In this document: piece after piece, positions 1 through 64,000 of the stretch
Layout: each line of letters starts with the position of its first letter
Position numbering within the stretch: the stretch's first letter is position 1
Source of the DNA: Longimicrobiales bacterium
GTDB lineage: Bacteria > Gemmatimonadota > Gemmatimonadetes > Longimicrobiales > Gaopeijiaceae
Length of the DNA stretch: 64,000 nucleotides
Direction of reading: 5' to 3'
Assembly (NCBI GenBank): GCA_965238005.1
Contig: OZ250165.1
Span: forward strand, 1,024,001-1,088,000
Made by a program: the position numbers and the translations under genes
The notes under the pieces: model-generated
What the model was told of the DNA's origin: nothing
Databases searched by the model: none
The model's input: the letters and a program-made list of their open reading frames with translations, nothing else

Positions 1-1161
1 TGGGCTCCCGGTGACAACATCGTGCTCAAGTTCGGTGGCCAGCTTCGCCTCGCGCAGTCTGACTACAGGTATCGCAGCGAGATCGGTCAGGAGGTCCACC
101 AGGGAGGCGGCACGGTCGGGATCGAGGTCGACTCCGTCCGCGTGTCCCTCCGTCCGGAAGCAACAGAGACCAGCGTCTACCTGGCGACCCGAGTGCAGCC
201 CCACGATCGACTGACGCTCGAGCTGGGGGCTCGGTACGACTACCGCAGCCACACGGCCGACTCCGACGTGGCGCCGAGAGTCCAAGCCGCCATCCAATTG
301 GCAGCGAATACGACGCTGCGTGCGAGCTTGGGGACGTACTACCAATCCCACGGGATAGAGGAGCTGTCCGTCGTGGATGGGGACACGGTGTTCTTCCCCT
401 CCGAACGCGCGGAGCAGGTCGCCGTGGGCATCCAGCATGTCTTCGAGGGGGGCGTGGAGGTGCGGGCCGAGGCCTACCATCGCACCGTCTCCGATCAACG
501 GCCGCGCTATCTCAACGTCATTCGCGAGATAATCCCCTTCCCCGAGGCCGGGAACGACAGGCTCCGTTTCCACCCCGAGCGAGGACGCGCCACGGGACTG
601 GAGCTCCTTTTTTCGGGACCCCTCGGTGGCCACTCCGATTGGTCGGCGAGCTACGTTGTGGCGCGGGCTGAAGACAGGCTGGAGGGCCGATGGATCCCGA
701 GGACGCTCGATCAGCGCCACACCTTGAACGCGCGCTGGCACTACAAGCCGAACAGCGACTGGGAGCTCTCGGCGGGTTGGCAATACCACACGGGATGGCC
801 GAGCACCCCCATGGAGTTCCAGGTCGACACGCTCGGGGTCGTCCCGGCCAACAACCCGCCACCCGGGACGCGATCTTGCAGCCCCGACTCGTGCATTCAA
901 CTGCTAGTGACCGAGCGGCCGGGCGAGATCAATGCCCGACGACTGCCGGCCTACCATCGAATGGATCTCCGTGTCACCCGGACTTTCCAGGTGGGCAGGG
1001 GCGCGTTGAGCGTCTTCCTGGACGTCTTCAACCTCTACAATCGGGAGAACCTGCGGTCCTTCGACTACAAGATCGACCTCCCGGAGGGGAGGGTGATTGC
1101 AAACAGGGGCGAAACGCTCCTGCCCATTCTGCCCTCGTTTGGTTTGACCTGGGAGTTCTGA
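1..1161 (+). CDS. TonB-dependent receptor, C-terminal part (5' end outside window)
   Basis: Beta-barrel motifs (LELGARYDY, RLPAYHRMDLRV, DVFNLYNREN) and terminal Phe (LTWEF). Confidence 0.85.
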   Translation, partial: WAPGDNIVLKFGGQLRLAQSDYRYRSEIGQEVHQGGGTVGIEVDSVRVSLRPEATETSVYLATRVQPHDRLTLELGARYDYRSHTADSDVAPRVQAAIQLAANTTLRASLGTYYQSHGIEELSVVDGDTVFFPSERAEQVAVGIQHVFEGGVEVRAEAYHRTVSDQRPRYLNVIREIIPFPEAGNDRLRFHPERGRATGLELLFSGPLGGHSDWSASYVVARAEDRLEGRWIPRTLDQRHTLNARWHYKPNSDWELSAGWQYHTGWPSTPMEFQVDTLGVVPANNPPPGTRSCSPDSCIQLLVTERPGEINARRLPAYHRMDLRVTRTFQVGRGALSVFLDVFNLYNRENLRSFDYKIDLPEGRVIANRGETLLPILPSFGLTWEF

Positions 1162-1179
1162 CCGGGACCGGCCGGAGGC

Positions 1180-1440
1180 GTGTGCACCCTCGGGGGAGCG
1201 GACCTTGACGTGCGCAGCCGAAGTGTTCCGCTACCAACGTCGGCGATCGTCACGACCGGGCCGTATCAGTTCAGTCGCAATCCGATCTATCTGGCATTCA
1301 CGCTCCTCCAGCTTGGCATCGGGTTCTGGGTCAACAGCGCATGGGTCGTCGGCATGCTCGTCCCGACGCTCCTCGTCATGTCGTATGGCGTCATCGCCAG
1401 GGAGGAGAGGTACCTGGAGAGGAAGTTCGGAGAGGAGTAA
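1180..1440 (+). pseudogene. Isoprenylcysteine carboxyl methyltransferase/PEMT family fragment
   Basis: TTGPYQFSRNPIY and EERYLERKFGEE motifs; lacks N-terminal helices and C-terminus compared with paralog at 4565-5032. Confidence 0.7.
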
Positions 1441-1457
1441 GCCACGAGGGCGAGCCG

Positions 1458-2021
1458 TCAGCGGCCGAATACCTTCCTGTCCGCGACCCCAAGAGCCGTC
1501 ACGAGGAGGACCGCCGCCAGGACGGACAAGGTCCACGGGTTGAGATAGGGGTACCGCATGAGCAACGGCGCATCGCCAAAACTCAGCAGGGCGCCAACGA
1601 ACGCACCGAGGATCCCGACTGGGACGTACACCGCCACCTTCCAGCTGAGGTGACGTGCGGCCACGAGCCCGATGGTTGCGCCCGCCCCCAGCACATGGAG
1701 CAGGATCGGGAAGAAGAGCATCGAGGCCACCACGCTCCAGAATATGACCCCGGCAGCGACCAATAGCCCGCCGATCCACACCTTGTCCCGCCGCACGGCG
1801 TATGCCGCCAAGAGCAGGCACGCCACGGGCACCCATCCGACGTACTGAAACCGCGGCGTCGCGGTCAGATACAGCGAGGCCGGTAACACCAAGAGCGCGC
1901 CGCCGATCAGCAGGGATGCGCGTTGCCGGACGAGTCCGAGGCCGGAGGCCACCAGGCCCACAACAATGGCAGACCAGAAGATCAGGGCAAGCCAGTACGG
2001 CAGGGAAGGCAAAAAAAGCAT
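1458..2021 (-). CDS. Multi-pass membrane protein
   Basis: About 6-7 hydrophobic segments; ATG at 2021 directly follows upstream gene. Confidence 0.6.
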   Translation of the reverse strand: MLFLPSLPYWLALIFWSAIVVGLVASGLGLVRQRASLLIGGALLVLPASLYLTATPRFQYVGWVPVACLLLAAYAVRRDKVWIGGLLVAAGVIFWSVVASMLFFPILLHVLGAGATIGLVAARHLSWKVAVYVPVGILGAFVGALLSFGDAPLLMRYPYLNPWTLSVLAAVLLVTALGVADRKVFGR

Positions 2022-2022
2022 G

Positions 2023-2514
2023 TCAGTCTCCCAAGGCCCGCACGTCACCCAACAGCGTGAAGCTCACCTCTTCGTCCAGGACGATCTCCGAATAGTCGAT
2101 GAAGATCCGGGTCGGGTGGCCACGGCTCGCATCGAACTCCACCTGGACCTCGTGAGCGTTCCGGTCGTACGCGCCCTGTACGAGATCGAAGAGGCCGTCG
2201 ATGGTCAGGTACCATTGCACCTCGTTGGGCTCCAACACCTCTCCCGTCACGAGGTCGGTGGCTCCAGCCACGGCTCCGTCCACCACGGTGACTTGGACTC
2301 CCTCCCTGAAGGGGCAAAGGCAGACCCGCCGTACGCCGTACGTGTAGTCCTCGAGGCCCTGGGCCTCCCAGAGCGCGCGTTGCCCACCCAAGCGATCCAT
2401 CACGGGGCCGGTCGAGTCATAGACGGGTCCCAACTCAGAGCCGATCGGGTTGTCGTCACCGCACCCCACCAGCACCGCAGCCACCACTGCAAGGACAAAA
2501 CCTGTCGATTTCAT
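2023..2514 (-). CDS. Lipoprotein, DUF6174-like
   Basis: Lipobox LVGC; W...GLEDYTY...CLCP, TIDGLF, DEE motifs. Confidence 0.65.
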   Translation of the reverse strand: MKSTGFVLAVVAAVLVGCGDDNPIGSELGPVYDSTGPVMDRLGGQRALWEAQGLEDYTYGVRRVCLCPFREGVQVTVVDGAVAGATDLVTGEVLEPNEVQWYLTIDGLFDLVQGAYDRNAHEVQVEFDASRGHPTRIFIDYSEIVLDEEVSFTLLGDVRALGD

Positions 2515-2704
2515 TGTGTACTCCGTATCTCAGTCCTGGCTAGGAGTTCTCATCGTGCATGGAAACGAATGAGGAGCCTCGAATGTGACGGGGGGGCCTC
2601 CGGCAAGCTCTACTCCGCCGTCACCAAGTATCGCCGCCCCGTTTCGGTTGGTGCGTCTAGTGCGGGTCCTGCTGAGCTAGTTCGCGGGTTGCGGAAGGGG
2701 ACCC

Positions 2705-3310
2705 TCAAGGGGCGTGCAAGCGAAGCCCTAGATGGACCCGCAACACGGCCGGGCCTTCGATCAACATGAGGCTCGAGACGGCCGTGCGGGCGAAGTCCAG
2801 CTCGCCCACCTTTACGATATCCCCTCCCAGGTCGAGGGTCAGAGTCCGGGCGACGCCTAGCCGCAGGCCCACCCCACCCCCGAATACCGCCGCCCAGGTG
2901 GTCGTCTCAGCCAAGAAGGAGTTCGTTCGGCTCTGCACGTTCGCTGCTACGCCCAACAGAGGGCGCGCGTACAGCGTGATGGCCGAGAGTGGCACGTAGA
3001 CCTCGGGGCCGAGCCCTAGGATCCATATCGTGTTGCCGGCTGTCTCGTCGTCGTTGGTGGTGCTGGCCAATGGAATCAGCATCCCATCCGCTCGAACCGA
3101 GAGGTTCCGCGCCACGCCGTGTGACGCCGTGAGGTCGACCCCGAAGCCGGAATCGAGGAAGTCGCTCGCGCTTCCGACCATCAGGCTCGCGCTGGCCGAG
3201 GCACCGACCGACCAGCCAGGGGCCGACTGTGCGGACGCCGGCGAGCCCGTGAGGGCAGCGGCGACCAGGATGCTCGAGAGCGGCAGGCGCGCTCGTTGGC
3301 GTTTGGGCAC
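2705..3310 (-). CDS. Outer-membrane beta-barrel protein
   Basis: Signal peptide (PASAQ), alternating amphipathic strands. Confidence 0.55.
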   Translation of the reverse strand: MPKRQRARLPLSSILVAAALTGSPASAQSAPGWSVGASASASLMVGSASDFLDSGFGVDLTASHGVARNLSVRADGMLIPLASTTNDDETAGNTIWILGLGPEVYVPLSAITLYARPLLGVAANVQSRTNSFLAETTTWAAVFGGGVGLRLGVARTLTLDLGGDIVKVGELDFARTAVSSLMLIEGPAVLRVHLGLRLHAP

Positions 3311-3448
3311 TTTGGCAACTCCGAATCGGGATTCGCAGGCTCACGCTTGATACACGACGGCCCCGAGCTCATGCGACATGGCCAGGTCGTCGGCTATCAT
3401 CACCGTAGAAACGCGTGAAATCGACTCGAGTACCAATCGGGTGACGCA

Positions 3449-3934
3449 CTACCTCACAGAAACCTCTCCCGCCGCCAGCTCAACCAGCGTCGCGTGCACG
3501 ATCGTCAGCGTGACGAAATAGTCACCTTCATCGGCATCCACGACGAACTCACGGGAGACGGATTCCTCGTCGCCCCCGCCGAGTTGGAAGATCAGAGCCG
3601 GTTCCTGACATGCGTCGAAGAGGTCGAAGGCGCTCCACACCAGCCGCCCGCCGCGCTCCGTGTAGACCCGCGGCCGGAACATGCAGTTGCCGCCCAAGAT
3701 GGCGGTCTGGGCCTCGAAGTCTGTTTCGTTCATCGCAGTCAGTGTCACCTCGATCGCATTCCCGGCCAGGGAGCTGACCGCGGCGGTCATGAGGATGCCG
3801 TCAGCACGGAATTCGTCTACGACTTCGGTCTCGGGACCTGATGGCGCGGCGGGCGAGTCGCAGGCGGCTACCAGGCTCACGACGGAATACACGAGATGTC
3901 GGATGACCCCGGGCGACAGCGTCAGTCTACGCAT
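3449..3934 (-). CDS. Putative lipoprotein with Ig-like domain
   Basis: VAAC lipobox, beta-rich mature region with Cys pair. Confidence 0.5.
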   Translation of the reverse strand: MRRLTLSPGVIRHLVYSVVSLVAACDSPAAPSGPETEVVDEFRADGILMTAAVSSLAGNAIEVTLTAMNETDFEAQTAILGGNCMFRPRVYTERGGRLVWSAFDLFDACQEPALIFQLGGGDEESVSREFVVDADEGDYFVTLTIVHATLVELAAGEVSVR

Positions 3935-4097
3935 GGGGAAGCTGGTTAGAGGAGTCTGTCTTAGGTAACGCCTCGGGTCGGGAGTTTGTGACAGGGCGGG
4001 AGGTGCCACTTGGTACTACTCCCGAGCTCACGCGTTCTCAGGGTGATGCATCCTTCAACACGAGGTCCAGGTCGATGAGCGCCCCTGTCCGACTCAC

Positions 4098-4508
4098 GTG
4101 GGTCCTATTGACGGTCGCCTACACGGCAATCGCCGTCGCCGTGTCCCGATTGTCGGCGACGGCGAAGGCGTCTGTTCCTTCGTTCACGTCGACGATGCGG
4201 CCGCTGCAACCGTGCTCGCGCTAGAGCACGGGGAGCCCGGCGCTTACAACGTCGTGGATGATGACCCAGCACGTGTCCGGATTTGGTTGCCGACCTACGC
4301 TCAACTCCTTGGGGCTGCTCGTCCATTTCGGGTGCCGCAACTCGTTGGCCGTCTGGGAGCAGGCGCTTACGGACTCTACTTCATGACTCAGCAGAAGGGT
4401 GCGTCCAACGAGAAGGCCAAGAAGCGACTTCGCTGGGAGCCACGTTACCCGAGCTGGCGAGAGGGTTTCGGCTCGGAGCTGGCAGGCCAGCCGGTCCCTG
4501 AATGGTGA
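4098..4508 (+). pseudogene. NAD-dependent epimerase/dehydratase C-terminal fragment
   Basis: GDGEGVCSFVHVDDAA, YNVVDD, SNEKAK..L.W.P.YPSWREG; Rossmann N-terminus missing. Confidence 0.75.
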
Positions 4509-4564
4509 GAGCCAAGCCTACTCAACACTGGGCACGGAACCGGGGCAGTCTACGCGTCAGCGAC

Positions 4565-5032
4565 TTACACCCAACGGCGCACCGAGGCCTTATACCGCAG
4601 ATACTCTTCGCCGAACCTTCTCTCTAAGTACTGCTCCTCGCGCAATATCACTCCGTAATGCATGACGATCAGGATCGGAACAAGACCGGCGACGATCCAC
4701 AAGTTGGCCGCCGCCACTCCTATCCCGACATAGAGCAAGCTCAACGCTACGTAGCCGGGATTGCGCGACAACCGGTACGGACCTCTCGTCACCAGGTGAG
4801 TGGCGGGCGCGAAGGTGCTAAAACTGGTGCTGGCTCTCCGAAACTGAAGAACCGCTGAAACGACGATCACACCGCTCAGCGCGACGATGGCGAATCCAGC
4901 GATGTACTGAACACTGGCCGGCAAAACCGTGACCGGACGCAAGTAATCCATCGCAAGTCCCATAAGCAGAAATGCCAGATAAATGAGTGGTGGAAGAGCT
5001 ACGACCACGGGTCTGTCTTCTCTATTTGTCAC
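4565..5032 (-). CDS. Isoprenylcysteine carboxyl methyltransferase family protein
   Basis: PPLIY, LVTRGPYRLSRNPGY, EEQYLERRFGEEYLRYKASVRRW. Confidence 0.85.
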   Translation of the reverse strand: MTNREDRPVVVALPPLIYLAFLLMGLAMDYLRPVTVLPASVQYIAGFAIVALSGVIVVSAVLQFRRASTSFSTFAPATHLVTRGPYRLSRNPGYVALSLLYVGIGVAAANLWIVAGLVPILIVMHYGVILREEQYLERRFGEEYLRYKASVRRWV

Positions 5033-5037
5033 ATCTA

Positions 5038-5249
5038 GCTCCCCGCTCTAGCTCCCCGCTCTTGCTCCCCGCTCTTGCTCCCCGCTCTTGCTCCCCGCTC
5101 TTGCTCCCCGCTCTTGGGCTCCCCGCTCTTGCTCCCCGCTCTTGCTCCCCGCTCTTGCTCCCCGCTCTTGCTCCCCGCTCTTGCTCCCCGCTCTTGGGCT
5201 CCCCGCTCTTGCTCCCCGCTCTTGCTCCCCGCTCTTGCTCCCCGCTCTT
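5038..5249. repeat. Tandem repeat, 16 copies of 13-mer GCTCCCCGCTCTT
   Basis: Counted directly; extra GG after units 6 and 12 gives an 80-bp higher-order period. Confidence 0.95.
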
Positions 5250-5645
5250 GGGCAGTCATATTGATCATCAAGACGCCCGTCCTCCCGACGCTTTCAGGTC
5301 CAAGCTTCCCGAACCGCCTCCCCGTAGAAGCACATAGACCGACACGATCATCACTACGGCCGGAATGATCGGCTCCTCGGGCTGGAGGGGGAACAGAGAG
5401 GGATCGTCTGCCAACAAGTGCACGTAGGTCGCCACGATCATGCTCCCCGCTCTTGGGCAGTCATATTGATCATCAAGACGCCCGTCCTCCCGACGCTTTC
5501 AGGTCCAAGCTTCCCGAACCGCCTCCCCGTAGAAGCACATAGACCGACACGATCATCACTACGGCCGGAATGATCGGCTCCTCGGGCTGGAGGGGGAACA
5601 GAGAGGGATCGTCTGCCAACAAGTGCACGTAGGTCGCCACGATCA
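5236..5645. repeat. 205-bp tandem duplication of the doxX 3' end
   Basis: 5236-5440 matches 5441-5645; TG microhomology at junction. Confidence 0.9.
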
Positions 5646-5937
5646 TGATGTTGAAAACAAGCAGGGTGGCGATCCGCGTGTAGAAGCCGATCAGCAGGGC
5701 AGCGCCGACGCCGATCTCGACGAGGGGCAAGACCCAGCGATTCAGGTCCTGGAGCGGGACGTTCGCCACCGCCAGCTGTCCCGCGAACGCCGCTCCCAAG
5801 GTGGGGACGACGAGCTTCATGACGCCGGTCATCACGAATAGGATTCCCAACCCGATTCGGATCCACCGGGCGACTCGGTCGTCTCGAGTTCTGCGAATGG
5901 ACTTCAGTGTCATGATCACGTGCTCCCGAAGCGTCAC
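5473..5937 (-). CDS. DoxX family membrane protein
   Basis: RIGLGILFVMTGVMK, EIGVGAALLIGFYTRIA, GSGSLD. Confidence 0.8.
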   Translation of the reverse strand: MTLREHVIMTLKSIRRTRDDRVARWIRIGLGILFVMTGVMKLVVPTLGAAFAGQLAVANVPLQDLNRWVLPLVEIGVGAALLIGFYTRIATLLVFNIMIVATYVHLLADDPSLFPLQPEEPIIPAVVMIVSVYVLLRGGGSGSLDLKASGGRAS

Positions 5938-7298
5938 GAAACCGGCTCGAGCGTGTCCAGTATCCAGGGCATGAGTTCGGACACGGTCGGGTGGACGAGC
6001 ACTGATTTCCGATAGTCCATGCAGGGTAGACCGCTGTACATGTAAGCCGCGAACATGTTGACGATCTCGTCACCGCCGGGTCCCAGGATCGCGGCACCCA
6101 GAATCTGATCCGTATCGCCGTCGACGAGGAGCTTGGCGAACCCGAGCGTCTCTCCCATCTCCTTGGCCCGGCTGATTCGGGACATCGGCCGCGTGGCTTT
6201 CATTACCTTGTGGCCCTTCGCGACGGCCTCCCGTTCGGTCATTCCGACACGACCGAGCGCGGGGTCGATGAAAAGCCCGTACACGGGGATCCGGTCCGAC
6301 AATCTCCTGGTGCCACCGCGCATCTGGTCGAGGACGATCTCGGCGTCGTTGACCGACGTATGGGTGAAGGCACCGTGTCCGTTGATATCACCCAGGGCGA
6401 AGACACCCTCCGCGCTGGTCTGGCAAAAATCGTCGACCTCGATGTACCCCCGTTCGTCGAGCTGGATACCGGCCGCTTCAGCGTTGAGCAGGTCCGAGTT
6501 CGGGACCCGCCCAACCGCGACGAGAAAGTGAGAGCCGGTCAGCTGGCGCTCGTCGCCACCCTGTACGATGGTGACCGCAACGCCCGCGCCATCGGGGGCG
6601 ACTCTCACCGCGCTCGAGTCCAGACAGAACTCAATGCCCTCCAGTTCCAGAATGTCCTTGATGGACTCCGCAACATCGGCGTCCTCTCGAAATACCAATT
6701 GAAATCCCGCCTCGATCACGGTGACCCGCGCGCTGAATCTTCGGAAGATCTGACTGAATTCGAGCCCGATGTAGCTCCCTCCCAGAATGATCAGGTGCTC
6801 CGGCACCTCGGTCAGCTCGAGGAGTCGGCCGTGATCCAGCCATGGAACGGTGTCCAGCCCTGGCATGTCGGGGACGCGCGGGCGTGCTCCGCCGTTGATA
6901 TAGATCCGATCGGCCGTGATCATCTCGTCCCCCACGCGAATCTGCCGCGGACCCTCGAATCGGCCCCAGTCCTCGAATAGGGTCACGCTCTCTGCCGAGG
7001 AGATCCACGAAACCATCCCGGTGGTGTCGCGAACGGCGTTCATGCGCGCACGCACGGCTTCAAAGTCTATCTCGAAGCCGTTCGGATGGATGCCGTACTC
7101 CGGTGCCCGCCTCATGATATGAGCCACCTTGGCGGTGGCCACGAGTGCTTTCGTGGGGGTGCAACCCGTGTTCAGGCAGGTGCCGCCTATTCGATCTCCT
7201 TCAATGACGGCGATCGAGTCTCCGGTGGGAAGGAGATCGCCCAGTAGGGTGCCCGTTGCCTGGCCGGTCCCGAGTATCAGGTGTTGAAAGTGACGCAT
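5934..7298 (-). CDS. Pyridine nucleotide-disulfide oxidoreductase (mercuric reductase/Lpd-like)
   Basis: GGTCLNTGCTPTK redox disulfide, GGSYIGLE, HPTVSE; no C-terminal Cys pair, so not true MerA. Confidence 0.9.
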   Translation of the reverse strand: MRHFQHLILGTGQATGTLLGDLLPTGDSIAVIEGDRIGGTCLNTGCTPTKALVATAKVAHIMRRAPEYGIHPNGFEIDFEAVRARMNAVRDTTGMVSWISSAESVTLFEDWGRFEGPRQIRVGDEMITADRIYINGGARPRVPDMPGLDTVPWLDHGRLLELTEVPEHLIILGGSYIGLEFSQIFRRFSARVTVIEAGFQLVFREDADVAESIKDILELEGIEFCLDSSAVRVAPDGAGVAVTIVQGGDERQLTGSHFLVAVGRVPNSDLLNAEAAGIQLDERGYIEVDDFCQTSAEGVFALGDINGHGAFTHTSVNDAEIVLDQMRGGTRRLSDRIPVYGLFIDPALGRVGMTEREAVAKGHKVMKATRPMSRISRAKEMGETLGFAKLLVDGDTDQILGAAILGPGGDEIVNMFAAYMYSGLPCMDYRKSVLVHPTVSELMPWILDTLEPVS

Positions 7299-7620
7299 GA
7301 CTGGGTCTCCGGGATGGTGGTTGTCACGATATCCATCGGCCGGCAGTGAAGCAAAGGGGTCCCGTGATGGTGAGCATGGTGCTGGTGCTGGGCGTCGTGG
7401 CCTTTGGGGCCGGCTACGTGCCGGCGGCTAGGGCCTCGAAGGTCGATGCGATGGTGGCGCCACGCGAACCGGAAGTCCGATCGATCTTCTGCGACGGGGT
7501 TGCCCAGGCGCTTGTGGCGAGAGCAGCACTGAACGAAGCTATCTGTTGGCAACCGGAACCTGCTCGCGCGCCTCAACGCACTGGCTGCTCCGGGCGGTAC
7601 TGGAGAAAGGACGACGACGA

Positions 7621-8655
7621 GTGATAGCGTTCTTCGAGAGCGATATCGTGCAGCGCGCGACGTTCCTGATCGGCGGACTGCTCCTGGGCCTGCTGACCGA
7701 GAGGGTCGTGTTGGACCGCCTTCGCAAGTTGGCGACGAAGACGGAGTTCAAGTGGGACGACCTGCTCGCCGACGCGCTTCGCGGCATCCCCACCGTCTGG
7801 CTGACGTCCGGAGGCGTCTACCTCGCGGTGGGCGTAGGCGAGCCGGACGATTTGGTCGTCTCGTTGGTCAACACCATCCTGACCGTCGCACTGATCGGCT
7901 CGGTGGTCGTGAGCAGCATGAGGGCGGTGGGAGGGGCCGTCGAGCAGGTTTCCGCCCGGTCGTCGTTCCGCTCTCCGACACTGATAGTGAACCTCGCGCG
8001 GCTGTCGGTCGGCGTGCTCGGCGTCTTCATCATCCTGCAGAACCTCGACGTCGACATCACGCCGCTGGTCACCGCGTTTGGCTTGGGCGGCCTTGCCGTC
8101 GCTCTCGCACTCCAGGACACGCTCGGCAACCTGTTCGCCGGCGTGCAGATCATCCTGTCGGGGCAGGTGCGGCCCTTCGACTACGTGCGGCTGGCCAGCG
8201 GTGAAGAGGGATACATCACCGACGTGAAGGGACGGAACACCACGGTCCACACGTTCCCGGACGGCAACCTCGTGGTGGTACCCAACTCGACTCTCGCTAA
8301 CTCGATCGTGAAGAACTACAGCAAGCCCCGCCAGGCGCTGTGGGTGAGCACCGAAGTAGGGGTGTCGTACGACAGCGACCTGGAACACGTCGAGGCCGTC
8401 ACAACGGAGGTGGCGACGGGGGTGCTCTCGGACATGGAGGGTGGTCTGTCGGACAAGCCGATCGTCATCTTCCACACGTTCGGCGCATCCTCCATCGACT
8501 TCGAGGTGCGCATGATGGTAAAGGACTTCATGAGCCGGGGCCGCGTGCGGCATGAGTTCATCAAGCGCTTGCACCGGCGGTTCGCCGAGGAGGACATCGA
8601 GATCCCCTTCCCGATCCGTACCGTGGTGATGCAGGGCCCGAGTGAACCCGCCTAG
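7621..8655 (+). CDS. Small-conductance mechanosensitive channel (MscS family)
   Basis: GLGGLAVALALQDTLGNLFAG, VPNS, VGVSYDSDL, IEIPFP. Confidence 0.9.
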   Translation: MIAFFESDIVQRATFLIGGLLLGLLTERVVLDRLRKLATKTEFKWDDLLADALRGIPTVWLTSGGVYLAVGVGEPDDLVVSLVNTILTVALIGSVVVSSMRAVGGAVEQVSARSSFRSPTLIVNLARLSVGVLGVFIILQNLDVDITPLVTAFGLGGLAVALALQDTLGNLFAGVQIILSGQVRPFDYVRLASGEEGYITDVKGRNTTVHTFPDGNLVVVPNSTLANSIVKNYSKPRQALWVSTEVGVSYDSDLEHVEAVTTEVATGVLSDMEGGLSDKPIVIFHTFGASSIDFEVRMMVKDFMSRGRVRHEFIKRLHRRFAEEDIEIPFPIRTVVMQGPSEPA

Positions 8656-8723
8656 CGCAGACCCAGTCGAAGAGCTCCTTACCCTGACTCCCTGAGATGA
8701 CCGACAACACCCTGACTTCCTGA

Positions 8724-8840
8724 AATGACCGATCACCTGATCACGCCCCACGGCGGCGAGCTCTTGGACCTCGTCGTCGATCGCGAGCGAGGGGACGAGC
8801 TCAGGGCCACATCGTTGGACTGGCCCTCGTGGGATCTCAC
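8724..8840 (+). pseudogene. sat: Sulfate adenylyltransferase N-terminal fragment
   Basis: MTDHLITPHGGELLDL...SLDWPSWDLT resembles the Sat N-terminus; ends abruptly. Confidence 0.65.
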
Positions 8841-8854
8841 CAGGGAGCGCATAG

Positions 8855-9012
8855 ATGCGTACCAAGGGAACAGTGAAGTGGTTTAACGACCAGAAGGGCT
8901 TTGGGTTCATCACGGCGGAGGACGGCAGCAAGGACTGCTTGTCCACCACAACTCGATTCAGGCGGAGGGCTTCAAGTCCCTCGCTGAGGGAGCCTCGGTG
9001 GTAGCGCTGTAG
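8855..9012 (+). pseudogene. Cold-shock protein, frameshifted and truncated
   Basis: [28 protein letters not shown], then in another frame [17 protein letters not shown]. Confidence 0.85.
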
Positions 9013-11126
9013 TGTCCGATCACGCTTCGGTGGTCGCGCAGGAACTCGGAGCGGCCGTCCAGCAGGTGCGGGCGACCTCCGAGCTCCTGACCAGCGGGGC
9101 GACGGTGCCTTTCATCGCCCGATACCGGAAGGAGGCCACAGGGTCTCTGGACGAGGTGGCGGTAGCCGCCGTCCGGGACCGCATGGCGCAGCTGGCCGAG
9201 CTCGACAAGCGCCGTGACTCGATCCTGGATTCGCTCTTGGAGAGAGGTCTCCTCGACGACGAGCTCCGACGTCGCGTCGTAGGCGCCGAGACCCTGCCGG
9301 CCCTCGAGGACGTCTATCTGCCCCACCGCCCGAAGCGGCGCACCCGGGCCATGGTGGCGAGGGAGCGGGGCCTGGAGCCTCTGGCGAAGGCCCTCTGGGC
9401 GCAGACCGGCGAATGGATCGACGTGGCGGTCTTCGTGGATCTCGAGCACGAAGTCGAGGACCGCGATGCCGCCCTCGCCGGAGCCAGGGACATCATCGCG
9501 GAAGACGTCAGCGAGGACCCGGAGGTCCGCCGCGATCTGCGTCATCTCTTCACCCAGCGAGCGCTCCTCGTCTCCACGGTGGTCAAGAAAAAGCAGGCCG
9601 AGGCGTCGAAGTTCCGGGACTATTTCGAGTGGTCCGAACCCCTTTCCCGGGCGCCGTCCCACCGGATCCTCGCCATCCTGCGGGGGAGCAACGAAGGCTT
9701 CCTCCGGGTGCAGGCGAGACCCGACGAGGCCGACGCCTTGGTGAGGCTGAGGCGGCGCCACCTGCGCGGGCACGGCTTCGACGGGGAGGAGGTAGGCCGC
9801 GCCCTCGACGATGCGTACAAGCGTCTGCTTCTCCCCAGCCTCGAGCGTGAAGCGCTGAAGGGGGCGAAGGCCCGCGCCGACAAGGATGCCATCCGGATCT
9901 TCGTCACGAATCTCCGTGAGCTCCTCATGGCGCCGCCCTTTCGGAACATACGGATGCTCGCCATAGACCCTGGCTTCCGGACCGGGTGCAAGGTCGTGGC
10001 GCTGGATGCCCAGGGAGCGCTCCTGCACAACACCACCGTATTTCCCACCCAGGGTCGGGGCCGGCGCGAGGCAGCCGAGCGGGTCGTCCGGGATCTCGTC
10101 CAACGCTTCTCCCCGGAGGCTGTCGCCGTCGGCAACGGCAAGGCGGGACGAGAGACCGAAGCCTTTATCAAGGACCTGGCCCTCGGGCCCACGGTGATCA
10201 TGGTCGACGAGAGCGGTGCGTCCATCTACAGCGCCAGTGACGTGGCCCGCGAGGAGCTGCCCGAGCACGACCTGACGGTCCGGGGTGCGGTCTCCATCGG
10301 GCGTCGCCTCCAGGATCCCCTGGCCGAGTTGGTGAAGATCGACCCCAAGTCCATCGGCGTAGGCCAGTACCAGCACGACGTGGATCAGACTGCGCTCAGA
10401 TCGGCGTTGGAAGACACCGTGGTGAGTTGCGTCAACGCGGTGGGCGTGGACCTCAACTCCGCCAGCGCGTCCCTTCTCACCTACGTGGCAGGGCTTGGGC
10501 CCGTGCTGGCCAAGAACGTCGTGCGCTGGCGTGACGAGAACGGCGCCTTTCGGACCCGGCGAAACCTGCTGAAGGTACCGCGGCTGGGCGGCAAGGCATT
10601 CGAGCAGGCGGCGGGCTTCCTCCGCATTCCCGACGGGTCACACGCTCTGGATGCGAGCGGCGTGCACCCGGAGCGCTACGCCCTGGTGGAACGTATGGCC
10701 AAGGACCAGGGATGTTCGGTAGGGGACCTGCTCACCGACCCGGGGCGCCGGAGCCGCATCGTCCTCGATCGCTACCTCGGTGAGGGTGTGGGCCGCCCCA
10801 CCCTGGACGACATCCTGGATGAGCTCGCCCGTCCGGGACGAGACCCCCGTCCCGCTTTCGAGGCCTTTTCCTTCGGCGACGTCCACGCCATCAGCGACTT
10901 GAAGCCCGGCATGGTTCTGCCCGGCATCGTCACCAACGTCACGGCCTTCGGTGCCTTCGTGGACATCGGCGTCCACCAAGACGGCCTCGTCCACGTGAGT
11001 CAACTAGCGGATCGCTACGTGAAGGACCCCAACGAGGTCGTCCGCATGCGTCAGCAGGTCCAGGTGCGCGTCCTCCAGGTCGACGTCGAGCGGAAGCGCA
11101 TCGGCCTTTCGATGAAGGAGGGGTAG
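9012..11126 (+). CDS. tex: Tex family RNA-binding transcriptional accessory protein
   Basis: GATVPFIARYRKE, IDPGFRTGCK, DPKSIGVGQYQHD, C-terminal S1 domain. Confidence 0.95.
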   Translation: MSDHASVVAQELGAAVQQVRATSELLTSGATVPFIARYRKEATGSLDEVAVAAVRDRMAQLAELDKRRDSILDSLLERGLLDDELRRRVVGAETLPALEDVYLPHRPKRRTRAMVARERGLEPLAKALWAQTGEWIDVAVFVDLEHEVEDRDAALAGARDIIAEDVSEDPEVRRDLRHLFTQRALLVSTVVKKKQAEASKFRDYFEWSEPLSRAPSHRILAILRGSNEGFLRVQARPDEADALVRLRRRHLRGHGFDGEEVGRALDDAYKRLLLPSLEREALKGAKARADKDAIRIFVTNLRELLMAPPFRNIRMLAIDPGFRTGCKVVALDAQGALLHNTTVFPTQGRGRREAAERVVRDLVQRFSPEAVAVGNGKAGRETEAFIKDLALGPTVIMVDESGASIYSASDVAREELPEHDLTVRGAVSIGRRLQDPLAELVKIDPKSIGVGQYQHDVDQTALRSALEDTVVSCVNAVGVDLNSASASLLTYVAGLGPVLAKNVVRWRDENGAFRTRRNLLKVPRLGGKAFEQAAGFLRIPDGSHALDASGVHPERYALVERMAKDQGCSVGDLLTDPGRRSRIVLDRYLGEGVGRPTLDDILDELARPGRDPRPAFEAFSFGDVHAISDLKPGMVLPGIVTNVTAFGAFVDIGVHQDGLVHVSQLADRYVKDPNEVVRMRQQVQVRVLQVDVERKRIGLSMKEG

Positions 11127-11184
11127 GGGCGCGTCGGTCCCCTCGCCACCGAAGCGCCCGAGGCGCCTCCGTGAAACCAAGGGG

Positions 11185-11213
11185 TTGACACTTCCGTACG
11201 ATGCCGTTAGATA
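11185..11213 (+). promoter_or_regulatory. Putative sigma70 promoter of leader/tRNA array
   Basis: TTGACA - 17 nt - TAGATA. Confidence 0.45.
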
Positions 11214-11345
11214 GGTCGCCTGGGAGTCGCGTCCCGATGCAGTCAGCCCGGCCACGGCCGTGCTGGTGAGGCGTCGGCGGCGCGATTTTTTTCGCCCTTG
11301 GGCGTGATAGAACGACAGACGGAAACGAGAAAGAGGCACGATTCG

Positions 11346-11597
11346 ATGTTGAGGCAGATCGACAAATCAGAGCGCATCCAACGGCGATGGGTCCCCGCTG
11401 TGGGCGCCCTTACGCCCGGACGGCGCCTCGTAGCGCCGCGATCGGCGTGGGCCGAGGCTGCGCTCGGGATAGGGCCGAATCGATCCGAGCCGAGGAGCCA
11501 CATGAGGCATAGCAGACAGGATAGCAACGTCGCCCAACCGGAATACCGGCCAGCGACAGGAAAGAGACGCGCAGGATGGGAGGGAACCGTGCACTGA
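11346..11597 (+). CDS. Putative leader peptide (uORF, 83 aa) of tRNA array
   Basis: AAGAGG upstream of ATG; stop lies about 26 nt before a terminator; last codons overlap an antiterminator strand. Confidence 0.45.
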   Translation: MLRQIDKSERIQRRWVPAVGALTPGRRLVAPRSAWAEAALGIGPNRSEPRSHMRHSRQDSNVAQPEYRPATGKRRAGWEGTVH

Positions 11598-11623
11598 GTA
11601 CGGGCCCCGACGGGATCTGCCCG

Positions 11624-11661
11624 AACGCCCCACCTGCGCAGGAAGCGGGTGGGGCGTTTTT
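11624..11661 (+). terminator. Intrinsic terminator/attenuator upstream of tRNA array
   Basis: AACGCCCCACCTGC-GCAGGAA-GCGGGTGGGGCGTT followed by TTT. Confidence 0.75.
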
Positions 11662-11807
11662 CGTTCAGCGCCCACCCGAGCTGTTTGAAAACGATGCATG
11701 CGCGCCGGCGTTCCAAGCGCCCGGCGGCGTGTGGTGCTGAAAGAAAGAGACGCGACTCCCTGGACGCACCGCACGTCGTCGGTGCGTTTGGGCGGACCAG
11801 CAGACAA

Positions 11808-11927
11808 GGGGGCTGTAGCTCAGTCGTTAGAGCACTAGCCTCACCATTCATTCGCCCGCTTCTCGCGGGCCGAAGGCAGAGGATTATCGGAACCAAGTGG
11901 TCGCGGGTTCGAGTCCCGCCAGCCCTC
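11808..11927 (+). ncRNA. Y RNA (YrlA)-like tRNA mimic
   Basis: Acceptor stem, D arm (GCTC/GAGC), T arm (GCGGG-TTCGAGT-CCCGC); anticodon arm replaced by a ~60-nt stem with GCCGAAGG and a bulged C. Confidence 0.6.
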
Positions 11928-11994
11928 CTGCCTCTGTCTGATCGCCGGAAACAAGCTGCGTGAGCAGCGGCATCACTAGGTCTTGTGAGTTGTT

Positions 11995-12067
11995 TGCAGG
12001 GTAGGTGAGAGGCACCTCTCCGGGTCTCATGACGCGGAAACCGTGGGTTCGATTCCCGCCCCTGCGA
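11995..12067 (+). tRNA. tRNA-Met(CAT), degenerate
   Basis: TGCAGGG/CCCTGCG acceptor, CTCATGA loop, T loop TTCGATT; anticodon stem imperfect. Confidence 0.55.
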
Positions 12068-12072
12068 TCTAT

Positions 12073-12156
12073 GCCCCCGTGGCGGAACTGGTATACGCGG
12101 CCGGCTCAGACCCGGCTCCCGCATTCGGGTCGCAGGTTCGAATCCTGCCGGGGGTA
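12073..12156 (+). tRNA. tRNA-Leu(CAG)
   Basis: GCCGG-CTCAGAC-CCGGC, long variable arm, TTCGAAT. Confidence 0.9.
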
Positions 12157-12223
12157 CTGGGGTCGGGGCTAGCCCCTGCCGGAAGAATGCCGGCAAGAAG
12201 CCCGGTGAGGAGGAGGGAACTAT

Positions 12224-12307
12224 GGATGGTACCGTCGCATGGGCGGCAACCGGTCTTGAAAACCGGGGCGGCGTAACGGCTGGGGGGTTCGACTCCTCTG
12301 CCTTCCT
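12224..12307 (+). tRNA. tRNA-Ser(TGA)
   Basis: CCGGT-CTTGAAA-ACCGG, long variable arm. Confidence 0.8.
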
Positions 12308-12313
12308 CTTCTT

Positions 12314-12397
12314 GGAATGCGAGTCGCATGGTGCGCAAGGTGGTTGCTAGCCACTGAGGGGCTCACGCCTCGTCAGGTTCGATTCCTGGGCATTCCT
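12314..12397 (+). tRNA. tRNA-Ser(GCT)
   Basis: GGAATGC/GCATTCC acceptor, GGTGG-TTGCTAG-CCACT, long variable arm. Confidence 0.8.
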
Positions 12398-12403
12398 CTT
12401 TGG

Positions 12404-12474
12404 AGCGGTATGGGAGCGGTCTCCCGCCGGGTCTCATGAGCCTGGCCTGGTCGGTTCGACTCCGACTGCCGCCA
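12404..12474 (+). tRNA. tRNA-Met(CAT), initiator-like 1:72 mismatch
   Basis: A1xC72 mismatch, CGGGT-CTCATGA-GCCTG, GTCGG-TTCGACT-CCGAC. Confidence 0.7.
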
Positions 12475-12475
12475 T

Positions 12476-12548
12476 GTGGCCGAGGTCAAACAGGTTGCGG
12501 CACCGGGTTGTGAGCCCGGGGAAGTGGGTTCGAGCCCCACCGGCCACC
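12476..12548 (+). tRNA. tRNA-His(GTG)
   Basis: GTGGCCG/CGGCCAC plus C73, CCGGG-TTGTGAG-CCCGG. Confidence 0.8.
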
Positions 12549-12549
12549 T

Positions 12550-12623
12550 TGGGGTGTGATCGTGACTGGTAACGATCCGGTCTCTTAAACCGGTCCATGT
12601 GGGTTCGAGTCCCACCGCCCCGA
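12550..12623 (+). tRNA. tRNA-Lys(CTT)
   Basis: CCGGT-CTCTTAA-ACCGG, GTGGG-TTCGAGT-CCCAC. Confidence 0.8.
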
Positions 12624-12627
12624 CTAT

Positions 12628-12699
12628 AGACCTGTAGCTCAGCGGTAGAGCATCCGTCTAATACGCGGAAGGCCGAAGGTTCGACTCCTTCTGGGTCTA
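12628..12699 (+). tRNA. tRNA-Ile(AAT)
   Basis: Canonical cloverleaf; TCCGT-CTAATAC-GCGGA gives anticodon AAT. Confidence 0.8.
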
Positions 12700-12703
12700 C
12701 TAT

Positions 12704-12863
12704 TGGAGTGTGGCCGATGTGGCAAGGCACTCGGTTGTTAGCCGAGACCATGTGGGTTCGAGCCGAGCGGTCCAGATGTCTACCGCATATGTGGCCCAGT
12801 TCATCTTCCGCGAGACGACTGAGGATTTCCGAAGGCGACCGCAGGTCAATCCCACCGCTCCAG
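12704..12863 (+). tRNA. tRNA-Asn(GTT) interrupted in T loop by 87-nt insert (12762-12848)
   Basis: TGGAGTG/CGCTCCA acceptor, CTCGG-TTGTTAG-CCGAG, GTGGG-TTCGA[insert]AT-CCCAC. Confidence 0.85.
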
Positions 12864-12866
12864 CTT

Positions 12867-12941
12867 GGTCTTGTGGGGGAGTCAGGAGTCCCCGCCTGGT
12901 TGTCAGCCAGGAGATCGTGGGTTCGAATCCCACCAGGACCG
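12867..12941 (+). tRNA. tRNA-Asp(GTC)
   Basis: CCTGG-TTGTCAG-CCAGG, G73. Confidence 0.9.
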
Positions 12942-12962
12942 CTGCTTTATAGGCGATTTTTT

Positions 12963-13034
12963 GCCCCCTTCGTCTAATGGCTAGGATTGCGGCCTTTCAC
13001 GCCGCAGAAGACGGATCGAAACCGTCAGGGGGTA
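12963..13034 (+). tRNA. tRNA-Glu(TTC)
   Basis: GCGGC-CTTTCAC-GCCGC; atypical T loop ATCGAAA. Confidence 0.85.
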
Positions 13035-13037
13035 TCT

Positions 13038-13118
13038 GGAGGGGATGCCCCGGCGGTGGGGCAGCGGCCTGTAAAGCCGTGGCCATCGAGCAGGTTGGTT
13101 CGACTCCAACCCCCTTCA
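13038..13118 (+). tRNA. tRNA-Tyr(GTA)
   Basis: GCGGC-CTGTAAA-GCCGT, extended variable region. Confidence 0.8.
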
Positions 13119-13122
13119 CTAC

Positions 13123-13282
13123 AGAGTGGTAGCTTAGCGGCTAGAGCACGTGGTTCGGGACCACGGTGGCGTCGGTTCGAGCCGAGGCGGAGGTATGCTT
13201 ATCCGCGGTGCGGGCTAGAGGCAGACCGCCGAGACGAGCGAGGATCGCCGAAGGCGACCGCAGCTCAATCCGACTCACTCTA
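13123..13282 (+). tRNA. tRNA-Pro(CGG) interrupted in T loop by 87-nt insert (13181-13267)
   Basis: AGAGTGG/TCACTCT acceptor, CGTGG-TTCGGGA-CCACG, GTCGG-TTCGA[insert]AT-CCGAC. Confidence 0.85.
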
Positions 13283-13353
13283 TGACCCGTCGTCCAGCGG
13301 CAGGACACTGGGCTCTGAACCCAGAGACATAGGTTCGAATCCTATCGGGTCGG
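13283..13353 (+). tRNA. tRNA-Gln(CTG)
   Basis: CTGGG-CTCTGAA-CCCAG, ATAGG-TTCGAAT-CCTAT. Confidence 0.9.
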
Positions 13354-13358
13354 TTTAT

Positions 13359-13433
13359 GCACCGTGCGTCGTGCGCTGGGCGCAGGCGGGGCTCCAAACC
13401 CCGCCTTGCTGGGTTCGATCCCTGCCACGGGCT
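13359..13433 (+). tRNA. tRNA-Trp(CCA), degenerate
   Basis: CGGGG-CTCCAAA-CCCCG; imperfect acceptor, D and T stems. Confidence 0.6.
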
Positions 13434-13436
13434 CTC

Positions 13437-13507
13437 CCTCGCCGGGGGAATGGTCGGCATCGGGACTACGAATCCTGATTGCGGTGGTTCGACTCCACCC
13501 GCGAGGA
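13437..13507 (+). tRNA. tRNA-Arg(ACG), degenerate D arm
   Basis: CGGGA-CTACGAA-TCCTG, GGTGG-TTCGACT-CCACC. Confidence 0.65.
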
Positions 13508-13508
13508 C

Positions 13509-13577
13509 TGCTCCAGGGAAGGATTCCCCTCCGGGCTTCCGAAGCCTGGATGTCCGGTTCGAGTCCGGATGGGGCGA
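13509..13577 (+). tRNA. tRNA-Arg(CCG), shortened D arm
   Basis: CGGGC-TTCCGAA-GCCTG, TCCGG-TTCGAGT-CCGGA. Confidence 0.6.
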
Positions 13578-13609
13578 TACGGTTCGAGTCCGACTCAGAT
13601 CTCTCTCAT

Positions 13610-13685
13610 GCTCCCTTAGCTCAGTCTGGCCAGAGCGGCAGGCTTACATCCTGCGCCGGCGGAGGTTCGAATCCTTCAGGGAGTA
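13610..13685 (+). tRNA. tRNA-Val(TAC)
   Basis: GCTCCCT/AGGGAGT, GCAGG-CTTACAT-CCTGC. Confidence 0.9.
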
Positions 13686-13748
13686 CTGACCCGTAGCCCC
13701 TCTCGGCACTTTGCGGGCGTATTCAGCTTCGGCGACGCCCGCCCCCAA

Positions 13749-13900
13749 CTGGAAGTGGCGCAGCGGCTAGCGTACCTGCTTCGGACGCAGGGGGTCGGTG
13801 GTTCGAGCCGAGCGGTCAGTCAGTGCTCGAAGGGCACGGCGGTCTCTGCGAGACCAGCGAGGAGGGCGAAGCCCGGCGCAGCTGAATCCACCCTTCCAGA
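13749..13900 (+). tRNA. tRNA-Pro(CGG) interrupted in T loop by 79-nt insert (13807-13885)
   Basis: CTGGAAG/CTTCCAG plus A73, CCTGC-TTCGGAC-GCAGG, GGTGG-TTCGA[insert]AT-CCACC. Confidence 0.85.
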
Positions 13901-14084
13901 CTCCTGCCTTCCCCGTCACTCCGGACGGTACGGGGCCGTCCATCAACGTTCTCGCATAGCCGTCCTCATGATGTACATGGCATGTACTGTACATGTCCTA
14001 GAATGTCATTTTACAGACTCGAAATCGTTGGGTCACGCCGTGCTGTTGCCCATGCAAACTGTTGGTCTACAAGCAGTTAGATCG

Positions 14085-15578
14085 TGAGATGGTACCTCAC
14101 CACTGATAGGTAACGCTTTTCTCACCCCTGATGGGTGACAGTCTCGACCCGTAACGTGGCGCTCCTTCGACACGCTCTTGGAGCTGCCCATGCCATGGTT
14201 GGAGACCGATCCCATGAACGAACGCAAGCGATTCATCCTCGAGGCCACCGCGAGCCTCTTCTCCCACTCCGAACTCTGCCGACGCTACAACATCAGCCGC
14301 AAGACGGGCTACAAGTGGCTCGAACGATACGAGACCCAAGGACCCGACGGGCTGCTCGACCGCTCCCATCGGCCCCATTGCTGTCCCCACGCTACTGAGC
14401 CCCACATCCTCGAGGCTGCCTTCGAGCTCCGCCGTCGTCGACCCCGGTGGGGAGCTGCCAAGATCCTAGGCCGCCTCCTCGAGGTGCACCCCGACTGGTC
14501 GCTACCCGCGCCCCAGGTCCTGCACAGACACTTCCTGCGCGAGGGCCTGGTCAACAAGCTGCGGCGCCGACGTAAATCCTCTCATCCCGGTCGACCCACC
14601 GCGCCCTTCGATGCGCCCAACTCCATCTGGTCCGCCGACTTCAAGGGGCAGTTCAAGACCCTCGACGGCGTCTACTGCTACCCGCTCACCGTCCAGGATG
14701 GCTTCAGCCGCTACCTGCTCGCTTGTCAGGGCCTCTCAGGGACCACCTACGCCGGTTCCAGACGTGTTTTCACCCGCCTCTTCCACGAGTTCGGGATCCC
14801 CGACCGCATCCGTACCGACAACGGTACTCCCTTTGCCTCCATAGCCTTAGGGCGCCTCTCCAGGCTCTCCGTCTGGTGGATCAAGCTCGGCATCCTGCCC
14901 GATCTCATCGAGCCCGCATCTCCCCAGCAGAACGGCCGCCACGAACGCATGCACAAAGACCTCAAGGCTGAGGCCACCATCCCGCCCGCCGGAAACCGAT
15001 CCGCTCAGCAGAAACGCTTCAATGCCTTCCGCATTGATTTCAACGAGATCCGGCCCCACGAGGCCCACGGCCAGAGGCCGCCCGCCTCCGTCTACGAGCC
15101 CTCAACCCGTCCCTTCCCCAGCAAGCTCTTGACCCCCGACTACCCCGCCCACTTCGAGACCCGTAAGGTCTCCATCAACGGCGGCATCCGATGGCACTCC
15201 GCCTGGGCCAACGTCTCTCATCTGCTCGGCGGCGAATACATTGGCCTCGAGGAGGTCGCCGACGATGTCTGGGCTGTCTACTTCGGTCCCGTCGCCCTCG
15301 GTTGGCTTCACGTCCGAAAAGCTGCCATCCTCGATCACGATGGCTCCTCGTCCCGTAATCCACGACGCTGAGGCCGCGTGAACTGCCCAGCCCCTCAGAC
15401 GTCGACGCGAACCGCTACCTTCGTGGAACTCCGCTCGCTTCTACTCCCCTGCGCTCCGGCGCAGCGGAAGCTTCTGACTCCACCGGTGGAGGTAACAAAA
15501 AAAACAGCAGCTTACCTGACAAGAACTGTCACCCATCAGGGGTGTGTAACTGTTGGTACCCATCAGGGGTACCGCTCA
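14085..15578 (+). mobile_element. IS481-family insertion sequence
   Basis: Imperfect terminal IRs (TGAG..GGTACC...CACCCCTGATGGGTGACAGT) with internal repeats; no target duplication visible. Confidence 0.8.
14190..15371 (+). CDS. IS481-family DDE transposase
   Basis: HTH ISRKTGYKW, WSADFKG, IRTDNG, PQQNGRHERMH. Confidence 0.92.
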   Translation: MPWLETDPMNERKRFILEATASLFSHSELCRRYNISRKTGYKWLERYETQGPDGLLDRSHRPHCCPHATEPHILEAAFELRRRRPRWGAAKILGRLLEVHPDWSLPAPQVLHRHFLREGLVNKLRRRRKSSHPGRPTAPFDAPNSIWSADFKGQFKTLDGVYCYPLTVQDGFSRYLLACQGLSGTTYAGSRRVFTRLFHEFGIPDRIRTDNGTPFASIALGRLSRLSVWWIKLGILPDLIEPASPQQNGRHERMHKDLKAEATIPPAGNRSAQQKRFNAFRIDFNEIRPHEAHGQRPPASVYEPSTRPFPSKLLTPDYPAHFETRKVSINGGIRWHSAWANVSHLLGGEYIGLEEVADDVWAVYFGPVALGWLHVRKAAILDHDGSSSRNPRR

Positions 15579-16062
15579 GGGTGTCGAGGTCCACGTCGGC
15601 GCTCGGCAGGCCCTCGACCAGATCCGCGAGCTGCTCGCCATAGGAGGTGCGGATCGCCTCTGCCAGGGCGGAGGGGGCGGCAACCACGGCCTCGACGTGA
15701 CGGCCACTGCTGAAGCGGACCTCGCCCAGGGCGACCTGGTCGAGGGGATCGGAGACGGCCAGACGCAGAGTGCGACGGGTGGCGGACAGCGGCAGAACGG
15801 CTCTCGCTCGTGCGAAGTGACCCTCGATCAGACGGACCGCGTCCGGGTCCGGGGTCAGAGGGGCTTCGGCGAAAGGGAGCCTCAGCTGGGTGGCCAGCGT
15901 CTGTGCGACGGCCTCGTCGTCGACGTATCCCCGCCCTACGAGAATGTCACCGAGGCGGAGGCTCGACCCACCCTGCTCCTCCAGGGCGGCCTGGAGGTCT
16001 CGAGGCCTGAGTCTTCCGGAGTCGACGAGGAGCTGCCCGAGGGGCTTCGGTCGCGTCGCCAT
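15579..16062 (-). pseudogene. GspE/PilB N-terminal (MshEN-type) fragment truncated by IS481
   Basis: PLGQLLVDSG...RLGDILVGRG, LAVSDPLD; ATPase domain absent. Confidence 0.75.
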
Positions 16063-16185
16063 GAGGTAGGGTGGAGCCTGCGGCGGGGCACCCGAATGGC
16101 GGGAGCGGCACACCTTCACAGCCCGGAGGGCGGAGGCGCTCGAGTCAGCGCGCCGACCGGAGGAGGAGGCAACCGAATCGGAGCG

Positions 16186-17082
16186 TCAGGAGTCCAGCAG
16201 CTCCAGGACGAAGGGCGCCACGCCCACAATGGAGGAGGGAAGCCGGTCCGCCTCGGCGGCGGCGCCGACCAGGAGCCCAAGGGCAGGGTTCCGTGTGTGC
16301 CCCGCGGTGAGATCTTCGAGGTTGCCGTGATCGCTGGCCACCAGCAGCGAGGCGCTCTCGGGCAGACCGTCGACGACGGCCGCCAGGAACTGGTCTACTC
16401 GCTCCAGGGCCACTACTGCCGCCTCCGCGCTCCCCCGGTGACCGGCGTAGTCGGTGGAGTAGTGGGCGTAGAAGGTGAGATCCGCGGCGGCGGCGATGCG
16501 GGCCAGGTTCACGCCAGCTTCGGCAGGCGTGATCTGAGGCACCTCGCTGTGGCCCAGGCCGTCCCTCCATCCGGTGTTGACGATCTCGCTGGATACCGCA
16601 TCCCCCGAGGCGAGCTCGGCGGCGTGCCGGCGCAGGAGACCGGCGGCGTTGGCGGCCAGGGGTGGTGCGGCCGGGAAACGGGAGCGACGCCGCTCGAGAT
16701 ATCCCTCAGGGTAGGCGTTGGCGAAGGCCACGGAGTGGCCGGCCTCCTGAGCCCTGCTCATGATGTTCCTCTCGACGAGGAGCGGGCGCAGGCGCACCGG
16801 GGCCCAGGGCCCGAAGTGACGCCCGAACGCCAGCGCCGCGTTCTCGCCGGTCATCAGGGTGATCTGCCCAGTTCCGCTCTGAGGAATGCCATCGACGCCC
16901 AAGGTGGCGTCCAGAGGGATGGCCCGGCCCCGTGATCCCTCCACCAGCGGCTCGTCGAGAGTGGGCAACCGCCCACCCAAGAGCCCCTCCAGGCCGGGGA
17001 GCCGCGCCTGGAGGAAGGGGTTGCGACGGGGATCGGACGAGCCGATGCCGACCCCGTCGAGGAAGACGAAGAGGACGGACAT
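16186..17082 (-). CDS. Alkaline phosphatase superfamily metalloenzyme (phosphoglycerate mutase-like)
   Basis: FLDGVGIG, PQSGTGQ, TDYAGH, SDHGNLED, HTRNP. Confidence 0.8.
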   Translation of the reverse strand: MSVLFVFLDGVGIGSSDPRRNPFLQARLPGLEGLLGGRLPTLDEPLVEGSRGRAIPLDATLGVDGIPQSGTGQITLMTGENAALAFGRHFGPWAPVRLRPLLVERNIMSRAQEAGHSVAFANAYPEGYLERRRSRFPAAPPLAANAAGLLRRHAAELASGDAVSSEIVNTGWRDGLGHSEVPQITPAEAGVNLARIAAAADLTFYAHYSTDYAGHRGSAEAAVVALERVDQFLAAVVDGLPESASLLVASDHGNLEDLTAGHTRNPALGLLVGAAAEADRLPSSIVGVAPFVLELLDS

Positions 17083-17142
17083 GCTAGTGTTCCACGGATG
17101 CACCGTGCCCTCGACAGGCCGAGACACCTTGGCAACGGGACA

Positions 17143-17427
17143 CTAGAGCCCGAGACACGCGCGCGCGTCCTCCACGGCGAGCCCGGCGACGCGGACGACC
17201 TTCCTCTTGCCGCTGTGACCGCGGGTCACCTCGACGGAGCTTTTCGGAACGCCCAACACCTTCGCCATGACACGGATCAGCTCGGCGTTGGCGGCCCCGT
17301 CCACCGGGGGCGCTGCAAGGCGCACCTTGAGGGCGTCTCCGTGAAGGCCCACCACCTCCGAGCGGCTGGCCCGGGGCTGGGCGTGGATCGCGATCTCCAC
17401 GCCGCCTTCAAGCTCTCGGACCGTCAC
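17143..17427 (-). CDS. DUF167 (YggU/UPF0235) protein
   Basis: QPRASRSEV, APPVDGAANAEL, RGHSGKRK. Confidence 0.9.
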   Translation of the reverse strand: MTVRELEGGVEIAIHAQPRASRSEVVGLHGDALKVRLAAPPVDGAANAELIRVMAKVLGVPKSSVEVTRGHSGKRKVVRVAGLAVEDARACLGL

Positions 17428-17446
17428 GAGCGGGTCTCCTAGACTC

Positions 17447-17632
17447 TCACCGTGAGCGCCGGACGGCGTCGATCAGCTCCTGGGGCTGGAGGCGCTGCGG
17501 CGGCTGGGGGCCGAACCAGGAACGCAAGAGGGAGTCGGGGCGGGAGATGTCGAAGGCCATGAATACGCCCATGAGGATGAGCGCCAGGACGATCAAGACC
17601 CGCCCGAAGGCTCGCTTCCGTCCGGAGGGCAT
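17447..17632 (-). CDS. Small single-pass membrane protein
   Basis: One TM helix; operon-like spacing. Confidence 0.45.
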   Translation of the reverse strand: MPSGRKRAFGRVLIVLALILMGVFMAFDISRPDSLLRSWFGPQPPQRLQPQELIDAVRRSR

Positions 17633-17653
17633 GTCATCCCTGCCGAGGCCGGA

Positions 17654-18274
17654 CTACTCGACGGGTCGCACGTCCACGGGATGCACGTCCACGGGATGCA
17701 CGTCCACGGGATGCACGTCCACGGGTCGCACGTCCATCGTGACCTGAACGGCGACGTGGCCCATGTCTGCGCGATCCCGGAGGGCGTCTCGGATCCTCGG
17801 CTCCACTTTCTTGTACGCCGCTTTGACTCCGTCCCGGATCTCGAGCCGGAGCACCTTGAGGGCGTTGACGTCCGGGCGGCTCGTCTTCGTCTCCTTCCTC
17901 GCCTCTACCAGGCGGTCGGGGAGGACCTCGAAGGGGGCCATCCCCACGTCGTCGGGACGAGGAGAGTCGATATACTGAATGGCCACCGAGACATCACCGC
18001 GGGCGTGATGCGTGGGGATGTCACCCACGGCCCGGAAGTGGGATGCCAGCTTCCCGAGCTCCACGTTGGAGGCGGCCTTGGTGTAACTGCGCTCGACGAT
18101 GCCGAATATACGCCGCATGCGCTCCGGCGTTGTGGCGTCGATGTCGGGAACCTCCGTGTCGAGCTCTTTCCCGATGGCATGTCGATCCTGGCCTGCGTGA
18201 CCTTCCTCTTCCCGGCTTCGTTGCCGGTCGATGTTCTCCAGGATGCGATCAGGGTTCGTCCGAAGACCCATCAT
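17654..18274 (-). CDS. Hypothetical protein with C-terminal pentapeptide repeat
   Basis: Long ORF with RBS; DV(R/H)PV x5 encoded by a 15-bp tandem repeat. Confidence 0.6.
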   Translation of the reverse strand: MMGLRTNPDRILENIDRQRSREEEGHAGQDRHAIGKELDTEVPDIDATTPERMRRIFGIVERSYTKAASNVELGKLASHFRAVGDIPTHHARGDVSVAIQYIDSPRPDDVGMAPFEVLPDRLVEARKETKTSRPDVNALKVLRLEIRDGVKAAYKKVEPRIRDALRDRADMGHVAVQVTMDVRPVDVHPVDVHPVDVHPVDVRPVE

Positions 18275-18535
18275 CTCTCTCCATCATCACGGGAAGCCCC
18301 GTGGTCAGTGTCCCTTGAGTCATCAACGATAACCGGTGCGGTCGGCCGAGGCCAAGAGGACTCGGGTGACACGACCTGCGGGAAATCCGGACTTGTGACA
18401 CGGGAAGATTTCCTCGGAGGGAGTCGTAGCGTAGAATGGTCGCCGTAATCCCCGAGCGGGCCGCGGACTTCACCGCGACCCCCTCTCTCGTGACCGGCCT
18501 AGAAGAGTGATCGGCGCTTCTGGGGCGTCGACCCG

Positions 18536-21500
18536 TCAGTCGCCTCCGACCTCCAGGCCCGGCACACTCGTGGGCTCGTCGGTCCACCACCACAGAGGCT
18601 CCAGATCCCGCTCGACCGGATAGATCTCGTTGAGCGTGTCCCCCTCATACAACCGGCCGTTCTTCATCACCCACCGGATGGTCTTCGTATTGCGTATGTC
18701 GTCCAGGGGATTGGCGTCCAAAATGATCATGTCGGCGAGCTTGCCCGCCTCGATGGACCCGAGGTCCTGGTCGAGTCCGATGGCTTGAGCCCCGATGACT
18801 GTGGCCACCCTGAGGGCATCGTGCTCCGGGAGGCCACCCGACTGCATGGCCCACAGCTCCCAGTGGTACCCGAGACCCTGGAGCTGGCCATGGCTCCCGA
18901 CTCCCGCCTTGCCGCCGGCCGCCACTAGGGCGGCCACGAACTTGGCGTGATCCTGGAACACGTGCTCGTCTTCATGGAACCATCCGGCCGGTCCCGGGCT
19001 CGGTCCGCCTCCACGCCGCCGGGTGGCCACGTCCACCTCGGAGTGAGGCATGAATCGGCGGAGCTTGTCGTCGTCGTGCGGATTCTCACGCGTGTAGAAG
19101 TAGTTCTCCGCCCAGGGGCCCCCGTAGGAGACCAGGAGAGTCGGCGTGTAAGTGCGACCCGACTCGACGAAAAGCTTCACGAAGTCGTCGTACAGGGGAT
19201 ATACGGGGATCGAGTGCTCCAGCCCCGAGTACCCGTCGATGGTCTCCGTGAGGTTCTGCTTGACGTTTAGGGCTCCCTCGGTGGTCGGCATGATGCCCAT
19301 CTCGCGGGCCGCCATGACGATCAGCTGCCGCTGCTTCCGGTTCCCCGCCACGTACATCTTGAGCGTCTTCGTATCGTAGTAGTCGCTGTAACGCCTCATG
19401 ATGTCCCGGGCCTCGTCCAGATCGTCGATGTTGTGCTGGAAGAAGATCCCCGGTCCGGTGGAGTAGATACGGGGGCCCAGAACGTCGCCTGAGCGGACGA
19501 GATCGGAATACGTGAGGACGTCGGTCGTGGCCGTCTGCGGATCGCGGGTCGTCGTCACCCCGTGGGCGAGGTTGGCCAGGTAGACCCACTGATCCTTTCG
19601 GTGGATTCCCCACGACGGCCGCAGGTGGGCGTGGGTATCCACGAAGCCCGGGATGATTGTCTTGCCCGACACGTCGATGACTCTCGCGTCGTCGGGCAGG
19701 GCGATGGAGCCGCTTCGCGCCACACTCACGATCCGGTTGTCGCGGACCACGACGTCGGCGTTCTCGATCACCTCGTCGCCTCGCATGGTTATGACACGAG
19801 CGCCGCGGAGGACCGCAGAGCCTACGGGCAAATCACGCCGGGCGCTGATCGTGATCCGGAGCTCTCCGGCTTGGTAGCCGTCGTCCTCGGTCTCGTCGGC
19901 GGCCTTCACGCTGTCCTCATGCGCCGCGGCCGCGTCAAGGTCGTACACGAAGTGAGCATTCCCGAGAGACCAGTGAACGGTGCGCCCTCGCCGACCCCAC
20001 GCCGGGAACTCGCCTCCGAACCTCGTGAGCTTCCGTACGGGGAAGGACGCGTCGGAGGAGTCGGCCACGTTCACGGTCGGGGCGTCACCACCCACCATCG
20101 GTACCGTGAGCGTGTAGATCTGCCCGAGGATCGAGGCCATCGCCAGGTCTCCCGTCGGGGCCATGGTGACAGCCTCGGGCGACTGGCGTTGCTCGGATCC
20201 CGGCGATTTCTCGCCCCGCACCTTCACGCGGGTCTGCTCGTCGGTGCCGTCCCAGCGAACCGACACCAGTTCGTCGGGACTCTTGAAGAGGAAGATCCGC
20301 TCCCCGCTCTCCACGAAATGAGGGCCGCTTCGGTTCTCCATGGGCATGATGAGGGTGGCGTCGCCACCTTCGGCTGGAAGCCAGACGAGCTCGTTGGCCA
20401 CCCCCGTGGCCCTGGGGCTCGAGCTGGATTCGAAGGCCCAGGCAAAGCCTCGGACCGCGACGATTCTCTGTCCATCGGGGGCCCACGCCGGCGTCACGAA
20501 GATGCTCGGTTGGCGGCTGAGGCGGACCGGATCTTCCCCGCCGTCCGCCCGGACCTTGTAGAGGTGCCCGCCCGCCACCTCCGACCAGGAGGCGTATGCC
20601 AGCCATTCGCCGTCGGGAGACCAGGTGGGCATGTGCTCGGAGTCGTCCTCCCGTGTGATTCGACGCGGGTCGGAACCGTCGGCGTTCGCCACGTACAAGT
20701 GGTCCATGGCCGTGAATGCCAGCCGCGTGCCGTCAGGCGAAGGCACCGCGTCGCGGATCTGACGGACGGTGAAAGTCGGCGCGTCGCTCACCGGATAGTC
20801 GAAATCCACTTTAGGCCCGATCTCGAGGTCGAAGCGGACGCGGAAGGGGATCTCCTCGGCATGGCTTCCGTCGTCCAAGACCGGAATCCTCCAGATCTTT
20901 CCGCCATACGACGCTACGACCGCTCGCGAGTCGGGGGTGAAGCTCATGCCCGGAAGTGCGTCCAACGCGGCCCGGGACTCTTGATCGTCGCGCTGAACGG
21001 GATAGGCCAGCCAGCGCTCGGCACCGGTCTGCAGGTCCCGGAGCACGAGTCCCGTGTGCTCGTCGTGCCGTGTGCCGTAGACCAGCCACTCCCCGTCGGG
21101 AGATAGGGTGGGTCGGATCGCGCCACCGTAGCGCGAGACCCGGGTGTAGCTTTGGCCGGTCTCCCGGTCGTAGGCGCGCAAACGGTAAAGAGGGAACTGC
21201 GCGTTGTAGTCCCAGTCCCTGGCCGAGGTCCGCTCCGAGTACCACACCCAGCGCGGGTCGGGACCGAACGCGGCACCTATGGTCTTGGGCGGGTTCTCGC
21301 CCCGGATGAGGTCGGCTCCCGAGCCCCCGTCGATGTGGAACAGGTGGAGCTTGGGCAGCCCGTCTCCCCGGAAGCCCCCCATGCTCGCCACCACGTACGA
21401 GCCGTCTGGCGACCACTCGGGTGACTCGGCCCGATTGGCCTTACCATTGGAGACCTGGGTGGTGTCGTTCCCGTCCAACGACATGATCCAGATGTTCTGC

Positions 21501-21886
21501 CCACCGTCCCGGTCCGAAGTGAACACCACCCTGTTTCCGTCTGGGGAAAAGCGGGGCTGGGCGTCGAAGGCCATGCCAGAAGTGATCTGGGTGGCCTCGC
21601 CCCCGCTGGACGGGATGGTGAACAGGTCCCCCAGGTAGTCGAAGACGATGGTCTGCCCGTCGGGACTGACGTCCACCGAAAGCCACGATCCCGCGGTCAT
21701 GTCGAAGTGAACGATCCGATTGTCCTTGCCCCCCTCCAGTGGAAGACTTCCGTTCTCTGGATTCTCTTCTTCGACCTCCTGGTCCTGAAGCGCCAGAGCG
21801 GGCATCTTTCCGGGTCCGAAGAGAGCTGCTGCCGCGAGAGCCAATGGAGCTCCCGTCCGCCATGCACGACACATCGACCCCTCCAT
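18536..21886 (-). CDS. Amidohydrolase with N-terminal TolB/PD40 beta-propeller
   Basis: Repeated SPDG/PD40 motifs; PGFVDTHAH; GSIEAGKLAD. Confidence 0.9.
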   Translation of the reverse strand: MEGSMCRAWRTGAPLALAAAALFGPGKMPALALQDQEVEEENPENGSLPLEGGKDNRIVHFDMTAGSWLSVDVSPDGQTIVFDYLGDLFTIPSSGGEATQITSGMAFDAQPRFSPDGNRVVFTSDRDGGQNIWIMSLDGNDTTQVSNGKANRAESPEWSPDGSYVVASMGGFRGDGLPKLHLFHIDGGSGADLIRGENPPKTIGAAFGPDPRWVWYSERTSARDWDYNAQFPLYRLRAYDRETGQSYTRVSRYGGAIRPTLSPDGEWLVYGTRHDEHTGLVLRDLQTGAERWLAYPVQRDDQESRAALDALPGMSFTPDSRAVVASYGGKIWRIPVLDDGSHAEEIPFRVRFDLEIGPKVDFDYPVSDAPTFTVRQIRDAVPSPDGTRLAFTAMDHLYVANADGSDPRRITREDDSEHMPTWSPDGEWLAYASWSEVAGGHLYKVRADGGEDPVRLSRQPSIFVTPAWAPDGQRIVAVRGFAWAFESSSSPRATGVANELVWLPAEGGDATLIMPMENRSGPHFVESGERIFLFKSPDELVSVRWDGTDEQTRVKVRGEKSPGSEQRQSPEAVTMAPTGDLAMASILGQIYTLTVPMVGGDAPTVNVADSSDASFPVRKLTRFGGEFPAWGRRGRTVHWSLGNAHFVYDLDAAAAHEDSVKAADETEDDGYQAGELRITISARRDLPVGSAVLRGARVITMRGDEVIENADVVVRDNRIVSVARSGSIALPDDARVIDVSGKTIIPGFVDTHAHLRPSWGIHRKDQWVYLANLAHGVTTTRDPQTATTDVLTYSDLVRSGDVLGPRIYSTGPGIFFQHNIDDLDEARDIMRRYSDYYDTKTLKMYVAGNRKQRQLIVMAAREMGIMPTTEGALNVKQNLTETIDGYSGLEHSIPVYPLYDDFVKLFVESGRTYTPTLLVSYGGPWAENYFYTRENPHDDDKLRRFMPHSEVDVATRRRGGGPSPGPAGWFHEDEHVFQDHAKFVAALVAAGGKAGVGSHGQLQGLGYHWELWAMQSGGLPEHDALRVATVIGAQAIGLDQDLGSIEAGKLADMIILDANPLDDIRNTKTIRWVMKNGRLYEGDTLNEIYPVERDLEPLWWWTDEPTSVPGLEVGGD

Positions 21887-21990
21887 TTCTCGGTACGTCC
21901 CCTGCGTTGGACTCGCCTTGCGAGCCCGGGGGGGCCAGAATAATCGGAGGACCACGTCAGTATGGCAAAAGAGAGGAGCTTGAGGGGAGC

Positions 21991-22257
21991 GTGGAGGACA
22001 TCCCTCCCGACATGGGTGAGGACGCGACCCAGGAGGCTCCCTTTCCGAGCCTGCTCAGCCGTTACGTCCAGGTCTTCGTTTCGCCCGGAGCCCTGTTCGA
22101 CCGACTCGTCGAGCGACCCGCGTGGGGTGGTGCCATGGTCCTGGGGGCGGCGTTGGTACTGGCGGGTGCGGTCCTCGTGCCGGCGGAGCTTTACGTGGCC
22201 GCGTTCCGCCAGCGTCTGCTCTCTTGCTCCTCATTCCTGTCGGCATCGCTGCCGTGA
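21991..22257 (+). pseudogene. Yip1-domain membrane protein fragment
   Basis: RYVQVFVSPGALFDRL..RPAW; breaks off after ~70 aa. Confidence 0.55.
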
Positions 22258-22322
22258 TCGCGATCTTCACCGGGTGAGGGACGATCGTCTGGTAGACCTC
22301 CGCGCCTGAGACGGCGACCGAG

Positions 22323-24158
22323 GTGACGAAGCGGAGCCTGGCCGGGCGAGCCATCATCGTGGTGGCCGCGGCTGCTGCCCTCTTCCACCTCTACGCCGCC
22401 GGGATCTCGCCCTTCACGGCGCTCGTGCAGAGGCCGGTCCACCTGGCCCTCATGGCCGCCCTGGGATTTCTCGGCGTCGGCATCCGCTCCGGGGAACCAT
22501 CGCGAGAGGGGCGTCCCAGGCGACGACTGCGCACCCTGGTCTCGTGGACTCTGGGGTCCGCGGTGGTGGCGTCGTGCATCTATCTGGTCACCCAGCACGA
22601 GATGCTGGTTCTCCGCTCGGCATCGCCGACCACCTTGGACCTGATCACCGGGATCGTGACCATCGTGGTCATCCTCGAGCTCGCCCGTCGATTCACCGGT
22701 TGGGGGCTGGTAGTGGTCTGCCTGATGGCGTTGGTCTACGCGATCTCGGGTCCGTACCTGCCGGGTGCGCTCGCCCATCGAGGTTACGGCGCAACCCGGC
22801 TCGTGGAGCACCTCTACCTGTCCACGGAAGGGGTCTGGGGCATCCCACTCGGGGTCTCCGCCGACTTCGTCTACCTCTTCGTCCTGTTCGGCGCCGTTCT
22901 GGATGTGGCCGGGGGAGGAGCCCTCCTCATCAGCCTCGCCGACCGGGTGGCGGGGAGGACCCGTGGCGGTCCCGCCAAGACCGCCGCGGTCGCCAGCGCC
23001 CTCATGGGCTCTCTGTCGGGGAGCGCCGTGGCCAACGTCGCGACCACAGGCACGTTCACGATCCCCCTCATGCGGCGCGCCGGCTTCAAGCCGTTCTTCG
23101 CGGGAGCCATCGAGGCGGCTGCGAGCACGGGCGGCCAGCTCATGCCCCCTATCATGGGAGCCGGGGCCTTCATCCTGGCCACCTGGACCAGCATTCCGTA
23201 CACCCAGGTCGCTGTGGCCGCAGCGATTCCGGCGGCGCTGTACTACGTGGCCCTCCTCATGGCCATCCACTTCAGAGCCGGGAAGACCGGGTTGGAGCCT
23301 TCAGGCGGAGCGGGCGGTGAGCCCGTCCTCCCGCGCATCCATCTCCTGTTGCCGCTCGTGGTCATCGTCGCCGTCCTGGTCATGGGGCGCTCACCCATGC
23401 GGGCGGCGTTCTGGGGCGTCGTTTCGGCCTGGGTGGTGACGTGGGTCCGCAAGGACACACGTCTTGGCCTCCCATCCTTGAGCCGAGCGCTGGAGTCGGG
23501 AGCCAGGGGGTCCGTGCAGGTGGCGGTGGCGTGTGCCGCCGCAGGCATCGTGGTGGGCGTGGCCTCCCTCACGGGCATTGGCCTGCGCATGTCGGAGCTG
23601 ATCGTCACCCTCTCGGGGGGACACCTGCTCGGAGCGCTGGTGCTCACCGCCCTGGGCTCCATCGTGCTGGGGATGGGCCTCCCGACCACCGCCGCCTATG
23701 TGGTCCTGGCGGCCCTGGGCGCTCCCGCTCTCACGCAGCTGGGGGTGCCGCTGCTGTCGGCACACCTCTTCATCTTCTACTTCGGCTGCATCTCGAACGT
23801 GACGCCGCCCGTCTCGCTGGCGGCATATGCCGCCGCGGGCATCGCCGACGCTCCGGCCGTCAAGACGGCGCTCACGGCCATGGTACTCGCATCCGCCGGC
23901 TTCATGGTGCCGTTCATGTTCGTGTACGTTCCGGAGCTACTCCTGCAGGGCACATGGGTGGGCATCACAGTGGCGTTCGGCACGGCGTGCGCGGGAGTGA
24001 CGGCAATCGCCGCTGCAGGAATGGGGTTCGCGCGCCGATCCTTGAGCCCGCTGGAGAGAGTCGTGCTAGCCGCCGCCGCGATCGCGCTCATGATGCCGGG
24101 ACTCGCAACGGACGGGTTCGGAATGCTTGCTTTGGCGGTTATCGTTTCTAGGAAGTAG
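22323..24158 (+). CDS. TRAP (TAXI-type) fused permease
   Basis: GGPAK, SGSAVANV, EAAASTGGQLMPPIMG, GMGLPTTAAY, TPPV. Confidence 0.92.
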   Translation: MTKRSLAGRAIIVVAAAAALFHLYAAGISPFTALVQRPVHLALMAALGFLGVGIRSGEPSREGRPRRRLRTLVSWTLGSAVVASCIYLVTQHEMLVLRSASPTTLDLITGIVTIVVILELARRFTGWGLVVVCLMALVYAISGPYLPGALAHRGYGATRLVEHLYLSTEGVWGIPLGVSADFVYLFVLFGAVLDVAGGGALLISLADRVAGRTRGGPAKTAAVASALMGSLSGSAVANVATTGTFTIPLMRRAGFKPFFAGAIEAAASTGGQLMPPIMGAGAFILATWTSIPYTQVAVAAAIPAALYYVALLMAIHFRAGKTGLEPSGGAGGEPVLPRIHLLLPLVVIVAVLVMGRSPMRAAFWGVVSAWVVTWVRKDTRLGLPSLSRALESGARGSVQVAVACAAAGIVVGVASLTGIGLRMSELIVTLSGGHLLGALVLTALGSIVLGMGLPTTAAYVVLAALGAPALTQLGVPLLSAHLFIFYFGCISNVTPPVSLAAYAAAGIADAPAVKTALTAMVLASAGFMVPFMFVYVPELLLQGTWVGITVAFGTACAGVTAIAAAGMGFARRSLSPLERVVLAAAAIALMMPGLATDGFGMLALAVIVSRK

Positions 24159-24164
24159 CGAGAG

Positions 24165-25166
24165 GTGCACTTGGACAGCGGCCTGGGGGACAGGATCGAG
24201 TCGACCAAACACACCGCGAGGCGTAGTCCGGCTCGCAGCCTCGTCTTAGGGCTCGTGGCCCTTCTGGCCTCGGGTTGTAGCGGTGAGAGCTCCGGCCCGG
24301 CTCGATTCCTGAGCATCGGGACGGGGGGGACCGGCGGGATCTACTATCCGCTGGGTGGAGCCATCGCCAGCCTCTTGTCGTTGGCGGACTCCACCCGCAC
24401 GTATACCGCAGAGGTCACCGGTGGCGCGGTGGAGAACATCAACCGCATCCGTGCGGGCCAGATCGACCTGGCGTTCTCCACGGCCAACACGATCTACGAT
24501 GCGTACTTCGGCAGCCCGGACTTCGGCGAGCCCATGGAGGACCTTCGGATCGTTGCGCCCCTTTATCCGAACTTCACCCATATCCTCGTCTCCGCCAACT
24601 CGGAGGCACAGTCCGTGGCGGACTTCCGGGGACTGAAGGTCTCGGTGGGAGCGCCGGGCAGTGGAACGGAGCAGATGTCGCGGAAGATCCTCGAGGTGCA
24701 GGGCCTCACCTACGAAGACGTGGAGGTTCGCTACCTCACCTTCACCGAGTCGGCGGTAGCGCTGAAGGATCGCGCCATCGACGCGGCCATCATGAGTGTG
24801 GGGTATCCGGCGGCCGCCGTTCTGGAGGCGACCACGACGGGGGGGGTACGGCTCCTGCCCCTGGCCTCTGATCGCATCCAGGAGCTCATGAGGCTATACC
24901 CGTACTTCGACGCGGGGGAGATGCCCGCCGGAGTGTATCCCGGCGTGGACGAGTCTCTTCCGACGGCGGTGCTGCTGAACTGGGTCGTGGCGCCCGAGCG
25001 GCTGTCGAACGACGTCGTAGTGAGTGTGCTGAACGTTTTGACGGAGGAGCGTGTCACGTTGGAGCGGGTTCACAACATGGCCCGCCAGATCGATCTCGAT
25101 TACTTGCAAGATTCTCCCATTCCGTTTCACCCCGGGACGGAGAGATGGTGGATAGAAGGACGATGA
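24165..25166 (+). CDS. TAXI family TRAP solute-binding lipoprotein
   Basis: IGTGGTGGIYYPLG, VGAPGSGTE, PFHPG. Confidence 0.92.
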   Translation: MHLDSGLGDRIESTKHTARRSPARSLVLGLVALLASGCSGESSGPARFLSIGTGGTGGIYYPLGGAIASLLSLADSTRTYTAEVTGGAVENINRIRAGQIDLAFSTANTIYDAYFGSPDFGEPMEDLRIVAPLYPNFTHILVSANSEAQSVADFRGLKVSVGAPGSGTEQMSRKILEVQGLTYEDVEVRYLTFTESAVALKDRAIDAAIMSVGYPAAAVLEATTTGGVRLLPLASDRIQELMRLYPYFDAGEMPAGVYPGVDESLPTAVLLNWVVAPERLSNDVVVSVLNVLTEERVTLERVHNMARQIDLDYLQDSPIPFHPGTERWWIEGR

Positions 25167-25227
25167 GCGAACGTTCTGCCTTGCTATCCGTCCGGCCGGC
25201 GTTCACGGCGGGTTACCGACTGGGGCG

Positions 25228-26355
25228 GTGAGCCCTTTGGGTGAGCCCGCCGTCCTCTCCTGCCAGCGGGAAGCCTTCAGCCTTCCCGACGAAGTCCACT
25301 ACCTGAACTGCGCCTACTTCAGCCCCCTTCCCAAGGCCACCGAAGAAGCCGGCATAGGCGGGATCCTGCAGAAGCGTAGACCCATGGTGGTCCAGGCCCC
25401 GGATTTCTTCACAGAGAGCGATCGTGCACGTGAGCTGTTCGCCCGCCTCGTGGGAGTCTCCGAACCGAACCGGATCGCGATCATCCCGTCCGCTTCGTAC
25501 GGAGTGGCGGTGGCGGCCCGCAACCTTGCGGTGGAGCAGGGGCAGAACATCGTGCTGCTCCACGAGCAGTTTCCCGGCAACGTCTACGCGTGGAGGCGGA
25601 AGGCCGACGAGTCGGGAGCCCAGGTCCGCACGGTCGTGCCGCCCGACGGCCCGTGTCGCGGCTCCGCCTGGAACGAGCGCCTCCTGGAGGCCATCGACGT
25701 GGACACGGCGGTTGTCACCGTGCCCCACGTCCACTGGACCGACGGCACGGTCTTCGACCTTCCGGCCGTGGGGGCACGGGCTCGGGAGGTGGGCGCCGCT
25801 CTGGTCGTCGACGCCACACAGTCGGTGGGCGCCATGCCCTTCGACGTGGGGGACATCCAGCCTGATGCCCTCATTGTAGCCGGCTACAAGTGGCTCTTGG
25901 GACCCTACTCCATCGGCGCGGCCTACCTGGGATCCCGCTTCGACGACGGCATTGCTCTCGAAGAGACCTGGATCGGGCGCGAGCGGAGTGAAGAGTTCCA
26001 GCACTTGGTGGATTACCAGTCGACCTACCAGCCCGGTGCCATCCGGTACGACGTCGGGGAAAGATCGAACTTCATCCTCGTCCCCATGTTCGTTGCCTCC
26101 CTCGGCCTGGTCCTGGAGTGGACTCCGGAGGGGGTACGGGACTACTGCCGCCGGCTCGGGGAGACGCTCATCAGGGAGGCGGTCTCCATCGGATTCTCCC
26201 TGGAGCAGGACGAGTGGCGTGCGGCGCACCTATTCGGCCTGCGCATGCCCGAGGGCCTCGAGCTGACGGCCTTAAAAGCCGAGCTGGAGGCCCGGAAGAT
26301 CTTCGTGTCGCTGCGGGGGAGCGCCCTGATCGACGCCCTGAGGGCCGTGGTCTAG
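25228..26355 (+). CDS. Class V PLP aminotransferase/cysteine desulfurase-like; C-terminus probably shortened
   Basis: YLNCAY, VDATQSVG, GYKWLLGP; the usual R.SPH.YN segment is missing after SLRGSA. Confidence 0.8.
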   Translation: MSPLGEPAVLSCQREAFSLPDEVHYLNCAYFSPLPKATEEAGIGGILQKRRPMVVQAPDFFTESDRARELFARLVGVSEPNRIAIIPSASYGVAVAARNLAVEQGQNIVLLHEQFPGNVYAWRRKADESGAQVRTVVPPDGPCRGSAWNERLLEAIDVDTAVVTVPHVHWTDGTVFDLPAVGARAREVGAALVVDATQSVGAMPFDVGDIQPDALIVAGYKWLLGPYSIGAAYLGSRFDDGIALEETWIGRERSEEFQHLVDYQSTYQPGAIRYDVGERSNFILVPMFVASLGLVLEWTPEGVRDYCRRLGETLIREAVSIGFSLEQDEWRAAHLFGLRMPEGLELTALKAELEARKIFVSLRGSALIDALRAVV

Positions 26356-26535
26356 GTCGACTTCCTGTATCACGACCCGGTCATCGCCCGCTCCGCGTTG
26401 ACCCGGATTTAACGCTCGGTCCCCCAACGAGGTCTCCCTTGTCATGGGGAGAGACGGAGGGGGCCGCGCGCACGGCATGTCGCCGTCGCTCGGAACACGT
26501 CCATCGATCACCCGAATACGGACGAGGAGAGAGCG

Positions 26536-27209
26536 ATGTGTGATTGGGGATTGAAGACCACGGTGCTGGTAAGCGTCCTCACAGCCGGAGCCTGCGGCGG
26601 GGGGGGCGGGCTCGATCTCGAGGGCCCCGCCGCCCAGCAGCTCTTCCAGCAATACAGCGGAACCTGGGAGCTCGATGTCCGCCAGAGCGAGACCCCGGGC
26701 CAGAAGCTAGGGGAAGCCAACCGGGGGCTCCGGGGCGGTGAGGACCGAGGCGCCGGAGGGCCCGGCGCGGGTTGCGGCGGTACCGGCCGAGGAGGGCGCG
26801 GCGGCATTGGCGGCGGAGGCGGTGGTGCCCGGGGAGGTCCTGATGGCGGACAGCCTCCCCAGAGGCCATGCAGATGGGAATGGCCCTCGCTCGTGAAGTC
26901 GCGACCACCCTCGAGATGCGACTGGACTCAGTGTCGGTACGCGTCACACCGAGTGGGGGAGTCGCGTACGAGCTCGCCAGCGACGGCGAGGTGAGCGAGC
27001 AGGAGCTCTCGGGCGGGAGTGTCCTCGAGCGTCGCGTGCGCTGGGAGGAGAACGAGCTGACGATCCAGCGGGAGATCTCCGGCTTCTCGGTCACGGACCA
27101 CTACGAGGTGGCGGCCGATGGGAGGGAGATGGTCGTGCTTCGCACCATCAAGCTTCCCCGGCGGTCGGCCGTGAAGGTGAGGCTCGTGTACTCGAGGGCC
27201 GTATCATGA
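26536..27209 (+). pseudogene. Lipoprotein, frameshifted in Gly-rich region
   Basis: AGAC lipobox and YSGTWELD in one frame; C-terminal domain (26868-27209) in another. Confidence 0.5.
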
Positions 27210-29642
27210 GGGCCCCACAGATGGCGGGAGCTGACGTCGGCCTGCGTAGGGGCTGTCTGCCGGCCCTGGCCTTTACCCTCACCTTCACGCTCGCCTTCCT
27301 GATGCCCCTGAACGCACGAGGCCAGAGCGTGGACCTCATCGGGACCGTAGTCGACTCCCTTACCAACGAGGTTTTGCCCAACGTCTCGGTGGCTTTGGAT
27401 GAGTCGTCGTACAGTGCGCTCACCGATGCGTTCGGCCGGTTCTCCCTGGTGGGCCTCCCCGACGGGCCCATCCAGCTCACCATCGAGCATCTCGGCTACC
27501 GCACGTTCGTGCTCGAGCTTGCCGAGGCACCGACGGACCCGCTGAAGGTGATGCTGGCACCGGACGCCATCGAACTGGGTGGAATCCGCGTGCGAGCACA
27601 GACACCGGTCATGGACGCCAGCCGCGGGATCAGCCAGGTCTCGATCTCTCCGGAGCAGATCCAGGCTCTGCCGTCCTTGGGCGAGGCAGACATCTTCCGC
27701 TCGCTCCAACTCCTACCGGGCGTGAGCGGCACGAACGACGCCACCTCGGGACTCTTCGTGCGGGGCGGGACGCCTGACGAAAATCTGGTGCTCCTGGACG
27801 GCATGACCGTCTACCACGTGGACCACTTCTTCGGCATATTCAGCGCCTTCAACGCCGACGCCATCAAGGACGTGCAGCTCTACAAGGCCGCGTATCCGGC
27901 CCGCTACGGCGGGCGCACGTCCAGCGTGGTAGACATGGTCGGGAGGGCGGGGGATCCCCAGGCGTTCCGCATGAGTGCCGGCGTGAATCTGCTTAGCGGC
28001 CGCACCACCTTGGAGATTCCACTCGGGGACGCTGCCGCGCTCATGGTCTCCGCCCGGAGGTCATATACGGACATCATCCAGAGCGGCCTCTTCAACAACC
28101 TCTTCGGTACGCTGACCGACGCGGACGAGGCGGCGGCCCCACAACAGGCTGCAGGCTTCGGCGGCCGTCGCGGGCGATTCCAAGTCCAGGAGGCCGTCCC
28201 TTCGTTCTACTTCTACGACGTGAACGCCAAGCTGACCTGGACTCCGACGTCCCGCGATGTGGTGGCGGTGAGCTTTTACGGCGGGGCGGACAATCTGGAC
28301 CAGTCCTCCACGGGCCAGGCCATCCAGTTCGGTGGCAACGCCTTCAACACGCCGAGCCGTCAGGAGATCACCGACTGGGGGAACCGCGGCGTCAGCGGCC
28401 GCTGGTTCCGGCATTGGGGAGGCCGCTTCAGCTCGGACGCCCAGATCGCCGCCAGCGAGTACTTCAGCGATGGCACCCGGGAGATCACGTCCGATCGGTT
28501 CGCCGGCGGATTCCTGGAGGAGAACCGGGTCCAGGATCTGAGCATTCGACTGGACAACTCCTGGAGGGCTGGGCGGTCCTCCACCGTCGAGTTCGGGGCT
28601 CTGCTGACTTCGAGCGACGTCCGTTACGGCTTCGAGCAGCTTCAGGGGGACTCGGTCCGCGGGAGCTTGGCTCGGGAAGGCGATGCGCTCCAGACCAGCG
28701 GGTACGTGCAGCACGTCTGGACGGGTCCCGTCGGCGTCAAGGTCACCGCGGGAGCCCGGGGCACCCACTACGACGCTACGGGCACCACCTACTTCGAGCC
28801 GCGAGCGGCGCTGGAGTTGCCTCTCGGCTCGAATCTCAAGGTCAAGAGTGCCTGGGGCCGGTACAACCAGTTCATCAAGCGGGTGGAGAACGAGGACATT
28901 CTCGAGGGGAGCCGTGACTTCTGGGTGCTCTCCGACTCCGTTCTCCCTCCCGCTCTCGCCGAGCATTTCATGGGGGGGTGTCAGCTACGAGACCCAGGGT
29001 TTCCTCATCGACCTCGAGGGCTACTACAAGGATCTCGATGGCGTGACGCAGTTCTCCACGCGCTCCCGTCGAAGGCCGGGACAGGCCTTCAACGACCTGT
29101 TCTTCTCGGGGACGGGTGTCGCAAAGGGGGTGGAGCTACTCGTTCAGAAGAAGGCGGGTCCCCTCACCGGATGGGTGAGCTACTCGCTGAGCCGGGTCGA
29201 GTACGATCTGGACAACTTCAACGACGGGGAAGCGTTCGCGGCGAGCCATGACCAAACCCACGAGCTCAAGGCAGTGGGTATCTATCAAGCCGGACCCTGG
29301 ACGTTTTCCGGTTCTTGGGTCTACGGGTCGGGCCGGCCGTACACGGCGCCGGAGAGCGAATATGGCGTGGAGCTACTCGATGGAACCTCTTTCAGCTACG
29401 TCCACGTGGGAGGCAAGAACGCCGAGCGCCTCCCCGCCTACCATCGGATGGATCTGGGCGCGACCCGCCGATTCGAGTCCGACCGCTTCTTCTACGAACT
29501 GAGCGTCTCCGCGTTCAACGCCTACGGGCGCAACAATGTGTGGTACCGGAAGTTCGACCTGAGCGAGAGCGCGGTTGTCGTGACGGATGTGACCACCCTT
29601 CCGTTCACACCCAGCATCGGATTCCGGATGGGGATCAAGTAG
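27206..29642 (+). pseudogene. TonB-dependent receptor with frameshift at G7 run (28972-28978)
   Basis: Plug motif LQLLPGV..VRGGTPDENL; barrel continues in second frame to SIGFRMGIK. Confidence 0.85.
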
Positions 29643-29651
29643 GAGACACAG

Positions 29652-30518
29652 ATGAGATCATATGTAATCTTGGCTCTGGCGATCGTCGGAGCCCTGGCGG
29701 CCCAGGCCTGCACCGACTCCAATCCGGTGGCCCCCGACGGCGACATCCTCGTGGTTCGGGCGTTCCTCTTCGCCGGCGAGCCGGTGACCGATATCCGCAT
29801 CACGACCACGGTCCCGTTGGTGTCTGAGGACACCCTCGGCATACCCGTGAGCGATGCCATGGTCTGGCTGGAGCGCGGCGATGCTCGCTTCGACTTGATC
29901 GCCACTTCGGGAGCGCCGGGAGCGTATCACTATCCGGGCGCTGATCTGGTAGTCGAGTGGGGCGACGTCTTCGAGTTGGGGGTCTCCCGTGGTTCCGAGA
30001 GCCTATCAGCCACGACGGTCGTGCCGTCCCCCCCGGAGGGATTCGCCGTGTCGTCCGATGTCTTGGATGTGGTGGATCTCACCGCTGGGTTCGGTGGATC
30101 CGGTGGGCGCCGCGGCGGCGGCGGCGGCCCGGGCGGGCTGGCCTTCGGGGGCGTCATCGTCCGCTGGATCAACCCTGAGCGGGACCTGTTCTTCGTGGTG
30201 GTGGACAACCTCGAGATCCATCCGGAGCAGATCCCGGCCCCGGAGTTCATCGGACAGGCGAGGCGTTTTGTGTCGGTGCCCACACCGGCGGACAGCACGG
30301 TGATCAGCCAACTTTCCCTCACGCACCTCGGCGAGCATCGGATTCGCCTGTACCACGTGAATCAGGAGTACGCAGATCTCTATGAAGGTCGAGTGCAGGA
30401 CTCCCGCGACCTCAACGAGCCACCCAGCAACATCCGGGGTGGGTTGGGCGTGTTCTCGGCGTTCGCCTCACAGGAAGGGCGGTTCACGGCTCGAATGCAG
30501 ACAGTGGAGGTGAACTGA
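29652..30518 (+). CDS. DUF4249-like lipoprotein (TBDR partner)
   Basis: AQAC lipobox; PSNIRGGLGVFSA C-terminal motif. Confidence 0.75.
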   Translation: MRSYVILALAIVGALAAQACTDSNPVAPDGDILVVRAFLFAGEPVTDIRITTTVPLVSEDTLGIPVSDAMVWLERGDARFDLIATSGAPGAYHYPGADLVVEWGDVFELGVSRGSESLSATTVVPSPPEGFAVSSDVLDVVDLTAGFGGSGGRRGGGGGPGGLAFGGVIVRWINPERDLFFVVVDNLEIHPEQIPAPEFIGQARRFVSVPTPADSTVISQLSLTHLGEHRIRLYHVNQEYADLYEGRVQDSRDLNEPPSNIRGGLGVFSAFASQEGRFTARMQTVEVN

Positions 30519-30850
30519 GCCGAGGGCCGAAGGCCCGGCCGCTTGCCCGGGTTGCCATCGAGCCGCTTCATCGCGGCGGGCTTCGGCTTCCGAACCTCTC
30601 ATACCTCTGGGACCTGTCCGAGTCCTTCGGCGATCAGTATTCGGGCCCGTACGTATACTCACGATGTAAAGATACGTACACCTCTGCGAAGAGGAACTCC
30701 GAAGGGCGGATACGCGAAAGAGGCCTTGCGGAGGATTGCCGGTTCGAGCTCGTTCTTCTCCTGGGTGTCGGAGCCCATGGGTCTAAGCAAGCGAGGCCTG
30801 GATGAAGACCGCGCCGGCGCAGCCTTGAGAAGTGATCATCGACGCATTCC

Positions 30851-31828
30851 TCAAAAGTCGATGTGCTGGATTTCATCCATCTCCTGAGCGGCTTCGAAGA
30901 TCGTGCCCGCCACGGTCAGGTCCTGGATTGCGATTCCAGAGCTGTCGAAGACGGTGACCTCAGTATCGGAAATCCTGCCGGGTGATTCTCCACGCGTGAC
31001 CGACCCCAAAGCACAGATGTCATCGACTGAGTCAATGAGTCCATCGTCATAGGCATGCTGAAATTCGCCGATGTTGATGGATTGTTGGGGGTAATCGGCA
31101 AACAGGCGCGCGTGTTTCAATATGGCCGTATCGAGTTCGTGCTTGCCCTTGTCATCGGCGCCCATCGCCGAAATATGAGTTCCTTCTTCGATCCATTCAT
31201 TCCAAACAAGTGGTGACTGCGACGGGGTAACGGTGACGACGATATCTGAGCCACGCACGGCATCTTCCGCGCTCATGAATCGGATGTCGATGTCCACGTC
31301 CACTAAGCGGTCACCTATCCAGCTGGCGCGAGCTTCAGATCGAGTGAAGATCTTGATCAAAGAAAGCGCCCTGACCTCGGCCACTGCTCGAATTTCGTGC
31401 TCGGCCTGATGACCGGCACCGATGACGCCAAGAACTGTCGCATCGGAACGAGCCAGGCTGGAGACTGCGATCGCGTTCCCGGCAGCAGTCCTGTAACCGT
31501 TCAGATAGGATGCGTTCACCAATACTTGAGGAAATCCGGTATCGGGATCGAGCAGCAGGATCGTCGAACCATGGGCAGGCAGTCCCTTATCGAAATTGCC
31601 GGCCCAGTACGTACCGCACTTGAAGCCAACCAGTTCATTGTCAGCGTAACTACCCGATTTAATGGCAAACGCCTCACCACTGTTCAGGCCGTTGCCGATG
31701 GCGACATCGAACACCCGCGCGCGATCACCTGAGACCGCTTCGAATGCTTCCCGAACTGCATCGAAAGCGAGTTGACGGGTCACGATTTTCCGGACCGTCG
31801 CCTCGGAGATTACCGCCAGTTTACCCAT
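30851..31828 (-). CDS. Ornithine cyclodeaminase/mu-crystallin family protein
   Basis: RTAA, IGAGHQA, GAD, FDSSGIAIQD. Confidence 0.9.
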   Translation of the reverse strand: MGKLAVISEATVRKIVTRQLAFDAVREAFEAVSGDRARVFDVAIGNGLNSGEAFAIKSGSYADNELVGFKCGTYWAGNFDKGLPAHGSTILLLDPDTGFPQVLVNASYLNGYRTAAGNAIAVSSLARSDATVLGVIGAGHQAEHEIRAVAEVRALSLIKIFTRSEARASWIGDRLVDVDIDIRFMSAEDAVRGSDIVVTVTPSQSPLVWNEWIEEGTHISAMGADDKGKHELDTAILKHARLFADYPQQSINIGEFQHAYDDGLIDSVDDICALGSVTRGESPGRISDTEVTVFDSSGIAIQDLTVAGTIFEAAQEMDEIQHIDF

Positions 31829-32192
31829 CGCTTACCTCCTCGACCCAAATCGTTTGGTGATTGCCTCGCCCCCGTCCGGATCGGCGACGCGGTAATCCTG
31901 ACATGTGATCATCGATGCATCCCCTGGAAAGGAGTCCGGGCTGACGCTAAATGGGAGACGTGCTGATGGGATCCCCGAGGCAGGTCTCCCTCTACTGAGT
32001 GATCCGTTTGAACACTCGCTGCGCGCGACGGACATCACCCGTGCCCCGCGGGAGGCCAGTAGATGAGCCGCCACCCGCCCGATTCCACACCCTGCTACCC
32101 GTTACCAGCGCCACCCGTCCTTCCACTCCCGGCATCGTGCACTCCCTTTTACGAATCCGAGTTTGCCATGCCCGTGTGGGCCACCTACTCCA

Positions 32193-33230
32193 TCAGCGCG
32201 AGCCTTGCGCCGGTTCGGGCGCTAGTGCGGCCTCCTGGGCGACCAAGGCCACGACGGACCGGACAATGTCGGTCGCGAAGGCGTAGTCGTAGGTCACACC
32301 GGTTGGACTGCCCGAGTCGTTGGCGAGTCGGTCCGAGGCGTCCTCGAAGGTGTGGTAGTTCACGTTCGCGTCCCAGAAATCCGGCAGCGAGTTCTCGATG
32401 ACCAAGAAGGCCGGATAGCCCTGATTCAGGAACGAGTCATTGTCGGAGGTCGACTCTGTCTCGATGATGGTGTCGTTGACGATGAGGGACGGGACGTAGT
32501 CGGCCGCCGCCTGCTGAAAGGCCTGGGCCCAGGCCCACGAAGGCGGGTGCTTGGCCTGGGCCTCCACCTCGGCATCGATGACCGTATGGGGATCAACGTC
32601 CGAGCCCGGCCTTAAGATCATGTCCATGTTGATCATGCCCACGAGGTTCTCGCCACTCGCGACGACATGGTTGGCGACGTAGTCCTTGCTTCCCGCACGG
32701 CCGTCCTCTTCGGCGTTGAAGCCGATGAACCGGATGGTCGACTCGAACCGGTACTGGCTCAGGACCCGGGCCGCCTCCAATACGCCGGCAGTGCCCGAGG
32801 CGTTGTCATCACCGCCGGGCCGGTCGCCTTCGATGTGATCGTAATGGCCGCCCACGATGTAGATGTTCTGAGGGGTCGTCGTTCCGGCGAGTTCGCCGAC
32901 CACGTTCAGGTAGCTTCCTTGAAGGGAGACGCTCAATCCCATGGCCTCGAACGCGTCCTGGAGGTACAGCCGGGCTTCCTGGTTACCGAGGGAACCGGGG
33001 CCCTCCCAGCCGTCGCGGTTCCGATAGCCCATGTCGTAGTCGGCCCCGCCATACAGCCCGAGCCCCATCTTCTCCACGTCCAAGTGATACGTCTGGTAGT
33101 GCGTCTGAGAAACGCCATCCACCACGGCCTGAACGGACGGCACTTCAGCCTCCGGGGTGCACCCGGCAACCAGCACAGAGAGTAGGGCCGCCGTGGTCGG
33201 TACAGCCCAAGCGTTGGAACGGTCCAGCAT
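32193..33230 (-). CDS. M28 family metallopeptidase lipoprotein
   Basis: GGHYDH, GGDDNASG, AEEDG, NMDMI, YHT. Confidence 0.88.
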   Translation of the reverse strand: MLDRSNAWAVPTTAALLSVLVAGCTPEAEVPSVQAVVDGVSQTHYQTYHLDVEKMGLGLYGGADYDMGYRNRDGWEGPGSLGNQEARLYLQDAFEAMGLSVSLQGSYLNVVGELAGTTTPQNIYIVGGHYDHIEGDRPGGDDNASGTAGVLEAARVLSQYRFESTIRFIGFNAEEDGRAGSKDYVANHVVASGENLVGMINMDMILRPGSDVDPHTVIDAEVEAQAKHPPSWAWAQAFQQAAADYVPSLIVNDTIIETESTSDNDSFLNQGYPAFLVIENSLPDFWDANVNYHTFEDASDRLANDSGSPTGVTYDYAFATDIVRSVVALVAQEAALAPEPAQGSR

Positions 33231-33574
33231 GGGGGTCTCCTTTTGCCGGCAGGTTGGCCAATACATCCAGCGTTTGTCAATGATGAGCGTCCGCCTCGGA
33301 AACTTGCAGCGACTGGATCTGGGCGGCGGCCGTGATTGAGCGGATCACATCGCTAGGTGCACGCGATCTGCGTGGGCGCATCAACCTCATCTGTTGCCAT
33401 CCAGAAAGACGGACGCCGTTCCTTCCCGGCCACCGTGACCTTGGTCTGTGCTCTCCGGGCGAGGCGGGTGACGCGCAAGCAGATACCGTGTCAGACGCCT
33501 GCAATCACGTTCTGAGCGTCTTCGGGCTTTCTTCGGTATGGGGGTAGGCCGGAACGGCCTTGTGGCTTTGAGGG

Positions 33575-34921
33575 CTACTGTAGTGACACCCATATGGAGC
33601 CCTCGGACAGGCGAACCGGAAAGATCGACAGAGGTCGTTGGTTCTTGCTCACATCTCCTGCCTCTTCATGGCCTAGCGCCGTGCCATCCGCCGCCAACGC
33701 TCCGGTCCACACCCGTATCTCACCCGTCTCCAGATCGAAACAGCTCTCGTGCCAGCGGCAAGTGATGGAGTCGTCATCTCCCACCTCGCTATCGTTCAGC
33801 GGAGGCATCAGGTGGGGGCAAGCATTGTTGATTGCATGAAGACTGTCCGCCGTACGTATGAGGAGGAGATCGAACTCCTCGAGTTCGACGACCTTACGCG
33901 TGCCGATGGGCAATTCGGCCTCGCTGAGGACGCGCACCCAGTCCAGGCCTGCATATCTGTGCCTCGTCTCGTCTGGTTCTTCGACCTCGTCCGACAGGGC
34001 CGCCGCGGCCGATGGAGCCAGTCCCGAGATCTCGTATAGGCTCCAGCGCCCACTCGCCCCGGGCAGCTTTACCCGCACGAAGTCCTCGATCGTCACGCTT
34101 TCCTTCACCTCTTTGTACAGATCTTCGGAAACGAGCAAGCGGGTGTCGGCGGATTTGTTGGCGGCCTCGATTCGGCTGGCGACGTTGATGGTCTCACCGA
34201 CCCCAGTGAGCTTCTCCGTCTTGGCGGATCCGACGGTACCGATCACGGCCGGGCCGTAATGCATACCGATCCCGACGTCGAAGCTTTGGCTGTACATCGC
34301 CTCCAGGTAGGGCTTGAGGCGATCTACCACATGGAGGATCTCCATCGCGGCCATCACACCTCGCAAGGGCGCGTGGGCGTCGTCCTCGATACCGAAGAGA
34401 GCCAGGACGCCATCCCCGTAGAAGTCGACGATATAGCCGCCGTTGCGCTCGATGACATCGCCTACCTGGAAGAAGTAGCGATTCAGGATGAAGATGACGT
34501 CGTATGCAGACAGGGTTTCGGTCAGGGCCGTGAAACCACGTATGTCACAAAACAGAACGGCGACGTTCTTGACTGCGCCGCAACGCCCCAAGCGCTTCCG
34601 CGATAACTGGCTGGTGATCTCTAGATCCGTCTCGTCGAGCACTAGGCGTCGGAGCTTCACGTCGCCGACTACCTTGGTCTGGCAAGCCAAGCGTACCTCC
34701 GGCCCGAACCCGAGTCGATCTGCGAGGGAGCGTTCCCGATCCGAGCGTGCGACACAGTTCTCTAGTCCCTCCAGGATCCAGACACGGCAAGTGGAGCATC
34801 TGGCGTGGCCGCCGCACGCGTGTGCGTGTGCAAGGTTCGCCCGAAGTGTCGCTTCCAGAATCGTGTCGCCGTCCCTGGCATCGATTCCCTTCCGGTCGGG
34901 AAGGCATGTGATTTTCGCCAT
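33575..34921 (-). CDS. Class III adenylate/guanylate cyclase with N-terminal 2Fe-2S ferredoxin and C-terminal Rieske domain
   Basis: CGGHARCSTC...RLAC; FCDIRGFT, GDG, NVASRIE; CPH...CRWH. Confidence 0.88.
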   Translation of the reverse strand: MAKITCLPDRKGIDARDGDTILEATLRANLAHAHACGGHARCSTCRVWILEGLENCVARSDRERSLADRLGFGPEVRLACQTKVVGDVKLRRLVLDETDLEITSQLSRKRLGRCGAVKNVAVLFCDIRGFTALTETLSAYDVIFILNRYFFQVGDVIERNGGYIVDFYGDGVLALFGIEDDAHAPLRGVMAAMEILHVVDRLKPYLEAMYSQSFDVGIGMHYGPAVIGTVGSAKTEKLTGVGETINVASRIEAANKSADTRLLVSEDLYKEVKESVTIEDFVRVKLPGASGRWSLYEISGLAPSAAAALSDEVEEPDETRHRYAGLDWVRVLSEAELPIGTRKVVELEEFDLLLIRTADSLHAINNACPHLMPPLNDSEVGDDDSITCRWHESCFDLETGEIRVWTGALAADGTALGHEEAGDVSKNQRPLSIFPVRLSEGSIWVSLQ

Positions 34922-35063
34922 CGGCTAGTTGCCCGCCGCTACCTGGTCACAACGGATTCGCGATTCTGCTGATCTTATAAGGTGAAGGTTGGCCTCACTC
35001 GGGTGGGGCACTACGCTGGGCTTACTCAAGGTCCTGCGGCGCCCAAACCCAAGGAGGCCAACC

Positions 35064-35520
35064 ATGTTTGTCGCAGGAATCGACGCTCACGCAACGTATT
35101 CAGTGATCGCCATCGTAAGCAACACAGGTCGGCTCGTGCACGGACCCGTCCGTATCAAGAACACCGAAGCGGATCGACTCGTCGAGCTCCTCCAGCAAGT
35201 TTCGCCCGCTCGAGGTGGTCGTGGAGACGAGCCCGGCCTGGCCGTGGCTCTTCGATCGACTCCAGCGCAGGGGGATCCACTTCGTGCTTGCCCACACCAA
35301 GCGGCTGCGAGTCATCGCCGGGGCCAACCGTTGGCTGAGGGGCCTTCGTCCGGGCCGTCGTGAGCCACGTCGCTCACGCGCCCGACAGCTGGCTATCGCA
35401 GTCGTACGACCAACTGAAGCAGCGTCTCGGGTGGCAGGTCGCCCGGGTCGCTACAGATCGTCGCCTCGCCCGCGCCGTTCACGCGATGCTCCCTACGGGT
35501 GAGGTCTGGCGAGGTGAACC
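35064..35520 (+). pseudogene. IS110-family recombinase remnant (internal deletion and frameshift)
   Basis: MFVAGIDAH DEDD start joined to C-terminal YDQLKQRLGWQVARVA..RRLARAVHAML.TGEVW. Confidence 0.7.
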
Positions 35521-35836
35521 CGTGCCGCGAGAGGACGGACCTCGCGATGCAATGTGCCACGAAAGGGGTGAGCTCCAAGTCGCGCATATCGCTCTTAGAC
35601 GACCCGCTTCTGAGGACGACCGTCGGGCGAGACATGAGGAGTCGCGGCCTGGAGGGACAGTGGGTGGAGATGTGACACGCGTGCGGGATCCTGAACACGA
35701 TGACCCTGCTCGGGATGTCCTCGGCTCCGAGCCATGCACCAACGCGCAGGCCACCTCGCTTGCAAAAGGTGCGGCGCCCTGGAAGATTGACCGCTCCTCT
35801 GAGTCCGCACCCGACCTGCAGCACGGAGATGTCCCG

Positions 35837-37264
35837 ATGGCCGACCGTACGCTCACGACACTAGACGGAGGCACGACTCAGGTCGAGCAAGGCGCGGTGG
35901 ACGCGCTCGCAGCGAGTGTCGCCGGCGAGCTGTTGACCGCCGAGACGGAAGGCTACGACGAGGCCAGGAGTCTGTGGAACGCGATGATCGATCGGCGGCC
36001 CGGGCTGATCGTCGAGTGTGCCGTGGCGGGGGACGTCCCACACGCAGTGCGGTTCGCTCGGGAGAACGGGGTGCGGGTGTCGGTGTGCGGGGCGGGTCAC
36101 AACATCGCGGGGAACGCGGCGTCGGACGGGGGCCTGATGATCTCCTTCAAGAAGATGAGAGCGGTCGAAGTGGACGCGGACAGTCGGACGGTTCGAGTGG
36201 AGCCGGGCGCGACCTTGGGCGACATGGACGCGGCGACGCAGGAGCATGCGCTCGCCGTGCCCACCGGAATCAACTCGACGACCGGAATCGCCGGTCTGAC
36301 CTTGGGCGGTGGCTTCGGCTGGCTCAGCCGCAAGTACGGTATGACCGTCGACAGCCTCATGTCGGCCGACGTCGTGACGGCGGACGGTGATACGGTGCGG
36401 GCGAGCCAGGACGAAAATCCCGACCTGTTCTGGGGCCTTCGGGGCGGGGGAGGGAACTTCGGTGTCGTCACCTCGTTCGAGTTCCGAGCGCATCCGGTGG
36501 GTCCAGAAGTGCTAGCAGGCCTGATCGTCCACCCCTACTCGGACGCCGGCGATATCCTCCGAGCCTATCGTAACTTTGCGGCCGACGCCCCCGACGAGGT
36601 GACCGTGTGGGCTGTCCTGCGCAAGGCGCCACCCCTCCCGTTCCTCGCCGAGGACGTGCACGGGACGGAAGTGGTCCTCCTCGCCGCGATGTACGCCGGG
36701 GACATGGAGGCCGGCGAAGCGGCCCTCGCTCCGCTGAGAGCCGTTGGCACCCCGATCGCCGACGTGATCGGGCCGCACCCCTTCGTCGGATGGCAGCAGG
36801 CCTTCGATCCGCTCCTCACGCCTGGTGCGCGCAACTATTGGAAGACTCACGACTTCGCCGAGCTGAGCGACACCCTCCTCGACACCGCGCTCGACTTCGT
36901 GGGACGCATCCCCGACCCGCAATGCGAGGTGTTCTTCGCGCAGGTGGGCGGTGCGCAGAGCCGGATCGTCGACGACGCGACTGCCTACCAGGGGCGCAGC
37001 GCTGCTTTCGTCATGAACGCCCACGGTCGTTGGGCCGATCCCGGCCAGGACGACACCTGCATCGCATGGTGTCGTGAGCTCTTCGACTCGACGGCTCCCT
37101 TCGCCACGGGGGAGGCGTACGTGAACTTCATGACCGACGACGAGGGCGAGCGCGTGGAGGCGGCCTACGGCTCGAGCTACGAGCGCCTGGTCCAACTCAA
37201 GAACCGCTACGATCCCGCGAACCTCTTCCGGATGAACCAGAACATCAAACCATCAGGCGCTTAG
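35837..37264 (+). CDS. FAD-binding oxidoreductase (berberine bridge enzyme-like)
   Basis: WNAMIDRRP, GHNIAG, GGGGNFGVVT, YVNF, KNRYDPANLFRMN. Confidence 0.92.
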   Translation: MADRTLTTLDGGTTQVEQGAVDALAASVAGELLTAETEGYDEARSLWNAMIDRRPGLIVECAVAGDVPHAVRFARENGVRVSVCGAGHNIAGNAASDGGLMISFKKMRAVEVDADSRTVRVEPGATLGDMDAATQEHALAVPTGINSTTGIAGLTLGGGFGWLSRKYGMTVDSLMSADVVTADGDTVRASQDENPDLFWGLRGGGGNFGVVTSFEFRAHPVGPEVLAGLIVHPYSDAGDILRAYRNFAADAPDEVTVWAVLRKAPPLPFLAEDVHGTEVVLLAAMYAGDMEAGEAALAPLRAVGTPIADVIGPHPFVGWQQAFDPLLTPGARNYWKTHDFAELSDTLLDTALDFVGRIPDPQCEVFFAQVGGAQSRIVDDATAYQGRSAAFVMNAHGRWADPGQDDTCIAWCRELFDSTAPFATGEAYVNFMTDDEGERVEAAYGSSYERLVQLKNRYDPANLFRMNQNIKPSGA

Positions 37265-37305
37265 GCTGCGAGCTTGGTCCTCCTCGAGCAGAAACAGAGA
37301 ACTGC

Positions 37306-38129
37306 ATGCCCATATTCATGGATTGGCACGACGTCGGTGAGACGACGGCAGAAGCCGTCGCCGCCGCCCACATGGAGGACCTGCGCCTACCGGCCAAGCA
37401 TGGGTGCCGGGCAGTCACCTACTGGCACGACGAGACGCGAGGCACCGTGTTCTGTCTCTACGACGCTCCGGAAGCCGACGCAGTAGAAGCGCTTCACCGC
37501 GAGTCTCACAGGCTCATGCCAAGTGAAATCATGGCGGTCGAGCTGTCCGAGGTTGCCGCCTTCCTCGGTAGCCTGTCGGATCCGGAGGACGCTCATGACG
37601 AGACACCGCGTGAGTCGGCCTTCCGAGTCATCATGTTCACCGACATGGTTGATTCCACCGAGCTCACGAACCGACGAACCGACTGGGCGATGAGGCGGCG
37701 TTCGACCTGCTCCAAACGCATCACGGCATCATCCGGGGGGGCCTGGATGACCATGGCGGACGGGAGATCGATCGCGCGGGTGACGGCTTCCTGGCATGCT
37801 TTGACTCAGCGACCGACGCGATCCGGTGCGCGACGGTGATTCAAGTCGCTTTGCAGACGCACAACGCGGGGGTGAGCGAAGCACAGATCCGGGTGCGGAT
37901 CGGGCTCGGAGCTGGAGAACCCGTTGTCGGGGGCGGGGTTCTCTTTGGATCAGCCGTGAATCTATCGGCTAGGATTTGTTCATCTGCCGAGCCTGGTCAG
38001 ATCCTAGTCTCCCGTGACGTCCGAGACTTGTGTGAGGGACTGGACGTTCGCTTCGATGAGATCGGAGCCATGCAGTTCAAAGGGTTCTCTGATCCGGTGA
38101 TGATCGACGCTGTCGCCTGGCAGTCGTAA
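37306..38129 (+). pseudogene. DUF4242 (SCO4226-like) plus class III cyclase, frameshifted
   Basis: MPIFMDWH..AVAAAH..D, FCL, MFTDMVDST, VNLSARIC; 8-bp duplication at 37667-37682. Confidence 0.8.
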
Positions 38130-38719
38130 GACAACCGCGTACCGCCCCGTGCTCGTTGTTAGAAAGCTCGCCGAGTGAGCTCCTCGTAGAGGTGTACGAT
38201 TGCGGTGGGAAGTGTGGGACGCCCGGATCGCCGACGACACCCTCCTGGTCGGGACGGAGTTTCGGAATAACGGTCCAGGAGGACCGGTCATCGCCCCCTT
38301 GGCCGGGGTCACGGCCATCGGAGAATCGGTAATCAGCCCCGTCAAGACAATTCCATTCGTTGTGGGCATCGCAGCGTTGGCGATCGTGTTATTAGCTCCT
38401 CTTCTATGACTTCGGCCTCTGAAGCGTGCTGAGATCGACAGGCTGAGGGTCACTTCCCCCGCTGACGAGGGTCTGGGCCGCGAGCGGATTCGCCAGTAAC
38501 GAGAAAAGGATGGCTGATGCCAGCAAAGCTCTCCGTACCGGATCTAGAGCCCAGATGTGCGCCATCGATCGACGACTCTCGGAAGTAACGACGGATTCGG
38601 TCCATAGGGTCGTGAGCGCTGCGATCTGTTGTTCGGTGGGATCCAGATCGATTTGTCGCCGAAGCAAGGTCCTCGAGCCGCAGTAGCCCGCGACGGGAGT
38701 TCCCAGAGCGACTGCTAGG

Positions 38720-39376
38720 TTCAACGCGCCGAAAGCTACGGCTCAATTGCGCCACGCCTCGGTCACCATCACCCTGACGTCTGTTGACAACGTTCGGATT
38801 CTCGGAGCGCCCATTGTCAAAAAAGCGGAGCACGTCCTCGAGCGTCGCGAGCATGCCGTTGTGCATGTACGGGGCGGTCAGGGCCACGTTGCGTAGCGAC
38901 GGAGTTCGGAACCGGAACCGTCGGGCACCCTCGTCGGGCTCGAAGAGCTGCGGATTCTCGCGGACTCCCTCCGCGTGCAGATTGAAGTTCGAGAACATTC
39001 GGCCCCGGTGGCATCGGTCGCAGCCGGCATCGTCGAACTCCTGCAGCCCGCGCTGCTGTTGTGGGGTCAGCGCCGTGCTGTCACCCGCCCGGAACCGGTC
39101 GAGGGGGCTGTTCATGGCGACGAGGCTCCGCTGGAATGCGGCGATGGCCCCGGCGAGCTGCTCCGCACTGATCGGGGTCTCCGGCCCGAAGGCCTCCTCG
39201 AACGCCTTGATCGGCTCGAGAGACTGTGCTTCGAGGCTTCGCGTCCGATTGTCCCAGAACATGGGTGCTCTCGCCTGATTGACCGACGTGGTTGTGCCGT
39301 TGGATCCCCTTGTCCGGCGTCGTCGGTCGAGCCCGTTGAACACCGTGTTGAGTACCGTGGGTGAGTTGCGCTTCAC
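38720..39376 (-). pseudogene. Di-heme cytochrome c peroxidase/MauG family fragment
   Basis: RNSPT, MFWDNR, CDRCH, FRTPSLRNVALTAPYMHNG; first heme domain missing. Confidence 0.8.
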
Positions 39377-39487
39377 GACCGATACGCGGGTCCGGCTCGC
39401 GTGAACGATCCGGACCTTGCACCTGCCCGGCTACCGCGATCACTTTGGCGAAACAGCTCTTTTCCCACGTTTCCCGGGGGTGCCGCT

Positions 39488-41653
39488 ATGATCGCCCGTA
39501 ACCATCACCTTGCCCGCACCGCGGGAGCAGTGCTCGCCACAGGCCTCGTCGTCCTCGCCTTCACGGCTGATTCACTCCACGCCCAGGGCGTGGACGCCCC
39601 GGACACCGGGATCAGACGCCTCGACTTGGGCCAGTACCTGCAAATCGAGGGGGTGAGCGACCCCCGGATGTCGCCCAACGGCCAGCAGATCGTCTATATC
39701 CGGCAGTGGGTCGATCCCGTGACCGACAGCCGAAAGTCGAGTCTCTGGATCATGAACGGCGACGGGAGCCAGAACCGGTCGCTGACCCAGGGCGGCTCGC
39801 CGCGCTGGTCTCGATCGGGAGATCGCCTCGCGTTCCTGGCGTGTGGCACTCCGGGCGGCGACCCCGGCGCGCTGGTCGACTGCGAAGGGGCCTCCCGCCA
39901 GCAGATCTACGTCCGCATCATGACCGGACCGGGTACCGGTGCCGTCACCCAGATCACCCGGCTCACCGAGAGCGCCAGCAACATCGCCTGGATGCCTGAC
40001 GGATCGACAATCGCCTTCAACCAGTTCGTCCCGAAGGAAAACGCGTGGACCGTACAGCTGCCCGGCAAGCCCCCGGGAGCCCAGTGGACCGCGGAGCCTC
40101 GCATCGTCGATCAACTTGACTACCGCCAGGACAGGCAGGGCCTCAGCCGCAGCGGATCCCGGCACATCTTCACCGTGCCGTCAGACGGTGGCACGCCCCG
40201 CCAGATCACGCATGGCGATTTCGATCACGGCTCGCCCGACTGGGGTCCCGACGGCAGGACCATCTATTTCGACGGGTTCCGTCGCGGCGATCCGAGCGCC
40301 ACGCACTACGCTGGCAGCTACGTGGGCCGCGCCTCCAAGATCTATTCCGTCGACGTCGCGTCCCGTGAGATCCGCGAGCTGAACGGCGGCCATCTCGGTG
40401 TGGACGCTTCCCCGCGCATCTCTCCCGACGGCCGGACCATCGCCTACCTGGCCTCGGACTCCACGGATCACATGTACGTGCAGCGTCGCTTGCACATGAT
40501 GGACGCCAACGGTTCGAACCCGCGGCTCGTGGGAGGCGACTTCGACCGAAGGATCCTGAATAGCCAATGGGCGCCGGACGGCAGCGGCGTGTATTTCACG
40601 GCTGATAACCACGGCGAGCGGAATTTGCATTTCGCGTCGGCGCGCGGAGACGTTCGCAAGGTCACGGACGGTAAGCACAACCTGAACATCTCCGATATCA
40701 ACCCAAACGGCACGGCGGTGGGGACGCTGTCCGATCCGCATCTGCCCGGCGATGTGGTGCTCCTGTCGCTCAACAACCCCGACCTGCGACGGCTGACGCA
40801 CGTGAACGACGACGTCTTGGCCGATGTGACGCTGGGAGAGGTGGAGGATTTTTGGTACGAATCGGTGGACGGCTGGCAGGTGCAGGGGTTCATCGTGAAG
40901 CCCCCCGGGTTCGATCCGAGCCAGAAGTATCCGCTCGTGCTGAGCATCCACGGCGGACCCCACTCCATGTCCACGTTCGGGTTCAACTTCTCGTTCCAGA
41001 ACTTCGCAGCGAACGACTATGTCGTGCTGTACACGAATCCCCGGGGATCCACGGGATACGGCGAAGAGTTCGGCAACGGCATCGATAACGCCTGGCCCGG
41101 CAAGGATCACGACGATCTGATGCACGGTGTGGACGAGATACTGCGCCGAGGATACGTGGACGAGGACAATCTCTTCATCATGGGGTGCAGCGGCGGGGGG
41201 ACCCTCACGGCGTGGGCTGTCACCCAGACGACTCGGTTCGCCGCCGCGTCGGCCCGGTGTCCCATCACCAACTGGATCTCGTTCGTCGGCACAACGGACG
41301 GCACGTCGTGGTATCAGACGTTCCGGCAGTATCCGTGGTACGATGCCGAGGAGCATCTAAGCCGGTCGCCGCTCATGTTCGTGGAGAACGCGACGACCCC
41401 GACGCTCATCATGGTGGGCGAGTACGACCTCCGCACGCCCGTGCCACAGAGCGAGGAGTTCTACCAGGCGCTCAAGATCGAGGGAGTGCCGACCAAGATG
41501 ATTTACATGCAGAACGAGTGGCACGGTACGTCGCGGATCCCCTCCAACTTCCTACGCACCGAGCTCTATCAGTTGGACTGGTTCGGGCAGTATATGACCA
41601 CGGACATGAAGGAGCGGCGGATCGTTACCGACGAGGGGACGGGGACGCGCTAG
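39488..41653 (+). CDS. S9 family peptidase (acylaminoacyl/dipeptidyl peptidase)
   Basis: Beta-propeller, IHGGPH, NPRGSTGYG, GCSGGG nucleophile, D.R, H. Confidence 0.92.
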   Translation: MIARNHHLARTAGAVLATGLVVLAFTADSLHAQGVDAPDTGIRRLDLGQYLQIEGVSDPRMSPNGQQIVYIRQWVDPVTDSRKSSLWIMNGDGSQNRSLTQGGSPRWSRSGDRLAFLACGTPGGDPGALVDCEGASRQQIYVRIMTGPGTGAVTQITRLTESASNIAWMPDGSTIAFNQFVPKENAWTVQLPGKPPGAQWTAEPRIVDQLDYRQDRQGLSRSGSRHIFTVPSDGGTPRQITHGDFDHGSPDWGPDGRTIYFDGFRRGDPSATHYAGSYVGRASKIYSVDVASREIRELNGGHLGVDASPRISPDGRTIAYLASDSTDHMYVQRRLHMMDANGSNPRLVGGDFDRRILNSQWAPDGSGVYFTADNHGERNLHFASARGDVRKVTDGKHNLNISDINPNGTAVGTLSDPHLPGDVVLLSLNNPDLRRLTHVNDDVLADVTLGEVEDFWYESVDGWQVQGFIVKPPGFDPSQKYPLVLSIHGGPHSMSTFGFNFSFQNFAANDYVVLYTNPRGSTGYGEEFGNGIDNAWPGKDHDDLMHGVDEILRRGYVDEDNLFIMGCSGGGTLTAWAVTQTTRFAAASARCPITNWISFVGTTDGTSWYQTFRQYPWYDAEEHLSRSPLMFVENATTPTLIMVGEYDLRTPVPQSEEFYQALKIEGVPTKMIYMQNEWHGTSRIPSNFLRTELYQLDWFGQYMTTDMKERRIVTDEGTGTR

Positions 41654-43255
41654 GAGTCTGCGCCGCAGAACCCTGCGGCGGCTATCTTTGGTGGTAGCGA
41701 AGGCATTGGGAAGGCTTGCGGATCACCGAGGGGGGTGAATGGGAACGACATTTCGACCGTACGATCCGGAGCAGATGTTGTTGCTGCCTCCGGATCTTCG
41801 GGAGTGGGTGTCGGAGGGTCATTTGGCGCACCATGTGAGCGACCTGGTGGACGCGGTGGAGCTGAGCGCGTTCTACGGGCGGTACCGGGGGGACGGGCGG
41901 CGCAACTCGCCGTACGACCCTCGGATGATGGTCAAGGTGCTGATCTACGCGTATGCGACGGGCACCTTCTCGTCGCGGAAGATGGCGAGGAAGCTGGAGG
42001 AGGATGTCGCGTTTCGGATGCTGGCGGCGGAGAACTTCCCGAAGCACCGGACGCTGTGCGAGTTCCGCAAGCGCCATCTCGGGGATTTCCGGGCGGTGTT
42101 TGTGGAGGTGGTGATGCTCGCGCGGGCCTTGGGGCTGGCGGGGCTTGGCAGGGTGTCGGTGGACGGGACGAAGGTTCGGGCGAACGCGAACAAGCGCAAG
42201 GCGATGAGCTACGGCCGGATGGTGACCGGGGAGCCTCGGCTGGAGGCGGAGATCCGGGGGCTGTTGGAGAGGGCCGAGGCGGTGGACGAAGCGGAAGACG
42301 AGCGCTACGGCGAGGAAGCATGCGGAGACGAGGTGCCGGAGGAGCTCAAGCGGCGCGAGGACCGGCTGGCGGCGATCCGGGAGGCGAAGGCGCGCCTGGA
42401 AGCCGAGCAGAGAGCGGCGGACGACGCACGGGGCCGCAAGCCGGGGCAGACGCGCAACCCGAAGGGCGGCAGGCCCTACAAGCGGGAGTACGGAGAGCCG
42501 GACGAGGCGGCGCAGAGCAACTTCACGGACCCTGAGAGCCGGATCATGAAGACGAGTTCGGAGGGGTTCCAGCAGTGCTACAACGCACAGACGGTCGTGG
42601 AGGGGGAGAACCAGCTGGTGGTCGGGGCCGAGGTGACGGACAACGCGAGCGACCAGGGCCAGCTGGTGCCCATGGTCGACGCGGTGGCGCAAGCGTACGG
42701 CGAGACGCCGGCGCAGGTGCTGGCGGACACGGGCTATTGCAACGAGCGGGATCTCGAGGAACTGGAAGAGCGAGACATCGACGGGTATGTGGCGCTGGCC
42801 CGGGAGGGCAAGGCCGCCCCCACGGTTGACAAGGAGGAATATCCGGCGAAAGTCCGCATGGCGGAGAAGCTGGCGAGCGAAGATGGCCGCAGACGCTACG
42901 CACGGCGAAAGTCGCAGGCCGAGGCGCCCATCGGCTGGATCAAGGAAGTGATGGGCTTTCGACGATTCAGCTTCCGGGGCCTCGAGAAGGTCCGGGCCGA
43001 GTGGACCCTCGTGTGCCTGGCACTCAATGTGAAGCGGCTGCACACCCTTCAGGCGGCATGACTGCACGAGGGTTCACCCGCATCTGCCGGCGCGAGGGCT
43101 CTCGTAGCTCTCTTGCCCCCCCCAACGCATCCATTCCGCTCTCCCGATCCGTCGCAGACACAAGTCCTCAACCTCCCAATCACCCGGATCCGCCTCGCCG
43201 CGGACGGCTCGATGACCATTCGGCTCAGTCAGCTGTGCTTCTGCGGCGCAGACTC
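41654..43255 (+). mobile_element. IS1182-family element, copy 1
   Basis: 17-bp perfect IR GAGTCTGCGCCGCAGAA; CTAG on both sides. Confidence 0.92.
41739..43061 (+). CDS. IS1182-family transposase
   Basis: YDPRMMVKVLIYAY, VDGTKVRANA, TDPESRIMK, LADTGY. Confidence 0.93.
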   Translation: MGTTFRPYDPEQMLLLPPDLREWVSEGHLAHHVSDLVDAVELSAFYGRYRGDGRRNSPYDPRMMVKVLIYAYATGTFSSRKMARKLEEDVAFRMLAAENFPKHRTLCEFRKRHLGDFRAVFVEVVMLARALGLAGLGRVSVDGTKVRANANKRKAMSYGRMVTGEPRLEAEIRGLLERAEAVDEAEDERYGEEACGDEVPEELKRREDRLAAIREAKARLEAEQRAADDARGRKPGQTRNPKGGRPYKREYGEPDEAAQSNFTDPESRIMKTSSEGFQQCYNAQTVVEGENQLVVGAEVTDNASDQGQLVPMVDAVAQAYGETPAQVLADTGYCNERDLEELEERDIDGYVALAREGKAAPTVDKEEYPAKVRMAEKLASEDGRRRYARRKSQAEAPIGWIKEVMGFRRFSFRGLEKVRAEWTLVCLALNVKRLHTLQAA

Positions 43256-43619
43256 CTAGGGAGGAGTGGCGACTGAACGGCCGCGACTCGGCGAGTCGCG
43301 GCCGCTCCTCTGCACCGTAGCGGTTCGTCGTAGCCCGTTACGTGTCGGCCATTTGAAGGCCGTGTTACCATCCTTCGTGAGAGCAGTAAGGCGCGACCTG
43401 ATCGAGCCAGCCCACTCCCAATAAGAGGCCGCTCGGACCGCTGGCCTTCCAGGTTCGCCCTGGTCGACTCACATCCCAACCACCCGACGCCGAGCTGCCG
43501 AGGAAATCCATGGCCGGCATGCCGATCGGGGCAGCCTCGACGAGAATTCCACCATACAACCATCGATTGCTGCAGTACGTATACTCACGACGTAAAGATA
43601 CGTATACCCCTCCCGCGAG

Positions 43620-44492
43620 CTACGTGATGGCGATGGGGTTGACCGGGCTTCCTGCGCCCCCAGTCAGTTGTAGTGGCGCGACGATCAGCAGAGACTGGTA
43701 GGCTCTGTCGTTGGCCAATCCCTCCAGGTCCAGGTTCTCCATCAGATAGAGGCCGAGATCGCGGATACCGACTCGGTGGACCGGCAGGTCCTCAGGCGGG
43801 ACCTCGCTGAGGACCTCGACGGCGTAGTTGTCCGAACCCACCGCGAGCACGTCATGCTCTTTGAGCCACGGTAGCACGGAGTCGTCGATCCCCGGTTCAC
43901 CGCTGTCGAAAAGGGCTCGATCCTTAGCCATCACTCTCAACCAACCGGTTCGGATCAGGAGCATGTCCCCTGAGCGGATCTCGACCCGCTGTGAAGTAGC
44001 GCACTCATCGAGGTCCTCGGCGGTGACGGCCTCTCCCGCGGCCAGGTGTTCCACCTCCTTCCACCGCGCGACATCGAGCAGTAGGCCGCGACCAATCAGG
44101 AAGGGGACGTTGTCGATCGCGTTGCGCGTTACGCCTACCTCCGTCACGTGCTCTGTCGCGTCGAAGCCGTTGTAGAGTCTGTCGCCGTACCAGATGTGGC
44201 ATAGAGCGTCGATATGCGTACCGGAATGGGAGTGCATCTCCAGCCTGTCCCCGGAACTGCGTCGGCCCTCATGCTTCTCGGATATCACAGTCGTCCGTGA
44301 GATCTTCTCACGCGGCGGCCACTGGGCTCCGTCCCTCTCAAGGGGGACGGACAGGCTATAGGTCTTTCCGGTCCGGACGAGTCTCGCGGCGGCCTTGATC
44401 GACTCTGATGAGATCAGGTTGAAGGTGCCCTGCTGGTCGCTGGCGCCCCATCGACCCCAATTCGAGACGTCGCTGGCCTGCTTATGACTCAT
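43620..44492 (-). CDS. Cyclase family (kynurenine formamidase-like) metal hydrolase
   Basis: NWGRWG..DQ.GT.N, HSGTHIDALCH, RTGW, GSPVNPIA. Confidence 0.88.
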   Translation of the reverse strand: MSHKQASDVSNWGRWGASDQQGTFNLISSESIKAAARLVRTGKTYSLSVPLERDGAQWPPREKISRTTVISEKHEGRRSSGDRLEMHSHSGTHIDALCHIWYGDRLYNGFDATEHVTEVGVTRNAIDNVPFLIGRGLLLDVARWKEVEHLAAGEAVTAEDLDECATSQRVEIRSGDMLLIRTGWLRVMAKDRALFDSGEPGIDDSVLPWLKEHDVLAVGSDNYAVEVLSEVPPEDLPVHRVGIRDLGLYLMENLDLEGLANDRAYQSLLIVAPLQLTGGAGSPVNPIAIT

Positions 44493-44663
44493 ACCTCGCT
44501 GCCTTTTCGAAAGAGGAAAGAACCGCCGACCCCTGCCCGGGGACCAGGGACGCTGGGGGGTTGGTGGCCAGCGCATGTGACATGCTGTGGGAACGGAGAG
44601 TGGTGTGACAAGGGTTTGCGGCTGTCCGCGTAAATTGCGTGGGTCCGGAAGCGCTCGGGGGCG

Positions 44664-45253
44664 CTAAACTGCTTTGTACGGCGGCGCGACGAAGTCCGCG
44701 ACGGGGTTCCGGTCGACCAGATAGTTACCGTCGATTTTGGTGCCGGAGGCCCAGGTGAGCAGGCGCTTTATGAACGCGATTTCCTTCTGCAGGCGGCTAC
44801 CGCTCACGGACTTCTTGAGGTTGCGCCCGGGAGGGTTGATTACGCCACGCTACGCTGGCGGTCGCGAAGGTATCCCTTTAGGTCGCTACGATCGATCTGC
44901 CCGATGGGTTTGCGGGGGCCGAGGTGGGTGATCCACAGATCCCGCCAGGCCTCCATCTCTTTGTATCTCTGCAGGGAGAAGTCCTGGCCCTCGTGGAAGA
45001 GGAAGAGGCGGATAGCCGCTCCGAGTGACGTGGCGCCCGAGCGCACCTCCTCTGCGTCCGCCAGGCGCCGCGAGGCCGCGACTCTGGCCTCATGCTTCGC
45101 CCGCTCCTTATCTCGGTGTCGTAGGCTCGTCTTCCGCCAGTTCCTGCGTTGGCCGTCCCACCGGAACAAATAGAGATTGCTGCCAGGGTAGCGCTCTCTT
45201 ACCTGGACCCGGTACCCGTATTCACCAACCGCATACGACCAGAGCTTGGGCAT
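44664..45253 (-). pseudogene. Tyrosine integrase N-terminal/core-binding fragment
   Basis: Removing the 5-bp duplication at 44847-44856 restores ...QKEIAFIKRLLTWA...DRNPV; catalytic domain absent. Confidence 0.6.
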
Positions 45254-45277
45254 CCTGTCTCTCCGTTGAGCGCCCCC

Positions 45278-45607
45278 TTAGGATGCTTCGCTTACGCGTC
45301 CGAGGTCAAGCCGCCCCATGTTCGGTTTCAGTGGAATGTCACCTCGGCGCACAAGGGGCCTGCCTGCGTTGCCGAAGTTTTCGATGACGCCCTTCCGCAG
45401 GAGCCCGTATATGCCGTGATAGGTGTACCCAGACTCGCCGCATGCGGCCGAGATGGTGAGCAGCTCTGAGTCGTGGCCGGCTATGGCGGCCTCGACGAGT
45501 TCTGCAGCTTTCCGAAATGCTGCGGCTGCGGCGGGGTTGCTCAACCGCTCGTTCTCGTGGGCACGCGCCAAGAACTCCTGTGTGAGCCTGCCGATCCCTA
45601 TCTTCAC
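45278..45607 (-). CDS. Excisionase-like HTH protein
   Basis: LLTISAACGESGYTYHGIYGLLRKG..GRPLVRRGDIP directly upstream of integrase; start uncertain. Confidence 0.5.
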   Translation of the reverse strand: MKIGIGRLTQEFLARAHENERLSNPAAAAAFRKAAELVEAAIAGHDSELLTISAACGESGYTYHGIYGLLRKGVIENFGNAGRPLVRRGDIPLKPNMGRLDLGRVSEAS

Positions 45608-46373
45608 ACTGCCACCGCTTCTCTTCTTCTGATGTTTCACTGAGCACTGACAGGTCGATAACCTGGTCGGCGCTGTCCCTGACACGTCCACTAGGCCACC
45701 CGCTCCCTCCCCTCCGCCCTTCCGGGACGGCCCCCTTCGCGCCACTGCCTCGCGGCCTCCGTGAAGGCCCGCAGGAGGGCCACCACGGCCGCCCTGAGTG
45801 CCTGGAGGGCCTCGAACGACCCCGTGTCCTCCCAGCGAGTCAGTGCGGCTCGAAAGGGCCTAGTGGGCTCTTCAACGAGCGTCTTGCAGCGTGGCCAACG
45901 GCCGACGGCAGGCTGAGGCGCGATCTGGCGGATTCGCCGCGCCACCCGGCGCGAAAACACCACGGCAAGCGCGTGACGTTCAGATGTCTGGACGTCCACG
46001 GCAACGTCCTCAAAGGCGTCGCAATCGAGAGGCTCGATCCATAGGGTTGCTCCGGGTCTCAACAGATGGTCTCCATCAAGGGCGCCTTCCTTTTCCCGAT
46101 TTGGGGAAACGAAGAGAACGCTCGCTGTTGGTTCTTGAAAATGGATGTTGGTTATTGGTTGTTGTTTGTGCGCAGCCCCCGCACACCCGTCGGCACCTCT
46201 GGCAAACCCCTCGGCATCTCCCACACACCCCGCCCGGAATCTGTTAGGAGGTACCTCCGCAAGTCCTTGCGGGTGACTCAGGAGGCCCGACGGTTTGCGC
46301 TGAAACAAACCAGTCCATCGGGAGCGGTCGACCCTAAAACGGGTCTGACGGGTCCGTGGGGAAGTCCGCAGGA

Positions 46374-46572
46374 TCACCGTAAGGGTGCCTCCCATCCAGG
46401 CCCGGGTCTGACCAACTCGTCATCAGCACGGACGACCAGATACCGGTTCGACGTTCCCGTTTCCTTTCCACTGTACTTGTGAACCCAGCCTATGCTATCG
46501 AGAAGTCTCAGCCTGCTATGGACCGTTCTGGGGCTGCATCCGGCGCGGTGTGCGATGGTGCGCACGGAGGGA
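46374..46572 (-). pseudogene. wHTH replication-protein-like fragment cut by IS21
   Basis: PSVRTIAHRAGCSPRTVHSRLRLL..IGWV...TSNRY. Confidence 0.45.
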
Positions 46573-46731
46573 TGTTAGCGGCCTTCCAATATTGCACACA
46601 TGTGGCCATCCAAAATTGCACACTTGGCGCTTTGACCTAGCGGGCGGGAGAGTGGGGATGTAGGCACCACCCCGAGCGATCTTCCGGCCGATCCACTCAC
46701 TTGGCGCCTCCACCGCGAACGTGGAGGTGCA

Positions 46732-47760
46732 ATGATCGGAAGGGAGAAGCGCGTGCTGCTCCGTCATTACCTCGAGCAGGGGATGAACAAGGCGGTGATC
46801 GCCCGGGATCTGGGGGTCAGTCGCCGTACCGTGTACCACTGGATAGAGACCGGTCAACTGGACCGGGAGTTGGACGAAGAGCGTGTCGGGTACGGTCCGA
46901 GATGTCTGATGCCGTCGAAGCTGGATCCGTACAAGCCGTTGATCGACACGCGTCTCAAGGAGTACCCGAAGCTCACGGCTGTACGGCTCTTCAAGGAGGT
47001 CCGGGCCGCTGGCTACCCGGGCAGTTACAACCAAGTGAAGCGCTATGTACGCAAGGTCCGGCCTCGACCCCCAGAGGAGCCGGTCGTGCGCTTCGAGACG
47101 GCGCCTGGGCGTCAGGGCCAGGTGGACTTCGCCCACTTCCGGCTACCGTGGGGCAAGCGTTACGCACTAATCGTCGTGCTGGGCTACTCGAGGCTGCTGT
47201 GGGTTCAGTTCTACACCCGGCAGACCATGAAGGCCCTGATGCATGGCCTGGAGTCTTCGTTTTCCTACTTCGGCGGCGTGCCCTCAGAGCTTCTGTTCGA
47301 CCAAATGAAGGCGGTCGTCATCGAGGACGGTCGATACGACGATGGTGCCCTCGTCGAGAACCCGGAGTTCATGCGCTACGCCTACCACTGGAACTTCAGG
47401 ATCCGAGCGTGCCGACCCTATCGGGCTCAGACCAAGGGCAAGGTGGAGCGGCCGATCCGCTACCTCAGGGAGAGCTTCTTCTACGGGCGCACCTTCACGT
47501 CGGACGACGATCTCAACGCGCAGGCCCTTCATTGGCTTGAGACGGAAGCCAATGTGCGCAGCCACGGAACGCTGAAGGAGCGGCCCCTCGATCGCTTCGA
47601 GCGTGAACGACTGCTCCTCGAGCCCTTGGCGACTCGCCCGTATCACCCCCTCGTCCTGCCTCCGGATCGCTCCTCACCCGGCACGACGTCCTTGCCGGCC
47701 ATCCACGTCGAGCGACGTCCCCTCACGGCCTATGCCCAGATCGCGGGAGGGGACCGATGA
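46732..47760 (+). CDS. istA: IS21 transposase
   Basis: RFETAPGRQGQVDF, FDQMK, QTKGKVER. Confidence 0.93.
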   Translation: MIGREKRVLLRHYLEQGMNKAVIARDLGVSRRTVYHWIETGQLDRELDEERVGYGPRCLMPSKLDPYKPLIDTRLKEYPKLTAVRLFKEVRAAGYPGSYNQVKRYVRKVRPRPPEEPVVRFETAPGRQGQVDFAHFRLPWGKRYALIVVLGYSRLLWVQFYTRQTMKALMHGLESSFSYFGGVPSELLFDQMKAVVIEDGRYDDGALVENPEFMRYAYHWNFRIRACRPYRAQTKGKVERPIRYLRESFFYGRTFTSDDDLNAQALHWLETEANVRSHGTLKERPLDRFERERLLLEPLATRPYHPLVLPPDRSSPGTTSLPAIHVERRPLTAYAQIAGGDR

Positions 47761-48599
47761 AGGCTGCCGCTCGCTCTCGCCGTGACCGGATCCGAGCCCA
47801 GCTCGCCGACCTCAAGATGCCCGGTGCGCTGGAGGCCATCGACGACGTCCTCACCGGGGTCGATGGCGGAGGCGTGACGGCCTCGGAGGCCATCGAGCAA
47901 CTCCTCGGTGCCCAGATCACGCTGCGCAACAACCGCCGCCTTCAGGCTGCGATGCGCTCGAGCCGGCTACCGGGCACCAAGACCCTCGACGACTTCGACT
48001 TCAGCTTCCAGCCCTCGATCAAGCGCGAGCAGATCGACTCGCTCCACGAGCTCGGCTTCTTGGAGCGTAAGGAGAACGTGATCTTCCTCGGCCCTCCGGG
48101 CGTCGGCAAGACGCATCTCGCGATCAGCCTCGCCATTGCCGCGGCTCAGAGCGGGCGCAGAGTCTACTACGGCGCTCTGGCCGACCTCATCACTTCTCTC
48201 GAAGAAGCCAAGACCACCGGCCAGCTGGGACGCCGCCTCAAGATCCTCACCTATCCTTCGCTCCTGGTCATCGACGAGATCGGCTACCTGCCGGTCAGCC
48301 AGACCGGCGCCATGCTCTTCTTCCAACTCATCAACCGGCGCTATGAGCGCGCATCCACTGTGCTGACCTCCAATAAAGGCTTCGAGGAGTGGGGCCAGAT
48401 CTTGGGCGACGAGGTCATGGCCGCTGCGCTCATCGATCGCCTGCTGCATCACTGCCACATCGTCAACATCCGCGGCAGCAGCTACCGGATGCGCAAGCAC
48501 ACCGACCTCTCCAAGATCCTCCACTCGCCTCCTGCGGAGTCGAGCCCTTCACCCCCGAAGAGAAAGAGAGCAAGAGCAAAGGAGAAAACGACGAACTAG
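47757..48599 (+). CDS. istB: IS21 helper ATPase
   Basis: GPPGVGKTHLA, IDEIGY, TSN, DRLLHH. Confidence 0.95.
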   Translation: MKAAARSRRDRIRAQLADLKMPGALEAIDDVLTGVDGGGVTASEAIEQLLGAQITLRNNRRLQAAMRSSRLPGTKTLDDFDFSFQPSIKREQIDSLHELGFLERKENVIFLGPPGVGKTHLAISLAIAAAQSGRRVYYGALADLITSLEEAKTTGQLGRRLKILTYPSLLVIDEIGYLPVSQTGAMLFFQLINRRYERASTVLTSNKGFEEWGQILGDEVMAAALIDRLLHHCHIVNIRGSSYRMRKHTDLSKILHSPPAESSPSPPKRKRARAKEKTTN

Positions 48600-49246
48600 A
48601 GGCTCGTCACCTCCGCCAAGTGTGCAATTTTCGATGGCCAGATGGTGCAGCTTTCGATGGCCGTTGACACTGGTGTCGGCCGCGGTTTGATGTGGGCGGG
48701 AGGCTCGACACCGTTCCCCCGAACTCACAGCGTCCCTCGAACTATCCATCGGAAACACACCGACTCGATCAGAGGGTAGACGTGCGCCACGCCGAGAGCA
48801 AGTTCGGATGCCGTCAATCACTTCCCAAGCGTCCTCTCAAGACCACTGCAAGCGAGCTCAACGGTGAAGGAGGACGATTCGGGGGTGGTGATCAGAGTGA
48901 TAATCGCTCTCGACGACCCGGTAATCGGATACCTGCGACCATGTCGAAGGCACTGCCACCCTCGTCTGCGGGGCCGCAGCCCAGCAGTGTTCCGGCGGTC
49001 GAGCCACCCTGAACCTACTGATTAAGAGTTCGACCGCAGCGTATACGCAAAGGGGTCGTGAGGTCGTCTAAGTTGCTGCGAGTTAGCGGGTTAGGGGGTC
49101 GATTGTTCTCTCGCGTGTTGCTGAGATTCGGCCAGTTTCGGGGAGTTTGGGGTCCCGCTTGGGGGGTCCCGCTTGGGGTACCAGCCGACGATCGGGTCGC
49201 GGTCCGAAGGCCGAGCGCGAGGACCTGCGAGGCTTGATCTTACAAC

Positions 49247-49289
49247 GGTAGGCCTGGGTGGACTCGAACTCCGACCTCACGCTTATCAG
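49247..49289 (-). other. 3' half of tRNA-Ile(GAT): att-site remnant
   Basis: Reverse complement CTGATAAGCGTGAGGTCGGAGTTCGAGTCCACCCAGGCCTACC, from the anticodon loop to the acceptor 3' strand; no 5' half. Confidence 0.75.
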
Positions 49290-49411
49290 ATATCAGCCGA
49301 GCGCTCGTGAGCGCTGGAATCAGGCGGTTTTCACCGATTCTGGGCTGGTGAGCGCCAGCCAGCGCTGGTGGGCGATGGTACAGGTAGGGTTACAGCCATT
49401 AACATACCTGC

Positions 49412-51118
49412 ATGAAGACCACCGGCTCCCATCTGGCCACGCTGCTCGCGGGGGAAACCAAACTGCGCCGGCAGCTCGCGCCGTTCGTGAAATACGTGGT
49501 CCTCGTCGTCGCGGTCGTTTTGCTCTACGGCTGGCTGTTCCACGCGATCATGGCGCGGGAAGGTCAGGACCACTCGTGGTTCACGGGAGTCTATTGGGCG
49601 CTCACGGTGATGAGCACCCTCGGCTTCGGTGATATCACGTTCGAGAGCGACCTGGGCCGCGCCTTCAGCACCATTGTGCTGCTGACCGGCATGCTGCTGC
49701 TCCTCATCATCCTCCCGTTCCTCTTCATCCGAGTTGTATACGCCCCGTGGCTCGAGCAGCGGAGCCGCGGCCGCATCCGCTCGCTCCAGTCGGTGCCGGA
49801 AGGCCTCGCCGGTCACGTGCTGATTTGCGCCAACGATCCAATTGCGCCCGGGCTCATCCGCCGCCTTCAACTGGCGGACGTGCCGGTCTATGTGATCGAG
49901 CCCGACGCCGACCTTGCGATGCACATGCAGGATGTCGGCACGCCGGTCTTCATGGGCGAAATCGACTCCGTCGAGACCTACCGAGCCGCCCGCGCGGCGC
50001 AGGCTCGCCTCGTCCTGGCCAACGCGTCGGACACGGTCAACTCCAACATTATCCTCACCGTACGCGAGCTGTCCGAATCGGTGCCGGTCGTTGCGCTGGC
50101 CGAAGTGGAAGACTCGATCGATGTGCTGGAGCTCAGCGGCGCCACACACGTGCTGCCCCTCACGCACCAACTCGGCGAGCACCTCGCCAATCGGGTGAGC
50201 TCGGGGACGACGCATGCCAACCTGATCGGCAAGTTCCATGACCTGCTGCTCGCCGAGTTCCCAGTGCACAACACGCCGTTCCAGGGCCGGACCATCCGGG
50301 ACACACGGTTGCGCGAGTTTACCGGGGTCACAATCGTCGGGGTGTGGGAGCGTGGGCGGTTCCTGCCCGCGAGGCCGGATCTCGAGCTGTCGTCGCTCAC
50401 CGTGCCGGTCGCCATCGGCACGTCCGAGCAGATCGCGGCGCTGGACGAAGTGCTCGCGATATACGACGCCAATCCGAATCCGGTGCTCATCCTCGGCGGT
50501 GGCAAGGTGGGGCGGGCCGCCGCTGCGGCCCTCAAGCGGCGGAAGATCCCCGTGCATATGGTGGAACGGAACCCGGAACTGGAGCCGCAAATCGCGAGCA
50601 TTCCCGACCGGTTGTTTCTAGGCGACGCCGCCGACCGGCGCATACTTGACGCGGCGGGGATTGCCGAGACACCGTGCGTCCTGCTCACGACGCACGACGA
50701 TGCGATGAACGTCTACCTGACGGTGTACTGCCGGCGGCTCAATCCCGACGCGCGTATCCTCACCCGGGTCACGCACGAGCGGAACGTCGAGGCCATCCAG
50801 CGCGCCGGCGCCGACTTCGTCTTGAGCTACGCGTCATTAGGGGTGCAGACGGTATACTCGATCGTGCAGGGACGGGAGCTCATCGTGCTGGGCGAGGGCG
50901 TTGATCTCTTCTACGTGCCGCTCCCGCCGTCGCTCGCCGACAAGACGCTCGCCGACGCGGGGATCGGCGCGCGCACCGGCCTGAACGTGATCGGCGTCCA
51001 GAAGGACGGGCAGATCGTCACGAATCTGCCGCCCGACCAGCGGTTAGTTAAGGGCTCAACGCTCGTCGCCCTGGGCAGCGCGGAGCAGCGGCAGCGCTTC
51101 GGCGCCGTCTACGACTAG
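49412..51118 (+). CDS. Potassium channel with TrkA-N/TrkA-C domains
   Basis: TVMSTLGFGDI filter; two RCK units (GGGKVG). Confidence 0.92.
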   Translation: MKTTGSHLATLLAGETKLRRQLAPFVKYVVLVVAVVLLYGWLFHAIMAREGQDHSWFTGVYWALTVMSTLGFGDITFESDLGRAFSTIVLLTGMLLLLIILPFLFIRVVYAPWLEQRSRGRIRSLQSVPEGLAGHVLICANDPIAPGLIRRLQLADVPVYVIEPDADLAMHMQDVGTPVFMGEIDSVETYRAARAAQARLVLANASDTVNSNIILTVRELSESVPVVALAEVEDSIDVLELSGATHVLPLTHQLGEHLANRVSSGTTHANLIGKFHDLLLAEFPVHNTPFQGRTIRDTRLREFTGVTIVGVWERGRFLPARPDLELSSLTVPVAIGTSEQIAALDEVLAIYDANPNPVLILGGGKVGRAAAAALKRRKIPVHMVERNPELEPQIASIPDRLFLGDAADRRILDAAGIAETPCVLLTTHDDAMNVYLTVYCRRLNPDARILTRVTHERNVEAIQRAGADFVLSYASLGVQTVYSIVQGRELIVLGEGVDLFYVPLPPSLADKTLADAGIGARTGLNVIGVQKDGQIVTNLPPDQRLVKGSTLVALGSAEQRQRFGAVYD

Positions 51119-51467
51119 CCGCAGGGGGCGGCGGGTGCGCCACGCGGTTCTCGAGGGGAATTCACAACCTATCTCGTCCCAGAATTCGATCCCGCCGAGA
51201 ACCCGTATGAATACTGGCAATCGACGATGACCGTGCTGTTCCCGGAGTGGAGTTCACGCGGAGGCCGCGACGTTCGCTTTCCGGAGGCGCGCCCGTGCCG
51301 TCCAGGATGTAGACGTTGGTGATGAGGACGGAGTCGGTGGACTGCGTGCACGTCGTGAGCGCGAGCAGCGCGACGGCCGCCAGGAACTATCGCGGCTCAT
51401 CCCGCCTCAGGGGCAGACCGGGAGCGATCAGCTCACCAATGCGGCAATCGCGAATGCTCAGTCCGCT

Positions 51468-52340
51468 TCACGAACACGACGGCACGTGCGGCTCGCGGTC
51501 GTGCCCTTCGTATCCCGGGTGACCGTAGCCCAGGTAGATCGTGTTGGTGGCAGTGTCCTCCCCGGGAGGGAACCCGAACCACCTCTCGTGGAGGCCCGCC
51601 AGCGTGCCGTCCAGCTTCATGCACTCGAGTGCATTCTCGACTTCTTTCCGGAGCTCGACGTCGTCCGGATGGAACACGAGCCCGAACTTGCCGGCGATCG
51701 GGAGGTTGTAGGCGACGGTAACGATCCCCAACTGGTCGGCCGTGTGCGTAACCGCGGGTAGATCGGACAGGTTCGCGAACGCACGCCGGTTGATCACGGC
51801 ACTCACCGCGTCGGGATTCGCCTGGTACCGCTGAACGGAGAAGCCAAGCCAGGCCTCGTTGATGCTCGCCCACGTGTCGGACACGGTTCCGATCTCCACC
51901 GCCAGGATCTTGCCACGCAGGTCCGTAACGTCCCGTAGCTCCGCACCCTGGAACACGAGGAAGCCCAATCCAGTGTCCATGTAGCCTTCGGAAAAGAGCA
52001 CGCGGCGTGCTCGATCGGGCGTGATGTTGGTGGGCGTCACGATCACCTCGAAGGCTCTGGCGAGCAGCGCGTCGAAGATGACCGAGAAGTCCCTGATGAC
52101 CAGCTTCGTGCCGGACCGTCCGATTCGCTTGGCGATCTCCGATGCCAGATCAAGGGAGAAGCCCTCGTATCCGCCGATCGGGTTCTCTGTCATGAACGGT
52201 GGATAGACGTCGGACCCGACGAGCAGGGGCCCCGAGCGGTCTTGCCCGCCGAGAGGCGCTCCTACCAAAAGGATCCCGAGGAGGACGCAGGCCGTCACCG
52301 CGCCATACCAAGGCGGAGTTGCACGATTGTTCCGACTCAT
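51468..52340 (-). CDS. Polar amino-acid ABC substrate-binding protein (orphan)
   Basis: YPPF, GFSLDL, ITPDR..FS, DGTL..L..RWFG. Confidence 0.85.
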   Translation of the reverse strand: MSRNNRATPPWYGAVTACVLLGILLVGAPLGGQDRSGPLLVGSDVYPPFMTENPIGGYEGFSLDLASEIAKRIGRSGTKLVIRDFSVIFDALLARAFEVIVTPTNITPDRARRVLFSEGYMDTGLGFLVFQGAELRDVTDLRGKILAVEIGTVSDTWASINEAWLGFSVQRYQANPDAVSAVINRRAFANLSDLPAVTHTADQLGIVTVAYNLPIAGKFGLVFHPDDVELRKEVENALECMKLDGTLAGLHERWFGFPPGEDTATNTIYLGYGHPGYEGHDREPHVPSCS

Positions 52341-52708
52341 GGGAGGAGCCTCCATCCGAGGTCAGTCGGTGGAACTCTGCAACTTTCTCCCCTCGGTCCG
52401 CCGTCGTCAAGCGAGGGTCGAGCCCCGCGCAACGGCTAGCGGCGACCAGCAGGACGGGGGGGCCGAACGCACGTAGGTGTCAGGAAACACCCGAAGGGCG
52501 CGGTTCTCAATCTGATTCCGACATAGGCCCATTCTTGGAGGGCCTTGCCCCCGAGGGCTTTTGAGGCTCCCTTCGGACAACGCGTGAATAGCAGTCCATT
52601 TCGACGTTGCCGAGCCCCCGGCTTCACCGCGGTCGGCCTCTCGACGTCGCCGCGCCGGATGAACACTGACGGAATCGCACGCGAAGAAGTCTCGACAAGG
52701 TCCGAACC

Positions 52709-53662
52709 ATGAAGATCATCAGTGCCGACGAGGTACATACCGCCCTCAGCTACCCGGAGTTGGTGGATGCATTACAGGAGGCCTTTGCCAAGGACTTCAC
52801 GCAGCCGCCGCGCCAGGTTCACATGCTGAATGACCAGGAAGACAACTTCGATGCGTTCGCGTTACTGCCGGCCTGGAATGACAAGATCGTCGCCGTCAAG
52901 GCCTTCACCTACTATCCGAGCAACCAACCGCCGTATCCGATTCTGCACTCGAAGGTCATGATCTTCGACCGGGAGCACGGCGAACCCCTGGGCCTGGTCG
53001 ACGGGACCACGGTCACCTTTTGGCGCACCGGCGGCGTGTCGGGCCTCGCCACGCGCCTGTTGAGCCGCGAAGACTCCAAGACGATGTTGCTCCTAGGTAC
53101 CGGCAATCTGTCGACATACATGGTCCGGGCCAACGCCTCGGTGCGGCCGCTCGAGAAGATCATGGTTTGGGGGAATCCCGGCGGCTTGCCTCCGGTGGCC
53201 GAGGCCGAGGACCTTATCGCCCGAGTCTCACCAGATCTTCCCGACATCGAGTTTTCTGTGGTCAACCATCTGGAAGCGGCATGCGGCGAAGCCGACATCA
53301 TCGTCTGTGCGACAGCTTCCCCTGACATCTTGGTCCGTGGCGCCTGGATCCAGGAAGGCACGCACCTGGATTTCATCGGCAACCATCATGCCGACAAGCG
53401 TGAATGTGACACCGAGGTGATCACCAAGGGCAAGGTCTACTGCGACAGTTACGTCAACGCCTTCAAGGAGGCCGGCGAGATCCTCCTACCGATCGAGGAA
53501 GGCGTGTTCACGAAGGAAGACCTTGTTGCCGAACTGTCGGAGATGTGTTCGGGCGCGGCCCCGCTGCGCTCCGACGACAAAGAGATCACCGTGTTCAAGG
53601 CGATCGGCCAGGCGATCACCGACCTGGTGGCCGCGAGCATGGCGTACTCGGCGTCTGAATAG
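52709..53662 (+). CDS. Ornithine cyclodeaminase family, Delta1-pyrroline-2-carboxylate reductase-like
   Basis: P R..H, WRT, LGTGNLS, GNHHADKRECD, FKAIG. Confidence 0.8.
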   Translation: MKIISADEVHTALSYPELVDALQEAFAKDFTQPPRQVHMLNDQEDNFDAFALLPAWNDKIVAVKAFTYYPSNQPPYPILHSKVMIFDREHGEPLGLVDGTTVTFWRTGGVSGLATRLLSREDSKTMLLLGTGNLSTYMVRANASVRPLEKIMVWGNPGGLPPVAEAEDLIARVSPDLPDIEFSVVNHLEAACGEADIIVCATASPDILVRGAWIQEGTHLDFIGNHHADKRECDTEVITKGKVYCDSYVNAFKEAGEILLPIEEGVFTKEDLVAELSEMCSGAAPLRSDDKEITVFKAIGQAITDLVAASMAYSASE

Positions 53663-53711
53663 GGCCGAGTCGAAGGCGCCGCCCGCCTCCGGAATCAGCT
53701 AGGAGTCGACG

Positions 53712-54632
53712 TTAGGCGGAAGTCGCCGCCGTTTGCTGCGGCCGCGTGGCCACGCAATTGCGCACGATGCCGAGGACGTGCTCGCGCTCTTTGCCGACGA
53801 GCGGCAGGCGAGGCGGTCGCGTTCGTTCGTGGCCGTAACCCAGCTCCTGACAGGTGAGCTTGATGTACTGCACCAACTTGGGGTGGGAGTCGAAGCGCAG
53901 CATCGGCATGTACCAGCGATAGATTTCCAAGGCTCGCTTGTAGTCTCCGACCATCGCGGCATCCCAGAGCACCCGATTCTCCCTGGGGAAAGCATCGACG
54001 AGGCCGGAGATCCAACCGGTGCAACCCAGCATGAAACTCTCCAGGGCCACGTCATCGAGGCCGGCGAAGATCAAGAAGCGGTCACCGAGGGCGTTGAAGA
54101 GGTCCGTGATCCGCCGGACATCGCCCGAGGCCTCTTTGATGCAGACGAAGTTCTCCACATCCGTCAACTCCTTGAACATTTCGGGCGTGATGTCGACGCG
54201 GTACACCGGCGGATTGTTGTAGCACATGATGGGCACGTGGGTGGATTCCGCCACCGTGCGGAAGTGTGCGATGGTTTCGCGCGGATCCGCCTTGTAGACC
54301 ATCGCTGGCAAGAGCATGATGCCGTCGACGCCGGCGTCCGCCGCCGCTCTTACGGTGCTGCAGGCGCCCTGGGTCGTGAATTCGGCGACGCCGCTGAGCA
54401 CTGGGACCTTGCCGCCCGCTACCTCGACCGTGGCGCGGAGTACATCCACCTTCTCAGACAAAGTGAGGGAAGTGCCTTCGCCGATCGTGCCGAGCATCAC
54501 GATCCCGTGAATGCCATTGTCCAGGAGCGCTTGGGTGTGCTTCTGGGTAGCCTCTAGGTCCACGGACAGGTCTTCCTTAAACTGCGTCGGTATCGCGGGG
54601 AAAACGCCTTCCCAATCGACTTGTAACGGCAT
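53712..54632 (-). CDS. DapA-family protein (pyrroline-4-hydroxy-2-carboxylate deaminase-like)
   Basis: WEGVFPA, LGTIGE, YNNP, IKEASGDVRR, KLVQYIKL. Confidence 0.8.
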   Translation of the reverse strand: MPLQVDWEGVFPAIPTQFKEDLSVDLEATQKHTQALLDNGIHGIVMLGTIGEGTSLTLSEKVDVLRATVEVAGGKVPVLSGVAEFTTQGACSTVRAAADAGVDGIMLLPAMVYKADPRETIAHFRTVAESTHVPIMCYNNPPVYRVDITPEMFKELTDVENFVCIKEASGDVRRITDLFNALGDRFLIFAGLDDVALESFMLGCTGWISGLVDAFPRENRVLWDAAMVGDYKRALEIYRWYMPMLRFDSHPKLVQYIKLTCQELGYGHERTRPPRLPLVGKEREHVLGIVRNCVATRPQQTAATSA

Positions 54633-55015
54633 CTGGACTCTCTTTCGGTATGCCTGAAGGTCCTCGCTACCCGGCTCGTTCCGAGGCTCGGTCGGAGCGT
54701 AGTAAGTAACGGCTTCTCTGACAAGTGCCGCTAACCATACGACCGCCGAGGAGCCCGGGACCAGAGACCCCCTGCTCAGAGCCTTCCAGCTCCGCCGGCT
54801 GGACCTGCAAACCGGCCGTATCGTCGAGCTCACCCACGGCGTGGAGGGAGGAAGCTACCGAGGCTCTTCCGGAGGAGCCTACGCGCCCTTTATGGTTGTC
54901 CGTCTCTCGGGGAGGTCGCATTCTTGTGATGTCGGATGCTTGCGGCCATGGGACCGGTACTTCGCTCGAGAGGTCCAAGACGAGGGCCGGACGTAATCGA
55001 GGATAGGGGTCGTCG

Positions 55016-58000
55016 ATGCCAAGTACGGCAGCTTGCGTAACGTGCGGTAAGCGCGTTTTCGTCGACGATCGTTTCTGCGCCGGTTGTGGGACGCCGGTCG
55101 ATATCCGGGATGCCGGCTCGGAACCGGGCACCGATGACGCGGTCGCCGGCTCCACCATCTGCCCCACATGCGCAGGTCCGTTGCTGCCGGGGGACGAGTT
55201 CTGCTCCAAGTGCGGCACTCGGACTCCCGACGCCCCAACCATACAGTCCGACGTATCGGTGCGCCGGGTCATCGCAGATAGTCTTGCCAAGGCGACGGTC
55301 GGTGACTTCGAGATCGTCCGCGAGCTCGGGCGTGGAGCTATGGGCGCCGTGTACTTGGCTAGAGATCTCGCCCTGGGTCGAAAGGTCGCCATCAAGCTCA
55401 TCGCTCCGGCGTTCCTCGACAATCCTACGATGGTGGAGCGCTTCATGCTCGAGGCCCAGACCGTCGCCTCACTCCGGCATCCCAACATTGTCAACATTCA
55501 CGCGGTCCGAGAGTTCGCCGATCTCCATTACTTCGTGATGGACTTCATCGATGGCCCATCACTGCGAAGAGTTCTGAGGAACCACGGCCCTCTGGAGATC
55601 CCCGTTGTCCAAGCGCTGCTGTTCCAGAAGGCAGCGCGCTGAGCTATGCGCATCGGCGCGGCCGGGGTGTCATCCATCGCGACGTGAAGCCAGCCAACAT
55701 CATGCTCGACCGTGAGGGCAACGCCTTCATAACGGACTTTGGAATCTCGAAGATCGCCCAGTCGAAGAGCGGCCTGACGGTGACCGGTACGACCGTCGGC
55801 ACGCCGGACTACATGAGCCCGGAGCAGTGCAGAGATGAAGTCCTCACGGGCGCCTCCGACCAGTACGCGCTGGGGATCGTCGCCTATGAGATGCTCTGCG
55901 GCGCCCCGCCCTTCACCGGGTCGCACCACGTAGTCATGTTTGCCCACACCTCTGACGAGCCATCACCAGTTACCGAGATCAGGGCGGACTGCCCTTCAGA
56001 GGTTGCCGACGCGGTCATGCGCATGCTCGCGAAGTCTCCCGAGGATCGCTGGCCGGAGGTCGGCACTGCCGTCGAGGCTCTTGGAGGCAGGCCGCTGGTC
56101 CATAGCGATCCCGTGCGCAGCGCCATCCTCAGGCTCATGGAGACGGGCCTCGGAGTGAGCGCTGGACTTGATACAGGCTCGCCCCTGAGCCCGGTTCCCG
56201 GGGCCGACAGCGTGGACGCGTTGATCCCGGCCTCCGTAAGCATCTCCGGCCTTCCGGCGTGGGTCGAGGCCGGGGATTCCTTCACGCTTCGAGCAGACGC
56301 CCTCGGGGCCGCAGGGGCGGAGATTCCGGATCTCGATGCGCTCTGGGCGACAAGTGATCCTTCCATCGCGATCGTGGACGGTGGGGCCGTTCAAGCCATC
56401 GCGGCCGGGCCTGTTTCCATTACGGCGACGGTCGGGTCGGTGGCCAACACGGTCATCCTCACGGTCGCGGATCCGAGCGTGGCCCAGATCGCGGTCATCC
56501 CGAGCACGGTGCGCACCGAGCCTGGTGCCCGGATTCCGCTGAGGGCCGACATCGAGGACCGCCGAGGAAATAGACTCGAGCGGGATGTCCGGTGGGCCAG
56601 CGACGCCGACGCCATCGTAACTGTGTCAGGAGAGGGTGAGGCTGAGGCCCATGCCCCGGGCAGCGCCACAGTTACAGCCGAAGTCGACGGCATCCTCGGA
56701 AACGCGAGGATCACTGTAGAGGACGCGGAAGTCCGTGCGATCCAGCTGTCCCAAGTGCCGAAATCGGTAGTGGTGGGTGACGAATTCTCGGTCGTGGCTT
56801 CGCTCACCGACGCGAGGGGCGTGGCTCTCGATCGGGAGGTCACCTGGGAGTCCAGTGATGCTGAGGTTGCGACGGTCGAAGGGGGTGTAGTCACGGCCGT
56901 GGCTGTGGGGACCGTGACGATCACGGCCAGCTGCGACGAGCAATCGGCTGCGGTGGACGTCACGATCTTGCCGCAGCCCGTGGCATCCATCGAGATCTCC
57001 GGGCTTCCGGAGTCGCCGCGGGTGGGTGACGAATTCTCGGTCGTGGCTTCGCTCATCGACGCGAGGGGCGTGGCTCTCGATCGGGAGGTCACCTGGGAGT
57101 CCAGTGATGCTGAGATTGCGACGGTCGAAGGGGGTGTAGTCACGGCCGTGGCTGTGGGGACAGTGACGATCACGGCCAGCTGCGACGAGCAATCGGCTGC
57201 GGTGGACGTCACGATCTTGCCGCAGCCCGTGGCATCCATCGAGATCTCCGGGCTTCCGAAGTCGACGAAGGCCGGTGATCGATTTCAGCTCGACGCCACG
57301 CCCCTCGATCCGCAAGGCCTGAGCCTACCGAGGAAGGTGGAGTGGCGTTCGAGCGACAAGTCTGTGGCCAGCGTGTCCAAGGCGGGCATGGTGCACGCCA
57401 GGAGGGTGGGAGAGGTCGAGATCGTCGCCGGCGCCGACGATGTGGATGGAGTCGTAAGGCTCGTCGTTGAACAGGCCGCCATCCCGGCTCCGGCGCGCCC
57501 AGAGGCCGCCACCCCCGCGGCGCCGACGCGTCCATCGGCCCGTCCCCGCCCGGCCTGGCGGGTCGCGGCGTTCGCGGTGCCGGTCATCATCGTCGGTGCG
57601 GTAGTTTGGTTGCGGCCGGGCTTTCTGGCGCGACTTACCGACTCCGTGGTGACCGCGGCCGGAACGGTGGAACCGTCCGACGCGACCATCGGGCCGGGTG
57701 ACAGTGTCATCCTGGCGGCGGTGGCGCGGGACGCGGGTGGGGGTCCGATCGCCGGGAGGGCAACGAGCTGGTCTTCGGACGATACCCTGGTTGCGACGGT
57801 TGATCCCGAGGGTATGGTGGTCGCGCGGGCAGCGGGAATCACCAGCATCGCGGCGGTTATCGACGGGGTCGAAGCGCTCACGACGATCACCGTGCTGCCC
57901 GGTGCGGAGACCATCGAGGAAACCGTGGCTGAGGGACCGGACCCTTCCTCGGGGCCCGATCAGGACCGGACGGCCGTCGGAGAGCCCGAGGTGGATACGA

Positions 58001-59163
58001 CCCCGGCGTCACCTCCGGCTCCGCGGGTCGCCTCCGTCTCGGTCACCGTGCTGAACTCCACCATGATCGAGGGGATGGGACAGGCTGTGGCGCTGCGCAT
58101 CGTCGACCCGCGAGGCGAAAGGCTTCCGGCGCGGAATCACGCAGTTTCGTGGCGGTCGACGGACGCGTCGGTGGTGTCGGTCAGCGCTCGAGGAGACACG
58201 CTCACTGCGCGGGCACCAGGCCGCGCGTATGTCGTCGCGATCGTGGACGGGGTGGCCGACAGCGTCCTGGTGAGCGTGGACGCGCGCGTAGCCTCTGTCT
58301 CTATCGGCGTGTCGAGTACCTCGATGAGGGAGGGGACGGTCCAGCCGCTGGCCCTTAGGGTCCTCGACGCGAGAGGCGCCACACTGCAAGCCCAGGAGCA
58401 TCCGGCTGCATGGCGCTCGACCAATACCGCAGTGGTGTCGGTCGGTATTCGGGGGGACTCCCTTGCTGCGCGAGGGCCAGGCCGCGCTTACGTCGTCGCC
58501 ACCGTCGACGGAGCGCGTGACAGTGTCCTGGTAAGCGTGGAGGCCTCGGTTGCGGCTGTCGAGATCCAGGGCGGTGACTTCACGCTGACTGAGCGTTCTT
58601 CGACAGTGCTGCAGGCCGTCGTTCTCGGGTCGTCACGGCAGCGCCTGAGCAACCGCCAGCTGCGTTGGGTCTCGTCCGATCCGCGAGTGGCGAGTGTGGA
58701 TAGCCGCACGGGCCGGGTAACGGGCAATCTGCCGGGGACTGCGCGGATCGCGGCCCAGAGCGAGGGTCTGGAGGGTCGAGTGACAGTAGTCGTGGAGTCG
58801 GCGGCGCCGGAGCCTCCCACAACCGCGGAGGTCCAGGCAGAGGTCGACCTCTACCTCTCGCTCCTGGTCGCCGGCGACAGAGATGGAGTCCAGGCCTTGT
58901 TCGGAAATACCGCTGAGGACGAGCAGCACCAGCAGCTCCTCGACCTTCTGGGTCAAAGAAACTTCAGCGCGGAACTGGTGGAGGTGGGTGACGTGTCGGT
59001 GTCGGCGGATCGGGCCGCCGTTCGCTTCGATGTGGAGCTCAGCTGGCGCAGCTTCACAGGGAGTACCCGTCAGCGACCGGCGGCATTTCGAGCCTCGCTC
59101 GAGAACGTCGGGCAGGGATGGCGGATGACGTCGTGTACGATGGTCGGGCAGGGCGAGCCCTGA
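55016..59163 (+). pseudogene. Ser/Thr protein kinase with zinc ribbons and many Big_2 Ig-like domains; frameshift near 55629
   Basis: CxxC ribbons, LGRGAMGAVY, VAIK, then in another frame HRDVKPAN, DFG, YMSPEQ; TM segment; WxSSD repeats. Confidence 0.85.
56772..57264 (+). repeat. In-frame 249-bp near-identical duplication of one Ig-like domain
   Basis: 56772-57015 versus 57021-57264. Confidence 0.9.
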
Positions 59164-59186
59164 GGGAGCCTCGAGGGAGCCCTACG

Positions 59187-59773
59187 TTAGCCTCCGAACC
59201 CGATGGCGAGCCCCGCCCGGAGGATCAAGTTGCTCCCCGTCCCCATGTCGAAGAGGGTATTTGCGATGGTTGCCTCGCCCAGATCCTTCCATCCCAGGGT
59301 CACTCCGAGGTCGAGGTTCATCGTGGACCCGAGGCGGACAAGCAGCCCTCCGCCCCCGTTGACAGTGTAGCCGGTGGCCGAGCTGTTCGCCGCACCCTCC
59401 TCCACGAAGATCTCGGAGACACAGCGAAGCGGCCCGACAGGTATGGCACGGCCTTGTCGCTGCCGGTGTCGATCACGTAGCGGGGTTCCAGGAAACCACC
59501 GGTCAGTTTGACGGTCCGGTTAAGCGTGTTATCCACGTCGTGGAAGGTCTGCTCGATCCCCGCGCCGAACGAAAGGGCTCCGGCGTTCCAGCGAAGCTGC
59601 GCTTCCCACCCCGGGCCAGAGGTTACGGCCTGCAGCCCCCCCCCGAAGGGAACGCTGCCCAGCGCCGACGCCGGAAACGAAAACGGCTGGGCGGATTGGG
59701 CCACGGAGCTCACTGGGAGCAGAAAAAGAGCAGAAAGAATCAGGCCTAGGCTCACCTTCACGAATCTGGTCAC
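59187..59773 (-). pseudogene. Outer-membrane beta-barrel protein, frameshifted
   Basis: Signal peptide, FLEPRY, GGGG; split over two frames near 59410. Confidence 0.6.
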
Positions 59774-59780
59774 GGTCTAG

Positions 59781-61381
59781 GAGTCTGCGCCGCAGAACCC
59801 TGCGGCGGCTATCTTTGGTGGTAGCGAAGGCATTGGGAAGGCTTGCGGATCACCGAGGGGGGTGAATGGGAACGACATTTCGACCGTACGATCCGGAGCA
59901 GATGTTGTTGCTGCCTCCGGATCTTCGGGAGTGGGTGTCGGAGGGTCATTTGGCGCACCATGTGAGCGACCTGGTGGACGCGGTGGAGCTGAGCGCGTTC
60001 TACGGGCGGTACCGGGGGGACGGGCGGCGCAACTCGCCGTACGACCCTCGGATGATGGTCAAGGTGCTGATCTACGCGTATGCGACGGGCACCTTCTCGT
60101 CGCGGAAGATGGCGAGGAAGCTGGAGGAGGATGTCGCGTTTCGGATGCTGGCGGCGGAGAACTTCCCGAAGCACCGGACGCTGTGCGAGTTCCGCAAGCG
60201 CCATCTCGGGGATTTCCGGGCGGTGTTTGTGGAGGTGGTGATGCTCGCGCGGGCCTTGGGGCTGGCGGGGCTTGGCAGGGTGTCGGTGGACGGGACGAAG
60301 GTTCGGGCGAACGCGAACAAGCGCAAGGCGATGAGCTACGGCCGGATGGTGACCGGGGAGCCTCGGCTGGAGGCGGAGATCCGGGGGCTGTTGGAGAGGG
60401 CCGAGGCGGTGGACGAAGCGGAAGACGAGCGCTACGGCGAGGAAGCATGCGGAGACGAGGTGCCGGAGGAGCTCAAGCGGCGCGAGGACCGGCTGGCGGC
60501 GATCCGGGAGGCGAAGGCGCGCCTGGAAGCCGAGCAGAGAGCGGCGGACGACGCACGGGGCCGCAAGCCGGGGCAGACGCGCAACCCGAAGGGCGGCAGG
60601 CCCTACAAGCGGGAGTACGGAGAGCCGGACGAGGCGGCGCAGAGCAACTTCACGGACCCTGAGAGCCGGATCATGAAGACGAGTTCGGAGGGGTTCCAGC
60701 AGTGCTACAACGCACAGACGGTCGTGGAGGGGGAGAACCAGCTGGTGGTCGGGGCCGAGGTGACGGACAACGCGAGCGACCAGGGCCAGCTGGTGCCCAT
60801 GGTCGACGCGGTGGCGCAAGCGTACGGCGAGACGCCGGCGCAGGTGCTGGCGGACACGGGCTATTGCAACGAGCGGGATCTCGAGGAACTGGAAGAGCGA
60901 GACATCGACGGGTATGTGGCGCTGGCCCGGGAGGGCAAGGCCGCCCCCACGGTTGACAAGGAGGAATATCCGGCGAAAGTCCGCATGGCGGAGAAGCTGG
61001 CGAGCGAAGATGGCCGCAGACGCTACGCACGGCGAAAGTCGCAGGCCGAGGCGCCCATCGGCTGGATCAAGGAAGTGATGGGCTTTCGACGATTCAGCTT
61101 CCGGGGCCTCGAGAAGGTCCGGGCCGAGTGGACCCTCGTGTGCCTGGCACTCAATGTGAAGCGGCTGCACACCCCTCAGGCGGCATGACTGCACGAGGGT
61201 TCACCCGCATCTGCCGGCGCGAGGGCTCTCGTAGCTCTCTTGCCCCCCCAACGCATCCATTCCGCTCTCCCGATCCGTCGCAGACACAAGTCCTCAACCT
61301 CCCAATCACCCGGATCCGCCTCGCCGCGGACGGCTCGATGACCATTCGGCTCAGTCAGCTGTGCTTCTGCGGCGCAGACTC
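59781..61381 (+). mobile_element. IS1182-family element, copy 2
   Basis: Same 17-bp IR and CTAG flanks; nearly identical to copy 1. Confidence 0.92.
59866..61188 (+). CDS. IS1182-family transposase
   Basis: Same as 41739-43061 except L to P near the C-terminus. Confidence 0.93.
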   Translation: MGTTFRPYDPEQMLLLPPDLREWVSEGHLAHHVSDLVDAVELSAFYGRYRGDGRRNSPYDPRMMVKVLIYAYATGTFSSRKMARKLEEDVAFRMLAAENFPKHRTLCEFRKRHLGDFRAVFVEVVMLARALGLAGLGRVSVDGTKVRANANKRKAMSYGRMVTGEPRLEAEIRGLLERAEAVDEAEDERYGEEACGDEVPEELKRREDRLAAIREAKARLEAEQRAADDARGRKPGQTRNPKGGRPYKREYGEPDEAAQSNFTDPESRIMKTSSEGFQQCYNAQTVVEGENQLVVGAEVTDNASDQGQLVPMVDAVAQAYGETPAQVLADTGYCNERDLEELEERDIDGYVALAREGKAAPTVDKEEYPAKVRMAEKLASEDGRRRYARRKSQAEAPIGWIKEVMGFRRFSFRGLEKVRAEWTLVCLALNVKRLHTPQAA

Positions 61382-61709
61382 CTAGCCTCCCATGGCTCCC
61401 ACGATCAAGGTGATACGAAAAGTACCTTAAGCTCACGCGACCCCGACGAGGCACCGTTGTAGAAGCCCTGTACCGGGCGCTTGCGCCTGCCATAAAGCTA
61501 CGGCGCTGCCATCACCGGGGCCACTGCATCGCCTGCGTACCCATGGGATCCCACTCGTGGAGCTGGCCAGCATGACGGGACGTGACCCGAGAAGAGCGTC
61601 GGGAGCACTCAGGCGGTCATTGCGGGCCGCGGCCTGGTCCGATTATTTATCAGTCCAGGTCTGCCGGGCACCACTTGCTGTGGGTAAGCTCGCGTGCGGA
61701 GGTGATCTG

Positions 61710-63161
61710 ATGGGCTCCACCGTCTCGAAGCGGCTCCAAAGGTGCCTCGTAGTTCTGCTCGTCCAGTACGGCTGTTCGGGAGCGGATTGCGTGAGTGGCC
61801 CATTGTGTGGGGACACATCGCCCCCAACTACGTCTGTGACGGGCTCCATCTCCGGCCGAGTCCTGATCGAAGGATCGGGCGCGTCGGGCGTGGGAGTCGC
61901 TCTGTGGAACGGTTCCTCTACCACCACCACCACCGGCGGCTCCTACTCCTTCCTGAGTATCCCGGGTGGATCGTACACGGTAAGCATCAGCAGCATTCCT
62001 TCCGATGCCACGTGCCCGACCACGTCGCAGTCGGCAACGGTATCGGCCACCAACCCGCAGGTAACGGTCGACTTCGACTGCGAGTTCGTCCGTACGGCCT
62101 CGATCCTCGGTGCTGTGATTGTGGGTGACGCGGGTCTCGCCGGCGTCACTGTAGCGCTGGGCGGCACCGCTTCCGCTTCCACGAGCACGGACAGCGACGG
62201 TCAGTTCGCGTTCAGCGATCTGCGCGCTGGTTCATACATTCTGTCGCTGGGCGGAATCGACGTGAGCCGTTACATCTTCTCCACAACAGCCCGCTCGGTC
62301 ACCATCGGTGTGGGCGAGACCGTGTTCATCGACTTTTCCGGGATGTTTCTCAGCCTTAACACGGTGAGCGCGGGCGGGTCTCACAGTTGTGCTCTCATCA
62401 GTGGGTCGGCCTTCTGCTGGGGCCGCGGAGTGGAGGGTCAGCTAGGAGCCGGTGCATTCGGAATCCTTGCCCTGACGCCGGTCGCAAGTGCGTCCGGACT
62501 CGTCTTCGAGGGCCTCGATGCCGGGTCCAATCATACGTGTGGCGTCACCGCCGTCGGGGACGCCTACTGCTGGGGGGACGGCGGCAACGGCCGGCTGGGT
62601 GACGGATCCTCGTCCGACAGCAGCCTTCCGGTGCTCGTCTCCGGCGGCCTCGCCTTCTTCTCCGTGAGCGCAGGCCAGTTCCACACGTGCGGCGTCACCG
62701 ACGGTCTCGGCGCCTACTGCTGGGGGAGCAACAACAACGGCAAGCTGGGCGACGGGTCCGGGTCCCTCAGCAGCGTCCCGGTGCTCGTCTCCGGCGGCCT
62801 CACGTTCGCCTCCGTGAGCGCGGGGTCGCAGCACACCTGTGGCGTCACCACCGATGGGGCCGCCTACTGCTGGGGGAGCAACAGCAACGGCAAGCTGGGC
62901 GACGGGTCCGGGTCCCTCAGCAGCGTCCCGGTGCTCGTCTCCGGCGGCCTCACGTTCGCCTCCGTGAGCGCGGGGTCGCAGCACACCTGTGGCGTCACCA
63001 CCGCCGGGGACGTCTACTGCTGGGGGAATAACGGCAACGGCCAGTTGGGCTCAACCGGGCTAACGCGTGGAAGTGCGGACCCCGCAGATTCCCAATCGGA
63101 AAATCCGGAAAGGGTGGGAGACCCGTCATGGCCTTTCCCAGAGCGGGGTCCCTTCGCTTGA
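61710..63161 (+). CDS. Lipoprotein-like protein with carboxypeptidase-regulatory-like domains and RCC1 repeats; 3' end probably truncated
   Basis: VSAG..HTCGVT..G.AYCWG.N..G.LG repeats at a 150-bp period; tail reads into antisense of another gene. Confidence 0.8.
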   Translation: MGSTVSKRLQRCLVVLLVQYGCSGADCVSGPLCGDTSPPTTSVTGSISGRVLIEGSGASGVGVALWNGSSTTTTTGGSYSFLSIPGGSYTVSISSIPSDATCPTTSQSATVSATNPQVTVDFDCEFVRTASILGAVIVGDAGLAGVTVALGGTASASTSTDSDGQFAFSDLRAGSYILSLGGIDVSRYIFSTTARSVTIGVGETVFIDFSGMFLSLNTVSAGGSHSCALISGSAFCWGRGVEGQLGAGAFGILALTPVASASGLVFEGLDAGSNHTCGVTAVGDAYCWGDGGNGRLGDGSSSDSSLPVLVSGGLAFFSVSAGQFHTCGVTDGLGAYCWGSNNNGKLGDGSGSLSSVPVLVSGGLTFASVSAGSQHTCGVTTDGAAYCWGSNSNGKLGDGSGSLSSVPVLVSGGLTFASVSAGSQHTCGVTTAGDVYCWGNNGNGQLGSTGLTRGSADPADSQSENPERVGDPSWPFPERGPFA

Positions 63162-63192
63162 GCTCCCGCATCTGCGCGGTGGTCGGCTTCAT
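63052..63192 (-). pseudogene. DNA-3-methyladenine glycosylase (AlkA-like) N-terminal fragment
   Basis: LKRRDPALGKAM...PHFHALAR, then breaks off. Confidence 0.5.
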
Positions 63193-63267
63193 CGCGGGAA
63201 GATGAGCCCTTTCCTTCTCGTGAGCCAGGCGGTACTCTTACCGAAGAAAACCCGAACATAGTGTGCT

Positions 63268-64000
63268 ATGAGACAACTTCCAACCCTCCGGGGGAGGGGC
63301 GTCACGCCCAACCCGCCCAACCGCTTCGAGCGCCTTTCGGTGGAGCGAGACGAGTGGAGTCTGGCCGAAGATCCCGCTCCCAGCACCGAGTTCCTGGTGG
63401 ATTCGTCTCGAAGCATCGTGTCCAGGAATTCGAGCCCGGACGTGGGATTCGACGTGAGCGTGAATCCTTACCGGGGCTGTGAGCACGGGTGCGTCTACTG
63501 CTACGCCCGGCCCACCCACGAGTACCTCGGCCTATCGGCCGGTCTGGACTTCGAGTCCAAGATCTTCGTCAAGCCAGACGCCGCGAAGCTCCTGCGCAGG
63601 GAGCTTGCCTCGCCCAGGTGGAAGCCGCAACCCCTCGCTCTTTCAGGAGTTACGGATCCCTACCAGCCGGTCGAGCGGCGCTTGGGGACCACTCGGGAAT
63701 GCCTCGAGGTTCTCACCGAATTCAGGAACCCGGTATTGATCGTCACGAAGGGCTTTCTCGTGACGAGGGACATCGACCTGCTCGCCCAACTCGCCCATCA
63801 CGACGCGGTCTGCGTCGCCGTGTCCGTGACGACGCTGGACCCGAGCCTCCATGGGCTGATGGAGCCCCGGGCCTCGACCCCGGCACGGCGCCTGGAGGCC
63901 ATCCAACGCCTGGCGGATGCGGGCATACCGGTGGCGGTCTTCCTAGCCCCCATCATTCCGGGGCTCAACGATCACGAGATTCCGTCCATCCTGGAGGCAG
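63268..64000 (+). CDS. PA0069/Rv2578c family radical SAM protein (runs off window)
   Basis: GRG...NPPNRF, NPYRGCEHGCVYCYARPTH, TDPYQPVE, MEPRAS. Confidence 0.9.
   Translation, partial: MRQLPTLRGRGVTPNPPNRFERLSVERDEWSLAEDPAPSTEFLVDSSRSIVSRNSSPDVGFDVSVNPYRGCEHGCVYCYARPTHEYLGLSAGLDFESKIFVKPDAAKLLRRELASPRWKPQPLALSGVTDPYQPVERRLGTTRECLEVLTEFRNPVLIVTKGFLVTRDIDLLAQLAHHDAVCVAVSVTTLDPSLHGLMEPRASTPARRLEAIQRLADAGIPVAVFLAPIIPGLNDHEIPSILEA

Follow-up and report, generated by a model that had tools for sequence, protein, structure and literature searches.

In attenuators of the trp type, a leader ORF precedes mutually exclusive RNA helices, an early hairpin acts as a pause site, and the position of the stop codon lets a ribosome that completes the ORF tip the balance towards the terminator. 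The leader of whiB7, as far as it is described in the accessible text of 10.1101/2023.06.02.543512, has a longish uORF of mixed residues and a rho-independent terminator, with efficient translation leading to the terminator and poor translation leading to the antiterminator. According to the accessible part of PMC12121999, the toiL uORF of E. coli topAI-yjhQ responds to ribosome-targeting stresses of several classes. With respect to RNA repair, the accessible text of PMC7790460 describes RtcR, a sigma-54 activator with a CARF domain, which controls rsr-yrlBA-rtcBA and responds to tRNA damage. The one worked-out case of how bacteria induce RNA repair is that of the RtcR protein binding to broken tRNAs, and little is known about its induction outside of the Proteobacteria.

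Here we describe a leader that is probably a newly found variant of ribosome-mediated attenuation. It lies in the window, a stretch of 64,000 nucleotides from a genome of the phylum Gemmatimonadota (contig OZ250165.1, positions 1,024,001 to 1,088,000). Comparison of related sequences makes it rather likely that a leader of approximately 600 nt (11185-11808), upstream of a Y-RNA-like gene and a tRNA array, has its decision module at 11346-11661. The leader is probably a genuine conserved RNA switch, which would terminate transcription during normal reading of its uORF and allow read-through when ribosomes lag. An earlier note on this DNA, made from the sequence alone, had described a ribosome-coupled attenuator at 11346-11661. 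That interpretation is supported, none of the refuting findings named in the note having turned up; the elements T1, boxA and H3, and the position of the stop codon in a loop within a three-way domain, had been overlooked. We found no earlier description of the leader in the literature searched, which consisted of main texts without their supplements. One article, PMC4007540, touches on RtcB and on leader peptides in contexts unrelated to this, and was set aside as a prior account. The features of the locus are as follows, with positions counted from the first nucleotide of the window.

11185-11213, + strand: promoter P1, TTGACA, 17-nt spacer and TAGATA; predicted transcript start at about 11219-11221.
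11221-11239, + strand: 5' motif M, TGGGAGTCGCGTCCCGATG, at the extreme 5' end of the transcript; contains an SD-like GGGAG and an AUG.
11221-11293, + strand: hairpin H1, here also called T1, terminator-like; in folds, M pairs with partner A (CGTCGGCGGCGCGA, about 11272-11285), followed by U7.
11346-11597, + strand: uORF of 83 codons, ATG at 11346 and TGA at 11595-11597; a longer form would begin at a TTG at 11298.
11569-11584, + strand: putative antiterminator strand AT, core GCGCAGG at 11569-11575 and then ATGGGAGGG; reads as Ala-Gly in the uORF.
11587-11603, + strand: hairpin P_stop, CCGTGC-ACTGA-GTACGG, with the uORF stop codon in its loop in folds.
11624-11661, + strand: intrinsic terminator T2, 14-bp stem at 11624-11658 and a U-run to 11661; -31.0 kcal/mol.
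11679-11692, + strand: boxA-like element, AGCTGTTTGAAAAC, 14 nt identical to an element of the rRNA leader.
11713-11792, + strand: long hairpin H3, with the apical element B, GACGCGACTCCC (11749-11760), complementary to M.
11809-11927, + strand: tRNA-like RNA, a candidate YrlA-type Y RNA, with an insertion of approximately 50 nt that contains GCCGAAG.
11994-13821, + strand: tRNA array of 17 tRNA genes, as called by ARAGORN.

The present leader resembles that of whiB7 in mycobacteria, where a uORF likewise lies upstream of an intrinsic terminator and, in the accessible text on that system, a readout of general translation stress is proposed. The two differ in several respects. We found no sequence or Rfam relation between them, and the present leader belongs to another phylum; it would act on RNA genes and RNA-repair enzymes, whereas the target of the whiB7 leader is a transcription factor; it adds T1, boxA and an H3 whose loop is complementary to the 5' end; and its peptide is unconserved, with no residue enriched in the way that alanine is in whiB7. 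With trp-type attenuators it shares a leader ORF, exclusive helices and the placement of the stop codon, and its early hairpin could pause or synchronise the ribosome and the polymerase. As expected for an attenuator with a leader ORF, the ORF and an intrinsic terminator lie on one transcript and the exclusive helices share one strand. However, the uORFs are longer, at 38-148 codons as against approximately 14 in trp, and have no regulatory codon runs; their stop codon falls within the antiterminator domain, in the loop of a hairpin; and the downstream genes are not biosynthetic. Having neither codon runs nor codon enrichment, the leader does not belong with the amino-acid-specific attenuators of the trp, his and leu type. 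The gene set of RtcB, Ro60 and Y RNAs is the one known from RtcR, but control here would be exerted in cis, at the RNA level and during elongation. What the leader would have in common with toiL is the use of a uORF as a sensor of ribosome-targeting stress. The toiL system reportedly acts via Rho and access to translation, and not via an intrinsic terminator.

Transcription of the leader is predicted to begin at P1, downstream of the end of tex at 11126. P1 was overlooked by a consensus scanner because the last base of its -10 box is an A. By eye, TTGACA, a 17-nt spacer and a TAnnnT-like -10 box recur at the position of P1 in most of 13 related loci, and the rRNA promoter of the same genome reads TTGACA-N17-TATCGT. 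Synteny with tex was considered and rejected: the nearest relative, the Tex of a Longimicrobiales MAG (84% identical), has no tRNAs downstream, and related leaders do not lie behind tex.

No match to the leader DNA was found in 40 close relatives, two genomes of the same genus among them. When 401 genomes of the phylum were searched, both ends of the leader were matched in one, and in several others the matches were to a 21-nt 5' block and to the terminator, 300-550 nt apart. A 16-mer of M with at most one mismatch occurs in 123 of these 401 genomes, chance matches included, and the exact 19-mer of M occurs in at least 119 stretches in genome_contigs, the titles of which are nearly all Gemmatimonadota. 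The source genome contains M once. We assembled a family from 13 loci found by BLAST and 80 loci found by the exact M 19-mer, with flanks of 3.5 kb; since these 80 were picked through M, its invariance among them is partly by construction. The modules common to this Gemmatimonadota leader family (94 loci studied) are a sigma-70-type promoter, the 5' motif with T1, a uORF, AT and T2, often joined by a boxA identical to that of the rRNA leader and by a hairpin with an apical complement of the 5' motif. From 5' to 3', the order is promoter, M and partner A (T1), ORF, AT, stop-codon hairpin, T2, boxA-like element, H3 and first gene. No Rfam family matched 11127-11808 of the window. At E<=10, only tRNA and chance-level matches were returned for 11000-12100, and at the gathering score only tRNAs were returned for the window and 20 related loci.

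We examined the uORF, AT and T2 both in the window and across this family. In the window, the 83-codon uORF that the earlier note had placed directly upstream of a terminator was confirmed in its coordinates, with 26 nt between the end of the uORF and T2. An SD-like AGAGG ends 9 nt upstream of its ATG, and the 16S 3' end of the source genome carries CCUCC. The arms of T2, AACGCCCCACCTGC and GCGGGTGGGGCGTT, enclose the loop GCAGGAA. The complementarity that the same note had seen between the end of the uORF and the terminator 5' arm was likewise confirmed, in that the AT strand GCGCAGGATGGG (11569-11580) pairs with CCCACCTGCGC (11629-11639) with one bulged A and a duplex energy of -22.8 kcal/mol. 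A duplex of equal energy arises in 7.5% of 1000 dinucleotide shuffles of the 319-nt upstream stretch and in 1.2% when only its last 99 nt are used. Among the related loci, 14 of 79 have a duplex that outdoes its shuffles at p<=0.05, and the median p is 0.225. Taken by itself, the window gives an AT pairing only marginally above chance. These weak window statistics speak for a reading in which a GC-rich, T-poor spacer would contain the uORF and the AT pairing, in their present geometry, by chance, as does the base composition of the leader stretch, which has approximately 65% GC, where open frames are common, and an AT base skew of +0.27 to +0.36. The AT observation goes beyond chance because the pairing, the frame and the stop position are conserved across related loci.

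With respect to the pairing, the 7-bp core that AT forms with the T2 arm (GYGCAGG with CCUGCRC) is paired in 93% of cells in 72 sequences, and three of its seven pairs show compensatory changes. The conservation of the antiterminator pairing, which had been proposed as a check, is thus found. The three pairs are columns 17-107 (A-U 55, G-C 10, G-U 5), columns 15-109 (G-C 64, A-U 4, G-U 4) and columns 14-110 (C-G 35, U-G 29, U-A 3). The whole 14-pair structure is 85.6% paired, compared with 31-50% in registers slid by 1-3 columns, a comparison that favours the structure since its string was derived from the same sequences. None of 500 shuffles matches its observed pairing or covariation score. 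T2 itself, across the 72 sequences, has 13 pairs that are 94.7% paired, five of them compensatory and five invariant, and both counted stem pairs of P_stop are compensatory, with the stop codon in the loop of a like-placed hairpin in other loci. At alignment column 107, changes go along with changes in the AT partner as well as in the T2 partner, which is what two mutually exclusive structures would give. The compensatory events are few, mainly the CCCG/CGGG change of the Longimicrobium type and the change of CCTGTGC/GTACAGG; the loci being related, the counts overstate independent events and the changes go back to a small number of lineages. T2 hairpins with the core CGCCCC[AG]CC[TC]G[CT]GC occur in 79 of 94 loci, and the AT 7-mer, G[CT][GA][CT][AG]GG, lies mostly 56-76 nt upstream of the T2 arm. 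In the source genome, the sole match to the T2 core expression is this leader.

The placement of the uORF is likewise conserved. In 71 of 77 AT-anchored loci, an ORF of at least 35 codons that begins with ATG ends 10-30 nt past AT; these 71 ORFs have 38-148 codons, with a median of 71. The stop codon lies at exactly +25 nt from AT in 48 loci, and a single stop frame is used in 66 of 77 loci, compared with 11 and 3 for the other two frames. This favoured frame reads AT as GCA-GGN; in Longimicrobium-type loci, the frame is a different one and its stop falls +18 to +27 nt from AT. The stops are TAG in 44 cases, TAA in 13 and TGA in 14, indicating that the function of stopping, and not a given triplet, is what has been conserved. 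The designated frame is open farther upstream of AT than both of the others in 64 of 75 loci (40 of 50 non-redundant groups with unrelated peptides), and in 45 of 75 loci it runs from M as far as the uORF stop without an earlier stop, compared with 13 of 150 for the other frames. This internal control of frames, together with the 48 loci with a stop at +25 nt and the covariation, leaves the chance reading hardly credible.

The earlier note had made its model depend on translation of the uORF. The ORF that stops near AT in 71 of 77 loci and its conserved frame, stop position and openness are consistent with that requirement, and the uORF may be translated. Other features speak against translation: an SD-like 4-mer precedes the ATG in only 31 of 71 uORFs, and the start codon is not fixed, the first possible one falling between 16 and 254 nt past M. 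Coding-type periodicity is seen neither in the window uORF, whose GC contents at the three codon positions are 0.655/0.607/0.690 as against 0.743/0.438/0.848 for tex, nor in the pooled family uORFs, which are flat at 0.652/0.615/0.713. A search of Pfam with the window uORF returned no family and the peptides differ freely among loci, and we rejected the idea that the uORF encodes a conserved small protein. Family peptides consist of 13.6% R, 11.8% A and 11.6% G, and we found in them no single-residue runs and no runs or enrichment of regulatory codons. The absence of a single amino-acid run, noted before for this uORF, thus extends to the family, and such unconserved, run-free peptides fit the previously suggested idea of a sensor of general translation.

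Folding of the two alternative structures, as had been suggested, gave both of them. The minimum-energy fold of the full-length leader retains T2. When the transcript is cut just past the T2 5' arm, that arm takes up at least five of the seven AT bases in 72 of 75 unique loci, and all seven in the window. The truncated folds close a three-way domain around P_stop and a mini-hairpin, which in most loci is GGGAGCG:CGCCCC, and the spacer between AT and T2 carries a conserved CCGGAT block and a GGGAGCGA block. We propose that, with the ribosome absent or lagging, the nascent T2 5' arm would pair with AT (11569-11584) and the three-way domain would close around the stop-codon hairpin, so that T2 would be blocked and polymerase would read through. 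A ribosome that keeps pace and reaches the stop codon inside the domain would hold the domain open, T2 would form and transcription would end. We infer this direction of control from the arrangement of these elements. Since the terminating ribosome is expected to cover a stretch that begins just past the AT core, masking of AT would be indirect.

The 5' end of the leader holds a second set of pairing elements. M, with its GGGAG and AUG 10 nt apart, pairs with partner A in T1, which a terminator scanner also picked out (11271-11283 and the T-run). The consensus of partner A, CATCGGnGnCGCGAyTTT with a T-rich tail, is present in nearly all of 93 loci. At the far end of the leader, the apical part of H3 in the family carries nACGCGACTCCC, an exact complement of M that 71 of 81 loci have, 358-739 nt downstream of M. 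In 43 of 78 local folds, a spanning helix encloses B and leaves most of it unpaired, and by eye the H3 stem varies between loci with its pairing retained. M and B show no variation in either element among the family loci. M variants with internal mismatches were considered as a test for compensatory changes in A or B, but a script test showed that all 20 of those fetched lack the T2 core, boxA and the promoter and have only loose matches to partner A or B. We therefore regard these variants as chance matches, and the true members as keeping the 15-nt core of M unchanged.

Several roles for this end of the leader were tried and rejected. The ORF that begins at the AUG in M is not plausible as a fixed first leader ORF whose ribosome opens T1, as the geometry is inconsistent: measured from partner A, its stop ranges from -95 to +1326 nt, and just 15 of 93 loci have it as their main uORF. 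Likewise, H1 is not a plausible Ro-binding stem, since it has no GNCGAA and also occurs in leaders of operons without Ro60. T1 lies directly downstream of the promoter and has no evident antiterminator; it should reduce the flow of transcripts ahead of uORF synthesis, and our model leaves it unexplained. T1 may be a pause that awaits a ribosome. The perfect complementarity of M and B suggests a long-range clamp, a processing site or a second input. We infer these roles of T1, M and B from their pairing and position.

An invariant 15-nt core with a perfect apical complement resembles a recognition site, and M and B can thus be read together with other features as pointing to a trans-acting ligand, be it protein, RNA fragment or small molecule, which the antiterminator domain would mainly serve to sense as its three-way junction is stabilised or disrupted, with the uORF in a supporting part. 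The two spacer blocks, CCGGAT and GGGAGCGA, are conserved beyond what pairing needs, the T2 stem is nearly invariant in sequence, with five pairs that never vary, and the accessible text of PMC7790460 describes the Salmonella rtc operon as sensing tRNA fragments via RtcR. We consider this reading unlikely, although of some weight. The leader has no match among Rfam families, and we found no candidate ligand for it. Between M and the rRNA, tmRNA and other stable RNAs of its own genome, complementarity extends over 8 nt at most, which is approximately the chance level. A ligand sensor would also give no reason for the constant placement of the frame and the stop with respect to AT (71 of 77 loci, with three different stop codons) or for the openness of the designated frame alone.

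Downstream of T2, we read the 14-nt element at 11679-11692 as a putative boxA, using the E. coli boxA consensus for comparison. The expression CTGTTTGA[AC]AA has two matches genome-wide, one at 11681 of the window and one approximately 165 nt upstream of the 16S rRNA gene, and a variant also lies in the 16S-23S spacer of the source genome. An element like CTGTTTGACAA follows T2 in 35 of 78 loci. When boxA is set against a tRNA T-arm motif within 450 nt downstream, 24 loci have both, 33 have neither and 8 + 8 are discordant, a tally that is descriptive since the loci are not independent. As in the boxA/Nus system of rRNA, an element identical to the rRNA-leader boxA over 14 nt precedes untranslated RNA genes; here, however, the putative boxA stands behind a regulated terminator in a leader for tRNAs and RNA repair, and the leader thus places a regulated terminator in series with an rRNA-type boxA. 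After read-through, polymerase would meet boxA and should gain processivity through the untranslated RNA genes. The occurrence of boxA mainly with RNA genes fits a polymerase that comes from P1, protection being needed only for untranslated genes.

This region also bears on whether P1 to T2 might be a separate small-RNA gene of approximately 440 nt that ends at T2, with the array driven by a promoter of its own past 11661. Two terminators in series, the second of them strong (-31 kcal/mol), would suit such a gene, as would full-length minimum-energy folds that always retain T2, and M and B could pair between two separate transcripts. An internal promoter past 11661 had been named earlier as a finding that would count against attenuation at T2, and our scan of 11662-11808, which covered sigma-70 types only, found no such promoter between T2 and the first RNA gene. 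The TTGACA/TTGAAA past T2 was considered as a second promoter and rejected, since no -10 box follows it in the window, none recurs consistently in the related loci inspected by eye, and it is identical to the boxA that lies inside the rRNA leader transcript; the TTGAAA in the window is this boxA. A boxA helps only polymerase that comes from upstream, and the second tRNA array of the genome, at 4.45 Mb, has a promoter approximately 20 nt ahead of its first tRNA and no such leader. Nor would a small-RNA gene require AT covariation or ORF conservation. We therefore judge this reading improbable, and retain that of a leader transcribed from P1 into the array.

The genes behind related leaders point to RNA repair. 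In 50 of the 80 loci found through M (8 of these 80 have less than 1.5 kb of downstream flank), RtcB, TROVE/Ro60, Hen1 or Pnkp is encoded on the same strand within 3.5 kb, the Ro60 loci having TROVE plus vWA_Ro60 domains. Other genes behind the leader encode a methyltransferase, an EF-Ts-domain protein (3 loci), a member of the 3-keto-disaccharide hydrolase family (6 loci) and an HNH protein. We found no such leader ahead of the RtcB gene of the source genome itself. In 18 loci, tRNAs lie between the leader and the genes, mostly Arg, His and Asp, and one locus has an array of 16 tRNAs. Colicin E5-type nucleases cut the Tyr, His, Asn and Asp tRNAs. Colicin D cleaves tRNA-Arg, according to the accessible text of PMC7790460. 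Because the leader also precedes RtcB, Ro60/Y-RNA and Pnkp-Hen1 genes, the likely signal would be a failure of elongation caused by RNA damage, such as cleaved or depleted tRNAs, or by scarce or damaged ribosomes. Tentatively, we suggest that Gemmatimonadota possess an RtcR-independent RNA-damage regulon in which the leader reads the progress of uORF translation, perhaps with a second RNA input via M and H3, and induces RtcB, Pnkp-Hen1, Ro60/Y RNAs and spare tRNAs. If this is true, RtcB, Ro60/Y RNA, Pnkp-Hen1 and spare tRNA arrays would be placed phylum-wide under one cis-acting translation sensor, forming a built-in response of replacement and repair against attack on tRNAs, and the puzzling redundant tRNA arrays would gain a purpose as an inducible backup set. 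The module of uORF, three-way antiterminator and terminator is also compact and testable, with a peptide that is free to vary, and would be useful for studies of transcription-translation coupling.

The RNA that directly follows the leader in the window, at 11809-11927, scores 46.7 bits with the Rfam tRNA model and has a 55-nt insertion. The accessible text of PMC4201824 gives GNCGAAN0-1G as the motif of YrlA Y RNA in the Ro60-binding stem. The insertion of the window RNA contains GCCGAAG, and GNCGAAN0-1G fits 8 of 17 long relatives. With the Rfam YrlA model, this RNA scores 14.9 bits against a threshold of 69, with the match offset to 11873-11965. No TROVE gene was found in the source genome and the Y-RNA-like gene is not adjacent to a Ro60 gene, while in related loci Ro60 follows Y-RNA-like RNAs. 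The first RNA gene past H3 is often tRNA-shaped and approximately 125 nt long, with an insertion that contains GGGCCG[ACG][ACG]GG; this long form accounts for 17 of 26 tRNA-shaped first genes.

In the tRNA array of the window, 14 of the 17 tRNAs are divergent duplicates, 56-72% identical to housekeeping isoacceptors elsewhere in the genome, and 10 of these 14 compared tRNAs differ from them within the seven bases of the anticodon loop. The other three are a Met(CAT) with copies elsewhere, an Ile(AAT) with none elsewhere, and one without an assigned anticodon. The second array, at 4.45 Mb, holds the sole Phe gene of the genome, and the Asp, Trp and Glu(UUC) genes are confined to the two arrays. 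A transposase gene of the IS481 family lies downstream of the array in the window.

The RNA genes that follow the leader (window 11185-11808), and the transposase gene that lies behind them, are as follows.

11809-11927, tRNA-shaped RNA of 119 nt, candidate Y RNA (Rfam tRNA, 46.7 bits)
11994-13821, tRNA array
11994-12069, array member, tRNA without an assigned anticodon
12628-12700, array member, tRNA-Ile with anticodon AAT
13122-13272, interval from tRNA-Tyr to tRNA-Gln, with a weak tRNA-like match and a ~100-nt element
14178-15371, IS481-family transposase (domains HTH_28, rve and LZ_Tnp_IS481)

In the tRNA-shaped RNA, the position of the anticodon arm is taken by an insertion of ~50 nt, within which GCCGAAG agrees with the YrlA Y-RNA motif GNCGAAN0-1G as described in PMC4201824. 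In 17 of 26 loci, the gene that comes first behind the leader is a relative of this RNA, ~125 nt in length. Ro60 is often found downstream of such relatives. No gene with the Ro60 domain, TROVE, was found in the source genome. Immediately 3' of the array, where related loci have Ro60 or RtcB, we observed the IS481-family transposase, with low-GC DNA beside it at 13900-14100. The Ro60/RtcB genes may have been displaced or replaced through an IS481-family insertion.

Fourteen tRNAs of the array duplicate isoacceptors found elsewhere in the genome, with an identity of only 56-72%, and the anticodon-loop bases of 10 of these 14 are unlike those of the isoacceptors. The Rfam tRNA gathering score is reached by only 10 array members. 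Between tRNA-Tyr and tRNA-Gln, the weak tRNA-like match (13130-13186) scores 24.9 bits. The ~100-nt element in this interval, which includes GGATCGCCGAAGGCGACC, has copies in many relatives at 72-95% identity, several per genome in some, and also lies at C1:4451373-4451470 within the source genome's second tRNA array (G000:C1:4451264-4453598). The element may be either repetitive DNA or another Y-RNA-like module.

Among related loci, such as L113-L115 and the L120-type leaders, the rRNA-leader-type boxA is present in leaders upstream of tRNA or Y-like genes and mostly absent where the leader leads straight into protein-coding RtcB. When boxA was counted against a tRNA T-arm motif within 450 nt, 24 related loci, which are not independent, had both, 33 had neither, and 8 + 8 were discordant.

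Some related leaders stand before genes outside RNA repair. These encode a short EF-Ts-domain protein (EF_TS; L127, L133 and L177), a 3-keto-disaccharide hydrolase family protein (3keto-disac_hyd; L127, L132, L149, L171 and L185) and, adjoining RtcB and following it at L145, QueF of the queuosine pathway. The EF-Ts-domain and QueF genes suggest a broader translation-related regulon.

One further feature of the window is a short ORF with a partial cold-shock match.

8855-9004, 49-codon ORF with a partial match to the cold-shock domain (PF00313)

Its match covers PF00313 positions 1-25 only, the remainder of the ORF being out of character. A frameshift in a csp gene or an error in the assembly may account for this.

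Follow-up and report, generated by a model that had tools for sequence, protein, structure and literature searches.

A recurrent two-hairpin insert in tRNA T loops of a Gemmatimonadota family, probably a mobile DNA mini-element

In a dense tRNA array of a Longimicrobiales bacterium, within the 64,000-nt stretch of DNA that was analysed (hereafter the window), one tRNA-Asn(GTT) gene and two tRNA-Pro(CGG) genes have their T loop interrupted between TTCGA and AT by related inserts of 87, 87 and 79 nt (Table 1). We put at slightly better than even odds, roughly 55%, that these inserts are copies of a non-autonomous, orientation-specific and duplication-free mobile DNA mini-element that homes to T-loop-like sequence, the three array tRNAs being its tolerated casualties. 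Of the explanations offered in the initial annotation, the wider comparison backs the one in which TTCGA in T loops is the target of a non-autonomous DNA element; the support comes from the many copies, exact empty sites, tandem copies, patchy and restricted range and flank preference.

The positions of the inserts and the T-stem-TTCGA-insert-AT-T-stem layout are as first described, with a boundary ambiguity of 1 nt (A|A). Deletion of the insert restores a tRNA in three cases out of three, as had been proposed, ARAGORN then reporting one tRNA-Asn(gtt) and two tRNA-Pro(cgg) that span the junction, and RNAfold of the insert-deleted genes gives cloverleaf-like folds, in agreement with the claim that the tRNA bodies are well paired. 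When run on the interrupted genes, ARAGORN truncated two of the tRNAs and missed one. The array is made up of 17 ARAGORN calls, one tRNA seen by Rfam only (11809-11927) and the second interrupted tRNA-Pro; it is not conserved in two genomes of the same genus (G001 and G002), where the inserts alone match. Other tRNA-Asn(gtt) and tRNA-Pro(cgg) genes are present in the genome. An assembly artefact was ruled out by contigs from independent public runs (X1, X2 and X3) that bridge the inserts: a contig of 4199 nt from X1 and one of 3168 nt from X3 cover 11750-13117, a 255-nt contig from X2 spans 12630-12884 without a single difference, and the region of the third insert is covered by X1, X3 and X2 contigs over 13763-13939 or 13238-13950.

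Table 1. Coordinates in the window of the tRNA array, the three interrupted tRNA genes and their inserts (module copies).
Feature	Position	Strand	Evidence
Dense tRNA array housing the three interrupted tRNAs	11809..13901	+	ARAGORN, Rfam
tRNA-Asn(GTT) 5' part, ends at T-loop TTCGA (A58)	12704..12761	+	sequence; ARAGORN after deletion
Module copy 1, 87 nt	12762..12848	+	R1, 81.9 bits
Module copy 1, hairpin 1	12762-12816	+	
Module copy 1, hairpin 2	12817-12847	+	
Module copy 1, terminal A	12848	+	
tRNA-Asn 3' part (AT, T-stem 3' strand, acceptor 3' strand)	12849..12864	+	sequence, ARAGORN, fold
First tRNA-Pro(CGG) 5' part, ends at TTCGA	13123..13180	+	sequence, ARAGORN
Module copy 2, 87 nt	13181..13267	+	R1, 91.9 bits
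First tRNA-Pro 3' part	13268..13282	+	sequence, ARAGORN
Second tRNA-Pro(CGG) 5' part, ends at TTCGA	13749..13806	+	sequence, ARAGORN
Module copy 3, 79 nt	13807..13885	+	R1, 64.5 bits
Second tRNA-Pro 3' part	13886..13901	+	sequence, ARAGORN

The insert, which we call the module, is non-coding and 68-90 nt long across its copies. The architecture GCCGA-P1-GAGAC-P2-GAGGA-P3(GAA loop)-CGCA-P2'-A, first recognised in the array, was found in all three inserts, and the covariation claimed for P1 and P2 was upheld and extended beyond them. Columns 7/53 and 8/52 of P1 switch between CG and GC in 11 copies of the genome, and in the first 27 rows of a model-fitted alignment (A6; 26 full-length copies and one 5'-cut match, four rows being from this genome and the others from relatives) pairing at the 12 modelled pairs is almost always Watson-Crick, and several types of pair occur at each. 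Wobble pairs in the same 27 rows amount to four G.T versus two A.C, too few to separate RNA or single-stranded DNA from double-stranded DNA. The interior of stem 1 is divergent, as noted before, but it is not free-form, since it holds a recurrent inner hairpin that comes in two forms (CCGC-N3/4-GCGG or YCGAAGR). The last base of GAGAC forms a pair with nucleotide 1, which changes from G..C to C..G in four loci (L021, L022, L023 and L028), and the insert therefore consists of two adjoining hairpins (nt 1-55 and nt 56-86) and a single A. Hairpin 1 comprises GCC/GAC, a tandem GA/GA, P1 and the inner hairpin, while hairpin 2 comprises a 4-bp P2, a GAGGA/CCGCA internal loop and an optional P3, with the terminal A following; both module boundaries lie at the feet of helices. 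The MFE fold of copy 2 alone returns P1, the inner hairpin and P2/P3. The module has no terminal inverted repeats (TIR), its ends GCCGAG... and ...GNTCA not being inverted repeats of one another.

The genome itself holds 10 R1 matches at E ≤ 0.01 and, in addition, 25 full-length short-form copies carried within a MITE of about 270 bp. The insert-free alleles that the initial annotation had proposed to look for were seen at two places. In one of 20 aligned MITE copies the module is missing to the base (...GGTGCTCGA|ATGGCCGAG...), the empty site reading TCGA|AT with no duplication, and this junction occurs once in the genome. The second is an apparent insert-free tRNA-Asn, a joint from 12760 to 12848 in run X2 that omits exactly the 87-nt insert and was contributed by another strain, with about 92% identity over 11750-11931 and a depth of about 8.5, the joint being marked 'between: not known' in a run whose kind is not on record. 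Presence and absence of a whole unit was also observed at tRNA-Val(TAC), which is plain in G001 and G002 and which in the present genome is accompanied by an extra 24 nt, GTCCGGTTCGA, the module and ATCCGAT, with a 14-nt direct repeat.

The sites occupied share a clear flank preference. To the left of the 10 copies in the genome we read TTCGA in five, ATCGA, GTTCA, GGCGA and ACCGA once each, and one partial flank; among 80 copies in relatives the left flank is TTCGA in 43 and any ..GA in 57, and the right flank is AT in 61 and CT in 10, CT being in keeping with the L194 tmRNA, whose T loop reads TTCGACT. One copy in the relatives (L239) is located at CCTGA^AT of an anticodon arm, which indicates that it is the sequence and not the T-loop structure that is recognised. 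Every inspected copy in tRNA- or tmRNA-derived sequence is in the tRNA sense (by eye, with no tally), and copies in tandem occur at L027, L229 and L022. The check proposed in the initial annotation, whether copies always sit at TTCGA^AT in tRNAs, showed a strong flank preference, with MITE-borne and fragment-borne copies and other flanks besides. In the relatives, none of the 80 copies is within a tRNA that deletion would restore; they occupy 3' fragments of tRNAs or tmRNAs downstream of intact genes, at times in tandem, and for 37 of 78 copies an intact tRNA or tmRNA lies at most 300 nt upstream. Orthologous copies in G001 and G002 (L013 and L014) carry about 7 differences in 87 positions, counted by hand, and since these reach the conserved internal loop no special constraint is seen on the copy in place.

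Of the 36 genomes of one Gemmatimonadota family (f1), 21 have the module; across 134 genomes belonging to other families of the phylum there was no match (E ≤ 1e-5). A pattern scan of all species genomes returned at least 119 stretches; among the matches listed, 80 loci were rescored and eight exceeded 40 bits, in Gemmatimonadota only, and those listed from outside Gemmatimonadota all had 29.2 bits or less. Viral contigs gave 26 pattern matches, all at or below 30.6 bits with R1, akin to the chance matches in other phyla. The module, whose novelty the initial annotation had asked to have checked, has no matching Rfam family, whether in the whole window (gathering thresholds), the array (E ≤ 5) or 10 copy-bearing loci (E ≤ 0.05), and the Rfam scan of 11700-14000 at E ≤ 5 returned tRNA-clan and chance matches only. 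The literature search returned no small T-loop inserts and no T-loop-targeting repeats in bacteria.

Under the mobile-element reading, the module would fold as single-stranded DNA or RNA into its two abutting hairpins and would enter one way round, with no target-site duplication (TSD), between GA and AT of a T-loop-like sequence, preferring GGTTCGA^ATCC. The T loops of tRNAs and tmRNAs are nearly the sole sites of that sequence, so copies would gather in tRNA-derived DNA. They would persist only at harmless sites, such as the redundant tRNAs of a strain-specific array, tRNA or tmRNA 3' fragments beside intact genes, and the MITE, which, once hit, may have amplified its module copy. The right junction (..NTCA^ATCC) recreates the target, which would account for tandem copies and for degenerate remnants on their 5' side, and from which we infer the order of tandem insertion. 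Movement probably takes place at the DNA level, and the three array tRNAs are likely inactivated. A hairpin GAACC-GNA-GGTTC recurs just 5' of many copies, and tRNA 3' ends are duplicated; the mobile-element reading explains each of these only loosely.

The work would presumably be done in trans by a nuclease or recombinase, possibly HUH-like, that reads the folded ends. Among the closest parallels are the PATEs, palindrome-associated elements derived from IS200/IS605, and other single-strand transposition guided by hairpins. Like them, the module is small and non-coding, has a fixed orientation and a hairpin at each end, and enters directly 3' of a specific short motif. The PATE-type pattern, in which a fixed tetra- or pentanucleotide precedes the insertion and both TSD and TIR are lacking, is seen here too, TTCGA being that pentanucleotide in 43/80 copies of relatives and 5/10 of the genome. 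The four nucleotides before the right-end cut pair with four nucleotides 5' of the right hairpin (P2), which resembles the pairing of guide and cleavage site in IS608. Unlike PATEs, the module is 68-90 nt in total, its left and right hairpins are dissimilar, its ends lie at helix feet and the Y1 transposase is missing with it.

No mobilising enzyme was found among Y1, Y2, large serine recombinase or TnpB candidates or among gene neighbours. The Y1 transposase (PF01797) has no match in the genome and occurs in two of 61 family genomes, neither of them module-rich. The IS91-type Y2 transposase (PF04986) is present in 16 of 36 family genomes, yet in 11 of the 21 module-positive ones, and an IS91- or Helitron-like mobiliser was rejected as the ends of an intact seven-copy element in G011 are unrelated to the module. 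Large serine recombinases are too rare for this role (six of 36 family genomes, none in the own genome), and no module lies at the end of the one TnpB-like gene in the genome (PF07282). Gene neighbours of the module are miscellaneous, with a tyrosine integrase at two of 24 loci, and no transposase was found upstream of the partial copy c2050. A regex and nhmmer search of the genome for left and right module ends separated by a cargo gene gave none. The idea that the tRNA-like units are Ro/Y-RNAs was likewise dropped, the TROVE protein being absent from the genome.

Copies outside tRNAs, which according to the initial annotation would indicate an ordinary MITE or REP, do exist; however, the module is not an ordinary MITE or REP, because it has no TIR and no target duplication and retains a T-loop-like target. 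With the Rickettsia palindromic elements, REP/BIME and MITEs it shares a lineage-restricted distribution, a non-coding and structured nature, tens of copies and a location within genes or repeats. It differs from all of these in its strict T-loop-like target and fixed orientation, from MITEs in having neither TIR nor TSD, and from REP in having no RAYT/Y1 partner.

Besides the missing enzyme and the miscellaneous gene neighbours, other observations count against the mobile-element reading. The non-MITE copies of the genome are diverged from one another, so there is no sign of recent bursts. Conserved junction nucleotides together with covarying helices are the pattern that one expects of a functional RNA, and well-paired tRNA bodies would be expected if the inserts were spliced out, although also if the insertions were recent. 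We consider unlikely the alternative of a new mobile class of bacterial tRNA intron, transcribed with the tRNA and removed at A58|N59 by its own catalysis or by host nucleases and a ligase such as RtcB. The intron would spread by homing or reverse splicing and leave the tRNA in working order, whereas fragment-borne and MITE-borne copies would have no onward path. The precise ends, the three well-paired tRNAs obtained after deletion, the sense orientation of every inspected tRNA-derived copy, the conserved fold with its covariation and unpaired conserved nucleotides, and the boundaries at helix feet would all suit an intron, and mobile introns likewise leave empty sites. RtcB is encoded in the genome, and within the family it is encoded by 15 of the 21 genomes that have the module and by 7 of the 15 that lack it; however, it was not found in G011 (one contig, 11 copies) or in G034 (nine copies).

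Against splicing, none of the 80 copies of the relatives is in a tRNA that splicing could restore, 25 copies are carried by the MITE, and the interrupted tRNAs are redundant and part of a strain-specific array. Group I introns are built around a catalytic core of some 200 nt or more, with U at -1 and a terminal G; the module also interrupts bacterial tRNA-type genes, and a tmRNA T loop can be interrupted, but at 68-90 nt it is far below the known self-splicing introns, it has A at -1 and A as its last base, and no group I or other ribozyme family matched at E ≤ 5. The earlier statement that there is no group I core was borne out, Rfam Intron_gpI having no match in 11700-14000 at E ≤ 5, and no Rfam match was obtained for hammerhead, HDV, twister, pistol, hatchet or hairpin ribozymes (window region, E ≤ 5; 10 copy loci, E ≤ 0.05). 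Archaeal non-canonical tRNA introns, which include T-loop positions and have been proposed to transpose between tRNA genes in Thermoproteales, contain a bulge-helix-bulge (BHB) motif that is cut by the EndA endonuclease. They resemble the module in being short, in using tRNA positions outside the anticodon and in the occurrence of related inserts in different tRNAs, which implies mobility. The host of the module, in contrast, is bacterial and most copies are outside functional tRNAs; no pairing of the intron 5' end with the start of the 3' exon that would give a BHB was seen (sequence and MFE folds inspected by eye), and the splicing endonuclease tRNA_int_endo (PF01974) had no match in the genome, the control being positive in four archaea. 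The tiny spliced intron of the initial annotation has therefore gained no support, given 0/80 restorable copies, no splicing-endonuclease gene and no RtcB found in G011. More doubtful still is the full version of this idea, in which an 80-nt two-hairpin RNA would be cut at A58|N59 by a ribozyme or protein pathway, would be mobile, and would have left the fragment and MITE copies as its fossil record.

We also think it improbable that the module is a recombination site, attC-like or an attP arm, of integrative cassettes or islands directed at tRNA and tmRNA genes, with units of tRNA 3' end, spacer and module laid down as cassettes by a recombinase and the array tRNAs representing secondary-site events. 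Such a site could account for the copies in duplicated tRNA or tmRNA 3' ends adjoining intact genes, for the frequent direct repeats (of 14 nt at tRNA-Val and as long as 37 nt in L029) and for the tandem units in L018, L057, L061 (period 142) and L032. A 9-kb island with a large serine recombinase lies beside a tmRNA gene and has repeated units at its flanks, and tyrosine integrases adjoin copies in L023 and L171. However, presence and absence in the MITE and in tRNA-Asn concern the module alone, without cassette content, no recombinase is nearby at 22 of 24 loci, large serine recombinases are rare and not found in the own genome, and the junctions have no crossover-core repeat beyond a single A. 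Integron attC sites are single imperfect hairpins with R''/R' boxes (GTTRRRY). The module is similar to them in size, in conserving structure over sequence, in its tandem cassette-like arrays and in its orientation-specific insertion at a short motif; unlike attC, it has no R''/R' boxes (GTTRRRY) that we could see and its ends do not fit by eye. Least probable is that the insert is kept in the mature RNA as a two-hairpin arm after A58, in specialised tRNA-like RNAs or structured tRNA/tmRNA trailers: the insert comes directly after the five-nucleotide T-loop motif (54-58), a position at which other RNAs tolerate insertions, and several genera share recurrent units lying downstream of tRNA-Pro(GGG) and of tmRNA, but the retained T-arm extension put forward earlier is unlikely because most copies are in fragments without a tRNA body, and MITE-borne copies, presence that varies between close relatives and L013/L014 differences that reach the conserved internal loop (~7/87) also speak against it.

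To our knowledge, bacterial tRNA genes have so far been seen to receive two kinds of insertion: group I introns, which lie in the anticodon loop, and whole islands, which lie at the 3' end. A protein-less element of 70-90 nt that homes to T loops, in one orientation and free of duplication, is not covered by Rfam or by the literature searched, and it implies that a two-hairpin fold and an 11-nt tRNA motif are read by some enzyme or through an RNA-based route. Such an enzyme, once found, would offer a compact and highly site-specific insertion system; if the RNA were spliced instead, the module would be a new intron class and the bacterial counterpart of the transposing archaeal tRNA introns. 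In practice, tRNA finders mis-call or miss genes that carry the module, and the module marks tRNA-fragment 'graveyards' in Gemmatimonadota genomes.

The arrangement proposed in the initial annotation, T-stem-TTCGA[insert]AT-T-stem in three tRNA genes, was matched exactly in the sequence, and deleting the insert restores the tRNA, with ARAGORN calls across the junction in three of three cases and cloverleaf-like folds in RNAfold. On the intact sequence, ARAGORN mis-called two of the interrupted tRNAs by borrowing bases from the insert and missed the third. All three belong to a tRNA array (array unit as defined in the abstract of PMC4758250) in a 4.84 Mb, single-contig genome of 64.8% G+C, where the window is G000:C1:1024001-1088000 and which has further tRNA-Asn(gtt) and tRNA-Pro(cgg) genes elsewhere. 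The array is absent from two genomes of the same genus (G001 and G002), in which the inserts alone match, and this absence, together with the adjoining IS481 transposase, suggests that it arrived horizontally.

Coordinates of the tRNA array, its neighbours and the module copies of the genome
Feature	Position	Strand	Remark
Tex-like gene	window 9012-11126		one side of the array
tRNA array	window 11809-13901	+	dense, about 19-20 genes
tRNA-Asn(GTT), insert	window 12762-12848	+	87 nt
tRNA-Pro(CGG), insert	window 13181-13267	+
second tRNA-Pro(CGG), insert	window 13807-13885	+
IS481-family transposase	window 14178-15371	+	HTH_28, rve, LZ_Tnp_IS481; directly downstream of the array
copy outside the array	G000:C1 1538590-1538668
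copy outside the array	G000:C1 1972327-1972409
copy outside the array	G000:C1 2050526-2050584		partial
copy outside the array	G000:C1 2524110-2524189
copy outside the array	G000:C1 2658690-2658768
copy outside the array	G000:C1 4451379-4451464
copy outside the array	G000:C1 4747094-4747170	-	L006

The inserts are not assembly artefacts, an alternative that the initial annotation had raised, because independent public assemblies span them. A public run (X2) also contains a second strain, a relative with 15 differences and one gap over 182 bases at 11750-11931 (depth ~8.5), of which one contig joins 12760 to 12848 and skips exactly the 87-nt Asn insert. Since this joint carries the mark 'between: not known' and records do not state the kind of run, it is a probable, not proven, insert-free tRNA-Asn allele in DNA.

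The array holds other unusual members, all on the plus strand. The stretch 11809-11927 is an Rfam tRNA (46.7 bits) 119 nt long, without an ARAGORN call even in the intron search, and its ~48-nt insert in the anticodon-arm region has its own GCCCGC/GCGGGC hairpin and no sequence relationship with the T-loop module. A tRNA-like stretch at 13509-13609 has two T-arm-like segments in succession (..CCGGTTCGAGTCCGG.. / ..CGGTTCGAGTCCG..) and a weak tRNA-clan match (22.8 bits); ARAGORN does not call it, and it is perhaps a tRNA that has been rearranged. The ARAGORN tRNA at 11994-12069, with a two-base anticodon '(ca)' and an Rfam score just below threshold (28 bits), is an aberrant array member.

From alignments and base-pair counts, nucleotides 1-3 of the module (GCC) pair with the GAC of a conserved GAGAC with one C.A mismatch, position 1 and its partner being C..G instead of G..C in four copies, each from a different genome (L021, L022, L023 and L028), and a tandem GA places G4A5 opposite G51A52. 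Helix P1 reads GCGG/CCGC or GGCG/CGCC, and its interior holds an inner hairpin of one of two recurrent types. Without exception P2 has 4 bp, in at least seven different sequences, its 3' strand being the final 4 nt ahead of the terminal A. P2 encloses a conserved internal loop (GAGGA/CCGCA) and hairpin P3, whose loop is GAA; a short form without P3 reads GAGAC-GATC-GAGCGCAGCGA-GATC-A. Overall, the module thus consists of two hairpins that abut, followed by a single A, with both boundaries at helix feet. No Rfam family matches it.

Pattern, nhmmer and covariance-model searches of the genome found ten copies, three in the array and seven elsewhere. Besides these, 25 full-length short-form copies are nested in a ~270-bp MITE with terminal repeats GTGTGGTGTCCCAGAAGT; their left flank is CTCGA in 19 and CGCGA in four, and their right flank ATGG in 23. 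Among the 20 MITE copies aligned, the one at 4360816-4361021 lacks the module to the base, with zero duplication, and reads ...GGTGCTCGA|ATGGCCGAG..., a junction that occurs once in the genome. The MITE family (for example G000:C1:573468-573732, 1839395-1839667 and 4360816-4361021; at least 25 copies bear the short-form module) has ~270-bp and ~120-bp forms, the latter seemingly derived by deletion between CGAGCC repeats, and no autonomous partner was found for it. At 4747094, locus and copy are orthologous and conserved across the genus, in each of its three species (94% column identity); the copy starts ~40 nt downstream of an ATG, inside an open frame, and the ATG is preceded by a ribosome-binding-like GGAAGGAG. 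A 23-28-nt motif adjoining copy c2524 (minus-strand positions 90-117 of L004, G000:C1:2523950-2524350) has dozens of further occurrences in G001 and G002, at 96-100% identity, and represents a short dispersed repeat of the genus that is distinct from the module.

Of 80 copies in relatives (at least 32.5 bits), 43 have TTCGA as the left five bases and 57 a left flank that ends in GA; the right two bases are AT in 61 and CT in 10, and the flanks mostly extend to GGTTCGA on the left and ATCC on the right. The CT flank matches the TTCGACT T loop of the tmRNA at locus L194, one copy (L239) sits at CCTGA^AT in an anticodon arm, and in non-tRNA DNA of the window's genome copies sit at ATCGA^AT and ACCGA^AT. 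All copies inspected by eye, untallied, within tRNA- or tmRNA-derived sequence lie in the tRNA sense, which a requirement for AT on the right would explain, since the reverse strand of the T loop reads TTCGA^AC. In silico deletion of the module recovered a tRNA for 0 of the 80 copies, and for 37 of 78 an intact tRNA or tmRNA lies at most 300 nt upstream; beyond the window, the module thus sits in tRNA or tmRNA 3'-end fragments adjoining intact genes (Pro, Val, Cys, Ser and Arg tRNAs; tmRNA in L194 and L027). A hairpin GAACC-GNA-GGTTC, ending in the GGTTCGA flank, often lies 5' of the module. Tandem arrangements occur at L018, L057 and L061 (period 142), and L027 and L229 have two modules head to tail. 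The tRNA-Val(TAC) locus is a plain gene in G001 and G002, and in the window's genome it has in addition 24 nt + GTCCGGTTCGA + module + ATCCGAT, with a 14-nt direct repeat at the borders. A second array of ~17 tRNA genes (G000:C1:4451264-4453598, minus strand), in the gene order of a related-genus array (L018), looks like a housekeeping set; the one module that it carries lies in a duplicated 3' fragment of tRNA-Pro.

A covariance model (R1) built from seven copies of the genome matched 29 of 61 related genomes at E<=0.01, including 21 of 36 in its own family, with up to 11 copies per genome; these tallies take in G037 and G056, both flagged unpublished, which no further claim uses. In the two sister families the seven matches are all weak, with E-values of 4e-4 to 8e-3, and the six inspected (L033, L034, L035, L037, L039 and L040) are without motif and flanks. 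At E<=1e-5, the 151 genomes of the phylum gave matches in the own family only (the genome itself and one of 16 others) and in 0 of 134 genomes of other families. A pattern scan with one genome per species returned at least 119 stretches; among the matches listed, 8 of 80 rescored loci exceed 40 bits, all titled Gemmatimonadota/Gemmatimonadetes MAGs, the remainder reaching at most 29.2 bits. A search of IMG/VR viral sequences gave chance-like matches only.

The 24 loci whose gene neighbours were compared have miscellaneous surroundings: two tyrosine integrases, one DDE transposase, otherwise housekeeping genes. The Y1 transposase is absent from the genome and present in 2 of 61 of the family set. 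TnpB was rejected as a partner, being single-copy in the genome and unrelated to the module, as was the IS91-type Y2 transposase, found in 16 of 36 family genomes yet in only 11 of the 21 module-positive ones; a seven-copy IS91-type element in G011 has ends unrelated to the module. No splicing endonuclease gene and no Ro (TROVE) were found. RtcB is present in the genome and in 15 of 21 module-positive versus 7 of 15 module-negative family genomes, and was not found in G011 (one contig, 11 copies) or G034 (nine copies). Large serine recombinases occur in 6 of 36 family genomes and not in the window's genome. A tmRNA gene at L194 (G018:C2:164500-177500) adjoins a 9-kb island that encodes one of them, along with a TonB-dependent receptor and a DUF4143 ATPase. 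After this tmRNA gene comes a ~190-nt unit of terminator, inverted tmRNA 3'-end copy, module and tmRNA 3' end, which is repeated on both sides of the island; the distal repeat has a Y2 transposase fragment next to it.

A non-autonomous element fits the data: one that inserts without duplication, in a specific orientation and aimed at the T loop, and is itself the unit of insertion, as indicated by the empty sites in the MITE and tRNA-Asn. An intron, as the initial annotation had also proposed, is possible in the three intact-bodied tRNAs, but the comparative data give no call for splicing. As a third possibility, the module could be the recombination site of tRNA-targeting cassettes or islands. 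This is supported by the duplication of 3' ends and by the G018 island, and weakened by the empty sites, at which only the module is missing. The right end of the proposed T-loop-aimed element, a hairpin followed by ~10 nt, with the last 4 nt pairing with a 'guide' 5' of the hairpin, may be likened to the layout of HUH-type single-strand systems such as IS200/IS605; however, the Y1 transposase that defines those systems is lacking here.

Literature searches turned up neither small inserts in bacterial T loops nor bacterial repeats that target them. The nearest work found, a preprint, concerns group I introns in tRNA anticodon loops and states that tmRNA may bear a group I intron in the T-loop. 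The target would be a sequence that amounts in practice to the T loop of tRNA-type genes. Insertions in essential tRNAs would be lost, and those in redundant array tRNAs, leftover tRNA or tmRNA 3' fragments and the MITE would persist. At its right junction, NTCA^ATCC, the element is similar to the target, so that fresh copies should land 3' of older ones, which would account for the tandem pairs and the degenerate module-like 5' remnants. PATEs, archaeal tRNA introns, RPEs and attC serve here as comparisons. We rate the module as one of an already known kind, the small, structured, non-autonomous repeats, and as unusual in its target.
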